Assembly: GCF_024166365.1 (NCBI RefSeq)
Contig: NC_064828.1
Span: forward strand, 30,567,814-30,631,813
DNA from: Elephas maximus
Lineage: Eukaryota
DNA: 64,000 nt
Direction: 5' to 3'
In this document: piece after piece, positions 1 to 64,000 of the stretch
How the letters are laid out: each line of letters opens with the position of its first letter
Numbering within the stretch: the first letter of the stretch is position 1
Position numbers and translations under genes: made by a program
Notes under the pieces: generated by a model
Told to the model about the DNA's origin: nothing
Databases searched by the model: none
What the model saw: only the letters and a program-made list of their open reading frames with translations

Positions 1-702
1 GAAGACTTGGAACAGAAGTCGGGGGCTTGCCTGAGTAACACAGACTATTATCCAAAAAATAGTTATGTTGAAAACAAAATCAGGAGACCTGATCTCCCGT
101 AGGATTTCATTGCTGCTTTTGGGTTAACAGGACATTTGAGAAATAATTTTGAATGTCAAAATAGTGGACCCAAGGGAACGTTTTAATGGTTTATAGGAAT
201 AATGGAACAAAAATGTTGGCATTTGGGACTGTCCCAGGAGGATTGGAATACTTGGCCACCATATTAGAGTCATCGAAGGTGGGAGTAGAAATTAAACATG
301 TACTCTGAAGTCCAAAAGACCTGTGTTCAAATCCTGCTCTGTTACTGATTAGATGTATGATCTAGGCTATGGAAGAAAATAGGTTTTATAATTCTATAAA
401 CCCTGAATGGAGCCAGAGATTTGTCCTTGAGTCTACAGTAAGGTCAGATGATGCTAATGTGGCAAAAAATCAGACAAGGTCCTCCGTTTGAAAAGTTTCA
501 CCTGGCTTATAATATTCATAATGGTCCATAGCATAGCCTTGCATTTTGCAACTCTTAGAAATACAGCAAAGGGACACAAATTGAGGTCATAATAAGGGGG
601 TTGTAGGGTTCTGTGTAGCCAGTGGGAACAGCATTGTCAACATTGTCAAGAGGTAGTGATACTGTCTGTAGGAAATATATGTATATATACACTACATTCA
701 TG

Positions 703-872
703 GCTGGAGCCCTGGTGGCACAGTGGTTAGGTGCTAGGCTGCTAACAAAAAGGTTGGCAGTTCAAATCCACCAACTGCTCCTTGGAAACCCCATGGGGCA
801 GTTCTACCCTGTCCTATAGGGTTGCTATTAGTCGGAATCAACTTGACTGCAATGGGTTTGGTTTTTTTTTTT
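703..872 (+). mobile_element. AfroSINE (tRNA-derived SINE)
   Basis: GGAGCCCTGGTGGCACAGTGGTTAGGTGCTAGGCTGCTAACAAAAAGGTTGGCAGTTCAAATCC...GTCGGAATCAACTTGACTGCAATGGG, followed by a T-run. Confidence 0.85.
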
Positions 873-1741
873 GTTTTACCTCCATGTCTAGGAAATAGGG
901 AGAATGACAGTGCTGACAAGGCATGCTAAGTCTGAACTAATGATGGTGGTACATGCAAGTGGAGGTCAGGGCCACTGAAAAAGATCAGACTAGAACCCAG
1001 GTGAGCCATTAAGTGTAGAGGTATAAAAAAGGTGAGCTTTCTGAAGGGGTGCAAAAAGCAAGATAAAAAAGGACATTGGCTACCAAGGATTAGGCGTAGG
1101 AGACAAAGACCCGTATAGTACCATACTGAGTACTAAAAAGGTTGATGTGCATGCCCAGTCCTATCAAGTTCCTGAGTCAGCCTTGCAATGGTGGGAGGGA
1201 TATTAGAAATTTCACCCTCAGTAAAGGAGGTTAAGGGAAGGGGAGGGTGAGTGGGGTAGGTATCAAAAACACTTTGACACATTATCTGATTTACCAAAGA
1301 TAAAAGTTCTAGGCCTCTATGCACTCACCAAAATGTAGCCTTTCTAGGTCTCTACCACATGAATGGTTTTTGTTCCAATTCCTGATTCTCATTCCACTTC
1401 CCTTCTAGGGTTGGAATACCACCCTGAATCTCAGTCTACTTGGCTAAATCAGTTACCTTGCCTATGTCAGTCCCCTCAGATTGAAGAATGGACTCTTGGC
1501 TGAAAAAAAACTCCCCAAATCAAAGCCTTCCTCTTCCTGTTGTTGGGAGCTCCCTTAACCAATCGAGGGTTCTTGTCCTGTCCTATTAGTCGATCAAAAT
1601 AAGACAGACGCCACACCACCAGTTGCACGGGAAACAGAAAGTGGACATTTATTGTCTGCGCAGACAAGGAGCAACGCAGGGTCTACCATAAGGCCACGTG
1701 CTTCCTCTCTGAGGGGGTTGGGGATCTTTTTATTTCCAATG

Positions 1742-2425
1742 GGGGTTGGGTTTGGTGGCCCGAATATTCCTCCCTTAGCCCTCCCATGTCCACATTTGGA
1801 GGTCCAGATGTTGAATCATGTCAGTGATGTTCAGGTCCAAGGACAGATTGAGGGCATAGCTCTTCAGGTCTTGCACATGCTCCAAAATCTTGGTTCGCGC
1901 ATGCGTGGGATTCTGGCCCCCAAATTCAAACTTCAGTTAGGGCAACAGCGTGGTAGGGCCAAACCGCAATTAGAAGCCGTGGCTTGGTGGACTGCGAGGA
2001 GGGAAACTGCGGCAGAGTAGGGGGAAGCCTCGGTGGAGGCTTCACTCTGGGTTCTGCTTGGCATAACTCCATCAGGGCCAAAAAGACAGAGATCGAGCTG
2101 GGGAGAGTGAAAGGTAATGAAGCCTTGGCTGAGACATCCCCCCACTCAGGCTGCGCGGGTCCCTGCCCCCTTCCCAGCCTGCCAAGCCACAGCTTCTATC
2201 TAACTGCGGTTTGGCCCGACCATGCTGCGGCCCTAACCACAGTTTGAATTTGGTGCCAGAATCCTGCGCATGTGTGAACCAAGCTTTTGGCCCACGTGCA
2301 GGACCTGAAGAGCTGTGTATTCAATCTATCCTTGAACCTGAATATCCCCGGCATGATTCAACATCTAGACCTCCAAATGTGGACATGGAAGGGCTAAGGG
2401 CAAAGAGTTCCAGGCACCAAACCCA
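1742..2425. repeat. Large inverted repeat: arms about 1742-1975 and 2198-2425 (~85% identity) around a ~220-bp spacer
   Basis: Revcomp of 1800-1935 (gccctaactgaagtttgaatttgggggccagaatcccacgcatgcgcgaaccaag..ctgaagagctatgccctcaatctgtccttggacctgaacatcactgacatgattcaacatctggacc) aligns with 2225-2375 (ccctaaccacagtttgaatttggtgccagaatcctgcgcatgtgtgaaccaag..ctgaagagctgtgtattcaatctatccttgaacctgaatatccccggcatgattcaacatctagacc). The inner ends ggccaaaccgcaattag / ctaactgcggtttggcc are also inverted copies. Confidence 0.7.
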
Positions 2426-2504
2426 CCCCCCAGACACCATTGGAAATAAAAAGCTCCTCAACCCCCTCAGATTGTGAGCAGGCGGCCTTATAGTCGCTAG
2501 ACTA

Positions 2505-3075
2505 TAAGAATGGGAAAAGGGACAAGCATATTGCCACAGCCATGTCTGCCCAAGTCCAAGGAAATACTACAGAATAAGCAAGAATGGGAAAACGGACAAG
2601 CATGCTGCCGCAGCCATGTCTTCTGCAGTCCAAAGAACGTTACAAAGTCCACAGTATATATTAACATTAGAAAATGGGCAAAACCATTGAAAGCTTCATC
2701 CCTTCGCAGATTGGCTAGAAACTGCGATCCTACATTTTGAATTGTCTTCCTTAACAATCATTGGTACATGTTTCAGTAAGGACAGTCAGGAAGGTCTTCA
2801 TTGGTCCAACAAATTTCTATTTACTATGTTAATTGAAAAAGATAAGAGTGGAAAGTCTTTTGTGTTCTGATTGGCTTTATGTGAAAAGTTCCCTAAAAGA
2901 TATTTTCCAAGATTATCCTATCTATTGTCTTTATTTTTATTTTATTATCTTTATACCTCAGGGCCCAGTTGATGTGTCCTTGTGAGTCCTTGTGAGCCCA
3001 GCTCCAGCTGGGTCACATTCTCTATGCTCAAGGACAGGGAATAATGACTCCAATATTATTTCCTAAATCACTATC
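2505..3075 (+). repeat. Unclassified interspersed repeat, copy 1 (contains 2 internal ~72-bp tandem units AAGAATGGGAAAA(C/G)GGACAAGCATGCTGCC(A/G)CAGCCATGTCT..CAGTCCAA(G/A)GAA..TTACA(G/A)A)
   Basis: Collinear and about 80-85% identical to 39555-40240 and 46600-47395. Ends with the shared block ..CCTCAGGGCCCAGTTGATGTGTCCTTGTGA..GGGTCACAT..GGACAGGGAATAATGACTCCAATATTATTTCCTAAATCA. Confidence 0.75.
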
Positions 3076-6000
3076 CTCAATTTTAAAACCAAATAATGAA
3101 AGCTAGAGATTTCTTAAGCTAATCACTTCCATTCACATACCTTTTGGTCCTTGACTATTAGCTCTACCTGGGAGGGAGCAACACCTCCTGGACATTGTGA
3201 TTTGGCTTTCTGCTACCCCTTTGGGTTGGAGAAATAAGAGAAGACCCAGGAGAGTGTGCTATCTCTGTGGCTGGGGAAGGAGAAGCTTTTAGGATAAAAG
3301 CCAGTTTTCAAGCCAGTGAATTGCTGTAGAAAGATCAAGGAGAATGAGGATGGCCATAAGATCTTTACATTTGGTAAGAGGTAGATCATGGTGACAATGG
3401 CGGGAGCATTGCTTCAGTAGTGTGATGGAGAAGCTAAATTTCAGGCAATTCTGAATTTTTTTTTTTTTTTATTGTACTTCAGGTGAAAGTTTAAAGCTCA
3501 AATTAATTTCTCATACAAAAATTTAAACACATATTGTTTTGCGTCATTAATTGCAATCCCCACAATGTGACAACACACTCCCACTTTCCACCCAAGATTC
3601 CCTGTTCTGTTCCACCAGTCCCTATCCTTTTTCTGCCTTCTCATTTTGCCTGCAGACAGGAGCAGCCTATTTGGTCTCATGAACTAAGCATTATGAAGCA
3701 CACTCCTCACTTGTATTATTTTTTGTTTTATAGTTCTGTCTGGACCTTTGTCTAAAGAGTGGGCTTCAGGAACGGTTTTAGTTCTGGATTAACGGAGCGT
3801 CTAGGGGCCATAGTTTCGGGGGTTCCTCTACTCTGTGTCAGACCATTAAGTCTGGTCTTTTTACATGAATTTGAGTTCTGCTCTGCACTTTTCTCCCACT
3901 TCATCTGGAGCTCTCTCTGTTGTGTTCCCTGTTAGGGTGCTCATTGATGGTAGCCTGGCACCATCTGGTTCTTCTGGTCTCAGGTTGGTAAAGTCTCTGG
4001 TTTATGTGGACCTTTAGTTTCTTGGGCTAATATTTTCCTTGTGTCTTTGGTATTCTTCATTCTCCTTTGCTCCAAGTGGGTTGGGATGTATTGATGCATC
4101 TTAGATGGCTGCTCCCAAGCTTTTAAGACCCCAGATACCACTCACCAAAGTGAACATTTTCTTAATAAACTTTCTTGTGCCAGTTGACCTGGATGTCCCC
4201 TGAGACTATGGTCCCCAGACCCCAGCCCCAGCTACTCTGTCCCTTAGAGTGTTTGGGTGGGTTCAGGGAACAGCTTTTGCTTTGGTCCAGCTGTGCTGAC
4301 TTCCCCTGTACTGTGTGTCATCCTTCCTTTCACAGAAGATTATCCTTGTCTACTATCTAGTTAGTGAATTCCCCTCATCCTCCCTCCCTACCCTCTTAAT
4401 CATCGAAGAATGCTTTCTTCTGTGTTTACACCTTTTCTTGAGTTCTTATAATAGTGGTCTTGCACAATATTTGTCCTTTTGTGACTAATTTCACTCAGCA
4501 AAATGCCCTCCAAATTCATCCATTTCGTGAGATGCTTCATGGATTCGTCATTGTTCTTTATCTTTGTGTAGTATTCCATTATGTGTATGTATCATAATTT
4601 GTTAATCTATTCGTCTATTCGTCTGTCGATGGGCACCTAGGTTGTTTCTATCTTTTTGGTATTGTGAACAATGCTGCAATGAACATCGCTGTGCGCACAT
4701 CTATTCCTGTGACGGCTCTTATTTCTCTAAGATATGTTCCAAGGAGCGGGATTGCTGGATCATGTGGTACTTTTGTTTTTAGCTTTTTAAGGAAGCGCCA
4801 AATTGTTTTCCAAAGTGGTTGTACCATTTTACATTCCCACCAGCAGTGCATAAGAGTTCCAGTCTCTCCACAGCTTCTCTAGCCTTTATGATTTTGTGTT
4901 TTTTGGATTAGCCTTGCTGGGGCTAGATGGTATCTCATTGTAGTTTTGATTTGTATTTCTCTCATGGCTAATGACTGTGAGCATTTCCTATGTGTCTGTT
5001 AGCTACCTGAATGTCTTCTTTGGTGAACTGTCTGTTCATATCCTTTGCCCATTTTTTAATTGGGTTAATTGTCTTTTTTGTTGTTGAGGTGTTGCAGTAT
5101 CTTGTAGATTTTAGAGATTAGACCCCTATCGGATATGTTGTAGTCAAAAATTTTTTCCCAGTCTGTAGGTTCCCTTTTTACTCTTTTAGTGAAGTCTTTT
5201 GATGAGCATAAGTGTTTGATTTTTAGGAGCTCCCAGTTATCTAGTTTCTCTTCTGGTGTTTGTCCATTGATAGTTATGGTTTGTATACTATTTATGCCAT
5301 ATATTAGGATTAGGGCTCCTATCATTGTCCCTTTTTTTCTTCCATGACCTTAATCATTTTAGTTTTTATATTTAGGCCTTTGATCCATTTTGAGTTAGTT
5401 TTTGTACATGGTATGAGATATGGGTCTTATTTCATTTTTTTGCAGATGGATATCCGGTTATGCCAGCATCATTTGCTAAAGAGACTGTTTTTTCCCCATT
5501 TAATGGACTTTGGGTCTTTGTCAAATATCAGCTGCTCATGAGTGGATGAATTTATGTCTGGATTCTCGATTCGGTTCCATTTGTCTATGTAGCTTTTTTT
5601 GTACCAGTGCCAGGCTATTTTGACTACTGTGGCAGTATGATATGTTCTAAAACCAGGTAGTGTGAGGCCTCCCACTTTGTTCTTTTTCAGTAGCACTTTA
5701 CTTATCTGGGGCCTCTTCCCCTTCCATATGAAGTGGGTGATTTGTTTCTCATTAAAAAAATGCTGTTGGAATTTGGATCAGGATTGCATTTTATCTGTAG
5801 ATTGCTTTGAGTAGAATTAACATTTTCACAATGTTGAGTCTTCCTATCCATGAGCATGGTATGTTTTTCCACTTACATAGGTCTCTTTTGGTTTCTTGCA
5901 TTAGTGTCTTATAGTTTTCTTTGTATAGGTCTTATACATCTCTGGTTAGGTTTATTCCTAAGTACTTTATTTCTTGAGGGGTATTGTAAGTGGTATTGAT

Positions 6001-7990
6001 TTGGTGATTTCCTTTTCGAAATTCTCTGTTGGTGTAGAGAAATCCAACTGATTTTTATATGTTTATCTTGTATCCGGGTACTTTGTCAAAAACTTCTATT
6101 AGTTCCAACAGTTTTCTTGTGGATTCTTTGGGATTTTCTGTGTATAAGATCATATCTCCTGCGAACAGGGATACTTCTACTTCTTCCTTACCAATTGGGA
6201 TGAACTTTATTTCTTTTGGTGCCTTATTGCTCTGGGTAGGGCCTCCAGCACAATGTTGAATACGAGCGGTGATAAAGGGCATCCTTGTCTGGTTCCTATT
6301 TTCAAAGGGAATGCTTTCAGACTCTCTGGGTTTAGAATGATGTTGGCTGTTGGCTCTGTATAAATGCCCTTTATTATGTCAAGGAAATTCCCTTCTATTC
6401 CTATTTTGCTAAGAGTTTTTACCAGGAATGGGTGCTGGACTTTATCAAATGCCTTTTCTGGTCAATTGATATGATCTTGTGTTTCTTAACTTTCGTTTTA
6501 TTTATGTGATGGATTACATTGATTGTTTTTCTAATGTTGAACCATGCCTGCATAAGGTGGTATGAATCCCACTTGGTCATGATGAATTTTTTTGATACAG
6601 TGTTGAATTGTGTTCACTAGAATTTTGTTGAGGATTTTTGTATTAATAAGGGATATTGGTTTGTGATTTTCTTTTTTTGTGGAGTCTTTACCTGGTTTTG
6701 GTATAAGGGTCATGCTGGCTTCATAGAATGAGTTTGGGAGTATTCATTCTGTTTCCATGCTCTGAAATACCTTTAGTAGTAGCAGTGTTGATTCTTCTCT
6801 GAAAGTTTGATAGAATTCTCCAGTGAAACTGTCAGGGACAGGGCTTTTTTTTTTTTTTTACAGAGGAGAGAGGAGAGCTTTTTTTTTATTGCCTCTTCAG
6901 TCTTTTCATTTGTTATGGGTTTATTTAGTTTTTCTACCTAAGTTTGTGTTAGTTTAGGTAGGTAGTGTGTTTCTAGAAATTTGTCCATTTCCTCTAGATT
7001 TTTTAATTTGTCACAGTACAATTTTTCATAGTATTCTGTTATGATCCTTTTTATTTCAGTTGGGTCTGTTGTGATATTGCCCACCTCATTTCTTATTCAG
7101 GTTATATGCTTCCCCTCCTGATTTTCTTTTGTCAGTTTTGCCAATCGTTTATCAATTTTGTTGATCTTCTCCAAGAACCAACTTCTGGTCTTGTTGACTG
7201 GTTTCAATTGTTTTTCTATTCTCTATTTCATTTATTTCTGCTCTAATCTTTATTATTTCCTTTCTTCTGGTGCCAGAAGACTTCTTTTGCTGCTCTCTGT
7301 CTATTTGTTCAAGTTGTAGGGTTAATGTTTTAAGTTTGGCCTTTTCTTCTTTTTGCGTGTGTGCATCTATTGGTAAATGAACCTCTAAACCCTGCTTTTG
7401 CTGTGTCCCAAAGCTTCTGGTAAGATGTGTTTTCACTCTCATTTGATTCAATGAATTTCTTTATTCCATCCTTGATTTCTTCTATAACCCAGTAGTTTTT
7501 GAGCAAGGTGTTCAGTTTTCATGTATTTGATTTTTTTTCTTGTTTCTGTTATTGATTTCTACTTTTATGGCTTTATGGCCAGAAAAGGTGCTTTGTCATA
7601 TTTCCATGTTTTGGATTCTGTTAAGGCTTGCTTTGTGGCCTAAAATGTGGCCTATTCTGGAGAACATCCCATGTGCATTGTAAAAGAATGTATACTTGGC
7701 TACAGTTGGGTGGAGTGTTCTGTATATGTCTACGAGGTCAAGTTGATTGACTGTGGCATTTAAATCTTCCATGTTTTTATTGAGGTTCTTTCTAGATGTT
7801 CTGTCCTTCAACAAAAGTGGCGTGTTGAAGCCTCCTACTCTTATTGTGGAGCTGTCTATTTCTCTTTTCAATGCTGTTCGTTTTATGTATCTTGGAGCCC
7901 TGTTGTTGGGTACGTATATATTTATTGTGGTTATGTCCTCCTGGTGTCTTGACCCTTTAATTGTTATATACTGTCCTTCCTTATTCTGGA

Positions 7991-8150
7991 AACCCCGGTG
8001 GCATAGTGGTTAAGAGCTATGACTGCTAACCAAAAGGTTGTTAGTTCAAATCCACCAGGCACTCCTTGGGAATCCTATGGGACAGTTCTACTCTGTCCTT
8101 TAGGTCGTTATGAGTCAGAATTGACTTGACTTGACGGCAACAGGTTCCTT
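7991..8150 (+). mobile_element. AfroSINE nested inside the L1 ORF2 region
   Basis: AACCCCGGTGGCATAGTGGTTAAGAGCTATGACTGCTAACCAAAAGGTTGTTAGTTCAAATCC.... Confidence 0.85.
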
Positions 8151-9019
8151 ATCCTTTGTGGATTTTGCTTTAAAGTCTATTTTTTCAGAGATTAATATTG
8201 TCACTCTTGCTCTTGTTTGGTTGTTGTCTCCTTGATGTATTTTTTTCATCCTTTTGAGACAGATAGGGTTAACTGCTGGTGGAAGAAAAGAGCTTTTAGA
8301 AAGATTACTATCTAGAAGTTGAGTAAACAGGAACCCACCCTGTCAACATAAGATAGGATTGGGGCAGCCTGTGAATTACTATCTCCTTCTTAGTGTCTTT
8401 CTAGTCCCTTCCTCCTTTGCAGGCTTCATATGTGCAGAGAAGCAGAGTGTGACTGCTATTTGACCTTCCTTAACCCTCCAAAGATGGCGATGTAGTGCCA
8501 AAGATCAAGGGCGCATGCACTATATCCCATAATAAGTAATGCCAAGGGCTGCCGAGAGGACTCCATCTTGAATATCAAAAGGTTCCATCTTAGATTCCAG
8601 ATGCCTGTGCAACCTAATTAACATACACCACCATTCTGAGAAGTAATCTTGAAAGAAGCCCAAGAAATATTCATTACCTCCACCAAACCCGTATAAGCCC
8701 TAGAATTGCTCCCCTTTTCGAGTCAGTCTTTTGGAGAGGCTTAGATCCCCCCTGACTCCTTTTGCTTGACTCAAGCAAAATAAAGCTTGCCGAAGATAAA
8801 ATTTGTCTTTCGTGTGTATTCTTACTTGGGAAAAGACAAGGACCCTTTGTGTCAGATTGGCAATTGGTAACACTTTGAGTTTTAGTATGTTTAGTATGTT
8901 TGTGTCTTTGAGTCTCAGGTATGTCATATAGAAGGATCGTGTTTTTTTAATCCATTCAGCCACTCTCTGTGTCTTTACTGGTGCATTTAGTCCATTTACA
9001 TTCAGCACAATTATTAATA

Positions 9020-9800
9020 GGTATGAGTTTAGGATGACATATATTCTGAAGACTTGAATGGAAAAAATTGCCAGACAAGAATTGTATATCCAGCAAAACT
9101 GTCTCTCAACTATGATGGTGAAATTAAGGCATTTCCAGATAAAAAGAAGTTAAGCGAAGGTATGAGTTTACTGCTTTCTTTTTTTTTTGTCATCTTGACA
9201 GTTCCTTTGTTCCACTTAGTTTTCTGTCTGTGTCGTTTTTCTTTATTTACTTCTTTTCGTCTTTTTCATTATTGTTGATTTTGTGTTTTCTCACTCTTTA
9301 TGTTTTTCTTCTTTTTTATTTTCTTGGGTAGACTTATTAGCTTCCTTCATGGTTACCTTAAAATTTACCTTTATTTTTCTAAGTTTAAACCAATCTTTTA
9401 TTTCTTGATATTGCCTTAACTTCTTCTCCATATGGAAGTTCTATGACTACATTATTTATTCCCTCTTTTTTGTTTTAACATTGTCATTGTTTACATATTG
9501 ATGTCTCTGTTTTCCTATTTTCAATCTTTTAGCTTCGACTTATTTTTGTGACTTCTCTATCTAGGTTGATATCTAGTTGCTCTGTGTTGTGTCATAGTCT
9601 TGGGTTGTTGTCTGACTCCCTTTAATATTTCTTGTAATTTTAGTTTGGTTTTTACAAATTCATTTAACTTCTTTTTATCTGGAAATGCCCTAATTTCACC
9701 ATCATAGTTGAGAGACAGTTTTGCTGGATATACAATTCTTGTCTGGCAATTTTTTTCATTCAAGTCTTCAGAATATGTGTCATCCTATTGCCTTCTTGCC
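9020..9800. repeat. Inverted duplication inside the L1 at the ORF1/ORF2 junction: arms about 9020-9160 (+) and 9652-9800 (-)
   Basis: Track ORFs 9054..9278(+) and 9557..9763(-) both begin MN(G/E)KNCQTRIVYPAKLSLNYDGEI(K/R)AFPDKKKL. The flanking GGATGACA(T/C)ATATTCTGAAGACTTGAATGG is also present on both arms. Confidence 0.8.
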
Positions 9801-11509
9801 TGCATGGTTTCTTCTGAGTAGTCAGAACTTAGTCTTATTGATTCTTCTTTGTAGGTGACTTTTCATTTATCCCTAGAGGCTCTGAAGATCTTTATCTTTG
9901 GTTTTGTCTTTGTGTGACTTTCTTTTGGGATCTACCCTGTGTGGAGTTCATTAACGTTCTTGGGTAGATATCTTTTCGTCTTTCACCATATCAGGGAAGT
10001 TTTCTGCCAGTAAATCTTCAATAATCCTCTGTATTTTCTGTTCCCCTCCACCCCCGCCTCTGTTCTGGTACTCCAGTCACTCGTAAGTTTTTCCTCTTGA
10101 TAGCGTCCCACATAATTCTTAGAATTTCTTCATTTTTTTAATTCTTTTTTCTGATTTTTCCTCAAATTAATTGGTGTTAAGGAATTTATCTTCAGTCTCA
10201 CCAATTCTAACTTCCATTGCCTCAATTCTGCTCCTATGACCTTCTATTGAGTTGTCTAATTCTAATATTTTATTGTTAATCTTTTGGATTTCTATGTGAC
10301 GTCTGTCTACGGTTTCTAGCAGCTTGTTAAATTTGTTGTTCTGTTCTTGTATTGTTTTCCTGAATTTCTCTATTGCCCTCTCTGTGTGTTCCTTAGCCTG
10401 GTCTGAGTTTTGCCTGATCTCCTTCCTGATCTCTTGAAGAGCTCTGTATATTAATCTTTTGAAATCTAACTTTGGTAATTCCAAGACCGTATCTTCCTCC
10501 ACAAGGTTTCCTGGTTCTTTATTTTGGTCACTTGGCGGAGCCATCTTGACTTGCTTCTTTATGTGATTTGATATTGACTGTTGCCTCTGAGCTATCAATA
10601 AGTTATTATATTTATTTATCATACATGTCCTAGCTTTTTGTTTTGATATGTCCAAATAGGCCTGGCATGTGAGCTACTTAGATTATTGGCATCTTTGAAG
10701 CTTTCACGTCCTGTCTCCAGGTGGTTTAGCAGCTACTAGGTGTGTGAGCCCAGGAGTCTGTTCGGTTTTCTTGTGTGGATGTGGCTCAGGTGTCCAGGTC
10801 ATTGGTCTTTGAGTATGTGGTAAAGACTCTCACCTACAGTCCTAGATGGGCAGGGCTGCGTATGGGTGTTCAGAGCAGGCACAACTATCTGCCTGCAGTA
10901 GGGGTCTATGTGCTGAGCAAGGCAGAGGTCCGAAGGCTGCCATGAGTGGATGGCATGTCCCTGTTCCCTAGAGCACATAGGGTGGTGTGTTTTGCGGCTG
11001 GTCCTTGGGCACCCAATGCTGTTGGCTGTAGGGATTGGGAGGTACCACTTTTTCTCAGTCCCCTGTTGTGGGTGACTAGATGGAGTGGGGGGTACCACTA
11101 GCCCTCAGGCCCCTGATGTGGGTGAGCAGGGTGGTGTCAAATGCCAAGAATCTGCCACTCCCCCTTGGCTGCTGCAGTTGAAAATAGGCTTCACGTGTAG
11201 CCTTGTTGCTAATGAAGTCTAGGCAGGGGTGAAGGATGCTACAAGTCCATGGAACCCTTATGCCAGTTCCTAGGCGAAGGGACAATGACTGCCTTAAGTT
11301 CTTGGCTTAGATGGCATGGTGATTTTTTTAAAGCCATGAGTCTGGTTTGGGCGTGGGTAGCCCTGAGTTCCCACGTAGCCCTGAGTTCCCACTAGGGGAC
11401 ATGGCAGCTGTTCAATACTGCTGGACTGGTGTTGGAGCAGAGCAGGGTGGGAGGGTGGGAGGCTGGGTGAGGGGAAAGAGGCACTTCTCCACTGTAAAAG
11501 TCACAGAGA

Positions 11510-11676
11510 AAACCAAAACCAAACCCACTGCCTTTCAGTCGATTCTGACTCATAGTGACCCCATAGGACAGAGTAGAACTGCCCCATAGAGTTTCCAGGG
11601 AGCACCTGTTGCATTCAAATTGCTGACCTTTTAGTTAACAGCCGTGGCACTTAACCACTGTGTCACCAGGGTTTCC
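11510..11676 (-). mobile_element. AfroSINE (reverse orientation)
   Basis: Reverse complement of the consensus: ..CAGTCGATTCTGACTCATAGTGACCCCATAGGACAGAGTAGAACTGCCCCATAG...TTAACCACTGTGTCACCAGGGTTTCC. Confidence 0.85.
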
Positions 11677-13019
11677 AAGTCACAGAGGGGGAGGGGTTAT
11701 TTTGACCCCTGCATTAGGTTAGACATTTACACTTATCCTTCACAGGCTCAGTGCTGCTTCCACCCAGCTCCAGAGGCTTGTGCAGACTTTCTGCCACCCC
11801 ACCTCTCCTGACATGGTGAAGCATGTCCTGAACACTACAGCTGTCTCAGCCAGCATGTGCTGGCCAACCCAGCCAGCAGGGTGCCGGCAACCTCATGACT
11901 AGCACTTCTTTGCTGCTTCTGAACTGTCTGTTCTTCCTCCTGCTGCTCAGGCCATCTCCTCAGCTTTGTGTTTGATGATCAGGGCTCCTAGATTGTCATA
12001 TATAATCAGTTCACTTTTTTTGCCGGGTCTTTGTTATAAGAGGGATGCAGGAAGCATCTGACTATTCCGCCATCTTGGCCCTACCCCAGTGTGAATGTTT
12101 TTTATAGTAGAGAAACTCAGACAAGATTTAATCACTGTGAAATTTTTATTTAACCCTGTCTTTGGGTACAAATCATAAAGATGTTCATAGAAATTCTCCC
12201 TAAAGACAAAACTCTTCATAGTTTCTCACTCCCTCCTACTTCTCCCATTCCTTTTTTCAATTTTCCTTCTCTTTTCTCTTTTATATCCATCCTAACTGCC
12301 CGTCTTCATTTTCAACTATATTCCTAGTCTATCTTAAACAAAGATATATATTTTTAAAACCCTAGTAAAATAATGAAATCTCAAAAAATAAACAAAAGCA
12401 TGTCAAATACTTCCAGGACCAGAATGAAGAAAGGCGTAAGGGAGCCTCCTTCATCTCACCATTAGAAGATGGTGCCATAAGCCTGAGTATCTTAATAAAC
12501 AATGGGGATGGAAGTCTTTCCTACACACACAAAAAACTGACCATTCTTTGCCCTGGGCCACCCAGGGGCCAGACATGGAAATACCAGACAGGAAAAGATT
12601 TAGGGGAGTAAAGTGAAACTATTGTTATCAGAAAGGCTCTAGAGAAGAAAGTAGGCTGCCAATAGCAGCAGAATTCTCTGAAGAAACTCTGGAAGTCAGT
12701 ACTCCCCTTTCCTGTGAAGCAAAGGGCACATGTCCCATTAGCTTCTTTTCTCTGACTGGAATGCATTTTCCTCTAACTAGTCAGTTCCTTGGCAGCCTTC
12801 AAGATCCAGCTCAGACTACACCCATTCAATGATGCCTTTCCTAACAGAAGGCTTCCATGGGCAGAGTTCATTCCTCCATCCTCTGTACTCTCATTGGACT
12901 TTGCCCATACCTCTAAGTCCACTACAAAACAGGTATTTGTTTATGAGTCTTCCTGCTGTGCAGGAACTCTCTGACCTTTATATTGCTAGTATCTCATGCA
13001 GTGCCTGGCACATAGCAGG

Positions 13020-13210
13020 TAATTAATAGTTGTGTGAGGGAGAAAGAAGAACAGAGGAAGAAGCAAAAAAAAGGAAGGAAGGGCGGGTTATAGAGAGGGA
13101 GAGAGGAAGCATCTGAATCAACCCTCCCTGGCCAACAGAAAGGGAAATGGGTTAAAGAAAATCCAGGGGAAAGGGCTGAAGGCGGGGTGGGGGGGTGGGG
13201 GGGGGTTGAA
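13020..13210. repeat. Purine-rich (GA/GGAA-type) low-complexity tract ending in a G-run (GGGGTGGGGGGGTGGGGGGGGG, about 13184-13206)
   Basis: gagggagaaagaagaacagaggaagaagcaaaaaaaaggaaggaagggcgggttatagagagggagagaggaagc ... ggcggggtgggggggtggggggggg. Confidence 0.9.
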
Positions 13211-14652
13211 CTACTATGTTGGATCATATTTTCTGCTTCCAATTCCTCTCTCTTCCATCACTTTCAAAACTTGGGACCTGTCTTAGTCATCTAGTGCTGC
13301 TGTAACAAATACCAAAATACTGTCTAGTAGGCTACAAGTTCAAATTTAGGGCGTCAGCTCCAGGGGAAGGCTTTCTTTCTGTGTCAGCTCTGGAGGAAGG
13401 TCCTTCTTGTTAATCTTCCCCTGGACTAAGAGCTTCTCTATGTAGGAACCCTGGGTCCAAAGGACTTGCTATGCTCCAAGTGCTGCTCTCCTGGTGGTAT
13501 GAGGTCCCCAACTCTGCTTGCTTCCCTTTCCTTTTTATCTCTTGAGAGATAAAAGGTAGTGCAGGCCACACCCCAGGGAAATTCCCTTTATGTTGGATCA
13601 GGAATGTGACCTGGGTAAGGGTGTTACAATCCCACCCTAATCATCTTTAACATAAAATTGCAATCACAAAATGGAGGACAACCACACAATCCTGGAAATC
13701 ATGGCCCAGCCAAATCGATACACACATTTTCAAGGGGACATAATTCAATCCATGACAGGACCTCACACCGCAATAGTCTTGTTTTCACTCCTGATCCCTC
13801 AGTTCATCCCAAAGGGAAAGAAAAAAGCCAGACAGGCTTCTGACTTCTTCTACCCCATCCCCTCAACCTAGTATCCCTTTCCCACTGTGGCACCTCCATC
13901 CTTCACCTCTGCCCTTCTCATCTTCCCCACATACAGCACTTCATTCTCATCATGCTGGAGGGCCCTCAGGCATCTCAGGCCCGTTTTCTTTACCCAGGTC
14001 CACACAGGAACTTCTGCCTGAAAACAGGGGGTCTTGGGGAAGCCTGTGGGGACCAGGCTGGGGAAACACTAAGGAGACTAGGCAGTTACCTGAGAAAGAA
14101 TATTGTTAAGAGGGCTTAGGCATCCCAGGGACTGGAGAGTAGAAAGAAGCATGTGCTAGAAGAGGGAAGGGCTGAACAATTTACAGTCCTTCCTTCAACT
14201 CTTCTCAGACTCTTTCATGGATAGCCTTTTCACATTTTTCTCCTTGATCTATGGGTAAAAATTATTTTTCTGATTGTTTTTTCGTGGCCCCTATAACTCC
14301 CTTGGGTTACTGGAGCTTCTGGACTATCCACCCAGCCAGATACATTTTCCTCCAAGAATTGCATCAGGGTCCGTAAACCTGGGTATAGTTGCTCCTGGGT
14401 CCCCTCTTATCCAGATATTTAGCTGCCTCCCATTCCCTTCCACCTGTTCTCCAGGAGTTCTGGAACCACCTTTTCCTCAGTGGAGATCATATATATAAAA
14501 GCAATTCATGAGCCCTAAATTCTTACCAAGTGAGAATAAAAAAATATATATCACGAGTGAAGCCTCTCTTCCTCTACCCCCCTAGTCTCTGCCCTCTTTT
14601 CAGGATGTTCTTTATCCCTTCCTTTCTACCTCCACACACTACTGCTTCCCCT

Positions 14653-15205
14653 TCACCCAGCAGGTTTGGTTTGGTGCAGGGTGGGACCCAACGCTATGTG
14701 TTGCACAGTGGGCAGTGTCAGGATGCAGGCAGGCATCTCAGCTCGAGGCCTCGGCAGAGCTCCCAGGCAGAGCCATCTCCCCAGACCAGGACTGTAGGCG
14801 TGAATAAGGTGGGAGACAGCATAGGTACGGTGGCTGTAGCCCCCCAGAACCAGTAGCTCCCCCTGCAGCACAGCACCTGCAGCCCCCACATGGGGGGAGG
14901 GCAGAGGTACAAGGTGAGTCCAGCTATCAGTCCTTGGTTCATAGGCCTCGAGGCTCAGCAAGTCCCCGGTCTCACCCAGCCCACCTGCTACATACAACCG
15001 CCCACCCAGAGCAGCCATGACGTGGCCAGCCCGAGGTACCCCCATAGGGTTCAGAAATGTTCCTGAATTCTCAAGTTTGGGGTCATAGTGCAGCAACGAG
15101 GCCAGGAATCGACCAGTTTCGCCACAGCCACCGCTCACATACAATCGGCCCTCCAAAACAGCAGCTGCATGGGCAAAGCATGATGCTGGAAGCGCAGGTG
15201 CTGGC
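14653..15205 (-). CDS. KLHL33: KLHL33 last coding exon (kelch repeats; stop TGA = revcomp of 14653-14655)
   Basis: Minus-strand ORF with kelch motifs (..GRLYVSGG.., ..GRLYVAGGLGETG.., ..LLVLGGYSH..). Acceptor cttag|GCCAGC at 15205/15206. Frame continues from the upstream exon (..ELNVWR|PAPALPASCFAHAAAVLEGRLY). Confidence 0.85.
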
Positions 15206-15315
15206 CTAAGGGAGAACAGGATGCAGATCAGTCAGCTATCATTTTCAACTCTCCTTCCATTCTAACTTCCCTAGTCTTTCCCTAATGCTTCAGAAACATG
15301 CCCTTCCCTGCTCAC

Positions 15316-15483
15316 CTCCAGACATTGAGCTCGGGGTTATAGGTCTCCACAGAGTTGAGGGCAATGCCATTGTTTCGCCCACCCAGGGCATAAAGTTGGC
15401 CATCCAGAGCCACCAGAGGGAAAAGGCTACGTGCCTGGCACAAAGGCGCCTTCTCCTCCCAGTCTTCTTGACTGGGATCCCAT
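15316..15483 (-). CDS. KLHL33: KLHL33 internal coding exon (one kelch repeat: RWDPSQEDWEEKAPLCQARSLFPLVALDGQLYALGGRNNGIALNSVETYNPELNVW)
   Basis: Found by translating the minus strand between two larger ORFs. Acceptor tgttcag|ATGGGA and donor TGGAG|gtgagcagg. 168 nt with phase 1 in / phase 2 out, matching both neighbouring exons. Confidence 0.85.
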
Positions 15484-15609
15484 CTGAACACGGTGGGACA
15501 AGAGATTAGATGAGTGATTCCGGGAGCCTGCAGTTGGCTGGGTCAGCCATTTCCCTCACCTGCCCACCTCGGGGCCTGCCACATGCTACCCACTCTCAGG
15601 GGCGCCTAC

Positions 15610-16534
15610 CTGAGAGTTGAAGCCAGGGTGCTGGAGTGGCTGTAGAAGTCTTGTCCTCCGCACACATAGAGTTCACTTCCTGACATGCTCGTAGCCCCAT
15701 GACGGAAGCGCCCAGGGGCCGGCAGGGTGGGCAACTGCCCCCACTCCACAGTTCGCACTAGCCCCATGCCACAGCGGAAGGCCCGGGCCCACCACACTCC
15801 TCGGGAGGGCTGTCTTATGGCCATGTCTGGTTGGAGCCCATCCCCACCAATCACCACCAGTGCCCGGTCAGGCTCCCTCCGCCTTTCCTGACCTGGAACC
15901 TCAGCCTCCACCATCAGCTGGTACAGCAGGTCTAGGGGCAGGAACGGGGGTAGCCCAGCTGCCCGCACCCTCCGCAGCTCCCTGGTGGACATGCGGCCAA
16001 AGCGGACACATCGCAGCAGGGCCTTGGCCTCTGACTCCTGGGTCTCAGGGTTGGCAGCTAGCCAACACCGTGCAGCCACAAAAGCCTCGAACTCCTCCTG
16101 CACATGAAGTTCATCGCTATCTAGGAGCTCAGCCAGGCAGGCAGCTGGCAAAGAAGGGAAAGTGGGGCACAAAGTCACAGCAGGCAGGTGGGTGAGGAGG
16201 TAGTGACGGGCTTTGCTCCAGAGCCTCTCCAACCCAGGGGCTTCTGCCCTGGGGAACAGGGCCAGGCAACGGGCAGGGCTGAGGCCCTGTGCCAAGGCTC
16301 TCTGGCACAGAGCTAGGCAGGAAGAGCTCTGGTACTGTAGAGCAGCCTGGGCGGCTCTCAGCAGTCCTGGCCACCTTGCCTGTACAACCCCAGAGTAGGC
16401 AAAAGAGACGAGGAGCTGCAGGTCGTGGGCAGAGATGGTGCGCAGAGACACCTCTGTGCCCTGGGATTCCTTCATCCCACTCAGGAGCATGGCCCCAAAG
16501 AACTCACTGCCACAGGCAAGGGCTGCTCGGTGCA
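15610..16534 (-). CDS. KLHL33: KLHL33 large coding exon (C-terminal half of BTB, BACK domain, first kelch repeat)
   Basis: 925-nt open frame. Acceptor ctcccctcctgcag|TGCACCGAGCAGCC with a polypyrimidine tract. Donor CTCAG|gtaggcgcc. Encodes ..VHRAALACGSEFFGAMLLSGMKESQGTEV..LQLLVSFAYSG.. (BTB) and ..LYVCGGQDFYSHSS (kelch). Confidence 0.85.
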
Positions 16535-16740
16535 CTGCAGGAGGGGAGAAGAAGCAGAGGGGAACACAGTGTTACAAGGCTGCTAGAAACCATTCTGATT
16601 CCACAACCCTAATTGGGCAGCCAATCACCCAAGGCTACAGGCCAAAGTGTAGCATGCAACAGAAAAGCACAGTGTCCTTGTTAAAATGCTGATTTGGGGA
16701 CCCACCCCCAGAGATCCTGATTGAGTAGGTCCTCTTCAGA

Positions 16741-16905
16741 GGAAACCCTGGTGGCGTAGGTTAACAGCTACGGCTGCTAACCAAAAGGTTGGCAGTTCAA
16801 ATCCAGCAGGTGCTCCTTGGAAACTCTATGGGGCAGTTCTACTCTATCCTATAGGGTCGCTATGAGTCGGAATTGACTCGACGGCAATGGGTCTGGTCTG
16901 GTCTT
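16741..16905 (+). mobile_element. AfroSINE in KLHL33 intron
   Basis: GGAAACCCTGGTGGCGTAGGTTAACAGCTACGGCTGCTAACCAAAAGGTTGGCAGTTCAAATCC.... Confidence 0.85.
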
Positions 16906-17590
16906 GACCAATTGTGACATGTCTGTGTCTCTCAAAGGGCAGGTGATGTTGATATGGCTTTCCACGCACTTTTTAAGCAGTAAATAGTGGCCAGGTGCTT
17001 CCCAAGCAGTAAACATCAATGACAGTTTCCAAATGTATGTTGTCGGAGAAAATCTGCATTCATAGAAGCAGTTTAAGCCATCTCAGCTTCCATATCATCA
17101 ATCAACCTATAGTGCAGTGACAATTGTGAAAGCACTCACACCACTTGTACCTCATCTTACTCATCATTATCCGTGAGGATTTTTAAGGGACAGGTTCCTA
17201 CCAATTAGTTGGAATGTTTCTTAAGGAAATGAAAGCAGTGGAGTATGTTTATATTCCAAATGCTAGGGAGAATTCTATAGTTAACAGAATTTTAAATTCC
17301 ATCTAGTGCTGTCAGAAAGGATAACAAACACTTTAGGGATTCTTTTCCTTCTGGGAGTCCCAGAAGCACTCCAGGTCCTCCAATGAGTAGCAGCTAGGTG
17401 GCTTTGGGCACATCTTGAAGTCTAATTTCTTTATCAGTATAGTGTAAGTAGAACTGCACCATATGGTTTTCAAGGAGTGGCTGGATAGTGTAAGAGCTGA
17501 ACTATATAATCTCTAAACTAGTTCCTTGTAACTTTAAAGCTTTATGTGTCTATATTCTGGCTCCATTTTCCATGTGTCTTTAGTACAGCA

Positions 17591-17750
17591 GGAAACCCTG
17601 GTGGTGTAGTGCTTAAGAGCTATAGCTGCTAACCAACAGGTCAGCAGTTCAAATCCCCCGGGCGCTCCTTGGAAACTCTACGCGGCAGTTCTACTCTGTC
17701 CTATAGGGTCACTACAAGTCGGAATTGACTGGACGGCAGTGTGTTTTGGG
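17591..17750 (+). mobile_element. AfroSINE in KLHL33 intron
   Basis: GGAAACCCTGGTGGTGTAGTGCTTAAGAGCTATAGCTGCTAACCAACAGGTCAGCAGTTCAAATCC.... Confidence 0.85.
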
Positions 17751-17989
17751 TTAGTACAGCACTATAAGAGGTAATGCATGGTCTAGTGGAAGCAGACAGG
17801 GCTAGTGGATGTGGGCTTGTATCTGGGTCTCACTAGTTAACATCTCTGAGTTTAATGGGGCTTACCTGCACCTAGGGATAATAGTACCTATCGCACTGGC
17901 TTTCAGTGAGAATTAACGGCAGTGGCATGTGTAAAATTCCTGGCACACAGTACTTCCCTAAATGTTGGTAGAATCTGAATAACACTCAG

Positions 17990-18160
17990 CTTGCCCTGGT
18001 GGCACCGTGGTTAAGAGCTAGGCTGCTAACCAAAAGCTCCGAAGTACTAATCCACCAGCCGCTCCTTGGAAACCCTATGAGGCAGTTCTACTCTGTCCTA
18101 TAAGGTCACTATGCTATGAGTTGGGTTTGACTCCATAGCAAGGGGTTCGGTTTTTTGGGT
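17990..18160 (+). mobile_element. AfroSINE in KLHL33 intron
   Basis: CCTGGTGGCACCGTGGTTAAGAGCTAGGCTGCTAACCAAAAGCTCCGAAGTACTAATCC.... Confidence 0.8.
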
Positions 18161-18699
18161 TTAGCTGAATGACACTTAGCTTTCCTGGTGCCATGCCTGG
18201 GAGCCTTAAGATTCTGGCAAAAGAATACCACACCTGGCTCATTAGCTGCAGGACCCACAAGTCTGCTATGGCGTTGAGCACACATGGCTGAAAGGATACA
18301 CTATGAGTTTTTCCACTGTGTTTCACTGACTTTTCCTGTGTCCTGAATAGCGGATGCCAAGAAACGCCTCTGGTTAATCCCTATTTCAGTCAATCACTTT
18401 CTGCTTGTTGCGCTGCCTAGGATTGTACCCTTAGCTCCAATCAGCTGGCTGGGAAATCCTTGTTGCCAGAGGGGGGCGGTGGGGGGAAGGGTCAGTCTAA
18501 ATACGTCAGCGCGCCGAGGAAAACAACTCAACTGCGCATGCCCCACTCTCAGTTGGTCAGGAGAGGCACCAAAAGCCACCCCAGGGAGATTCTGACTGCA
18601 GCAAGGATCAAAACCACTACAGTGTGGATCAAACCACCTGCTGTTTGCACACACCATTCCGGTAGCATATGCACCTGCAGCAATGTAATGCCCCACAGG

Positions 18700-19950
18700 C
18701 CCTCACCCCTCAGCCGGCAGCCTCCCGCCTCCAGCTCCAGGTCACACCCGACGCCCTCTTGGTATAGGAGCTCTATACAGCGCAAGTTCTCCCTCAGCTC
18801 CTCTGCCTGGCTGGACTTCCTTTCATCTTCCCGGGTGCTTCCAGTCCCCTCGCGTCTCTGCTGGGCCACAGCCTTTACCCGGGGGGCTCCCAGGGCCTCG
18901 GCTGCGGCCACCACATCCCGCAGCGGGACCGGGCCCAGCACCCCATCATAAGCAAAGGTCAGCACTGCCTCCCAGCCCCTGGGGGCCACGTCGAGACTGA
19001 GGGGGGGCTGTGGACCTCCGCCGCCCTGCAGCCTGCCTCGGAAGAGGCTGCTGACTGCGGCCAAGATCACGCGGTGCACTCCGTACACTCGCCCCCCAAC
19101 CGACACCTCTTCGTCCAACAACAACCTCTGCTCCCGCAGCCGCTGAGCTTCGGCGAAGAACTGGCTCGGGTGCTCCTCGCTGCGCAGCCCCTCTGGCTGC
19201 TCAGCGTCTTCATCGTCCTCATCCTCTTCCTCTAGGGGCAAGGCTGGAGAGGGAAGCTTCCCCGGGGCTAGGGACCTGGGGCTGGCCTCTTCCAGAGGAA
19301 AGGGGGGCAAGCTGGGATCCTTGTCCGGGGAGGGAGGCCAGGAGGGGACTCTCGGGGTGGTCAAAGGGAGGCCAACGTCGTCCTCCTGAACCAGAAGGGA
19401 GGCGTGCCTCGGGTCCGAGGAACCATGCGCGGTGCCCGGGACGCTCATGGCCCTGACTGGGTGGATTCAGGCAGGTGAGCAAAGGCAAGAAAGGAGGAGG
19501 TCAGAGCTGGACCCAGAGAGGCCAGAGGAACCCTTGCCTCCAGCCCTGCGAAATGTCCGTCCCTCCAACTGCTAACCCCCCCTACCCATCCTCCCAAGGC
19601 GACATCCCGGGCTCCAGCAGCTGGGCGATCGGGGCACAGCTATGGGTTTCACGAGGTGCAGGGAAGCATGCAAGCAGCGTGTATAAAGATCCACTACTCG
19701 GAACCGTATCCACAGGTCTTGTCAGCATCCCACCAGTCACCTCCCGAGGGACAAATGTTCCCCGTCACCCTCTCACTTGTGCGCCCGCTCAGCTTGGGGC
19801 CGCGTGGCAGAGGGAATTCGCTCCGCATCTGGGTCCAGGGCCCCATCCTGCTAATTATAGCCAGCGCTGGCTGGCTAGGGCCTGGGATTCCGGTGCCGGA
19901 ACTGACACCCAATCCCTGGTTCCCGTCCCAGAATGACCTCGCCTTCCACC
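18700..19950. promoter_or_regulatory. CpG-rich region over KLHL33 exon A and its upstream flank (putative KLHL33 promoter)
   Basis: High GC and many CpGs (e.g. 18880-19450). Spurious antisense ORFs appear here, as is typical of CpG islands. Confidence 0.5.
18707..19448 (-). CDS. KLHL33: KLHL33 upstream coding exon (Pro/acidic-rich N-terminus plus N-terminal half of BTB; ATG = revcomp of 19446-19448)
   Basis: Open frame MSVPGTAHGSS..EEEDEDDEDAEQ..ELRENLRCIELLYQEGVGCDLELEAGGCRLR ending at donor CTGAGGG|gtgagg. The join to exon 15610-16534 gives a contiguous canonical BTB (..CDLELEAGGCRLR|VHRAALACGSEFFGAM..). Start-codon choice and whether further 5' exons exist cannot be verified. Confidence 0.55.
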
Positions 19951-20242
19951 TGTAGGTCACCACGGGGTGCTATGCAAGGCAAATTCAGAAGCCAAGGAGG
20001 ATGCAGGGATGAGTGGTGACCCAAGCCAGAAGTACTGATCATGGGAGGGTACTGGAGGGCAGAGGCTTACCTAAGCCATAGCAGGAATGGAACGTGCCCA
20101 GAGTGCCACTTGAAGGTGGAAGTAGAGGAGCACTGAGCAGTTTCTATTCACCATTGCAATTTCCATCGCCAGCTGTGAGAGATCAGTCAGTAAGTTAAAC
20201 TAATACAGTACTTTCTATTTGAGAGCCACTGTGGGTCAAGGG

Positions 20243-20395
20243 GAGCCCTGGTGGCCCAGTGGTTAAGAGCTTGGATGTTAACCAGAAGGTCAGCGTTTGA
20301 ATCTACCAGCTTGGAAACCCTATAGGGCAGTTCTACTCGGTCCTACAGAGTCGCTATGTGTCTGAATCTACTCAACAGCAAGGGGGGGGTATGCC
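20243..20395 (+). mobile_element. AfroSINE
   Basis: GGGAGCCCTGGTGGCCCAGTGGTTAAGAGCTTGGATGTTAACCAGAAGGTCAGCGTTTGAATC.... Confidence 0.8.
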
Positions 20396-23300
20396 TCAAC
20401 ACAGACTGTGTGATCCTGCTGAGCGTAGAGCAAGAACAAATTGACAAAAATTACTTTGAGCACATCATAGACCAGTTTTCATCAGTGAAAGCAAGGAAGG
20501 TACAGTTGCATTTTTCATGTAGTGCCATAATGTGTTACGTAAAAGACTAAGGAGCTTGACTTGTATTTTTGAGCTGATAAGGTATCAAACCAAAAAACCA
20601 AACATGTTGCCTTCAAATTGATTCCCACTCACAGAGACCCAATATGGTACAGTTATCTAAACCACAGGTGTTAGATGTTTGGACAGGGGTGCAGAGGTGG
20701 AGAGTAAATGAGTTAGAGGAGTGCACTTGCCCCCCCCCCCCCACAAATCCAAGGGGGCCAGTCAAGGTGCAGAATGACATTCTGAGGCACCACAAATAGA
20801 AAAGCATCTGACTGAGGCAGCTGGACAGGTGGGGGATGGCTTTTCTGCCGAGACATGGCCTCTATCAACATCTATTCATTTTGAAATAGGGAGGGGGTGC
20901 AATTTAGAGACTGCCCTTGGGTGCTATTACCCTGGCTACGCCTCTGCTAGAGGGGGAAGGTTAAGAAAGGCTGGACCTTGGGATTGGCAGGGACGCAGGA
21001 CCAGAAGAGTGAAGCCTGTGTTTTGGGTCAGTCCTGGACTCTTCTATGGAAGATAAAGCTGGGACGCTGGAGTGAACAATACCGCTGTTAAGTGCAAACG
21101 TAGCCAGGTCGTGTCTGTAGAGGGCGGAGAGATAAAGGGCTAGGCTGAGGAGGTGCAGGGACAGGTATCTGGGTTACGAACCCCTAGGTGTCCCATCCCC
21201 AGCTCAGGGCTTCTGACGGGGAGATCCAACCCTGTGTCTTCGGAAGAGTCTTGGGGAGTCTAACCCTTACCTTGGCTCCCTAGTGGAATACAGGGTAGAT
21301 ACCTGCTGCTAACGGGAGTGGAATCTTGGATTAGATGGGCGGAGAGTGCACAAGTATTTGGACTGTTTGTGGAGGGGTGCCAATAGCTACATCCTCGGCT
21401 GGATCAATATGCCCTTCTGCATCCCAAGATGGAATCATCAGCTGAAGCCCCTAAAGCAGGGCAATCACTCTGTGCTGCAGTTCAGTGTGTCTTCTTAAGA
21501 CAGAGATTTGGGGAGCAGGAGGCAGAGATGCCCTTCCCCTCCCTTCTGTCAAGGAGGTAGGGCAGGCCATGGGCTGTAGGGGGTAAACTCCCTGGTTTAC
21601 AAAAACAATGGTCCAGGAGATCCAGGCATGACCGTTCCATACAATTCAGGTGAGAGGGGAGGGACTTGTGTAGGAGAGGGGTGGGAAAGTGGGTTGCCCG
21701 GCACAACACCCCTCTGGTTTCCAGAGATTCCTCTAGTGCCCCGTTGCCGCCTGGATACCCCAGCCCACCCGACATCCAGTTCCATGGGTGAGAGGTACCC
21801 TGGGCGTGCTCCTCAAAATGGTCAGATGGAGAAAGCAAGCCTGCGGCTGAGATGACCAGCCCAGGAAATGTTCATTTTTCACCAGAGGTTGTCCTGTCTG
21901 GCAAAAGGGGGGAACATGACCAGCCTCTGTACCCTCTTCCCCTGCCCAGACTGTTCAGACACCTGTCATGGTCTCCCTGCATCAAGCCAATGGAATCAGC
22001 ACCTTAAGCCCCCACCAGGTGGAGGAGGAACCCCATCAAGAAGCCCTGGCTGCCCCCCCCCCACCTACAAGGACAAGGAGAGTGGACCCCATCATGAATT
22101 CTGTGCCAACTCCGTGGTCCCAGACAGCTCTGCTGCAGTTGCCAGTCTCAGGATGCCCTTCACAGCTCCATCATGGTTAGAATCATGCCGGGCAGTAAGT
22201 CTCCAAAGGATGGATAAAACTTGCTGTCCTGGGTCACCCCCTACCACCCCCCCCGCCCCCGCCATTAAAGCCCTAGGACTGCCTTCCCTGCATCAGACCT
22301 CCAGGCCCATCAGCTACTAACTCATTGGCTGGGGAGTGGTCTCGGCATCTGCTTAGCCAGGGGATAGAGCAGCTTCACGGAGCTGCACTCCAGGGAAGAT
22401 GATCCAGAGAATTCAGGGGCAAGGCCAGGCAAGGCCCCAGCGCACTGGCTTTGGCTGGGTCACGGAAGTCATGATAACTGGAGCTCAGGGTTCCCAAAGG
22501 TTGGGGATGCAGGCAAGCAAGGCAGAACTTCAGAGGAGTAGATTCAGAAGGTGGCGAAGGGGGAAAACGGGTTCCCAGTGAAGACCATTGCTGCTCCTTT
22601 CCCACCCTGCTCCCCAGATGCACCCTGCTGCATGCTCAACACCTGGGCCGTCAACCTCTATTCGAGGATGCCTTGGATCACTGACCGCTCAGACCCTCAC
22701 AGGTGTGTGTTCAGGGCTCTCCTAGGCAGTAGGGAAGGGGTGGGGGATGGGCCTAAATGAATTAAAGGAGCCCCCACTCACATCCCCACTCCAGGTCTCA
22801 TGTGGCTTATTATCCTGCTCTCAGCCTCAATCACCACCATTGCTGGCCTACTTCGGCCATCCCCAGCTATGACAAAGTCAAAGCCGGTGAGCCTGTCTGG
22901 ATCTGATTATCTCCAGGGACTCCCAGTCCTGTCCGGAACTGCTGACCACACAGCAGCTCCTCTTTTCACTCCTCTCAGGCAGCATGTACTTCCTCATCTC
23001 ATACAGCTTGGGTCTGGAGTTCTTTGGTTCCCTAGGAATCATTTTTGCCTTCACCAATGCTGCCGTAGCTATGCATGCTGTGAGCTGTGGGGAGACCCTC
23101 TCAGACCTGCTCTGGGTAATACTCATCCCCTCCTCCTTCGAATCCCTTCTTTTCAAGTCTGCTTATTTTCTTGACAACCCTGCCCAACCCTCTGTCCTCT
23201 GTGACTTCAGCCCAGGAAGTCATTTAAAAATCTGATAAAGACACCAATCTGCAGATAAATACTGACTCTATGACCTCCTACTCCTGTGTCCGGCTCTCCT

Positions 23301-25357
23301 AGGAACACGAGGTGCAGCTGTTAAACGTGGATCTGGAAAATGAGTTGCAGGTGGTGGGTGTAGTTGATTGTGACCATCCTTCTGGGCCTGGCGCTGGCCA
23401 GCATGGAGTGGGAGTCTAAGGCAGACAGTGGGGAAGGGGATTGGGGGGATACAGGTGAGGATGAGGACACCGAAGAGATGGTAGTGAGATCTGCACAGAA
23501 CGGGGAGGGGGGCCAAACTGAAACTTGGGGTGACAAGGGATGGTGTGTGCATGCATGCATAAAAGCAGCTGCCACCTGAGAAAGCCAGGCTAAAAGTGGG
23601 GGAAGGAGCTAGTGAAGCAGATTCCCAGGGACCAAGAGCTGAGGGGACCCACCTAGAAGAGAGCTGAAATTAGAGGGCTTTGTCGGGAGAGACTACAATC
23701 TCAGCTATTCGGTGGGAAGGACTTACTCTGAGAACCTGTGGGATGAACACTAGAAGAGGTCATGGGGGAACACTTTTATTTTCCAGTTGCTGTCCAGTCA
23801 ACTCAGACTCATGGCAACCCACATACTAAAAGAAAGACGCCCTGCTTCTTGCTCCACAGTCTTGAGATTCACCCCTCTGGGATGGGAAGGAGTACTTTGC
23901 AGTTGGAGGCAAGAAGGAAAAGGATAACTGTTTGGCCAGAACTCTTTTGGGAAGACGCTAGTGGGAAAGGAAACCAGGAGACTGAGGAGAGTTAGGATGG
24001 AACAAGGAGAGTGAGGAGGTGGAATAGCAGTTACTCCTTCCCTTCCACTCACATTCTTCCTTTCTTTTGTCATCCATGGTATTCCAGGCCCAAATTATCT
24101 TCTTTCTAAGCCTTTCTTTTATCAACTACGTGCTGGGGGTACTCTTCCCCACAGATCCCAGCCGACAAGCCACTGGCTTGGGTAACAAAGTTAGACAGTA
24201 GAAAGCTGACTGAGAAATGTTATTAAAAGGATGAATGCCTTAGAATATCACCTTCCCTTGGAGCAAGGCACCTTGTTAACACAAACCTCTTCAGAAAAGA
24301 CCCCTTGACTTCTGATTCTGTATATTCATTTGCAAGTTGACCATAAAACCACTCACAGTCCTGTCAGTCTCTGGGCTGCCTAATTTACAAAACTCCCTTA
24401 TTCTTCCCAGTCTAACCCAAGCCACGTATACTAAACTGGGCAAACCTATTGCTAATTTTGCCTCAAGGCGACCTTCAACTGAGTAGAGGGGGGTAATGAT
24501 CCTCACTGGCTGAAAGGATGCCTTCTCAAAACCCTATTTCATATGTCTGTTCTTTCGTATAGGAAGTATCTTCTTGAAAAATACGGTTCTATGGTGGCAT
24601 GCTACAAAGGGCAATCTCTCTGGTATGTCTTCCATCTTCTTCCCTGTGGCCACTGGATCCTTGCTGAGGCCAGTATCTCTGGGGACCTCATGGTGAGAAG
24701 AAGGCATGGAGAATGAACATACTGTCTCCCCTCCCTCTCTCCACTTATGGCCTGACTTTTGCACCCAGTACCCTGTTATAGCTATCTCCAAGGGGTCTCT
24801 CCCTCCCCAAGGGGCGAGGGTATAGGTGACAAAAGGAGAAAGAGGCATTCATCAGTCACACGAAAAGTTACAAACAGGTAGCACTCCCCACCCCCCCACA
24901 ATTCTCCCCATCTCTCATATCTATTAATGAATAATACAGTATCCTTTGATTATCAAAGGACTCAGACAGAAGTCTGTAGTGGAGAAGACAGGCCCTTTTA
25001 CTCCTCAGCGATAAATGAGACCTGGCTTCAGGCTATTTTGAGGGAACTCCTGAGTATCTACTTCACAAAAAATTTAAATGACACAATGAATGTAAAGCAC
25101 TTAGCACAAGCCCTGATACTAACAATGTTATGACAATACTATTATTAAGGGATTGTTAGAATATCACCTACAATTTCTCTTCAGTCGTGTCTTTTGAGCA
25201 GCAGCCTCCAAGGCTACCTGCAGTCCACCAGGGCTGTACTCTGTCTGACCCCTGCCTTCTTACTCATTCACCCCGTCAACAAGAATTTACACAGTGCCAA
25301 CTCTGTATTGGTCCTGAACAACCCAAGCCAATTACCAACATACAAAACCAAAAATAC

Positions 25358-25363
25358 TTTATT
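25358..25363 (-). other. OSGEP: OSGEP poly(A) signal (AATAAA on the minus strand), about 135 nt after the stop
   Basis: Plus strand reads atacTTTATTgctg. Confidence 0.5.
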
Positions 25364-25495
25364 GCTGAGTCATCTTGGAGTTTGCATGAAGGGAGAGAGG
25401 AGTCCAGAGCCTTCCTAGGATCCCCACGTCAGAATAAAGATTAAGGCCCTTGAGCTCCACTTAGGGCACTATCTACCCTGATTCTGTTAATCTTG

Positions 25496-25535
25496 TTAGT
25501 CCCTCCAGGTCACTTCAACTTCATCTGTCCGATAC
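25496..25535 (-). CDS. OSGEP: OSGEP exon 11 (last; ..YRTDEVEVTWRD*; stop TAA = revcomp 25496-25498)
   Basis: Acceptor ttcttccacag|GTATCGG. Frame is continuous with exon 10 (..VTQ-R-YRTDEVEVTWRD), matching the human OSGEP C-terminus. Confidence 0.9.
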
Positions 25536-25686
25536 CTGTGGAAGAACAGGAAAACTTTGGTGAAGGGCTATCCCATTAGCACCTTCCATTCTTTTCTGCC
25601 CTCTTGATCCTAGGCCCTCTTCCCTGCTGATCCTTGCATTCTCCCTGATACAATCCTATCTCCCCCTTGAAGGGATGAATCCCTCA

Positions 25687-25818
<132 letters not shown>

Positions 25819-25883
25819 CTAATAGTATAAAGTCACAGTGATGGGAAAATAAAAAATTAAATCAAGCATGAGAAAGGGCCTTA

Positions 25884-25985
<102 letters not shown>

Positions 25986-26088
25986 TTAGCTTAGTTTTAG
26001 AGACTTCTCCATGGCCTAGCTACAGACCTCATGGGTATTTACTTACAAAAAAGAAGTAGGGGCTTGGGGCCTACAAGAAATGAAACTA

Positions 26089-26274
<186 letters not shown>

Positions 26275-26388
26275 CTATGAGGAACAAATATTGTGAAAAC
26301 ATCAGGGGGCCATCCCAACTCAGCTCTGCTCTATCATATAAAAAATCCTCCAGTCCCAACCTTCTGTCCCAGCTTTTTACCCCATTAC

Positions 26389-26454
26389 CTGCAAGGAGAA
26401 ACATAGATCCTCAGGGGTACACTCGCCTGTGGCCAGCATTCGTTGTGCTGCATC
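26389..26454 (-). CDS. OSGEP: OSGEP exon 7 (DAAQRMLATGECTPEDLCFSLQ)
   Basis: Acceptor taattgcag|GATGCAGC and donor TTGCAG|gtaatg. 66 nt, phase 0 at both ends. Confidence 0.9.
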
Positions 26455-26974
26455 CTGCAATTAACAGAGGTGAGAAAATAGTGGTGTTGGGGTTATATAA
26501 GAATAATAATTAGTACAATGGACCACCTTGTTTCACCACAATTTAAGTTACAGTACATCTCATACCACATTTCGCCCTTCAATGGCACTGAGCTAGAGGC
26601 AGCATTCATTCAAGATTCGATAATTATCTCTTTAATTCGTGCCCTGACACCCCCTAACCCTGCTTTATCTCTCCACAGTAGTTATATCTGACACGCTTTA
26701 TATTTTTTTCTTTTTTTTGAGTTGTTGTTTCTTTATCGTCTTTGCTCCAAGTAGACAGGGGTTTTTATTTTGCCCCATGCTGTATCTCTATTGCCTAGAA
26801 CAGTGCTTGGCACATAGAAGCTGCTCAGTAAGTTATTTGCTGAATGAATTTATTAAGCATCTGATATGAACCAACCCTATGCTACATACGGAAAATATGA
26901 CAGTGAGCAAAACAGGTATGTTTCATCAAGGAAACATGAAAGTGCCCCCATCTCATTACCTCTCCCACACTTAC

Positions 26975-27053
26975 CTCAATGAAAGACAGGATCCCTGAGA
27001 ATGAGACATCCATCCCCTTTACAGTGTATGGCAGCTCAACTAGCTTCTTGCCT
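26975..27053 (-). CDS. OSGEP: OSGEP exon 6 ([26 protein letters not shown])
   Basis: Acceptor cccacatag|AGGCAAG and donor CATTGAG|gtaagt. Confidence 0.9.
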
Positions 27054-27196
27054 CTATGTGGGAGGGAGTGTATGAGGCACTAAGCCTAGAGTCAGCTGGC
27101 TGCCCCCCCGAAGCCCCCCCAATCCTCAATAATATATATACAAGGAACTCCCTTAAGCCCCACCAGTCAGCCTCCCTTTATTTTATGACCCCTCAC

Positions 27197-27246
27197 CGCT
27201 TTGCCATCTGTTCAATGTTGTAGCCTGGACTTGGATCATTGGAAAT
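27197..27246 (-). CDS. OSGEP: OSGEP exon 5 (ISNDPSPGYNIEQMAK)
   Basis: Acceptor ctgccag|ATTTCC and donor GCAAAGCG|gtgagggg. Confidence 0.9.
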
Positions 27247-27319
27247 CTGGCAGAGAGAAAAACGGGAAAGAAGTGAATGACAGGATGAGGTCAGATATCC
27301 AGGAACCATAAGGAACTTA

Positions 27320-27496
<177 letters not shown>

Positions 27497-29056
27497 CTAA
27501 GGGTGGTGAGGATGTCCATGAAACCTCAAGTCTGTAAAGAGGAGTATTTGGCTTTGGGGAAGAACACAGCAGAGGATCAACATGGCCACTAAACTTTCCA
27601 ATACTAAATAAAAAAACAAGTATTTTCCCAAATCCTGAATGGGTAATTTTCTGTAGCTCTTACCTGAGAAGCAGCCCACATACAAGGATTCCCAGAAAAG
27701 ATTCCTAACTTACCGAAGGTATTCCAGGTTGACTCAGAAGCAAACCATCACTTCATATACTTTTTTTTTTAAACATTTTCCAGGACGCCATTTGAAAATG
27801 TGGACTAGGGAACAGGTTCTCCTGCTTAGAGGCAGGGTACAATACAAGTGCCCTTCTAGATTATACTAACAGGGCAGTGGTATCTGGAAACAAGGGAAGA
27901 GGCAGAGCTGAAGAACTCAAAATCCTCTGTTGGGCTAGACTAATGGCCCACTCCACTCAGCACTGGCAACTGACTTATGTCTGTTCTTCACATGCGACCA
28001 GCTTCTAGCACAGGGAATATTTATCACCCACTGACAGACACATCTGCTCCACACCTCCCACAGTGAGGGCTCCCCAGGGACCATAAACAGTCCTTTTCCC
28101 TTATCGGAGTTGCTGGGGCTTTCTTTCCTTTTTGATGTAAATCTTACTCTGTCATCAAGGGGTTTCAGCTGCCAAAACGCTGGTGACAAAAGAGGAAAGA
28201 AAAATCCTGTCTTTCTACTTCTGTTACTCACTCCTCTCTATCCAATTGTCTTGTTTTTTATGACTAGGCAAGTTTCACAAGGGAAGAAGGGAAAACTCCA
28301 TCTCTGATCGTCCTCATTGACCCTTGTAGACTTCTCTGCTACTGTCTATCCCCCAAATCCCTAACCTTTTATGTCATCCTTCTAGCTCCAACCAGCTCCT
28401 AACCCTCTACCTCCTGAAGTTCTCACATCAATTCCATGACTATGTGTACCTCATCTTTAATAATTATTTCACAAAATGAAGTTTTACAACATAACCCTCT
28501 TAAAAGCTGAGGACAATGCTCAACTATCCTTGACAAGAGCTCCGTCAGGTGTTCTGCAGGAAAGGAGGACTGGAGTCCTCTGACTCCATCCTCAAAAGGT
28601 CTTGCAAATACCCCAAACAACTCTAGTTTCACCTATGAATGTAAGACCTTTACCATTTATAAAATACTTTTTAAAATTTTTATATTTTCACACTCTTGGA
28701 ATAATGAATTCTATACATTTACCATGAAAAATAAAAATACAAATCAGGTAGTGCTCCTTAGTCTTAATTGTTAAGATTTATAGAAAAAAAATAAGCTTTA
28801 AAATATAAAAAAATCCTTCCATTACTTCGAAGGCTTCAATCCTTACCAGTCTTTCAATTTTCTAAACTGGAGATTCCTAATCTTTACATACATAAAAGTT
28901 CCTGAATACTCTGATTGTCCTGCCCAAGTCTGCAATGCTACAAACTCTGTTGCGGGTTCTCTGATGTCTAACATTTTAGGCTCAGATGAGTCCAGCTTTG
29001 TTCTTGCAGTTCCTGCCACCCATGTAGAACACATAAGTTGCTGGTATGGCATCTCA

Positions 29057-29688
<632 letters not shown>

Positions 29689-29716
29689 TCAGATATTCCT
29701 TTTCACAATTTCTGGC

Positions 29717-29868
29717 AAACCCTGGTGGCACAGTGGTCAAGTACTATGGCTGCTAACCAAAAGGTCATTGGTTCGAATCCGCCAGGCGCTCCTTGGAAAC
29801 TACAGGGCAGTTCTACTCTGTTCTATAGGATTGCCATGAGTTGGAATCAACTCAACGGCAGTAAGTTT
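29717..29868 (+). mobile_element. AfroSINE (short form) in OSGEP intron 1
   Basis: AAACCCTGGTGGCACAGTGGTCAAGTACTATGGCTGCTAACCAAAAGGTCATTGGTTCGAATCC.... Confidence 0.85.
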
Positions 29869-29892
29869 AAGTAGGTTATGTAGGCTGTTAAG

Positions 29893-30085
29893 GAGCTCTG
29901 GATGCACAGTGGTTAAAAGTGCTGCTAAGCGAGAGGTCAGTGATTTGAACCCACCAGTCACCCAGCGAGCAGTCTGCTTCTGTAAAGATTACAGCCTTGG
30001 AAGCCCTATGGGGGCAGTTCTACTCTGTCCTATAGGTTCGCTATGAGTCAGAATCGATTTGATGGCTACGGGTTTGGTTTTTTGG
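29893..30085 (+). mobile_element. AfroSINE long-form subfamily (carries a ~45-bp internal segment ..CTGTAAAGATTACAGCCTTGGAAGCCC..) immediately downstream of the short-form copy
   Basis: GAGCTCTGGATGCACAGTGGTTAAAAGTGCTGCTAAGCGAGAGGTCAGTGATTTGAACCCACCAG...CTGTAAAGATTACAGCCTTGGAAGCCCTATGGGGGCAGTTCTACTCTGTCC.... Confidence 0.8.
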
Positions 30086-31082
30086 TTAGGATACAGGCTG
30101 TTCAGCTCTCAGAAATGTCCTTCTTCATAAGCAACACAGCTTCCGGACTCAATCCTAGTTAATACCTACCCCATACCCTTTGGTGATCTTCCTTTGTGAC
30201 CCTATTTAACCCTTTCAAAAGCTGAGAACAATGCTGAGCTATCTCTGACAAGAATTCTACCAGGTGTTCTGTGGGAAAGGAAGATTGAAGTCCTTCAGTT
30301 TATACACAGCACTTAACATGTAACAATCATAGCATTATAATTACAAGTTTCTCCCATTTAACTCTGAGTGCCTCAAAGCATTGGCTATTTTATTTATTTC
30401 TGCATTCCTGGGGCCCAAGTGCCTAGAAGAGTAAATGCTAAATATACATAGTTTCTCAGGTACACACATGTCAGTTGCTCTCTCCTAAGTGTGCAGGTGT
30501 ATTGGGGGAGGGTAGGCTAAATAGGATACAACAGCTTAAAAATAACACTTATGAAAAGTTGTAATGTATCTGCTACTTCCATTTAACTCTCAAGAATCAG
30601 TGAGACAGGTCTTATTATCCCCATTTTAAAAGTAAAGAAATCCAAGAACATGGACAGTGACCACGAATATTACAAAGTCAGCAAGTTCTAAGCCGGGAGT
30701 CTTTCCACTCTGACCGCTCACTCTCCTTCTGGTTCTAGAATATTTTCATTGCATTTCTGATACCATTTACAGTATGACTGTGTCTATATGCCCGACTCCA
30801 CAGCAAGCTCATGACATCTATTTTTGTATCCAGCAGCCAGCCAATGCTTGGCAAGGAAAAGGCGCTCAACAGAAGTTGAACGAATCCTGAAGATCCAGGT
30901 CCAAGTGCCTGCTGACTCTTCTATCCACCATAATTGTGACCTTAACACTGTCAAGTAGTATCAGTGAGCCTCGGATCAAAAGCTGTAAAATGGGATAATG
31001 CACCCCACTTCACTGACGTTTAGGAAGACAGAAGGTGATGCTGTGCGGTGAAGCGCGCTGTAAACTCCAAGTCCGCTAGTCA

Positions 31083-31436
<354 letters not shown>

Positions 31437-31676
31437 CTAACTGCCAGGCATACTGACCTGGCATCTGCCCCTTACATTCCTATCCGCTCCCCGTATTTTC
31501 CCCTGGTGCAGTTCAGCTTCTCCCCCGATGTTTTTCCCTCTTGCACAGCGTCGGGATCTTCGGTCAGGGTCGCAGGATGAGTTATGCATCTGGCACAAAG
31601 ATAAACAGCCCCAGGATGGTGGGTTGGGGCCTTCAGTCCCCGGGAGAAACGGAGCCGAGAGGGAAGGCCGGGCTTC

Positions 31677-31766
31677 GTCACGTGGTGACAGACAGACCAA
31701 TCACTGCCGTTCCTCGGCCGCCCGCCGCGGACCTAGGATCACGTGACTACGCCAGTTACCCACGTG
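31677..31766. promoter_or_regulatory. Cluster of three CACGTG E-boxes (31679-84, 31740-45, 31761-66) plus CCAAT box (31697-31701)
   Basis: Read directly from the sequence: gtCACGTGgtgacagacagaCCAATcac ... gatCACGTGactacgccagttaccCACGTGgggg. Confidence 0.6.
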
Positions 31767-31798
31767 GGGGCACAACGGGCTCCATTCTTTGTGCCCGG
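31710..31798 (+). other. APEX1: Putative APEX1 non-coding exon 1 (5'UTR), ending at donor CCCGG|gtaagg
   Basis: GT donor at 31799 sits just downstream of the CCAAT box and E-box cluster inside the CpG island. The next exon begins at the acceptor immediately 5' of the ATG (32202). The TSS position is a guess. Confidence 0.3.
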
Positions 31799-32203
31799 GT
31801 AAGGAGGAGTCGGGCTGGGACTCGAGCAGGTCAGCTATGGGGGTGCTGTTCTGCCCACAGAGGGATTTTTCCTGAGGTCTGGCCAGCTAGGCTGAATCGG
31901 GGCCCATTATTAAGGTCTTAGATTGGCCGGAGGGCAGCTATCGGGAGGAGGGGCCAAGGCACTGTAAAACAATCTTGTCCAGTGCGTGTGGGGCTGAAGG
32001 GCCTATGATGCACCGAGGCAGGGAAAAGATTCAGAGATAATGCGGTTAGAGGCGACATCTGGTATGGGGATGCCTGAGAGAGGAGTCTCCCCGTTGCTAG
32101 CCTTAGCTGGTTTCACGATTTCTTTGCATCCGTAGGCAGCGCGCTAAAAATTTTGCTTCGGTGGGCGACGTGGAAGAAGTGCCTAAGGGTATTCCTTGCA
32201 GGG

Positions 32204-32261
32204 ATGCCGAAGCGTGGGAAAAAGGGAACTGTGGCTGAAGACGGGGAAGAGCCCAAGATCG
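32204..32261 (+). CDS. APEX1: APEX1 first coding exon (MPKRGKKGTVAEDGEEPKI; exon begins 32202 after acceptor ttgcag)
   Basis: ATG at 32204. Donor ATCG|gtagga. Matches the human APE1 N-terminus MPKRGKKGAVAEDG. Confidence 0.9.
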
Positions 32262-32473
32262 GTAGGAGAATAAAACGAGCTCCTCTCCTGGAGGCTGCGG
32301 TGGGGGTGCTTCCACTGTCTCGATGAAGGAAGGAGGCAGTACGGACCGGCCCATTTTTTTTTTTTTTTGAAGGTTTATGTGATCGAAGTCGTAGGTTCTC
32401 GCGCATACGGTTAACTTTGGGTCAAGGGTGGGAAACCACCAGCTTTTATCACTATGTGTTATTAATTTTATAG

Positions 32474-32661
32474 AGCAAGAGGCCAAAAAGAGTAAGACGG
32501 CAGCAAAGAAAAACGACAAAGAGGCAGCAGGAGAGGGGCCAGCCCTATATGAGGACCCCCCCGATCGGAAAACCTCACCTAGTGGCAAATCCGCCACACT
32601 TAAAATCTGCTCCTGGAATGTGGATGGGCTTCGAGCGTGGATTAAGAAGAAAGGTTTAGAT
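32474..32661 (+). CDS. APEX1: APEX1 coding exon ([63 protein letters not shown])
   Basis: Acceptor ttttatag|AGCAAG and donor TTAGAT|gtgagt. Contains the redox/NLS N-terminal region and the start of the endonuclease fold ([14 protein letters not shown]). Confidence 0.9.
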
Positions 32662-33166
32662 GTGAGTAAGAGGAAGTGAAATTCTCTAGTACTGATCTTG
32701 GGTTTAATCCCTTTTTTCTCTTTTTGTTCCCTCGGATGCAGTTTTTGTTTTTCCTTGTCTAATTACCTTGTGGGAGAGGTACAATGGGAACTTCACAAAG
32801 ACTTGCTAGTTGTAATTTTTATTAAACGGCCATTCCCTCAATTCCACTGCCACTATTCATGTCATTTCTTTTCCAGTGTTTCAAAAACCTCTTTATTGGA
32901 CTTTCTCCATTGTATCTCCAATATATCTTTCCTTCCAATAAGTACTACTTAGCTATCCACTGCGCATATAAGCCTCTTCTCACCTTCTTCCTTTAGTTAT
33001 CATTGTTAGAACACTTAACATTGTTTTATAATTGTTTAAATACTGTTTTGCTGGACTGCTGAACTCCTTATGCACAAAACCTCAAACCTCTCCTGTGAAT
33101 TTCTCTTGTCATACGGAGATTAAACAAATGTCTGAGTTGATAAGACCTTCTCATCTTCACTCCCAG

Positions 33167-33359
33167 TGGGTAAAGGAAGAAGCTCCAGATATTCTGTGCC
33201 TCCAAGAAACGAAATGCTCAGAGAAGAAACTACCAGCCGAACTTCAAGACCTGCCTGGACTATCTCATCAGTACTGGTTGGCTCCTTCAGACAAGGAAGG
33301 GTACAGTGGTGTGGGCCTACTCTCCCGCCAGTGCCCACTCAAAGTCTCTTATGGCATCG
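33167..33359 (+). CDS. APEX1: APEX1 coding exon ([64 protein letters not shown])
   Basis: Acceptor ctcccag|TGGGTA and donor GCATCG|gtgaga. Includes the catalytic LQETK motif. Confidence 0.9.
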
Positions 33360-33489
33360 GTGAGACACTCTATTGATCCCTAATGCCTGAGCTCTTCTGA
33401 ACCAATTGCTAATACTGTCCTCCTGCCCCAACTCTATTCCTTCATTTTCTTTTATAGTTTTCTCTGATTCTCCTTCATCTTTTCTATAG

Positions 33490-34007
33490 GCGAGGAGGAA
33501 CATGATCAGGAAGGCCGGGTGATCGTAGCTGAATTTGATGCATTTGTGCTGGTAACAGTCTATGTACCTAATGCGGGCCGGGGTCTGGTGCGGCTAGACT
33601 ACCGACAGCGCTGGGATGAAGCCTTTCGTAAATTCCTGAAGGGCCTGGCTTCACGCAAGCCTCTTGTGCTATGTGGAGACCTCAACGTGGCTCATGAAGA
33701 GATTGACCTTCGCAACCCCAAAGGAAACAAAAAGAATGCTGGCTTTACTCCGCAAGAGCGGCAAGGCTTTGGGGAATTGTTGCAGGCTGTGCCACTGGCT
33801 GACAGCTTCCGGCACCTCTACCCTGACACGGCCTATGCCTATACCTTTTGGACCTACATGATGAATGCACGATCCAAGAATGTTGGCTGGCGCCTTGATT
33901 ATTTTTTGTTGTCTCACTCCCTGTTACCTGCATTGTGTGACAGCAAGATCCGTTCCAAGGCCTTAGGCAGTGATCACTGTCCTATCACCCTACTCCTCGC
34001 ACTGTGA
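33490..34007 (+). CDS. APEX1: APEX1 last coding exon ([16 protein letters not shown]...[13 protein letters not shown]; stop TGA 34005-34007)
   Basis: Acceptor tttctatag|GCGAGG. Long ORF matching the human APE1 C-terminal two thirds. The four coding exons sum to 957 nt = 318 aa + stop. Confidence 0.9.
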
Positions 34008-34212
34008 GACCTCCCAAAAATCGCTTTGAGTCTGGAAAATGAGCCCCCTAAACTAGCATTTCTTCTTCAAAACTTCCTCTTAAGAAACCTGTGCTGTACT
34101 TGCCTTCTAAAACTATATGAATCCTCCAAACAGGCTTCTAGTGACAAATTTCAGCTTTCTTGAACTTTTAAGCGCAAGATTTTTGTTTCATGTTTTTTTT
34201 GTTTGTTTTTAC

Positions 34213-34222
34213 ATTAAATAAA
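34213..34222 (+). other. APEX1: APEX1 poly(A) signals (ATTAAA/AATAAA), about 210 nt after the stop
   Basis: acATTAAATAAAAgctactg. Confidence 0.6.
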
Positions 34223-34389
34223 AGCTACTGATGACTTCTTTTGAACTGTCCTTGTGAAAATAAAAAGCCATAGTTTCAGCCTTGCTGCCTTTGTGTTTTA
34301 TCTGTTTCTTGGTGGGACTACAAATTCTCGTTTTCCCTGTCTTCATACATGCAAGTTAACAAATGGAGAAGAGTTGAGTCATGACCGTA

Positions 34390-34395
34390 TTTATT
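34390..34395 (-). other. PIP4P1: PIP4P1 poly(A) signal (AATAAA on the minus strand), about 680 nt after the stop
   Basis: Plus strand reads ccgtatTTATTTacaag, giving AATAAA on the minus strand. Confidence 0.5.
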
Positions 34396-35074
34396 TACAA
34401 GCATAGATGAATCCCTAACCTCCCCCAAGACGCAGCAACCCTACCCAGCCCAGATAGATACTGCAACTGGGGTTAAGAAGGTTGGAAGGAGGAATTAAAG
34501 GGAAATACAGGACTAGGGGAACATACCCCCACATTAAATAGTTATATATACATCAGTTCCCGTGGTTCTGTACAGAGCAGCGGCTGACCCCACCCCCACA
34601 GGACATGGAATGTGGGGAGAGGAGACTGAGGGTACTGAGGCCAGAGCCAGCCCCTGGTGAAGTGCAATAGCAGCAGCAAGGTCCTAATGGTGCACAAGAG
34701 GGAGGGAAACCCCCAGGGCTACCCCACCCACCCCTGCCCTAGAATGTGTAAGGGACAGGAATGGCTCTCGGGGCATATAGGAAGCACAAGGCTAGAACCG
34801 TCTTTTGGAGCCCAGCTTTAGGGGCAACACTGCGCCTACTTCACCCTTAAACACAGCAACCCTTGGAGGAGAGCAGATGGCCATCAGTGGTCTTACCTAC
34901 CCCTCCAAACCTAAATGAGGGCCTGGTTCCTTCCTACCTCTCCCCTGGGAAAAGGAAGGCAGCTGCTTGGCTTCCCTTGTGGAAGCCCAGGGAGCCCTTT
35001 ATCCCAGCTCCCTTTGTAGTGTCACTGTCCCCACCAGGGAGGGGCCAGGCACAGTCTGTATATCATGGTGGGGC

Positions 35075-35218
35075 TCAGGAGAAGTTCTGGGCAGGGTGGC
35101 TGACCTTCATACAGGCCCAATACAGGGCCCGGCCCAAACACAGCACAGCCAGCAGGATGACACATGCCCAGGCTGCATAGATACCTCCATATCGCCGTGC
35201 ATGCTTCCATGTGCCAAA
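35075..35218 (-). CDS. PIP4P1: PIP4P1 (TMEM55B) last coding exon ([47 protein letters not shown]; stop = revcomp 35075-35077)
   Basis: Acceptor cctctttcag|TTTGGC. Encodes the second transmembrane helix. Matches the human TMEM55B C-terminus. Confidence 0.9.
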
Positions 35219-35484
35219 CTGAAAGAGGTGAGGAGGAAGAAGGAAAAAAAGATGGGGTTAGTGTTGATCTCTTATAACTTCCCAGGAGCCCTAGTAATAG
35301 TGAAGTGACACAGACTCAAGCTTCTGTCTCAAGTCCCTACCCATCTGTAAAACCTTCAGGGACCTTTTTAAAGGCCAAGCTGCTCAGTTTCCTTCCCCTA
35401 GGCAGAAACATTCATACCATCCCAGACAGACACCTGTCAGTTTTTCTTAATGTCTCACAACTGAGCCAGGCTTCCTAATAAAAA

Positions 35485-35645
35485 ACCAAACCCGCTGCCG
35501 TCGAGTTGATTCCGACTAATAGTGACCCTATAGGATGGAGTAGAACTGCCCCATAGGTTTTCAAAGGAGCAGCTGGTAATTCAAACTGCTGACCTTTTGG
35601 TTAGCAGCCCTAGCGCTTAACCACTACACCACCAGGGTTTCCATG
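35485..35645 (-). mobile_element. AfroSINE in the last intron of PIP4P1 (sense to the gene)
   Basis: Reverse-complement consensus: AACCCGCTGCCGTCGAGTTGATTCCGACTAATAGTGACCCTATAGG...TTAACCACTACACCACCAGGGTTTCC. Confidence 0.85.
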
Positions 35646-35835
35646 CTTCCTAATATCAGATCTTAATCTAAGCCCCTTCTTCACTGTCTTGTCCTGTGCA
35701 GAGAGAGAGAATGGCCATTTTTCATTCCTACAGTAATGAAAAAGAATGTTGATTAGCTACCTTCAACATTAGCTCATCCATACCTTAAAAGAAAACCTAA
35801 GCAAACAGTCCTCAGTTTCTTTCACCTTTCTTAAA

Positions 35836-36030
35836 ACCAAGACCACTGCCCTTGTGTCAATTCCGACTCATAGCCGACCCTACAGAACAGAGCAGAGCTG
35901 CTCCACAGGGGTTCCAAGGCTGTAATCTCTTACGAAAGCTGATTGCCACATCTTTCTGCCATGGAGCAGCTGGTGGGTCCAAACCACCAATCTTTCGGCT
36001 GGCAGCCAAGCACTTAACCACTGTGCCTCA
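35836..36030 (-). mobile_element. AfroSINE long form in the last intron of PIP4P1
   Basis: Reverse complement with the internal segment GGCTGTAATCTCTTACGAAAGC. Ends ..GCACTTAACCACTGTGCCTCAC. Confidence 0.8.
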
Positions 36031-36134
36031 CTTTTCTTTAGGGTAGGTATTTCCCAAATCTCCCAGCCTATGGAGATAAGGCTGAGACAGAGGCAAACAG
36101 GAAGAATGAAAGGGGCTGAGTCAAGGTTACTCAC

Positions 36135-36225
36135 AGCAAGGCCAGTGGCAGTGATTGCCAAGAGCAAGCCAAGCAAGAAACAGCAGATACATCTCTTTCG
36201 TGGATATCTGCGCCCAATAGACGAC
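36135..36225 (-). CDS. PIP4P1: PIP4P1 exon 6 (SSIGRRYPRKRCICCFLLGLLLAITATGLA; first TM helix)
   Basis: Acceptor ccccacag|GTCGTC and donor CTTGCT|gtgagt. Confidence 0.9.
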
Positions 36226-36327
36226 CTGTGGGGAGGCAAACAGGAGTGGATGCTTGTGATGTTCTCGTAGTTTTTATTCCACGTTACTGGATTACCAGCT
36301 CGATGATGCCACTCCCCAATCACTTAC

Positions 36328-36380
36328 ACTTTCCTGCAGTGAGGGCAACGTGCCAAGGTTCGGTCTGTGAACTCTGTCCA
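36328..36380 (-). CDS. PIP4P1: PIP4P1 exon 5 (WTEFTDRTLARCPHCRK)
   Basis: Acceptor ctccatag|TGGACAG and donor GGAAAGT|gtaagtg. 53 nt, with phase linking exons 4 and 6. Confidence 0.9.
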
Positions 36381-36560
36381 CTATGGAGAAAGAAAAAAAG
36401 GAGAAGCTGATTAACGGTAGAAGCAGGGTCGTCCTCAGTGAGAACCCTGGGTGGAAGGGGTGGGGGCGGGAAACATACTTTTTCAGGGTTCAGATTATTA
36501 CTCGAGAGAAATATAATTACTCCTAGTTTTTCCCCTGGGCTCCCCAATGCCCCTCCTCAC

Positions 36561-36666
36561 CAGAAAAGTATTCTTGCAATGTCCACAGATCACCCTGACA
36601 CCCACTGGCTGTGGTTCTGGACTCAGAGGTCCTGGATGCACAGGCCCCAGGTTGATGATTCTTTTG
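36561..36666 (-). CDS. PIP4P1: PIP4P1 exon 4 ([35 protein letters not shown])
   Basis: Acceptor catatacag|CAAAAG and donor TTTCTG|gtgagg. Confidence 0.9.
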
Positions 36667-37111
36667 CTGTATATGAGAAAAGACGATGTTTAAAACATTT
36701 TTAATCCCAAGGATTTTAATCTCTCCTTCACCCCCCTCCACACCGCTACCCCCTCCCCCCCACCGCCTCTCTTATCAAGTTCCTCTGCTTCTCCATAGAG
36801 GGGCTCTATCCCTCATCTCCACTACAAAGAATCCTTGAAGAAACACACTGCTTAGAAGTCATGTCTTCACTTCTCTTCACCTCAGGATAATCCACCCAGT
36901 CCGAGGCTCTCCATTCTCCTAAAGGACATCATTTCCTCCCAATCTTTTTATGGAGAGATGAAATAGATGGCTATAACCCTGGGAGACACAACAGCCCCTA
37001 ACGTTTTCTCCTAAATAAACTACAACACACTTACAGTCTCCATAAACATTCACCCTTCTTTGACTTTCCAGTTTTCCCCACTTAAGCCCCTCCCCACCTG
37101 ATGCCTCTTAC

Positions 37112-37218
37112 CAATAGGGCCGAGGGCAGGCAATCCGCTGGGAAGTCACTTTGCAGATAAGCAGACAGTTACAGGGGCAGCGAACATATTTTTTCCCTGG
37201 GGGTGCATTCTTGATAGG
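37112..37218 (-). CDS. PIP4P1: PIP4P1 exon 3 ([35 protein letters not shown])
   Basis: Acceptor ttattttatag|CCTATC and donor CTATTG|gtaaga. Contains the catalytic CX5R phosphatase motif region ([15 protein letters not shown]). Confidence 0.9.
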
Positions 37219-37586
37219 CTATAAAATAATGGGGATGTCAGCAAGCAAACCTCTAATCCCAGCCCTTTTCCAATTCCCTCTGAAAACACCTTGAGGAAAA
37301 CTCAGAGATAAGGCCCTCATCAGGAAGGAGAAGTGAAAGAATGGCATACATCATAATATTTGCAAATGAGACCTAAGTTTAATATCCAGGATAGGTATAA
37401 AAGTGTGCAATGGTAAACATTAGCTTTGTTGAGTGGCCTCTGGGGAAATAAGTGTGTGAGATTCTTGAACTGAAACTTGGGTTTCATGTAGAGCACTTGG
37501 GAACACCTGAAAGTCAGGGTTTAGAATCAAGAAATCAAAAAGAGGATCAGGAAACAGGGCCCATTTTGAAGATACGGAGAACTCAC

Positions 37587-37777
37587 AGTGGCTTCATTGC
37601 AGACGCCACATTTGACTACATGCTGATGCATCTTGCCTTCCACGTTGATGAGGGACTGGCAGACTCGGCAGGTGATCATGGGGGCACTCCCGCTATCAGG
37701 GCTGGTCAGGGGTGAGTAGGGGGGTGGGTCTTCCCCAGGCAACACGGCTGGGTGCCCTTCCGGGAACGGGGGAAATG
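37587..37777 (-). CDS. PIP4P1: PIP4P1 exon 2 ([64 protein letters not shown])
   Basis: Acceptor ctccccag|CATTTCC and donor GCCACT|gtgagt. Confidence 0.9.
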
Positions 37778-38118
37778 CTGGGGAGGAAGCAGATAAAGAG
37801 GAGGGCTGGGATCACTTGCAAACACTCCCACTGATGGTCCATGAGGCCTGTGAATTCCTTCTGGACCTTAATCTTTCTGACCAAGCTACCGCGCTTGCCA
37901 TGTTCCGCGCTTCCCTTTGCTTTCCGAGAACCCCCTGCAGTTTCTGGGCTCTGCTCACGATGGCGGTGAGAAGTCCCACCCCGTCACAGGTGCAGCAGCC
38001 TGGCACCTGCCGCTTGGGTCCCGCCTCCGCCCTTGACCCCGCCCCTCCCCGCCCATCAGAGCACCCCCGGGAACACCTCGGACCCTCTCGGGCTTACCCT
38101 GGGGCGGGGCATGTTTAC

Positions 38119-38260
38119 CGGCTCCGTACGGTGGTGCGGTGGGGGTCAGGCCTCCCCCGGGCCCAGCCCCACTCCCGCCCGGCCCCACTAGGCCGTTGCC
38201 GCCGGCGCCACCGTCGATCGGCTCGGAGAGCAGCGGGGAACGCTCTCCATCTGCCGCCAT
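38119..38260 (-). CDS. PIP4P1: PIP4P1 exon 1 coding part (MAADGERSPLLSEPIDGGAGGNGLVGPGGSGAGPGGGLTPTAPPYGA; ATG = revcomp 38258-38260)
   Basis: Start chosen by identity to human MAADGERSPLL. The supplied ORF track starts 9 nt upstream at a GTG. Donor GGAGCCG|gtaaac. The seven exons sum to 834 nt = 277 aa + stop. Confidence 0.88.
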
Positions 38261-38310
38261 GGCCGCCACCGCCGCCTCCCGCTCCGGCCAAGGATGGAGC
38301 CGCTGCTGTC

Positions 38311-38334
38311 GCCGCCGCCGCCGCCGCCGCCGCC
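38311..38334. repeat. (GCC)8 on the plus strand = (GGC)8 in the PIP4P1 5'UTR, about 50 nt upstream of the ATG
   Basis: gtcGCCGCCGCCGCCGCCGCCGCCGCCgct read directly from the sequence. Confidence 0.9.
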
Positions 38335-39370
38335 GCTACCGGGTCCCCAGAGCGCCTGCGCGCCGCGCGCCCAGCTCACCCCGCAACCAGTGGACTGCCC
38401 CGCCCCGTCCCGCAGCACGTGACAGGATGCCCCGCCCCCGCCAGGCTATTATTAGTGGGGATAAACCAATTGCTGGTTCTGTGAAGACAGCTCCTCTTTT
38501 CCATTGGGGAGCGACGCACTAACGTCAACTGTCACATGACCTGCCGGATGCCGCTGGGCCTGCAAAAACTGCACGTGACTAGAGGTTCTACGAGTCATTG
38601 GAAGTGTGGGCCATCGCGCTACCTCCAGGCCAGAAGGTGGGGTTAGGCTGCTTCTGCTCGCTCGTCATGTGTTTCAGGAAGCTGGGTGGGCTCTGTTACG
38701 CGCCTAAGTCGCGCAGTCTGCTTGTCATTGGTCCAAAGAAACCACTAAAAGACTCCCCCCGCCTTGCTGCTATAAGTGGCCTGTCATTGGCTCGTGGCTG
38801 CCTTTCCCTCATTCTATTATCCTTGGAGGGCAACTTTATTGGCCGGAACTTAGCGCCAGAACTGCGAGGCGTGGCTTAAGCGGCTCAAGGGGCGGGCAAT
38901 AAAAGGTGCGGGAGCTTTTGCTGGTTGCAGGAATTTGGGGTTCTGAGCAGCAAAGGGAGGAGCGCTAGGCCACAGGTGGCCACTCTACCCAAATAAGTAT
39001 CTTTTAAAAATCAGAGTAAAGATAGAGCTGGAGGAAATGGATTAAAACATTAAATTTATCACCTCCAGCCTCTTGCTGGAGTCAGTCTGGAACAAGACAG
39101 GCTTCTCCAGGAACCTGTCTTAGCAGGCACCACACCCCTCCGCCACCGCCCCAAGATTAAATTGTAAATTATTTTCTTGAGCGTCTGTCTCCACCCCTAA
39201 AAGAAAATCTCACCTTTTACTGAATTTTGTGATACCCCTCCACCCTAGCACAAATGCATAAGTATTGACTGTACCAATCGAATCCAAGCTATGTTAGTTA
39301 TCTCCTTTGGCAGATGGGAGGGTCTTTAGCCCTGTCTCTGGTTTGCCCTCCTCTTGATACTGCTAATAAG

Positions 39371-39548
39371 CCGGTCCAGTTGATTCCAACTCATAGTGAC
39401 TGTATAGGACAGACTAGAACTGCTGTATAGGATTTCTTACGCTGTAATCTTTACTGGAGGTCTTTCCTCCCCAGAGTGGCTGGTGGGTTTGAACCACCCA
39501 CCTTTCGGTTAGCAGCCCAATGCTTAACCACTGTGCCATGTTGTAGGG
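39371..39548 (-). mobile_element. AfroSINE long form (upstream of PIP4P1)
   Basis: CCAGTTGATTCCAACTCATAGTGACTGTATAGGACAGACTAGAACTGCTGTATAGG...GCTTAACCACTGTGCCATG. Confidence 0.8.
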
Positions 39549-39554
39549 TAAAAA

Positions 39555-40240
39555 AAATCACAGACTTTAGTAAAGCAAAAAGAAAGTTTTATTCAGCATA
39601 TATTCAAAAACGCAAAAGTGGGAAGCGGGCAAGCATGCTGCTAGAGCCATGTCTGCCTGAGTCCAAGGAAATCTTACAGAATACACAAGAATGGGAAAAC
39701 GGACAAGCGTGCTGCCACAGCCATGTCGGCCCAAATCCAAGGAAAGTTACAGAATAAACAAGAATGGGAAAACAGACAAGCATGTTGCCACAGCCATGTC
39801 TGCCCCAGTCCAAAGAACATTACAGAGTCATCAGTATATATTAACACTACAAAACCGGCAAAACCATTGAAAGCTTCACCTTTTCACAGATTGGCTAGTA
39901 ACTGCAATCTTAAATTTTGAATTGTCCCTCTAAACAATCATTGGTACAGGTTTCAGTAATGACGGTCAGGAGGGTCTTCATTGGTCCAACAAATTTGTAT
40001 TCACTATTTTTTTTTTATATGTTAGTTAAAAAAAGGTAAGAGTGGGAAGTCTTTTGTGTTCAGGCTTAAGTGAAAAATAAGTGAAAGGCTCCCTAAAAGA
40101 TATTTTCCAAGATTCTCTTAGTCTTCATACCTCAGGGCCCAGTTGATGTGTCCTTGTGAATCCTCATGAGTCAGCTCCATCTGGGTCACATTATGCTCAT
40201 GGACAGGGAATAATGACTCCAATATTATTTCCTAAATCAT
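39555..40240 (+). repeat. Unclassified interspersed repeat, copy 2 (3 internal ~72-bp tandem units; begins with A-run + TCACAGACTTTAGTAAAGCAAAAAGAAAG)
   Basis: Same family as 2505-3075. Directly abuts the head of a minus-orientation AfroSINE at 39548. Confidence 0.75.
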
Positions 40241-43200
40241 TTCCTCCTTTTGATCAGAGATTGGAGATAACACATCAATGATCAATACCTGGACTTAGTT
40301 GAGCTCCTAGATGGTGGCCGTTGCAGGCTCTTTAAACTCACAGTGCTGGTTTTCCACCGGATACCACCTGGTTCTTCACCAGATTATTAAGTAAGAGCCG
40401 TGTTCTCATCAATGGCATTACTGGAGTGAGCAGACTAAAAGTACAGCAACATTTTAGCCTGAGGCCTTCTTTTGCCTTTTAGGTGTATAAGACAATAGAG
40501 GATACATATTATTATGCCTAGTACTATCAGGATGTAGACTAAGAATATTGTTTGTAGTACTGATCTAGCCCGTGTACTTATTCCTGATGGTAACCAACCA
40601 AATAAATCTGGCGTTTTTAAGGGTGTTATTGTGTAACCAAGTAGCTTGCTGTCTAATTCTATGTGTAATCCTGTTCTACTTCTTCTGTGTTATTTACCAA
40701 ATGCAACAAGAAGTATTTGCTTCTTGCAAAGACTACACTTTTCTTAGACTAATAAAAATCTAAGGCTATTTTGTTATCTCATGTCGCCTTGGCTTAATGA
40801 GGTCAGAGTCACTGTTGTGCTTCCATCCCTCTAGCAACTTCATCTGCTATTTGTCCCATAGTAATTGATAAATTTGTTAAAGATTTTTCCAATTCAACTA
40901 TACCATAAGTAGGAATTAAATCTATCAACCACACCGAATGTTGGACCAATGGGCTTTCTTCTGACCCTTGTTTTACAATGGTAACAATTTAACATTACCT
41001 TTCCAATATTTGCTAGCATCATTGCTATGAATATCTAAACATAATCCCAAGGTTCTCAAAGCGCACTGCCCATGCATTTGCCAGGACTCTAAACAAGAGA
41101 TTGCCCACATAAATTCACTGTCAGTTGGAAAGGGATCATCTAAATTAGTATAGGTGTTTATACCACATAAAAACCTATCTAGAAGGAGCACACAAAGTTT
41201 GTCTAGAGAAAACAGAAAATATAGAAAAAATTAAATGTGACAACCAAGTTTTCATTAGAGAATTCATGATTAGCAAGATAATACAGGATGGACCTCTCCT
41301 GTTGGAGGTCTCCAGTTTATATAAAACATACTAAGTGTTCTCCATGAGGGCAAGCTGTCTCTCCTCGGTTTATCTATTAACAGTAATGGGTCACTTTCTC
41401 AGAAGCAGAAGTGGAACCTAGGTCAAAATGGAGTCTGAGCCATGAGGTCAATCTCTTCTGAGAACCTGGTTTATTTAAGATACATAATTTTCTGTATAGC
41501 AAGAAGGTGAGAGTTTGATTATAAACATTAGAGAGATATTTCATACAATATTGTCTTGAAGACTGAATAAACCGATTACTGATTTACCCTAAACATAACT
41601 CCTAGTCCAGTCTTTGGCACCAGTTTCTCCAAACAGACTGAATTCTTCAAGAAAAGCACAATGCCCAGAGCAAAAGGGTCTTGGTAGTTTATCTGGACTA
41701 TTGTTTGACTCCAAGTGGCTTCAGGAATCAGTTTTTTCTCAAAGCCCGAGGTTCAGAAGGACACTCAAAGACAATGGCCTATGTGGATTACTCTAACCTC
41801 CATGAAAGGCAGAAATCTGAATTCCAGGAGAATTATATACAACTCTCTCATGGTTTCGTCCTTTGGATCATGATCTTGTTATAGAATCTTTGATCAAAAA
41901 TGTTCAATAAATGGTAATTGGGCACTATCTGGTTTTTAAGATTCCAGGCACCACACAGTGAACTAGGAGGCAGAATAGAAACACTAACAATAATATTAGG
42001 CCAATTGTCTGATATGACCAATGAAACCATTACCCTGAGGTCTTTGAACCAAGGAAACAAATCTCATGAGATGTTTGTTTATGCATAAGCAGCATCAGTA
42101 ACTGCTTTTCATGTGCCTCAGCAACAACTACATTCTGCAAAACCTAAGATTGTGTATTAATGTAAACACAGAAACATTTATCTATTAAGGCACAAATTAT
42201 TCCTTGAGAGAACCAATAGGAAATCTAATGCTATTCTAATTTGTAAAATCATAGCTCAAATTTCAGACACTTCTCGGTTATGATATTTACAACTTTGCTA
42301 AGTTTACCAACAGGAACTTCTAATTCAAGAGTTAAAATAACTAAACCCATTAGTTAGATAATTTAGGAGAAAAGACGAAAATGGCTTCTTAAATCTAGAA
42401 AGTAGGACCTTAAAGCATTTATTTCCAGAAAGACCTTAAAACATCAGCCATATTCTCACATAAAACCCATAGTATTGTTTTGTTTACTTACTCTTATGTA
42501 GTTAATTTCTGTTCCATGTGATTCTGGATCAGCCAATGTCTGTGAACCCATCAGCTTCTGCATAGGAGTTTTGGAAATCTTGACTGAGTCAAGTCACAGT
42601 CCTTTTGGCAAGTCCAATATAGTCCATCTTTCTTGTTCAGATATTCTGGTCAGACATTTTCATCAAATCAGCAAAGTAAAAACTTATTTGCCGATGACAA
42701 AACTTAATATGGCCATGATTAATTCATAAACATAACTGTTAATAGTGAAAGACCTGATAGAAATTAATTACAAGCATAAGGTCAAATAAAATCAGGAACT
42801 TTAGATAAAAGTATTTCTAAATATGATTATCTGTATTTTAAAGAGCTTGAGATATAATACATAATAATCTTGAGACATAATACCAGGATATACCAAGAAT
42901 ATACCAAGATTATCAAATCTCTAAATATCTGAATAGTAATTAAAAATAACTTCATAGGTAAATGATGTGAATTCCCCAAACCACTGGCTTTGATGATGCT
43001 AGATTCAAAAAAATAAAGTTGTGACCAAGTTAAAAATAAAGAAATAATAAAATTATGACATGATATTTTGTGTTTGTTGTCTGATATTAGGCAAAAACAC
43101 AAGAGGAAATACAAACATAAATTTTAACACAGTGAGAATGAGGCGCTTCTCTTGATTTTAACAACATGTTCCATATAATTCATAACCTGTTAAATAAACC

Positions 43201-43689
43201 TTTTTGGCACTTTTCCTTTATAAAAAAATTTATGGCTTCCCATGAAGTTTCAAACTTGTCAGGAGTTGATTATTGTTCACCGTGAAACAATGCTTAAGTT
43301 TTTTAACCAAAGATCTTAAAATAAAAACCTTAGCTTTTTTTTTTTTTTCTTCCTAAAGCCATGTGGCTTGGTTTCTGACTCAGGAATTTTATTCTAATAA
43401 TGAGAGACGAACCTTTGTCTTCCAGGCACATTACACAAAGAATAGATTAACTTTTCAACTCCGTAATCAAAGAAAATGTTGTTCTTTTAACAATGAGAAA
43501 CCTAATTCTTTGTGGTATATGCTATTTAACATTAAAGCCCCTGAAAACCTCATAAATCAAACCGTTAAACTTCAGTCAGACAGATAAAACTTTCAACCAT
43601 ATCAAATAATTTTTTTTTAATAAACCTCTTAAGTGTTGTTTTTGCTGCATATCTCTTACAGTACATCCCCTTAAAATGGCAAAAATGAA

Positions 43690-44345
43690 TTCACTTATTG
43701 TTGTTGGGTGCGGTCAAGTCAGATTCAACTTGTAGTGACCCTATGTACCACAGAATGAAACCCTGTCTGGTCCTGCACCATCCTTACAATCGTTGTTATG
43801 CTTGAGCTCATTGTTGCAGCCACTGTGGCAATCCATTTCATTGAGGGTCATCCTCGTTTCCACTGACACTGTACTTTACCCAGAATGGTGCCCTTCTCCA
43901 GGGACTGATCCCTCCTGATAACATGCCCAAAATATGTAAGACGCAGTCTCGCCATCCTTGCTTCTAAGGAGCATTCTGGTTGTACTTCTTCCAAGACAGA
44001 TTTGTTCATTCTTTCGGCAGTCCATGGTATATCCAATATCCTTCGCCAATACCACAATTCAAAGGACTCAATTCTTCTTCAGTCTTCCTTATTCATTGTC
44101 CAGCTTTCACATGCACATGATGCAATTGAAAATACCATGGCTTAGCTCAAGGTGACATCTTTGCTTTTCAACACTTTAAAGAGGTCCTTTGCAGCAGATT
44201 TACCCAATGCAATGCATTTTTTGATTTCTTGAGTGCTGCTTCCATGGGTGTTAATTGTGGATCCAAGTAAAATGAAATCCTTGACAACTTCAGTCTTTTC
44301 TCCATTTATCATGATGTGGCTTATTGGTCCAGTTGTGAGAATTTC
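43690..44345 (-). mobile_element. RTE/BovB-type LINE 3' fragment (minus orientation)
   Basis: Minus-strand ORF 43848..44057 contains ..RLRLTYFGHVIRRDQSLEKGTILGKV.., the RTE/BovB C-terminal signature. Its 3' tail (43700-43760: GATTCAACTTGTAGTGACCCTATGTACCACAGAATG) is the sequence AfroSINE tails derive from. Confidence 0.7.
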
Positions 44346-46599
44346 ACTCATTAGCAGACCCAGATATACTCATGTATGTATATTCTTTCTCTTGTGGCAT
44401 AAAAAGGAAAAGTATATAAACTTCAATAATGACAAATATCTATTAACTGAATTTAACATCAATAAGTTACCTAAAAGGTCTTAGAAATTTTTTAAGCCTG
44501 TATACCATAAAACATAACTGTAATTGAAATAAAGTTTGTTTAAATATTCCAAGCTTTCATTCAACTTTTACTATTTCTTGTATTTTTTCTAATCTAATTT
44601 TAGCCCTTAAAGATTTTATCAACTGGCTTTGGAAATCACAAAGTCTCTGCTCCAGTGACCAATTCACTGATATGAATATAACCTTAAGTGTCTGGCTAGG
44701 GTTAGAAACATTTTCCAGGCCATTGGAGGTGTGTCTCATTGTAATTTCTATTTTTCAGCTTCTTAAAATTCCCCTAGAATAGAAAGAACCTGTTTATAGT
44801 TCTTTTACAATTGTGATTCACCCAATTTCTGATAACCATAGTAAAGCAGCAATTTTTCTTATCTTTTGTCTTAAAAAGGTCTTCACCTAGTTGGAAAGGG
44901 TCTTTCAAAAGCTTTCCTGGAGCTATAGGACTTTGGAGACTAGGGACTGGAGGCTAAGGAGGCCTGATCTTTTCCTGCCTTCCCTGCCTTTTAACTCCTG
45001 GTAGAAGACAAGATCAGGGCATTCCAATTCATTTACATATGTTTAAGTCGACCTAGATATTCTGCAAGGCAAAAGATAACTAATTTCTATTTTGCTGTTC
45101 TGGAGCTGCTATTTTTACTTTAAGACAAACCTATCCTTTTTCTTTAAATAAAACACATTTCATATAATATCTAGCTTAAGTTACTTAGAAAGGCTTCACT
45201 TCTGAGATTGACATACAGAACATAAAGATCTTGGTGTACTTTCAAATAGACCAATTTAAATCAAAGTTTGCTACTAAAAATCTGAATCATAAGACAGACA
45301 CAAGACACAGTTTTTCTGAACCAGGAAAGAACTGAGGTTCTAAGATAGCCTTAAAAAAAGACCAACAATTCTCAGCCATAGCCTCTAACCTAAGACAGAA
45401 ATTTAAACACAATGCTGTAGACCAGAAGCAAGCTCTCAGAACAAAAGAAGACCAAAAAAAAAAAAAAATCACATAAACTCACTGAACAATATTACACAAA
45501 ACAAGGATATGGGGATCCTAGTTTCTAAAAGTGTATATGGCAATTTTTGATAAGATTGACTCAATTCAACAGAAAGCACAGATTCTCGATAAAACTTGAC
45601 TTGCCAGAGCTTCAGATGGAGAAATATTAGACCTTTTGACAAAACCTAAGCATCAAGCTAAGCTTTCTAAAGAGGAAAAGATAACACAAATCAAAGCTCA
45701 TTTTCCCAAAATTGTCACTGAAATTCCAAATTACTTCTAGTATATTTAGTTTATAGCATTTTTAAATATGAACCCCAAACTGGTGTCTCAGTAGTAGGGG
45801 GGAAATCCAGGCCCATTTATCAAAGATATTAAGCTCTAAGGTTTAAGTTTTTGTTTCCTTCGTTTTGAACTTCATTCATTCCGCTGGCTAGAGACCTAGT
45901 CTATTGTTTTAGACCTTAGACATACTAGTTCTTCCAACTGGAAAGTACTTTACAATAAACTGATGATTTTGCTTTTAACATTGTAATTCTCCATTGAAAA
46001 ACTGTACCGTAAAAAAAGGTACAGAACTACCATTTCTCCCTTAAATTTCATAACAGAAATCAGGACCTGCCACCACTCCCTGAGAATTTGGCAAAATAGG
46101 AGTTGCCACCTCCCCCTGTAAGTTTGGCAAAACAGAGCACTATTTTCCAGATTTTCTGGGTTACAAAAAGGCCTGAACTTTGCAGCTAGTAGTGACTCAA
46201 AGCTCTTTGATAATAGAATTACCTCTTTAATGTTTCAAACGACTCAATCTGGACCTAAACTCCAGTTCAACAAGAGTTACTAGATATCACTCTTAGCTAA
46301 ACGATCACGCAAAACTCTAAGAGAGATTCTCCTTAATCAAACAACCGGTTTTCCAAACAAATATGCCGAACAGAGCTTAAGAAAACCTGAGAAAAAGAAC
46401 AAAAAATATTAACCAAAGGTTCCTTTCTGAGAACATTCACCCTGTCAGTGTCAAAGGCACATGGAGTGGAAACACGTGGGTCCAGAAGTTAATACCCCTT
46501 TTCGCCAGCTTCTGGTCTGCAGCCCAGGTCTCTTCGAGTTCAACTGGATTTGTAGTTTCAGATATCGTTGTTGAGTACACCATTAACTGTTGTAGAGCA

Positions 46600-47395
46600 A
46601 AAAAAAAAAAAAAAATCACAAAGTTTAGTAAAGCAAAAAGAAAGTTTTTTGGCATATATTAAAAAAGGCAAAAGTGGGAAGTGGACAAACATGCTGCTAC
46701 AGCCATGTCTGCCCGAGTCCAAGGAACGTTATGGAATAAACAAGAATGGGAAAACAGACAAGAATGTTGCCACGGCCATGTGTGCCCCAGTCCAAAGAAC
46801 ATTACAGAGTCATCTGTATATATTAACACTACAAAATGGGCAAACCATTGAAAGCTTTACCTTTTCACAGACTGGCTGGAAACTATGATCCTATGTTTTG
46901 AATTGTCCCTCTCAACAATCATTGGTACAGGTTTCAGTAATGACAGTCAGGAGGGTCTTCATTGGTCCAACAAATTTCTATTCACTATATGTTAATAAAA
47001 AAAGATAAGAGTGGGAAGTCTTTTGTGTTCTGGCTTAAGTGAAACCCAAAAACCAAACCCTCTGCCGTTGAGTCGATTCTGACTCATAGCGACCCTATAG
47101 GGCAGAGCAGAACTGCCCCACAGAGTTTCCAAGGAGTGTCCGGCAGACTCCAACTGCTGACCTTTTGGTTAGCAGCCATAGCACTTAACCACTACACCAC
47201 TAGGGTTTCCCACTTAAGTGAAAGTCTCCCTAAAAGATATGTTCCAAGATTCTCTCAGTCTTTATACCTCAGGGCCCAGCTGATGTGTCCTTGTGAATCC
47301 TTGTGAGCTCAGCTCCATCTGGGTCACAGTCCTTATGCTCAAGGACAGGGAATAATAACTCCAATATTATTTCCTAAACAGCCACCAGGGTCCCT
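46600..47395 (+). repeat. Unclassified interspersed repeat, copy 3 (2 tandem units; interrupted by the AfroSINE at 47046-47212)
   Basis: Same family. Begins A16 + TCACAAAGTTTAGTAAAGCAAAAAGAAAG. The nested SINE has a TSD, so this repeat is older than that SINE insertion. Confidence 0.75.
47046..47212 (-). mobile_element. AfroSINE inserted into copy 3 of the unclassified repeat, flanked by an 11-bp target-site duplication CTTAAGTGAAA (47032-42 and 47214-24)
   Basis: ..ggCTTAAGTGAAAcccaaaaaccaaaccctctgccgttgagtcgattctgactcatagcgaccc....cactagggtttcccaCTTAAGTGAAAgtctccc. Confidence 0.85.
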
Positions 47396-47411
47396 CATAC
47401 TGGTAATACCC

Positions 47412-47540
47412 ATGCTGTGGAGTTGATTCCACCTCATAGTGACCCTATCGGACAGAGTAGAACTGCCCCAAAGGGTTTCCAAGGGGCCCCTGGTGGATTC
47501 GAACGGCTGACATATTGGTTACCAGCCCTATTGTCACAGA
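47412..47540 (-). mobile_element. AfroSINE, 5'-truncated copy
   Basis: GGAGTTGATTCCACCTCATAGTGACCCTATCGGACAGAGTAGAACTGCCCCAAAGGGTTTCCAAGG...GGATTCGAACGGCTGAC. Confidence 0.7.
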
Positions 47541-47865
47541 TGAGGGAAGTACAAAATTTCTGTTTGTTGTGTCTTAAAGAGTTGCCTTTTCCTGGTTACC
47601 TGGGAGGTCAAAGAGAGATGGTTCTGACATCATGCTCTTGGGAAGTATGTGATTGCTAAGAGTGATAAATTTTTTTAGTTCAGATGTAGCATCGAGGCTC
47701 CTTGACTGAGAGTAATACTGAGAGAGTTGCTTTTTCCTGAAAAACTCCTTAGATGAGGGCTCTGTCTTCTACCTTCCCAGGAACCAAACCAGAACCCTGA
47801 GGTCTTTGGGGACAACCCTTGGGGACAGTGCATCCTGTCCACTCCTCCAGCAGCCTTATGTCTCT

Positions 47866-48060
47866 ATGGGAGCATAGTGGTTAAAGGGCTTGGGTGTTAA
47901 CCAAAAGGTGGGTGGTCCGAAACAACCAGCTACTCTGTGGGAGAAAGTTGTGGCAGTTGGGTTCTGTAAAGATTTACACACAGCCTTGGAAATGCTATGG
48001 GGCAGCTCTACTCTGTCCTATAGGGTCACTATGAGTCAGAATCAACTTGATGGCAGTGGG
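47866..48060 (+). mobile_element. AfroSINE long form, with a (GTTTG)n microsatellite attached at its 3' end
   Basis: GGGAGCATAGTGGTTAAAGGGCTTGGGTGTTAACCAAAAGGTGGGTGGTCCGAAAC...CTGTAAAGATTTACACACAGCCTTGG.... Confidence 0.8.
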
Positions 48061-48106
48061 TTTGGTTTGGTTTGGTTTGGTTTGGTTTGGTTTGGTTTGG
48101 TTTGGA
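48061..48106. repeat. (GTTTG)9 pentanucleotide microsatellite
   Basis: tttggtttggtttggtttggtttggtttggtttggtttgg read directly from the sequence. Confidence 0.95.
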
Positions 48107-50087
48107 ACTGCAACTGAGGTTTTCCCAAGTAATAACCCAATTTAAATAATGGAAGGCTACAGGGCATTGACAAAAATAAGTCTGAGGACTATGAGCAGTT
48201 TGACTAGAAGCCTCTCCACTGAGCCTAACAATGAGAAAAGGGCAAGCCACCCAAAAATGTTCAATAATGAAGGAACTGCTGCTGACCCAGCACAGTGACT
48301 GCTGCAGGGGATGGAGACTTTGCTTGGGTTTTGATTTTTAGACACAGCTTTTCCAGGCCAACTCCGTAGAAGCTAGTATCCTTCCACCAGTTAGGTCTCC
48401 CAGATAAGATCCCTTCGTAGTTACTTTTAAGAACTAGGGAATGTCCAAATACAAAACGGGGAGGGGGTTGTAGCCCTATGGGGGGAAAGACCAGTCCCGT
48501 GCTGTTTCTGCTGTTACTAGCACACAGATGTTCAAGCATTCACTCTGGGTTGGAGTAGGGTTCATTCTTTGCCCTTTGTTCAAAAACATCCTTTTGTGAC
48601 TTCTATTACTTTCACCAAAGCCGTATTTTATGTTCATTTTAATCTGATATTATCTGTATAAAAATGTGAGGACAGATGGAGAATTGGATACAGTACTGAA
48701 GGTCCTAGAATGATGGATGAATAGAATGGCTCATTTTTTTAGTAGTCTGGGCTTTTGGTGATGTTTTTATTAGAGGTCAAATATAGGACGAATGAGAAAT
48801 GTAGCTGGAATTGACTAGATGGCAACTAACAATGACAACAGAAACAGGAACTGTGGCTAGAGAAGGAAATGCCTTTTATGACAGGTATGTGAGGCACTGG
48901 AGGAAAGATGTGATGGAGTAATCCCTGAATATGTCCCTTTTAATCCCAGACTAACCTCTACCTATACAGGTATAAGAAAGTGTTTAGAGGTTAAGGGGTA
49001 GATAGTGACTAAGTGGTCTCATGATGAACCTACCTTATGATAAATCTCTCTGGGACTTGAGTTCCAAGACTTCCTTGAAAGGAGCCATTGTTCCTTCTGC
49101 AAATGGACTAGTCACTTACTCCATACGGTGCTCTAGTTAGGGTACCTAGGGGAAATCTAAGATCAGTAAATTCTGTCTCACTCCCAATGACACTACAGTC
49201 TGGTGGTGGTCAGAAGATATATGCCCAGAAAACAAGGTGATTTGTGACACCAGCCATAAAAGGGGCACAAAAAAACCTTGCCAACTTCGAGGAGAGGATT
49301 ACCTCTTCTGATCTTTGGTTATGTATTACTGTTTAATAACCAACCCCAAACATAATGGCTTAAAACATTTTTTTCTAATGATTCTATGGGTTGACTGCGT
49401 TGCTCTTTTACTAGCCTCACTTGGGCTCATTCATGACAGTGCAGTCAGAAGGTGACTGGAAACAAGGGAATGGTCCCAGATGGCCTCACTGAATGGTCTA
49501 AGATGGCCTCCCTTTAGAGTTGTGCGTGCTGATTTGGCTGGGCTTCTTTAGAGCATGGTGGTCCTTAGGCCAATGATCCAAGAGTGTGAAAGGGGAAGCT
49601 GCAAGGCGTCTTTAGGTCTAGGCGCCACCACTAGCGTGTGTCATTTCTACCACGTTCTATTGGTCATAACAAGTCATAAGACCTTCCCAGATTCAAGGTG
49701 TGGAGAAATAGATTTCATCTCTTGATGGGGAGGAACTGTGAAATATTGTAGCCATGTTTTTCAACTCACTACAGATGAGTGGAATTTCAGCAGTCAATAT
49801 ATCTACAAATATTTATTAAATATTTACTGTATGTGAAACACACTCCTTAAGATATCTTCTTTGGGAACTTAATCTGGATAGGGAGACATAATCATGTAAA
49901 AAATTGACATAAAATATCAACACTAGTTATCATTTAGTACATTAAAAAATATCAATAGTAGAAATTCACTATATAGCGCATGCTTCCTAACAAATGAACT
50001 AAATGGTATAATATAAGTTCAGTGAAAGAAGTTGCTTTTAGCCACAATAGCTAGGGAAGACAGTTTAAATGTAAGAAAAGATTTTAT

Positions 50088-50135
50088 ATAATAATATAAT
50101 ATTATTATATTATAATAATACATATATTATTGTGT
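50088..50135. repeat. AT-only palindromic low-complexity block
   Basis: ataatataatattattatattataataatacatatattattg read directly from the sequence. Confidence 0.85.
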
Positions 50136-51964
50136 ATAAATGACTTAGATAAGAGCTCTGATTTCAATACACAGAGAAAGGTGGAAAGTAATAATACCTA
50201 ATATTCGTATCTTCTCACAGTTAATAAAGCACTCTCATATACATATTCATTTGATTTCAACACCCACTATGAGGTGGACAGGGAAGGTAGGGCTATCTTT
50301 ATTTTATAGATGTGAAAACTGAGGCCCTATAAGCTAGAGTTCTTAAGCTAAGCAAGAGATTGAAATAGGACTAAAAGGTCAGGTCTTCTGATATATGGTT
50401 CAGTGCTTTTATACCCATATCATCTGTTCAGCTGACTAAAAGGGGCAGAAACATGGAGGGGACAGAGTGCAAGGTATTTGGGATTAAGTCCTGTTTATGC
50501 CCAATGTCTGGCACATAGAAGTTGCTTGATAAATGGCTATTATATGAATTAATTAACTAACTTAAGCTCCCATCTTGAGATAAATTTGCTGCAGTCCTAG
50601 GTGGGGTGGATAGTCAACTGGGGCACTCCAGCGTGGGTGGCATTGGTTGTTTATGGTTGGCATTAGTTCTGACTGGTTGGTACCTAAGCTATTTATACAG
50701 GTAAATATTTTCAGTATTACCCTTGGTACTAGGTAGTTTAAGTATTGCCTTGGTTTTTACTAATGGGATGGGGTCTTGCCTACCAGCAAAAATATGGGTA
50801 CCTTTTTTCTCCAAACTTCATACAACCAATAACTAGCATGCTGTGTGGATGGGCAGAGAATGGGGTGGAAAAGAGATATGCCTAGTTTCTGTGGCCTACA
50901 GTGTCCCAGTTTGATTTCTCTTTTTCCATATATTCCACTCACCTATGTATTCTTTCCTTTTTTCCGAGGTGGGACTTTACCGTTATCAAGTCTTCCATGG
51001 TATGATGTTCTGACTGTGGAAACAACACAGTCCCTTTACTCCATTTCCAGGGCAATGGATGTTTCAAGTAATGTGTAGAGCGAGATAACCAAGATGAGTA
51101 CAGTACAGTGAGAAGGAGGGTTGGATGGGTAGTGTGTGGTCTAATTTTAAGGGATTAGTTTATGTTAATTACATTCAGCCTTTGCTCCCTTGGCTTCAGT
51201 AATTTGGGCCATTCTGTGCCCCTGTTCTTTGCCCTTTCCTTTGGGGTATAACCTGCCTGCGTATGGTCTCTTGGAGTCAAGGTCTTTGAAATTGAGAGTG
51301 TTAGGCCAGCCACTTACCTTCAATATGTTCTTCCTGTCACTGGATGAGGAACAGATAGGACTCTCACTATAATAAAAGAGAAATGAAGGTGATTCCTTTA
51401 TCAGGGACAAAAAGAAAGAAAGAAAGAAACACAACTAAAATAAATTTCAATGCTAGGAATGGGAGGAAATGGAAGGTCAAAGATTATTAGCAGTGGAGGT
51501 GGGTGTTTAAAGAGGAGAACATCTATCTTGTGGTCTAGAGAGACTGAGATCTCGGTTGAGAGCTGGAATAGAATAGGCTCTTTTCCTGAAAAACCCTGAC
51601 AGGCCAGCCTGCTTCTCTAAATGTTAACACTGGAAATCACTCTCTGGGGACATCCTCCCAGCTCCACGTGACAATAAATACTAAGAGACTTAGAACCTGT
51701 TCCAGCCTTTCCTGCTTTGGAGTTTTCTTGCCCTTGAGGATGGAGAATGGGTGTGTGCCTGGACATAGGAATTCCTCAGAAGTTAGAAGAAAGGATGATA
51801 AGGTAGTAAGGAGCTATAATCAAGATAAGGTAGGTGATTATTTAGTTCTTGGGTCCAATGATGAACTTAACCTAAAAATAAAGAGTAAAACACAGTCCCA
51901 GCTTCTTTTATGTGGATATACTTGCAGCACTGACTAGAAAAGATTACAGCAGTGCTGTGCAATG

Positions 51965-52175
51965 CAGGAGCCTCTGGGTGGTGCAACAGTTAACGTACTC
52001 AATGGCTAACTGGAAGGCTGGAAGTTTGAGTCCATCCAGAGGCTCCTGGGAAGAAAGGCCTGGTGATCTGCTTTTGAAAAAAGAGCCATTGAAAACCTAT
52101 GAAGCACAGTTCTACTCTGACACACCTGGAGTTGACTTGAGTCGGAACTGACTTGACAGCAACTGGTGCAATACA
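51965..52175 (+). mobile_element. tRNA-derived SINE related to AfroSINE (divergent head, AfroSINE-like tail)
   Basis: AGCCTCTGGGTGGTGCAACAGTTAACGTACTCAATGGCTAACTGGAAGGCTGGAAGTTTGAGTCC ... CAGTTCTACTCTGACACACCTGGAGTTGACTTGAGTCGGAACTGACTTGACAGCAAC. Confidence 0.6.
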
Positions 52176-52534
52176 ACTTTCTACGATGGTGGAAATGTTT
52201 CTGCGCTATGAAATATGGTAGCCACTGGGCATATGTGGCTGTTGAGAGCTTGAAATGTGGCTAGTATGACTGAGGATCTAACTTTTTATTGAATTTTGGT
52301 TAATTTTAAGTTTAGATAGCCATATGCAGTTAGTGGCTACTCTTTTAGACAGTGGAAGATTAGAATCAGTGTCAATGGTCTGAATATACCTCAGATTTTC
52401 TTCAGATCCAATTCATGGTTAAATAGGTCTAGAAAAGATGAAGAAAAAGAGACAATGGGGAACTATAATAATAGCCAACATTTCATGTGTGCTTACTATA
52501 ATCCTAGTGTGTATCTAAACACTTAATAACAAAA

Positions 52535-52700
52535 AAGCTCAAACCCACTGCTATTGAGTCAATTCAAACTTATAGTGACCCTATATAGGACAGGGCGGAG
52601 CTGCCCTATAGGGTTTCCAAGGAGCGCCTGGTAGATTCGAACTGCTGACCTCTTGGTTAGCAGCCAAACTATTAACCATTATGCCACCAGGGTTTCCAAA
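52535..52700 (-). mobile_element. AfroSINE
   Basis: AAACCCACTGCTATTGAGTCAATTCAAACTTATAGTGACCCTATATAGGACAGGGCGGAGCTGCCC...TTAACCATTATGCCACCAGGGTTTCC. Confidence 0.85.
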
Positions 52701-53926
52701 ACTCTTAATAGGTAGTTTATATAATCCTTGCAACAGTAATAGCTATTACGATCATTCTTGTGTTCCTAGCACAAGAACATTGTTGGTGCTCAATAAACAT
52801 TTGTTAAATGAATGAGACAGAAACAGGGTTGGAAAACAGTGATTTGGACCATGTGGTGGGTATAATAGCAAGCAGGAAAGATTAGAGTTCAGGAGATAGG
52901 GGCGGGGGTGGGTTCCAATAGCTAAGCAATGGCCATTGGTTTGTGATTTGATGTAGTGTAAAAATGGCCCCGGGGGTGGTGTCTGACCTCCTCTAACTTC
53001 ACAAGGAGGAAAGAGAATCAAGATCAACAGCCCAAGGCTGATTTCTGTGAGGCGAAGGTCAGACATGCCTCCTCTCTCTGCCATCTTTACCAATTCTGAT
53101 AGCAACTGTCCCTCCCACAACACTCTCTATTCCTTTGCAGAGCTTGATAATTCCTTGCAATGTCCACACAGAACTCACAGACCATACTCACAGTTATGGG
53201 GTTTATTAGGGAAGCAGCAGGTTACAATTTAGGTTCAGGAACGCTCAGGATACAGTTCTTCCATCAGGACAGCTTCTTCTCAGTGGCCCCTTGGCCTCTC
53301 TGGCCCCTTGGCCTCTGTCCTGCTCCAGCAAGCATTACAAAGCCCTTTTCGGCTCTGCCAATAAGTGCCCAGAGGCACTCTACTCCACCAGCAAGACTCC
53401 TGCCTGAAGGCACTCAGTTTTCTTGCTCCGTGGGCTGGGAATCTCCTGCTGGTCTCCTGGTTTTGCTGCTGCTTCTCACTTTCTTTGGTGTTACAGCTCT
53501 TTGTCTCCTAGGGATCCCAGGTCCAAAGGATATGCTCTGCTCTTGGCTCTTCTTCCTTTCAGCCTCTGGCATGGCTCATTTTAAGCCTAGCAGGATGGGA
53601 AAACTGACCAATTCCTTCCTTAGGACCTTATTTGCATGGTCCCACCCCTACACTGGTGCCCTGACTTTATTTGCATTATTAGCAAGCTATTCAATCCCCT
53701 TGGTGCACCACGATTACCTTATTTGTATAGTCCCATCCAATTAGTTGGGTGGGAATTGCAAGACCATGGTGAGAAAGGCCACATAAAAGCAATCCATCAC
53801 ACCACATGTGGGATTAAGCTTGTAAAATGAATAGAGAAAAATAGCTGAATTCTTACAAAGACAGTATATTGTGTGATTTTGTTACAGAAATTTTCACCTT
53901 TTGAGGAGTCCTTCTCTAGTTCTGGA

Positions 53927-54108
53927 AACTGTGGTGGCATAGTGGTTAAATGCTACAGCTGCTAACCAAAGGGTCGGCAATTCAAATCCGCCAGGCGCTC
54001 CCTGGAAACTCTATGGGGCAGTTCTACTCTGTCCTATAGGGTCGTTATGAGAGTCGTAATCGACTCTGCCGCACTGGGTTTCGTTTTTTTTTTTTTTTTT
54101 CTCTAGTT
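53927..54108 (+). mobile_element. AfroSINE with an oligo-T tail, flanked by a 10-bp TSD CTCTAGTTCT
   Basis: ..tcctTCTCTAGTTCTggaaactgtggtggcatagtggttaaatgc....gggtttcgttttttttttttttttCTCTAGTTCTatggg. Confidence 0.85.
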
Positions 54109-54125
54109 CTATGGGTTGCTTAGAT

Positions 54126-54262
54126 CCAAACCAAACCTGTTGCTGTCCAGTCAATTCCGACTCTGCCCCACCGGGTTTCAAAGGAGGCTATGGATTTGAA
54201 CTGCCCACCTTTTGGTCAGCTCAGCGCCAAGCTCTTAACCATTGCGCCACCAGGGCTTCTGC
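54126..54262 (-). mobile_element. AfroSINE (reverse orientation), about 600 bp upstream of the PNP TATA box
   Basis: AAACCTGTTGCTGTCCAGTCAATTCCGACTCTGCCCCACCGGGTTTCAAAGGAGGCT...CTCTTAACCATTGCGCCACCAGGGCTTC. Confidence 0.8.
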
Positions 54263-54827
54263 TTAGATCCAGTATTACATAAATCATGGGATTATTTGCC
54301 CCTACCCACCCTATCTACCCAGCCCACCCTATCTAGGGCCCAGGAATTCTGGCTCCTGAAACTTTTTCTTCTCCCTATCTAGGCCTTGCTTTGGGCTCCT
54401 GATGTGTTCTCTCAAACCTTGTCATCTTCAAGTCCGCACTATTGCCAGGGTCGACCCTGCTTTCCTGATGCTGGAAGCACCGCGGCCACAGGCTCACAGA
54501 ATTTTATTCTGAGCTTGTGCCATCTAAGATTTGATGTTTTTCTTTTCAAATTTCTCACTGCTTGGTGTAGACAAAACTCAGAATGTGGTTGCAGATAGAC
54601 AGTGCGGGCTCTTCTCCTGGCTTCCAGATCACTGCCCACAAAGGCCTCCTGCTGAAAACGCCAGCCCTCTGGGCAGGAATTGGTGCAAAGCTGCAACGCT
54701 GGGTGCCCTTAGTGGGAAAACCTCCAGAGGTGGGAGGAGGAATTTAGATGAGGTTTGCAGCCTAGCCACCGGCAATTGAATCTGGGCGTGTCACCATGGA
54801 GACGGGGCCGGCCCGCGAGCTCGGCTG

Positions 54828-54862
54828 CCATTGGCTGGGGACTCCCGGACTGGGGATATAAG
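54828..54862 (+). promoter_or_regulatory. PNP: PNP core promoter: inverted CCAAT (gCCATTGGct, 54828-34) and TATA box (gATATAAGcc, 54856-62)
   Basis: TATA lies about 100 nt upstream of the ATG. CCAAT lies about 25 nt upstream of the TATA. Confidence 0.6.
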
Positions 54863-54962
54863 CCAGCACCGGGTGAACAGTGTGCTTACTGTCTACCAGA
54901 CTCGGAGCGCAGCGGATCAGAGTGGAGAAAGGCAGGCTCATCACGAGGGCGCCGGCGGGACC

Positions 54963-54973
54963 ATGGAGAACCA
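54963..54973 (+). CDS. PNP: PNP exon 1 coding part (ATG GAG AAC CA; M-E-N-)
   Basis: Strong Kozak context gaccATGG. Donor at AACCA|gtgagt. Joins exon 2 to give MENQFTYEDY (compare human MENGYTYEDY and mouse MENEFTYEDY). TATA and CCAAT boxes lie 100-135 bp upstream. Confidence 0.8.
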
Positions 54974-56391
54974 GTGAGTTGGGCATAGGGCACCAGGCGC
55001 ATGGGACCCCGGAGGCCCCTGGGGAGGGGAAATGGCTGTCACCGAGACCTGGGGACCCTGCACTCTGGGCCCCAAGGGGCCAGGAGAGGGAGCGAGTGCC
55101 TTGGAGATGCGGAGAGGCCCGACACGGAGCCCGGTGCCAGAGGCAAGGCGACAGAGCAGGGGGGCAGCCGGCTCGGGCAGGGGCGCGCGCGGGAATCGAG
55201 CAGGGGTGGCGCCACCGGAGCAGGAAGGGGACAGGTTAGTGCAGTGTCGTCTACTCCTAAAAGGAACCGGTGCGTGTGTCTGGGTGCTAGGAGCGTGCGT
55301 AAGTGGAAAGGGAGACATACTCCCTCGCCCTCTACTCCACACGCAGCAAAGAGATCTGCCCACCCCATCACAGATTCCATTCTCGGGTCTAGGTAAAGCC
55401 GCGACGCGCTTTTGGTGCTCAAATCGGGAGTTTCCCCTTCAGAGGAGAGACTGGCCACCTTCCTCGCCAGCACCCGCCTCCAAATTGGGGGTTCGATTAA
55501 TCCGGGTTGGGGATGGGGTCTCCACGGACGGAAGGAAATCCTTATTCACTGAACTGAGCAACAGATCCCGCCCTCTTACCTCACCCCACACCTTAGAAAA
55601 CCCTTTTGTCTGCTTTGGTCCTGGAATTCCCAGTCCAAGTTCACCAGCACTATAGATCCCAGTGGCTTTTGGATGCCTAGGAAGTTCTATGAACTGTGTG
55701 GTTCGATCTCCCAGGTGGCCACAGCGTCACACTTCTTTCATTTTATCAGCACCACTTGGGGATGCTATTTTACGGTGTTCCCGCGGGATGGCCCTACCTT
55801 AAGGCTTTCTTGCTTCTCTTCTGCTTGGGTAGCTCCAGCTCTATTGCCCTGCCCCCTGCCTGATTACCCATCTACTTCCCTGAAGGTAGTCTGGTGTACT
55901 GTAGAGTCATAGCTGGTTTCCCCGGCTCTGCTTTTGAAAAAAAAACATTTCCTCTGAAGACTTGGTTGTGTTCAGTCCTGTCACACCCCAGTTCCACCTT
56001 CTTTTTTCCCCTCTAATATTTGGTCTTCCGAAGACCAAAAATGTGGGAAAGAATTGAACTTGGACATGTGAGGAAAGTTCTGGGTTCTGCTAGTGTAGAC
56101 GTTCTGGGTAAGTGTGTACCCTTAGTTCTACCGGTCTTTTGAGCTCCCTGAAGGATAAAAAGCCTTGGTGAATCGAAGATGGAAGTGGGCAGGGAGGGTG
56201 AAGATTGGCCGGGAGAAAACTACCTGTAGGCGGAAAAGCAGAAGAAAGGTTCAAGGGCTTGTATGACAGAGCCATAGGTCTTTGTAGCTTGTTAGCAAAT
56301 TTTTTGTTAGCAAGTCATTTTCAAGCTAAGCCTCTAAGATAAAAAAAAAAAAAATAGGTGGGACCAATTATATCCTTTTGCTTTATACCAG

Positions 56392-56600
56392 TCAAGGAGC
56401 CCTGGTGGCTCAGTGGTTAAGCACTCGGTTAACCGAATGGTAGGTGGTTCTAACTCACCAGCTGTACTGTGGGAGAAAGATGTGACAGCCTGCTTCCATA
56501 AAAATTTATAGCCTTGGAAACCTTATGGGGCAGTTCTATTCTGTCCTACAGGGTTACTAGGAGTTAGAATCTACTCGATGGCCAGAGGTTTGGGTTCTTG
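56392..56600 (+). mobile_element. AfroSINE long form in PNP intron 1
   Basis: GGAGCCCTGGTGGCTCAGTGGTTAAGCACTCGGTTAACCGAATGGTAGGTGGTTCTAACTCACCAGCTG...CATAAAAATTTATAGCCTTGGAAACC.... Confidence 0.8.
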
Positions 56601-57654
56601 CTTTATATCCAAGGAAAGAATTTGAGGCACATGTTACTTGCTTAAAAAGACAAAATTGGAACTAGAATCCAGCTTGAGTTTTGCTCCACTTTGGACCAGA
56701 GGTTCCTAAACCTGATTTTTAGCCAGAATTACCTAAGGCACTTTTATAAAAAATACAGATTCTTTTAGGGCCTCTCCAGAATTATGAAACTGTAGGAGTG
56801 GGCCCTAGAATCTGTGTTTTTAATAGTTTTCTACTGAGAAACGTGTGCGACCAGCCCTGCTCCAGCCTTTGACAACCAGTGTTATGAACTGTGTCTGTCT
56901 TTTTGCACAATAGCTTATCTCATCTCTGGTCTTGAGTTACCCCTTGCAATTCCATGTGGCAGAGGTCTGTGGGCCTGGGGATCCGAGAAATAAGGATCCA
57001 GGGGAACTAGGGGTGGCACATAGACTTCCACTAGTATTTCCTTAGTATTTGGCTGAGGGAGGAACTAGAGGGTGAGCGTTCAAAAGGGGACTGAGTTTGC
57101 CCCTGCACTCATAGTTAGTCTTAATAACATCTTGAGTAGGGAGGGGGATAGGGAGGATACTAAAGAGGATTGTACTGGGTTTGTCTCTGCTCTAAGGAGG
57201 ATCTTAATCCCATCTTGAGTGCCCTCCCTTTCCTTTCTCTTCAGGCCCAGCCCCTTCACTTCACTTTCACCGGACCTCTCTGTAGACACCATGGTCTTTC
57301 CTTTCCTATCCCCTCCTTCTCATAAGGTGAGATATTAAACCTGCCAGTTGTAGCAACACTGGAGTTTGGACTATTAGTAGAAACAGACTTCGTTAACTTT
57401 TGCCAGGTTCTGGAATGGAGTTGGTTTTATGTCAGACTTGGGCCTGATTCTGAGAGGTGGGTGGTGGGGGGAGCATAGTATGACCTCTAGTGAGGGACAG
57501 GAGCCTCCTCTCTGCAGCAACCATTTGGCCAACTTCCCTGTCCCCTGCTCCCTCCTATACCTGTCATCCTTTCTGCATTGACAGCCATCAGGCATTGCTC
57601 TGTGATGCCCTTGGAACAGGAGTGGAACTCACTTTGATTTTCCTTTTTTCCTAG

Positions 57655-57824
57655 ATTCACATATGAAGATTACCAGAACACAGCAGAATGGCTTCTGTCC
57701 CACACCAAGCACCGACCTCAAGTGGCAGTGATCTGTGGTTCTGGGTTAGGAGGTCTGGCTGAGAAAGTAACTCAGGCCCAGATCTTTGACTATAGTGAGA
57801 TACCCAACTTTCCCCGAAGTACAG
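57655..57824 (+). CDS. PNP: PNP exon 2 ([56 protein letters not shown])
   Basis: Acceptor tttttcctag|ATTCAC and donor GTACAG|gtactg. Confidence 0.9.
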
Positions 57825-58494
57825 GTACTGGCAATGGGATAGGAGGATGGGACTGAGGAGTATTGATGGGATTTTGTGGAACCCAATCTGAAGGCCAGTG
57901 CTTCTAAGTCTGGACTTATGCAGTATCTGATTATACTCATCAGCATTTAACCAAAAGTAAATGTTGTCACAGAGGAAAAAAGCCCACATGAGTCATAATG
58001 ACATTGAAAGGAAATTACCCTAGCAGAGATTCCGTAATAGGCTGAGCATACTTATATCAGAGGGACTACATGATGACATTTTTCCTATGCTAATTTTTTA
58101 TTTGTTTAATATGACTCAGCTCCTTAAAGCTCTACAGTAACACCCTTCCCCTCCCGTATACCATCATCACCACGTACACTCCCTTCTCATTTCCTCCAGA
58201 CTACAGCGGATGGTAAAAGCAGTATCTGAAAACTCCCAGGACACAGTCAGGGCTCCTCTGTATGATGTCTTCCTGGCATCCTTCATGCCTGCAGCTGTAG
58301 CTCCAGTCCTAGTACAAGGCTCTGATACCCAGCAACAAATGAACATACAGACTGCCTTGTTCTTGCAGACAAACAAATAATACATGAATACAGGAGACCT
58401 GATTCATACTGACCCTTTGGAAGGGGAAAGGGGCAGCTTGTCCCCTATGCACCGTAGGGCTCTGGTAAGGAGAATATTTCTAATACAGCATCCG

Positions 58495-59012
58495 AGAATA
58501 TTGTTGTCGTTAGGTGCTGTCTAGTTAGTTCCAAATTATAGTGACTGTATGTACAACAGAACAAAATACTGCCCGATCCTGTACCACGCTCACAATCCTT
58601 GCTATGTTTGACCTAACTGTTGCAGCCATTGTGTCAATCCATCTTGTTGAGGGTCTTCCTTTTTTTCCCTGACCCTATACTTTACCAAGCATGATGTCCT
58701 TCCCTAGAGACTGGTCCCTCCTGATAGCATGCCCAAATACATGAGACGAAGTCTCACCATCCTTGCTTCCAAGGAGCACCCTGGCTGTACTTCTTCTAGA
58801 ATAGACTTCTTCATTCTTCTGGCAGTCCATGGTATATTCAATATTCTTTGCCAACACCATAATTCAAAGGCATCAATTCTTCTTCAGTCTTCTTTATTCA
58901 TTGTCCAGCTTTCACACGCATATGAAGTGATTGAAAATACCATGGGTCAGTCAGGCGCACCTTAGTCCTTAAAGTGACATCTTTGCTTTTCAACACTTTA
59001 AAGAGGATTTGC
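58495..59012 (-). mobile_element. RTE/BovB-type LINE 3' fragment (minus orientation) in PNP intron 2
   Basis: Collinear and about 80% similar to 43690-44345. Minus-strand ORF 58675..58860 contains ..HVFGHAIRRDQSLGKDIMLGKV. Confidence 0.7.
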
Positions 59013-59954
59013 CCAATGCAATGTGTCGTTATATTTCTTGGGAATAGCATTAATATTCTAGCAGCATTCTAGTAGCATCTAGAAAGCTCTGAGGCTAAGA
59101 CTTAGAAAAGGGCCAGGTAAAATAGGGGCAAAGGACAAGGGTAGTTAATTTGGTTTACTTATTAATTTATCATGTAACTGCCCCTGGTTTGTATATTAAT
59201 TTTTCTCATTTGTATCTTCCTCTTTTCCCTGGCAAGTTGAGACTTTTACAAAAAATTGTACAAACCCTTTGGAACAAGACTGGGAGAGCAGCAGGGAGGT
59301 GGCAGTGGAGACTGGGGAGGGAAATGTTAAAAATGAGACAGTGAGGGAGAACATAGTTTTCTAGGAGAGATAACAGTGACATTGACTCCATCTGGCACTT
59401 CTACCCGCGGTGAGACCAGTACTGCACTCAGTGATAAGTGGACTAATTTTTTTTTTTTTAATCAATCTTTTTTTTTTTTTTTTCTGTTCCACTTGGGTTT
59501 TCCTAGCTGTGTCAGTGTCTCCTTTGCTGTGTTACTTTTTTTTTTTTTAATAAGCTTCTGTATCTCTCCACTCCCTCTCCGACCATTCATTCCCTAAGAG
59601 TATCGTATTTTGAGGATTTTGAAGTTTTTGGAAAAAATTTCTATAATTACTGCATTTACTTCATCATTACCCTCACTTCTTTTTAATCATTTTACATTCT
59701 CTTGCAGCACAGCTTTCTCATTCTTCTGAAATTTCTTTTAAAAACATTTTCTTCCTTACTTTGATCTTCTGTGTTCCCACAGAAGAACATTCTTTCACCC
59801 ATAGCTCTAATTCCTGTTTGTGCTTACGTAGTTGTTTTTATGATTATGATTCATGTCTTACCTTCCCCATCAGACTTGAACTTTCTGAAAGCAGATGTCT
59901 TTTTTTACGTCTTCATACCCTCACATGTTGAACACATTGAGTGAACCATCGTAA

Positions 59955-60230
<276 letters not shown>

Positions 60231-60322
60231 TAGGTAGATTTTTGGTCCGCTCCTTCCTTTTTCACGATAGGTATCATATGTATCCGTGTGGCTGGATTGG
60301 TGAGATTTCGAGCCTTTTCTAA

Positions 60323-60538
<216 letters not shown>

Positions 60539-60630
60539 TAGATGGGTGGGGCTGAAGGTTTTATTTAAGAGTTCAGGGAGAGCTCATTGTATTCTCTTAA
60601 TCTGAGGTGATCTTCTAACCTGTGCCCTAG

Positions 60631-60821
60631 GTTTGGAGTTCGTTTCCCCCCCATGTCTGATGCTTATGATCGGCATCTGAGGCAGATGGCTCACGTTACC
60701 TGGAAACAAATGGGGGAACAGCGAGAACTACAAGAAGGGACCTATGTGATGTTGGCGGGCCCCAACTTTGAGACCGTGGCAGAGTCTTGTCTGCTGCAGA
60801 AGCTGGGGGCAGATGCTGTTG
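60631..60821 (+). CDS. PNP: PNP exon 5 ([63 protein letters not shown])
   Basis: Acceptor tgtgccctag|GTTTGG and donor GCTGTTG|gtgaga. Confidence 0.9.
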
Positions 60822-61009
60822 GTGAGAAGCGAAACTTGGCTGGAGGCTTGGCCAGGGAGGGAGCTGGTAAAACAAGGATTGGGAGGAGTAGGAGATTACA
60901 GGCCTAGAGGGTAGAACAAGAGATAATCTGATTTAAAAGAGATTGAACTGACCCAACTTCTAGGAAGATACTGAAGTAGTGAACACTAAACACCAATGGC
61001 TTTAACAAC

Positions 61010-61205
61010 TGCAGATAATGTTGTTAGGTGCCCTCTAGTCAGTTCTGACTCAGCGACCCTATATACAACAGAACAAAACACTGCTCAGTCCTGTACCATC
61101 CTCACAATCCTTGCTGTGTTTGAGCCCATTGTTGCAGCCACTGTGTCAGTCCATCTGCTGTACGTAGGGTTGCTATGAGCTGGAACAGACTAGTCAGTAC
61201 CTAAC
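61010..61205. mobile_element. Internally deleted RTE-tail derivative with ~35-40-bp terminal inverted repeats (GTTGTTAGGTGCCCTCTAGTCAG ... CTGACTAGTACCTAACAACAA), in PNP intron 5
   Basis: Its 5' ~130 bp is collinear with the 5' ends of the 43690 and 58495 elements. Its 3' end carries the AfroSINE/RTE tail motif GGGTTGCTATGAGCTGGAACAGACT in the opposite sense, so the element ends are reverse complements of each other. Confidence 0.5.
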
Positions 61206-61245
61206 AACAAATAACAACAACAATGAAAGTGAGGCTAAAGGGTGA

Positions 61246-61518
<273 letters not shown>

Positions 61519-61949
61519 TTAGCCTCAGATTGGTCTGGCTTCTGCCTTACGGGATCCAAGAAGCTGCTACCTACTTTGGCCCTTTGTTGGGGTCTCTTGT
61601 CTTGCCCTTAGGTGGTAGCAGAAAGGAGAGGAAGATTCCTGTCCTTTACTTTCCCCACATTTCCCACCAGACCTTTCTGGTGCCAAGTCCTCTTTTGCTC
61701 AGTTGTTTTCTGAAAGCAGTTTCCATCCCTGTTCTTCCCCAGACTGGAGCCCCTGCCCTACTTACTACTCATCCATGGATATGCCCAGGATTTGACTTGA
61801 GTCTTCGAACTTGGCACAGTAGCTGCTAACTTTTTGAGACAATGCTCTCACATTCCCAGGGGCCTGAGTTCTGCCACCCCGTAACACTGGAGACCACACA
61901 AGGACCAGCCCAATACCTCTTTCAATTTTTAACATTATTGTGTTTTGAG

Positions 61950-61955
61950 AATAAA
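61950..61955 (+). other. PNP: PNP poly(A) signal AATAAA, about 430 nt after the stop
   Basis: ttttgagAATAAAgagaaag. Confidence 0.55.
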
Positions 61956-63219
61956 GAGAAAGATGCATCATTTCTTCATTTTTCGTACAACTTGGTGAGG
62001 CTGGGGACATAGGCCGAGACTAGCAGGGAAGTCATGTGACTTAGTCTGCTTCTCAGACAAGTAGCTAAGGTCCTGGATGAATGTGGTATGTAAAATAAGG
62101 AAGGGCAAAATGATGAAAACTTAGGGAAAGATACTGAAAGAGATGATGAGAAGGAAGAAAGGGCTAACTTCTGGCACATGGTGTTGCCACTTCCCTCACC
62201 ACAGTCTTACCACTGTCTCTTGCCTTCTGATTGTTTTACTCCCTGTCTCCTCTCATGAGTTAGTTCACTGATCTCAGCTTCTGCTCCTTAGTTGACACTT
62301 CCTTGTTGAGGCCCTAATCCCACTTCTCTTGCTTTCCTTCTCTGATTTCTGCCATAGTTGGTGGCAACCATACTCTACTCCTTTTCGACAGTGCATTGGT
62401 GAGTCCCCCTTTCTCTGCTGCCAGCCACCCCACTGCTGATTAGACTCCTGTCAGCCCGTGGCCAACCTGTGAGGTTGGTTCATACCCAGTTCTTCTCTTT
62501 GAGCACCTTCTTTCCTCCCTCTGTTTCCTTCTAGCAGCAGCCTTTCTCTTCCGTTTTGCTTGGTCAGAACGCTGCATCCAGGCATTGCCCTTTGTTGGCT
62601 CACTGCACTATTTTTGCTTATCAGCTTGCATTCAGCTGGCTGGTGTGTTTGGAAACAGCCTACCACACTACCCTCCCAGGTCTACTTGCTGTTTAAGAAA
62701 GGGCATTGCTGGATAAGTCTCTAAGAGTAGCGACATTTCAGTTATTAGTAGCATAATATGAAGAAAGTATTTTGGACAGGGAGCCTTTGAGAATTCTTCC
62801 ATAACATCCTTTGGCAACTGGCCTAAGGAAAATCAGCAAATCCTGGGGTGGCCCTATCGCCACTCCTTTTATCTTTTTTTTTTTTTTGTACTGCTACTTA
62901 ACTTCCAGGACCTGTAGGCAATCCGCTAGCATCTGTTAATTGTCTCAGAGCTGGCTGTAAGAGCTGGCTTAGAGGGAAGTACTGTGTGTCCTTCAGGGTA
63001 CAGGAGCTTCCTAGGTATATACACAACTGTAACTTATTCATCTAATGGGATGGTTTATAGACATTTCTCTTTAATTAATTATTGAACATCTCTTTGTATA
63101 AGGCTCTCAGCTAAGCAAATGATAATGAGTGAATGTAAGGAAGGTGTTTCTTCTCAAGTGCCTGCAGGTCTTAAGGAAGACACATTTGTAAAGCTATTAA
63201 CTGTTAGATACCAGTTACC

Positions 63220-63410
63220 AGTTGCCAACAATTCTGACTCATGGTGACCTGATGTGTGACAGAGTAGAACGCCTCACAGGGTTTCCAATGGCAGTGATCT
63301 TTCAGAAGTAGATCGCCAGATCTTCTGAGGCACCTCTGGTTGGATTTGAACTACCAACCTTTTAGTTAGTAGCCGAGTACTTAAAAGTTTGCACTACTCA
63401 GGCACTCTAA
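63220..63410 (-). mobile_element. AfroSINE long form (reverse orientation) downstream of PNP
   Basis: CAATTCTGACTCATGGTGACCTGATGTGTGACAGAGTAGAACGCC...GGATTTGAACTACCAACCTTTTAGTTAGTAGCCGAGTACTTAAAAG. Confidence 0.75.
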
Positions 63411-64000
63411 TTTTTATATATAAAAAAAAATTTATATAAGGCAGTATAAAATAGATACAAGTCACATATTGTTCTCAAAGGAGAGACTGATTGCATACAC
63501 TGGGCAGTGAGGAGCAGGTTGCTTAGAGGAAGTTTCACAGGAAACTTTGAGCTTAGTCTTGAAGCACGAGAAGGGAGAAAGAGGATTTCATGCCAGGATG
63601 AGCTAAAGCACAGAAAAGTACTAGGGATATTCTTGGGTCATTGCCACAACTGGTGTGACTAGAACAGAGGACATTAAGGGCTCTAGAGAGACATGGGTAG
63701 AAAGGTATTTAGAGGCTGGAAGAGGGCTGCATTTGGTCCTTGGCTTTCCTACCCCTGTTGTGCCTCTTAGATAAATGGTGCCACCTGAAAAATATGTCCC
63801 AGACAGACTTGAGTGGAATATTTTGGGACACTTATAATTTCTTAAATTTAGTAAATGGGTAAACTGTAGAGGATTCCATGTGTTTCATGATAGAGTACTA
63901 GATTCAAGCAAAAGATTATATATTTGATATCATAATTTCTAGAGTTTCTAATTCTTTAGTTCTAAACTAAGCCTAGGAAACTCTAGGGGGCAGTTCTGCC

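What the first reader, a model, noticed from the sequence alone, without database searches (positions are those of the whole stretch)
15610..19448. KLHL33 BTB domain is split by a 2.2-kb intron, and an upstream exon supplies its N-terminal half. A 533-aa gene model would start mid-domain
The exon at 15610-16534 begins in the middle of a BTB fold (VHRAALACGSEFFGAM..). The exon at 18707-19448 ends ..LRCIELLYQEGVGCDLELEAGGCRLR at a gtgagg donor, in phase. Together they give a canonical BTB (CD[VL]xLxxxGxxxxxHRxxLAxxSxxFxxMF). Starting instead at the first ATG inside the 15610 exon (MLLSGMKESQ..) gives 293+56+184 = 533 aa. That is the length I recall for the human KLHL33 reference protein. This suggests the reference may be N-terminally truncated and that the real protein includes the upstream exon. 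That exon encodes a Pro/Ser-rich stretch and an acidic stretch (EEEDEDDEDAEQPE).
Basis: partly seen in the sequence, partly recalled or inferred. Interest (0 to 1): 0.55.

Follow-up and report, generated by a model that had tools for sequence, protein, structure and literature searches.

The report
KLHL33 long form, already annotated

Summary
On the minus strand, four GT-AG exons (19448-18707, 16534-15610, 15483-15316, 15205-14653) give a 795-aa protein. Starting at the first ATG inside exon 2 (16490) gives exactly 533 aa.

- The generic BTB score rises from 20.2 bits (below Pfam's cut-off; profile 41-108 only) to 84.1 bits (profile 4-108) when the upstream exon is added.
- Assembled RNA contigs from a monkey and a bat use exactly the 18707|16534 junction.
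- dN/dS of the upstream exon is 0.3-0.46.

It is not new. The 795-aa protein differs by 2 residues from RefSeq 'kelch-like protein 33 [Loxodonta africana]'. Human RefSeq already has a 797-aa isoform 1 (NP_001352719.1). The 533-aa form is RefSeq isoform 2 and UniProt A6NCF5.

The parts
18707..19448 (-). First coding exon of KLHL33 (exon A). ATG at 19448-19446, 742 nt, phase-1 donor G|GTGAGG. It encodes aa 1-247 plus the first base of codon 248.
   Evidence: sequence, splice sites, frame; monkey and bat spliced RNA contigs end their match exactly at 18707; dN/dS 0.31-0.46.
19197..19448 (-). aa 1-84: Pro/Ser-rich segment ending in part of an acidic run (the run continues to aa 86). Predicted disordered. 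Present in mammals and marsupials, absent in sauropsid orthologues.
   Evidence: pLDDT <50 for aa 1-84. (alignment: turtles, lizards and birds lack it). (dN/dS about 0.5).
18849..19196 (-). BTB1 (aa 85-200): a complete extra BTB/POZ domain lying entirely inside exon A. It has no phi-x-E CUL3 motif.
   Evidence: PF00651 32.4 bits for exon A alone, aa 102-196, profile 2-103. (PDB hits NAC1, ZBTB7A, BACH1, KLHL26 BTBs, E 7e-9 to 4e-5). (pLDDT >90; beta1-alpha1-B1-B2-A1..A5). (dN/dS 0.19-0.31).
18708..18830 (-). N-terminal part of BTB2 encoded by exon A (aa 207-247): the long alpha1 helix and strands B1 and B2 (..GVGCDLELEAGGCRLR).
   Evidence: BTB profile 4-108 matched at aa 228-330 only when exon A is joined. 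(H207-231, E237-241, E244-248).
16535..18706 (-). Intron 1 (2172 nt, GT..AG), which splits BTB2 after strand B2. It holds three copies of a 132-nt SINE-like repeat (16761-16892, 17613-17744, 18010-18141).
   Evidence: splice sites. (repeat family D1). Naming the repeat as AfroSINE rests on my own recollection, not on a tool.
15610..16534 (-). Exon B (925 nt): the rest of BTB2 (aa 248-330, 16287-16534), the BACK domain and the first Kelch blade(s).
   Evidence: BACK at aa 337-437, 61.6 bits. (RNA contigs).
16488..16490 (-). ATG of M263, the start of the 533-aa model. In the fold model it lies inside helix aa 258-265 of BTB2.
   Evidence: PF21536 'BTB_KLHL33' (63 positions) matches aa 263-325, which is residues 1-63 of the 533-aa form.
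16467..16475 (-). M268-K269-E270: the phi-x-E motif of BTB2 (CUL3-contact motif of BTB adaptors). M268 and E270 are invariant in 40 orthologues.
   Evidence: invariant columns. The role of the motif comes from established knowledge of SPOP and KLHL3/KLHL11-CUL3 structures and was not tested here.
15316..15483 (-). Exon C (168 nt), Kelch repeats.
14653..15205 (-). Exon D (553 nt including stop TGA at 14653-14655), Kelch repeats and C-terminus.
   Evidence: (six-bladed Kelch propeller matches, TM about 0.9).
19742..20015 (-). Candidate non-coding 5' exon or promoter-proximal region. It is homologous to the 5' end of the bat transcript and contains a MEF2-consensus site CTATAATTAG at 19851-19860.
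   Evidence: Tentative: the monkey contig is instead colinear with the genome for at least 118 nt upstream of the ATG.

Best explanation
The region is the 5' half of the elephant KLHL33 gene. The true CDS has four coding exons and encodes a 795-aa protein. Its layout is a disordered Pro/Ser/acidic N-terminus, BTB1, a linker helix, BTB2, BACK and a six-bladed Kelch propeller.

Intron 1 (2.2 kb) cuts BTB2 after strand B2. A model that starts at the first ATG inside exon 2 therefore loses alpha1, B1, B2, the following helix and half of the next one, and loses all of BTB1. That is the 533-aa form. It arises from transcripts that carry intron-1 sequence in front of exon 2, either by intron retention or from an internal start.

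Inferred mechanism: the long protein is a CUL3 substrate adaptor. BTB2 carries the M-x-E motif and is followed by the BACK domain (the 3-box itself was not examined), so it would bind CUL3. BTB1 occupies the position normally taken by the partner chain in a BTB homodimer.

Shown here: exon structure, splice usage in other mammals, domain content, conservation.
Inferred only: CUL3 binding, the intramolecular BTB1-BTB2 pairing, and the instability of the 533-aa product.
For: - **Gene model.** Model and splice sites.
- **Pfam scores.** BTB rises from 20.2 to 84.1 bits. BACK scores 61.6 bits and Kelch_1 137 bits.
- **Match to annotation.** The 795-aa RefSeq Loxodonta africana KLHL33 has only 2 mismatches. 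The annotated gene span in GCA_030014295.1 is 4796 nt, identical to 14653-19448.
- **Orthologues.** Models of about 795-800 aa exist in dozens of mammals, and 709-775 aa in marsupials, reptiles and birds. Human isoform 1 is NP_001352719.1, 797 aa.
- **Spliced RNA.** Contigs L002 (monkey, 2611 nt, uninterrupted 811-aa ORF) and L005 (bat) join 18707 to 16534.
- **Selection.** dN/dS is 0.31-0.46 for exon A, 0.19-0.31 for BTB1 and 0.15-0.18 for exon B.
- **Deep conservation.** The tandem-BTB layout is found in crocodilian, newt, fishes, amphioxus and hemichordates.
- **Source of the short form.** Contigs L003 and L004 carry at least 880 nt of unspliced sequence, closed in all three frames and running straight into exon B, ahead of a 533-aa ORF. 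The mouse MGC cDNA protein B7ZMY3 reads through the exon-A donor.
Against: - No elephant RNA data were available, so use of the junction in this species is inferred from orthologues.
- Short-form transcripts do exist (L003 and L004; human RefSeq isoform 2), so the 533-aa ORF is not purely an annotation artefact.
- Ensembl models in pig, rabbit and squirrel join exon A directly to exon C, with a frameshift, giving 327-351 aa. Splicing here is therefore heterogeneous.
- No protein-level evidence was examined for either form.
Confidence: 0.9

Rival explanations
1. Both proteins are genuine products. An internal promoter in intron 1, or regulated intron-1 retention, yields a 533-aa isoform with its own function. 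It could, for example, be a Kelch/BACK protein that binds substrate but cannot assemble normally with CUL3.
For: - Two independent rodent RNA contigs are spliced at introns 2 and 3 but carry 880-920 nt of unspliced upstream sequence in front of exon B.
- RefSeq keeps the human 533-aa form as isoform 2.
- PMC7672584 reports muscle-specific hypomethylated promoter-type chromatin extending far downstream of the KLHL33 TSS.
- M263 is nearly invariant across orthologues.
Against: - M263 sits in the conserved BTB motif F-x-A-M, so its conservation is explained by the fold and not by use as a start codon.
- The product would begin inside helix aa 258-265 and lack B1, B2 and the preceding helix. Its BTB score falls below Pfam's cut-off.
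- The retained-intron contigs could equally be incompletely processed RNA.
- No conservation of intron 1 was seen between species beyond about 65 nt upstream of exon B.
Confidence: 0.25
2. Exon A is not part of KLHL33. It would be a separate small gene or an upstream ORF encoding a ~250-aa BTB-only protein, and the A-B join would be a gene-prediction artefact.
For: - Many database entries are exon-A-only proteins of 216-381 aa.
- The mouse cDNA product B7ZMY3 (218 aa) terminates in intron 1.
Against: - Uninterrupted 811-aa and 795-aa ORFs on 2.6-kb and 3.5-kb RNA contigs cross the junction.
- The exon ends in mid-BTB at the same residue in all amniote orthologues aligned.
- BTB2 is complete only across the junction.
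- The tandem architecture is conserved to amphioxus.
- The exon-A-only entries read through the donor into intron sequence, or are prokaryote-style ORF calls on short genomic contigs.
Confidence: 0.02

Closest known systems
KLHL33 long form as annotated in RefSeq (Loxodonta africana kelch-like protein 33, 795 aa; human NP_001352719.1 isoform 1, 797 aa)
   Same: Same four-exon CDS, same junction and same length. It is 793/795 identical to the elephant RefSeq protein. The neighbour is an OSGEP-like TsaD-family gene, as at the annotated elephant locus.
   Different: Nothing of substance. The window differs from assembly GCA_030014295.1 by about 0.8-1.1% at DNA level and by 2 amino acids, so it comes from another elephant assembly, individual or close species.
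Human KLHL33 533-aa entry (UniProt A6NCF5; RefSeq NP_001103467.2 isoform 2) and Pfam PF21536 'BTB_KLHL33'
   Same: Colinear with aa 263-795 of the window protein, 89% identical. PF21536 matches aa 263-325.
   Different: It lacks aa 1-262: the disordered N-terminus, BTB1 and the first third of BTB2. The 63-position Pfam model begins exactly at residue 1 of the truncated protein, so it describes a partial BTB and not a distinct domain type. That last point is inferred from the coordinates.
Canonical BTB-BACK-Kelch CUL3 adaptors (KLHL22, KBTBD2, KBTBD4, KLHL3, KEAP1)
   Same: The overall BTB-BACK-Kelch fold is the best structural match (Foldseek E 1e-31 to 1e-25). There is an M-x-E motif in BTB2 and a six-bladed propeller.
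   Different: Those proteins have one BTB and form homodimers. KLHL33 has two BTBs in one chain, and the model places BTB1 where the partner chain's BTB would be.
Engineered single-chain BTB heterodimers Miz1-BCL6 and Miz1-NAC1 (PDB 4U2M, 4U2N)
   Different: Those are artificial fusions of BTB-zinc-finger domains. KLHL33 would be a natural tandem, with a ~25-residue helix (aa 207-231) as part of the connection and a BACK-Kelch module after BTB2.
RhoBTB1-3 (natural proteins with two BTB domains that assemble CUL3 ligases)
   Same: Tandem BTB domains with a BACK-like region, and only one BTB binds CUL3 (PMC4931677).
   Different: RhoBTB has a Rho GTPase domain and no Kelch propeller. Its CUL3-binding BTB is the first one, and that domain is bipartite. 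In KLHL33 the M-x-E motif is in the second BTB.

Membership tests
KLHL (BTB-BACK-Kelch) family | A complete BTB/POZ domain (PF00651) | tested here: met
   84.1 bits, aa 228-330, profile positions 4-108 of 110, for the joined model. The 533-aa model scores 20.2 bits, below the 20.5 cut-off.
KLHL (BTB-BACK-Kelch) family | BACK domain (PF07707) directly after the BTB | tested here: met
   61.6 bits, aa 337-437.
KLHL (BTB-BACK-Kelch) family | Five to six Kelch repeats forming a beta-propeller | tested here: met
   Kelch_1 137 bits in 5 stretches; the model matches six-bladed Kelch domains of KLHL3, KLHL12 and KEAP1 with target-normalised TM about 0.9.
KLHL (BTB-BACK-Kelch) family | Binding of CUL3 through the BTB phi-x-E motif and 3-box | not testable with these tools
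   The motif M268-K-E270 is present and invariant. Binding itself was not tested.
KLHL33 orthologue group | Best full-length match to annotated KLHL33, with conserved neighbourhood | tested here: met
   793/795 identity to RefSeq L. africana KLHL33; the annotated gene span is 4796 nt, the same as 14653-19448, and the upstream neighbour carries a TsaD domain (OSGEP-like).
KLHL33 orthologue group | Tandem BTB1-BTB2 N-terminal architecture | tested here: met
   two PF00651 stretches in elephant, human isoform 1, newt, paddlefish, amphioxus and acorn-worm proteins; the profile of both BTBs is matched end to end in many ~700-800-aa representatives.
Obligate homodimeric BTB adaptors | Two chains pair through their BTB domains | not testable with these tools
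   The AF2 monomer model fills the dimer interface of BTB2 with BTB1. No multimer prediction or experiment was possible.
RhoBTB family | N-terminal Rho GTPase domain preceding the two BTBs | tested here: not met
   no Ras/Rho family hit. The N-terminus is disordered.

The most novel reading that the evidence does not exclude
KLHL33 is a natural single-chain BTB pseudo-dimer. BTB1 has no M-x-E motif and no BACK. It folds back onto BTB2 in the geometry of a canonical BTB dimer, so the protein would present one CUL3 site and one Kelch propeller per molecule. The usual KLHL assembly is 2:2.

The architecture dates back to the deuterostome ancestor. It has been hidden in family-wide analyses that used the 533-aa human sequence. 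One such analysis could not place KLHL33 in any clade (PMC10146909).
Probability: 0.4. Interest if true: 0.5.

Novelty: already known. Interest (0 to 1): 0.22.

Why it matters
**For the finding as given.** It has little consequence. The correct long model is already in RefSeq for elephant, human and most vertebrates. The practical point is a database-hygiene one. UniProt's reviewed human entry is the truncated 533-aa protein. Pfam family PF21536 has boundaries that coincide with that protein's N-terminus. KLHL-family comparisons that use the truncated protein will misjudge KLHL33.

**The by-product is of more interest.** KLHL33 is a muscle-enriched, essentially unstudied ligase adaptor, and its full-length form has two BTB domains predicted to pair within one chain. 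If true, it would be a monovalent CUL3 adaptor, which affects how substrates would be engaged and ubiquitinated.

Tried and rejected
- **Exon A alone as a database query.** It returned only short exon-A ORFs and fragment models and missed the full-length proteins. A second search with the joined protein was needed.
- **Dhanoa et al. 2013 KLHL review (PMC3658946).** It does not mention KLHL33.
- **Literature on KLHL33 domains.** Of the 16 papers that mention both KLHL33 and BTB, the four I opened say nothing on its domain architecture or isoforms. The titles of the rest are expression or association studies.
- **The 31-aa (93-nt) deletion inside BTB1.** It is seen in the mouse cDNA protein B7ZMY3 and in several Ensembl models. 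In the window the segment (18963-19055) has no in-frame GT..AG boundaries and is flanked by a 5-nt direct repeat GCAGT. I therefore treat it as a cDNA artefact or non-canonical event propagated by projection, not as a real exon boundary.
- **Exon A spliced to exon C in pig, rabbit and squirrel models.** These are frameshifted and were rejected as the main product.
- **In-frame upstream ATG of the monkey contig (MPLLTRSYPANLG-MSV..).** In the elephant the corresponding sequence is out of frame and starts with TTG.
- **AlphaFold-database fold search.** It was unavailable, so I could not ask whether other natural tandem-BTB proteins are modelled as pseudo-dimers.
- **Model coordinates and PAE.** The inferred beta1(BTB1)-beta5(BTB2) strand pairing rests only on the DSSP string and the superposition scores.
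Full report
**1. Observation**

| Feature | Coordinates (minus strand) | Length | Notes |
|---|---|---|---|
| Exon A | 19448-18707 | 742 nt | ATG at 19448; ends ...CTG AGG G followed by GTGAGG |
| Intron 1 | 18706-16535 | 2172 nt | ...CTTCTTCTCCCCTCCTGCAG acceptor at exon B |
| Exon B | 16534-15610 | 925 nt | Begins TG CAC CGA; donor GTAGGC |
| Exon C | 15483-15316 | 168 nt | |
| Exon D | 15205-14653 | 553 nt | Includes TGA |

- The split codon G|TG gives V248, and the join reads ..GVGCDLELEAGGCRLR|VHRAALACGSEFFGAMLLSGMKESQ...
- The CDS is 2388 nt, or 795 aa.
- From the ATG at 16490-16488 (MLLSGM) the ORF is exactly 533 aa.
- The intron holds three copies of a 132-nt SINE-like repeat. I recognise these from memory as AfroSINE-type, which fits an afrotherian genome.

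**2. Is the upstream exon part of the protein?**

Five independent lines say yes.

- **Domain completeness.**
  - The generic BTB model PF00651 scores 20.2 bits on the 533-aa protein. That is below the 20.5-bit gathering score, and only profile positions 41-108 are matched.
  - It scores 84.1 bits on the joined protein, with positions 4-108 matched at aa 228-330.
- **Annotation.**
  - The joined protein is the RefSeq 'kelch-like protein 33 [Loxodonta africana]', 795 aa, with two substitutions (P35S, S659P).
  - The annotated gene in assembly GCA_030014295.1 spans 4796 nt, exactly the distance 14653-19448. It has an OSGEP-like (TsaD-domain) gene upstream.
  - The window is 98.9-99.2% identical to that assembly.
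  - Models of 790-800 aa exist for dozens of placental mammals, about 775 aa for marsupials, 742-825 aa for turtles and lizards, and 709 aa (partial) for birds.
- **Transcripts.**
  - A 2611-nt contig assembled from run SRR33486306 carries an uninterrupted 811-aa ORF. Its protein clusters with macaque and baboon KLHL33.
  - A 3499-nt contig from SRR1584453 carries a 795-aa ORF, in a Myotis-type cluster.
  - Aligned to the window, both jump from 18707 to 16535/16534, then 15610 to 15483 and 15316 to 15205. They have no room for introns.
- **Selection.** Nei-Gojobori dN/dS among elephant, monkey and bat:

| Region | dN/dS |
|---|---|
| Exon A (whole) | 0.31-0.46 |
| BTB1 | 0.19-0.31 |
| Disordered N-terminus | about 0.5 |
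| Exon B | 0.15-0.18 |

- **Depth.** A profile of aa 85-345 matches end to end in ~700-800-aa proteins of a gharial, a newt, paddlefish and teleosts (named KLHL33). It also matches in amphioxus and acorn worms, where the proteins carry assorted KLHL names. Pfam finds two BTB stretches in each one tested.

**3. The human reference**

Both are 533 aa and start MLLSGMRESQ.
- RefSeq labels that protein isoform 2.
- RefSeq also has NP_001352719.1, isoform 1, 797 aa, with the same junction (..GGCQLS|VHRAALACGSEFF).
- The suspected truncation is therefore real for the older entries and has already been corrected. The finding is not new.
- A side effect of the old model survives in Pfam. PF21536 'BTB_KLHL33' has 63 positions that match aa 263-325, which is residues 1-63 of the truncated protein.
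[quoted passage not shown] I did not check which sequence its authors used.

**4. Where the short form comes from**

- Two murid-rodent RNA contigs (L003, L004) are spliced at introns 2 and 3. They carry 880-920 nt of unspliced sequence immediately upstream of exon B, closed in all three frames, so the longest ORF is the 533-aa one.
- The mouse MGC cDNA product B7ZMY3 (218 aa) covers exon A and reads through its donor into the intron (..YRLRGESL).
- Intron-1 retention or an internal start therefore produces the transcripts behind the short model.
- Whether the 533-aa protein is made is unknown. In the AlphaFold2 model M263 lies inside the helix aa 258-265. The product would lack alpha1, strands B1 and B2 and the helix aa 250-256 of BTB2.

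**5.

- Exon A alone contains a full BTB (PF00651 32.4 bits, aa 102-196, profile 2-103).
- phmmer against PDB sequences hits the BTBs of NAC1, ZBTB7A, BACH1 and KLHL26 at E 7e-9 to 4e-5.
- BTB1 and BTB2 are 31% identical over 64 residues.
- In the full-length model aa 1-84 are disordered. BTB1 (85-200) and BTB2 (207-330) mostly have pLDDT above 90.
- BTB2 carries the M-x-E motif (M268, E270 invariant) and is followed by BACK. BTB1 has neither.

**6. Predicted arrangement of the two BTBs**

- A model of aa 85-345 alone has mean pLDDT 90.3 and pTM 0.89.
- Its best structural matches are not single BTB domains. They are the engineered single-chain BTB heterodimers 4U2M (Miz1-BCL6) and 4U2N (Miz1-NAC1).
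  - Foldseek gives E 2.5e-13 to 9e-12, 241-246 aligned columns and TM 0.65-0.83.
- One 4U2M chain is a complete forced heterodimer (PMC9468604).
- The model therefore places BTB1 where the second chain sits in an ordinary BTB dimer.
- The DSSP string fits the usual swapped sheet. BTB1 has an N-terminal strand (aa 86-89) and BTB2 an extra strand (aa 297-300).
- This is a prediction from a model that has seen many BTB dimers. It needs experimental testing.

**7. Verdict**

- The gene model is already public for this species and for human, so novelty is 'already known' and interest is low.
- The tandem-BTB pseudo-dimer idea is the only part that might be new. In this library I found no discussion of it. 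The four KLHL33-and-BTB papers I opened do not address domain architecture, and a search for tandem or two-BTB proteins surfaced only RhoBTB papers.

**8. Limits**

- No elephant transcript data were available.
- No protein-level evidence was examined.
- The AlphaFold-database fold library was unavailable.
- MANE or Ensembl canonical status of the human isoforms could not be checked.

Noticed in passing
[not shown]
   Followed up: yes
window 18963-19055 (-): A 93-nt (31-aa) segment inside BTB1 is missing from the mouse cDNA protein B7ZMY3 and from Ensembl models of donkey, polar bear, goat, dog and wombat. In the window it has no in-frame GT..AG boundaries and is flanked by a GCAGT direct repeat. 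This suggests a reverse-transcription artefact, or a non-canonical event, propagated by model projection.
   Followed up: partly
window 15316-15483 and 18707 (-); proteins P0001, P0016, P0023: Ensembl models in pig, rabbit and squirrel splice exon A directly to exon C, skipping exon B. This shifts the frame and ends at 327-351 aa. It may be an NMD-type alternative transcript.
   Followed up: partly
window 19851-19860 (-), within 19742-20015: A MEF2-consensus site CTATAATTAG (CTAAAATTAG in the bat transcript) lies in a block conserved with the 5' end of the bat KLHL33 mRNA. This fits the skeletal-muscle-enriched expression reported for KLHL33 (PMC7672584). The block may be a non-coding first exon.
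   Followed up: partly
window 16761-16892, 17613-17744, 18010-18141; also about 20290-20400: Three copies of a 132-nt SINE-like repeat lie in intron 1, and a similar element lies upstream of the gene. From memory they are AfroSINE-type, consistent with the elephant origin.
   Followed up: partly
window about 25500-29400 (-); locus L001 1-3915: The upstream neighbour on the same strand encodes a TsaD-family protein (OSGEP-like, 340 aa). I recall the human KLHL33 neighbourhood having the same arrangement.
   Followed up: no
whole window versus L001: The window is only 98.9-99.2% identical to Loxodonta africana assembly GCA_030014295.1, and its KLHL33 differs by P35S and S659P. It therefore derives from a different elephant assembly, individual or closely related species.
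   Followed up: no
Pfam PF21536 on aa 263-325 (window 16302-16490, -): The Pfam family 'BTB_KLHL33' has boundaries that start exactly at residue 1 of the truncated 533-aa protein. It appears to model a partial BTB left over from the old gene model.
   Followed up: partly
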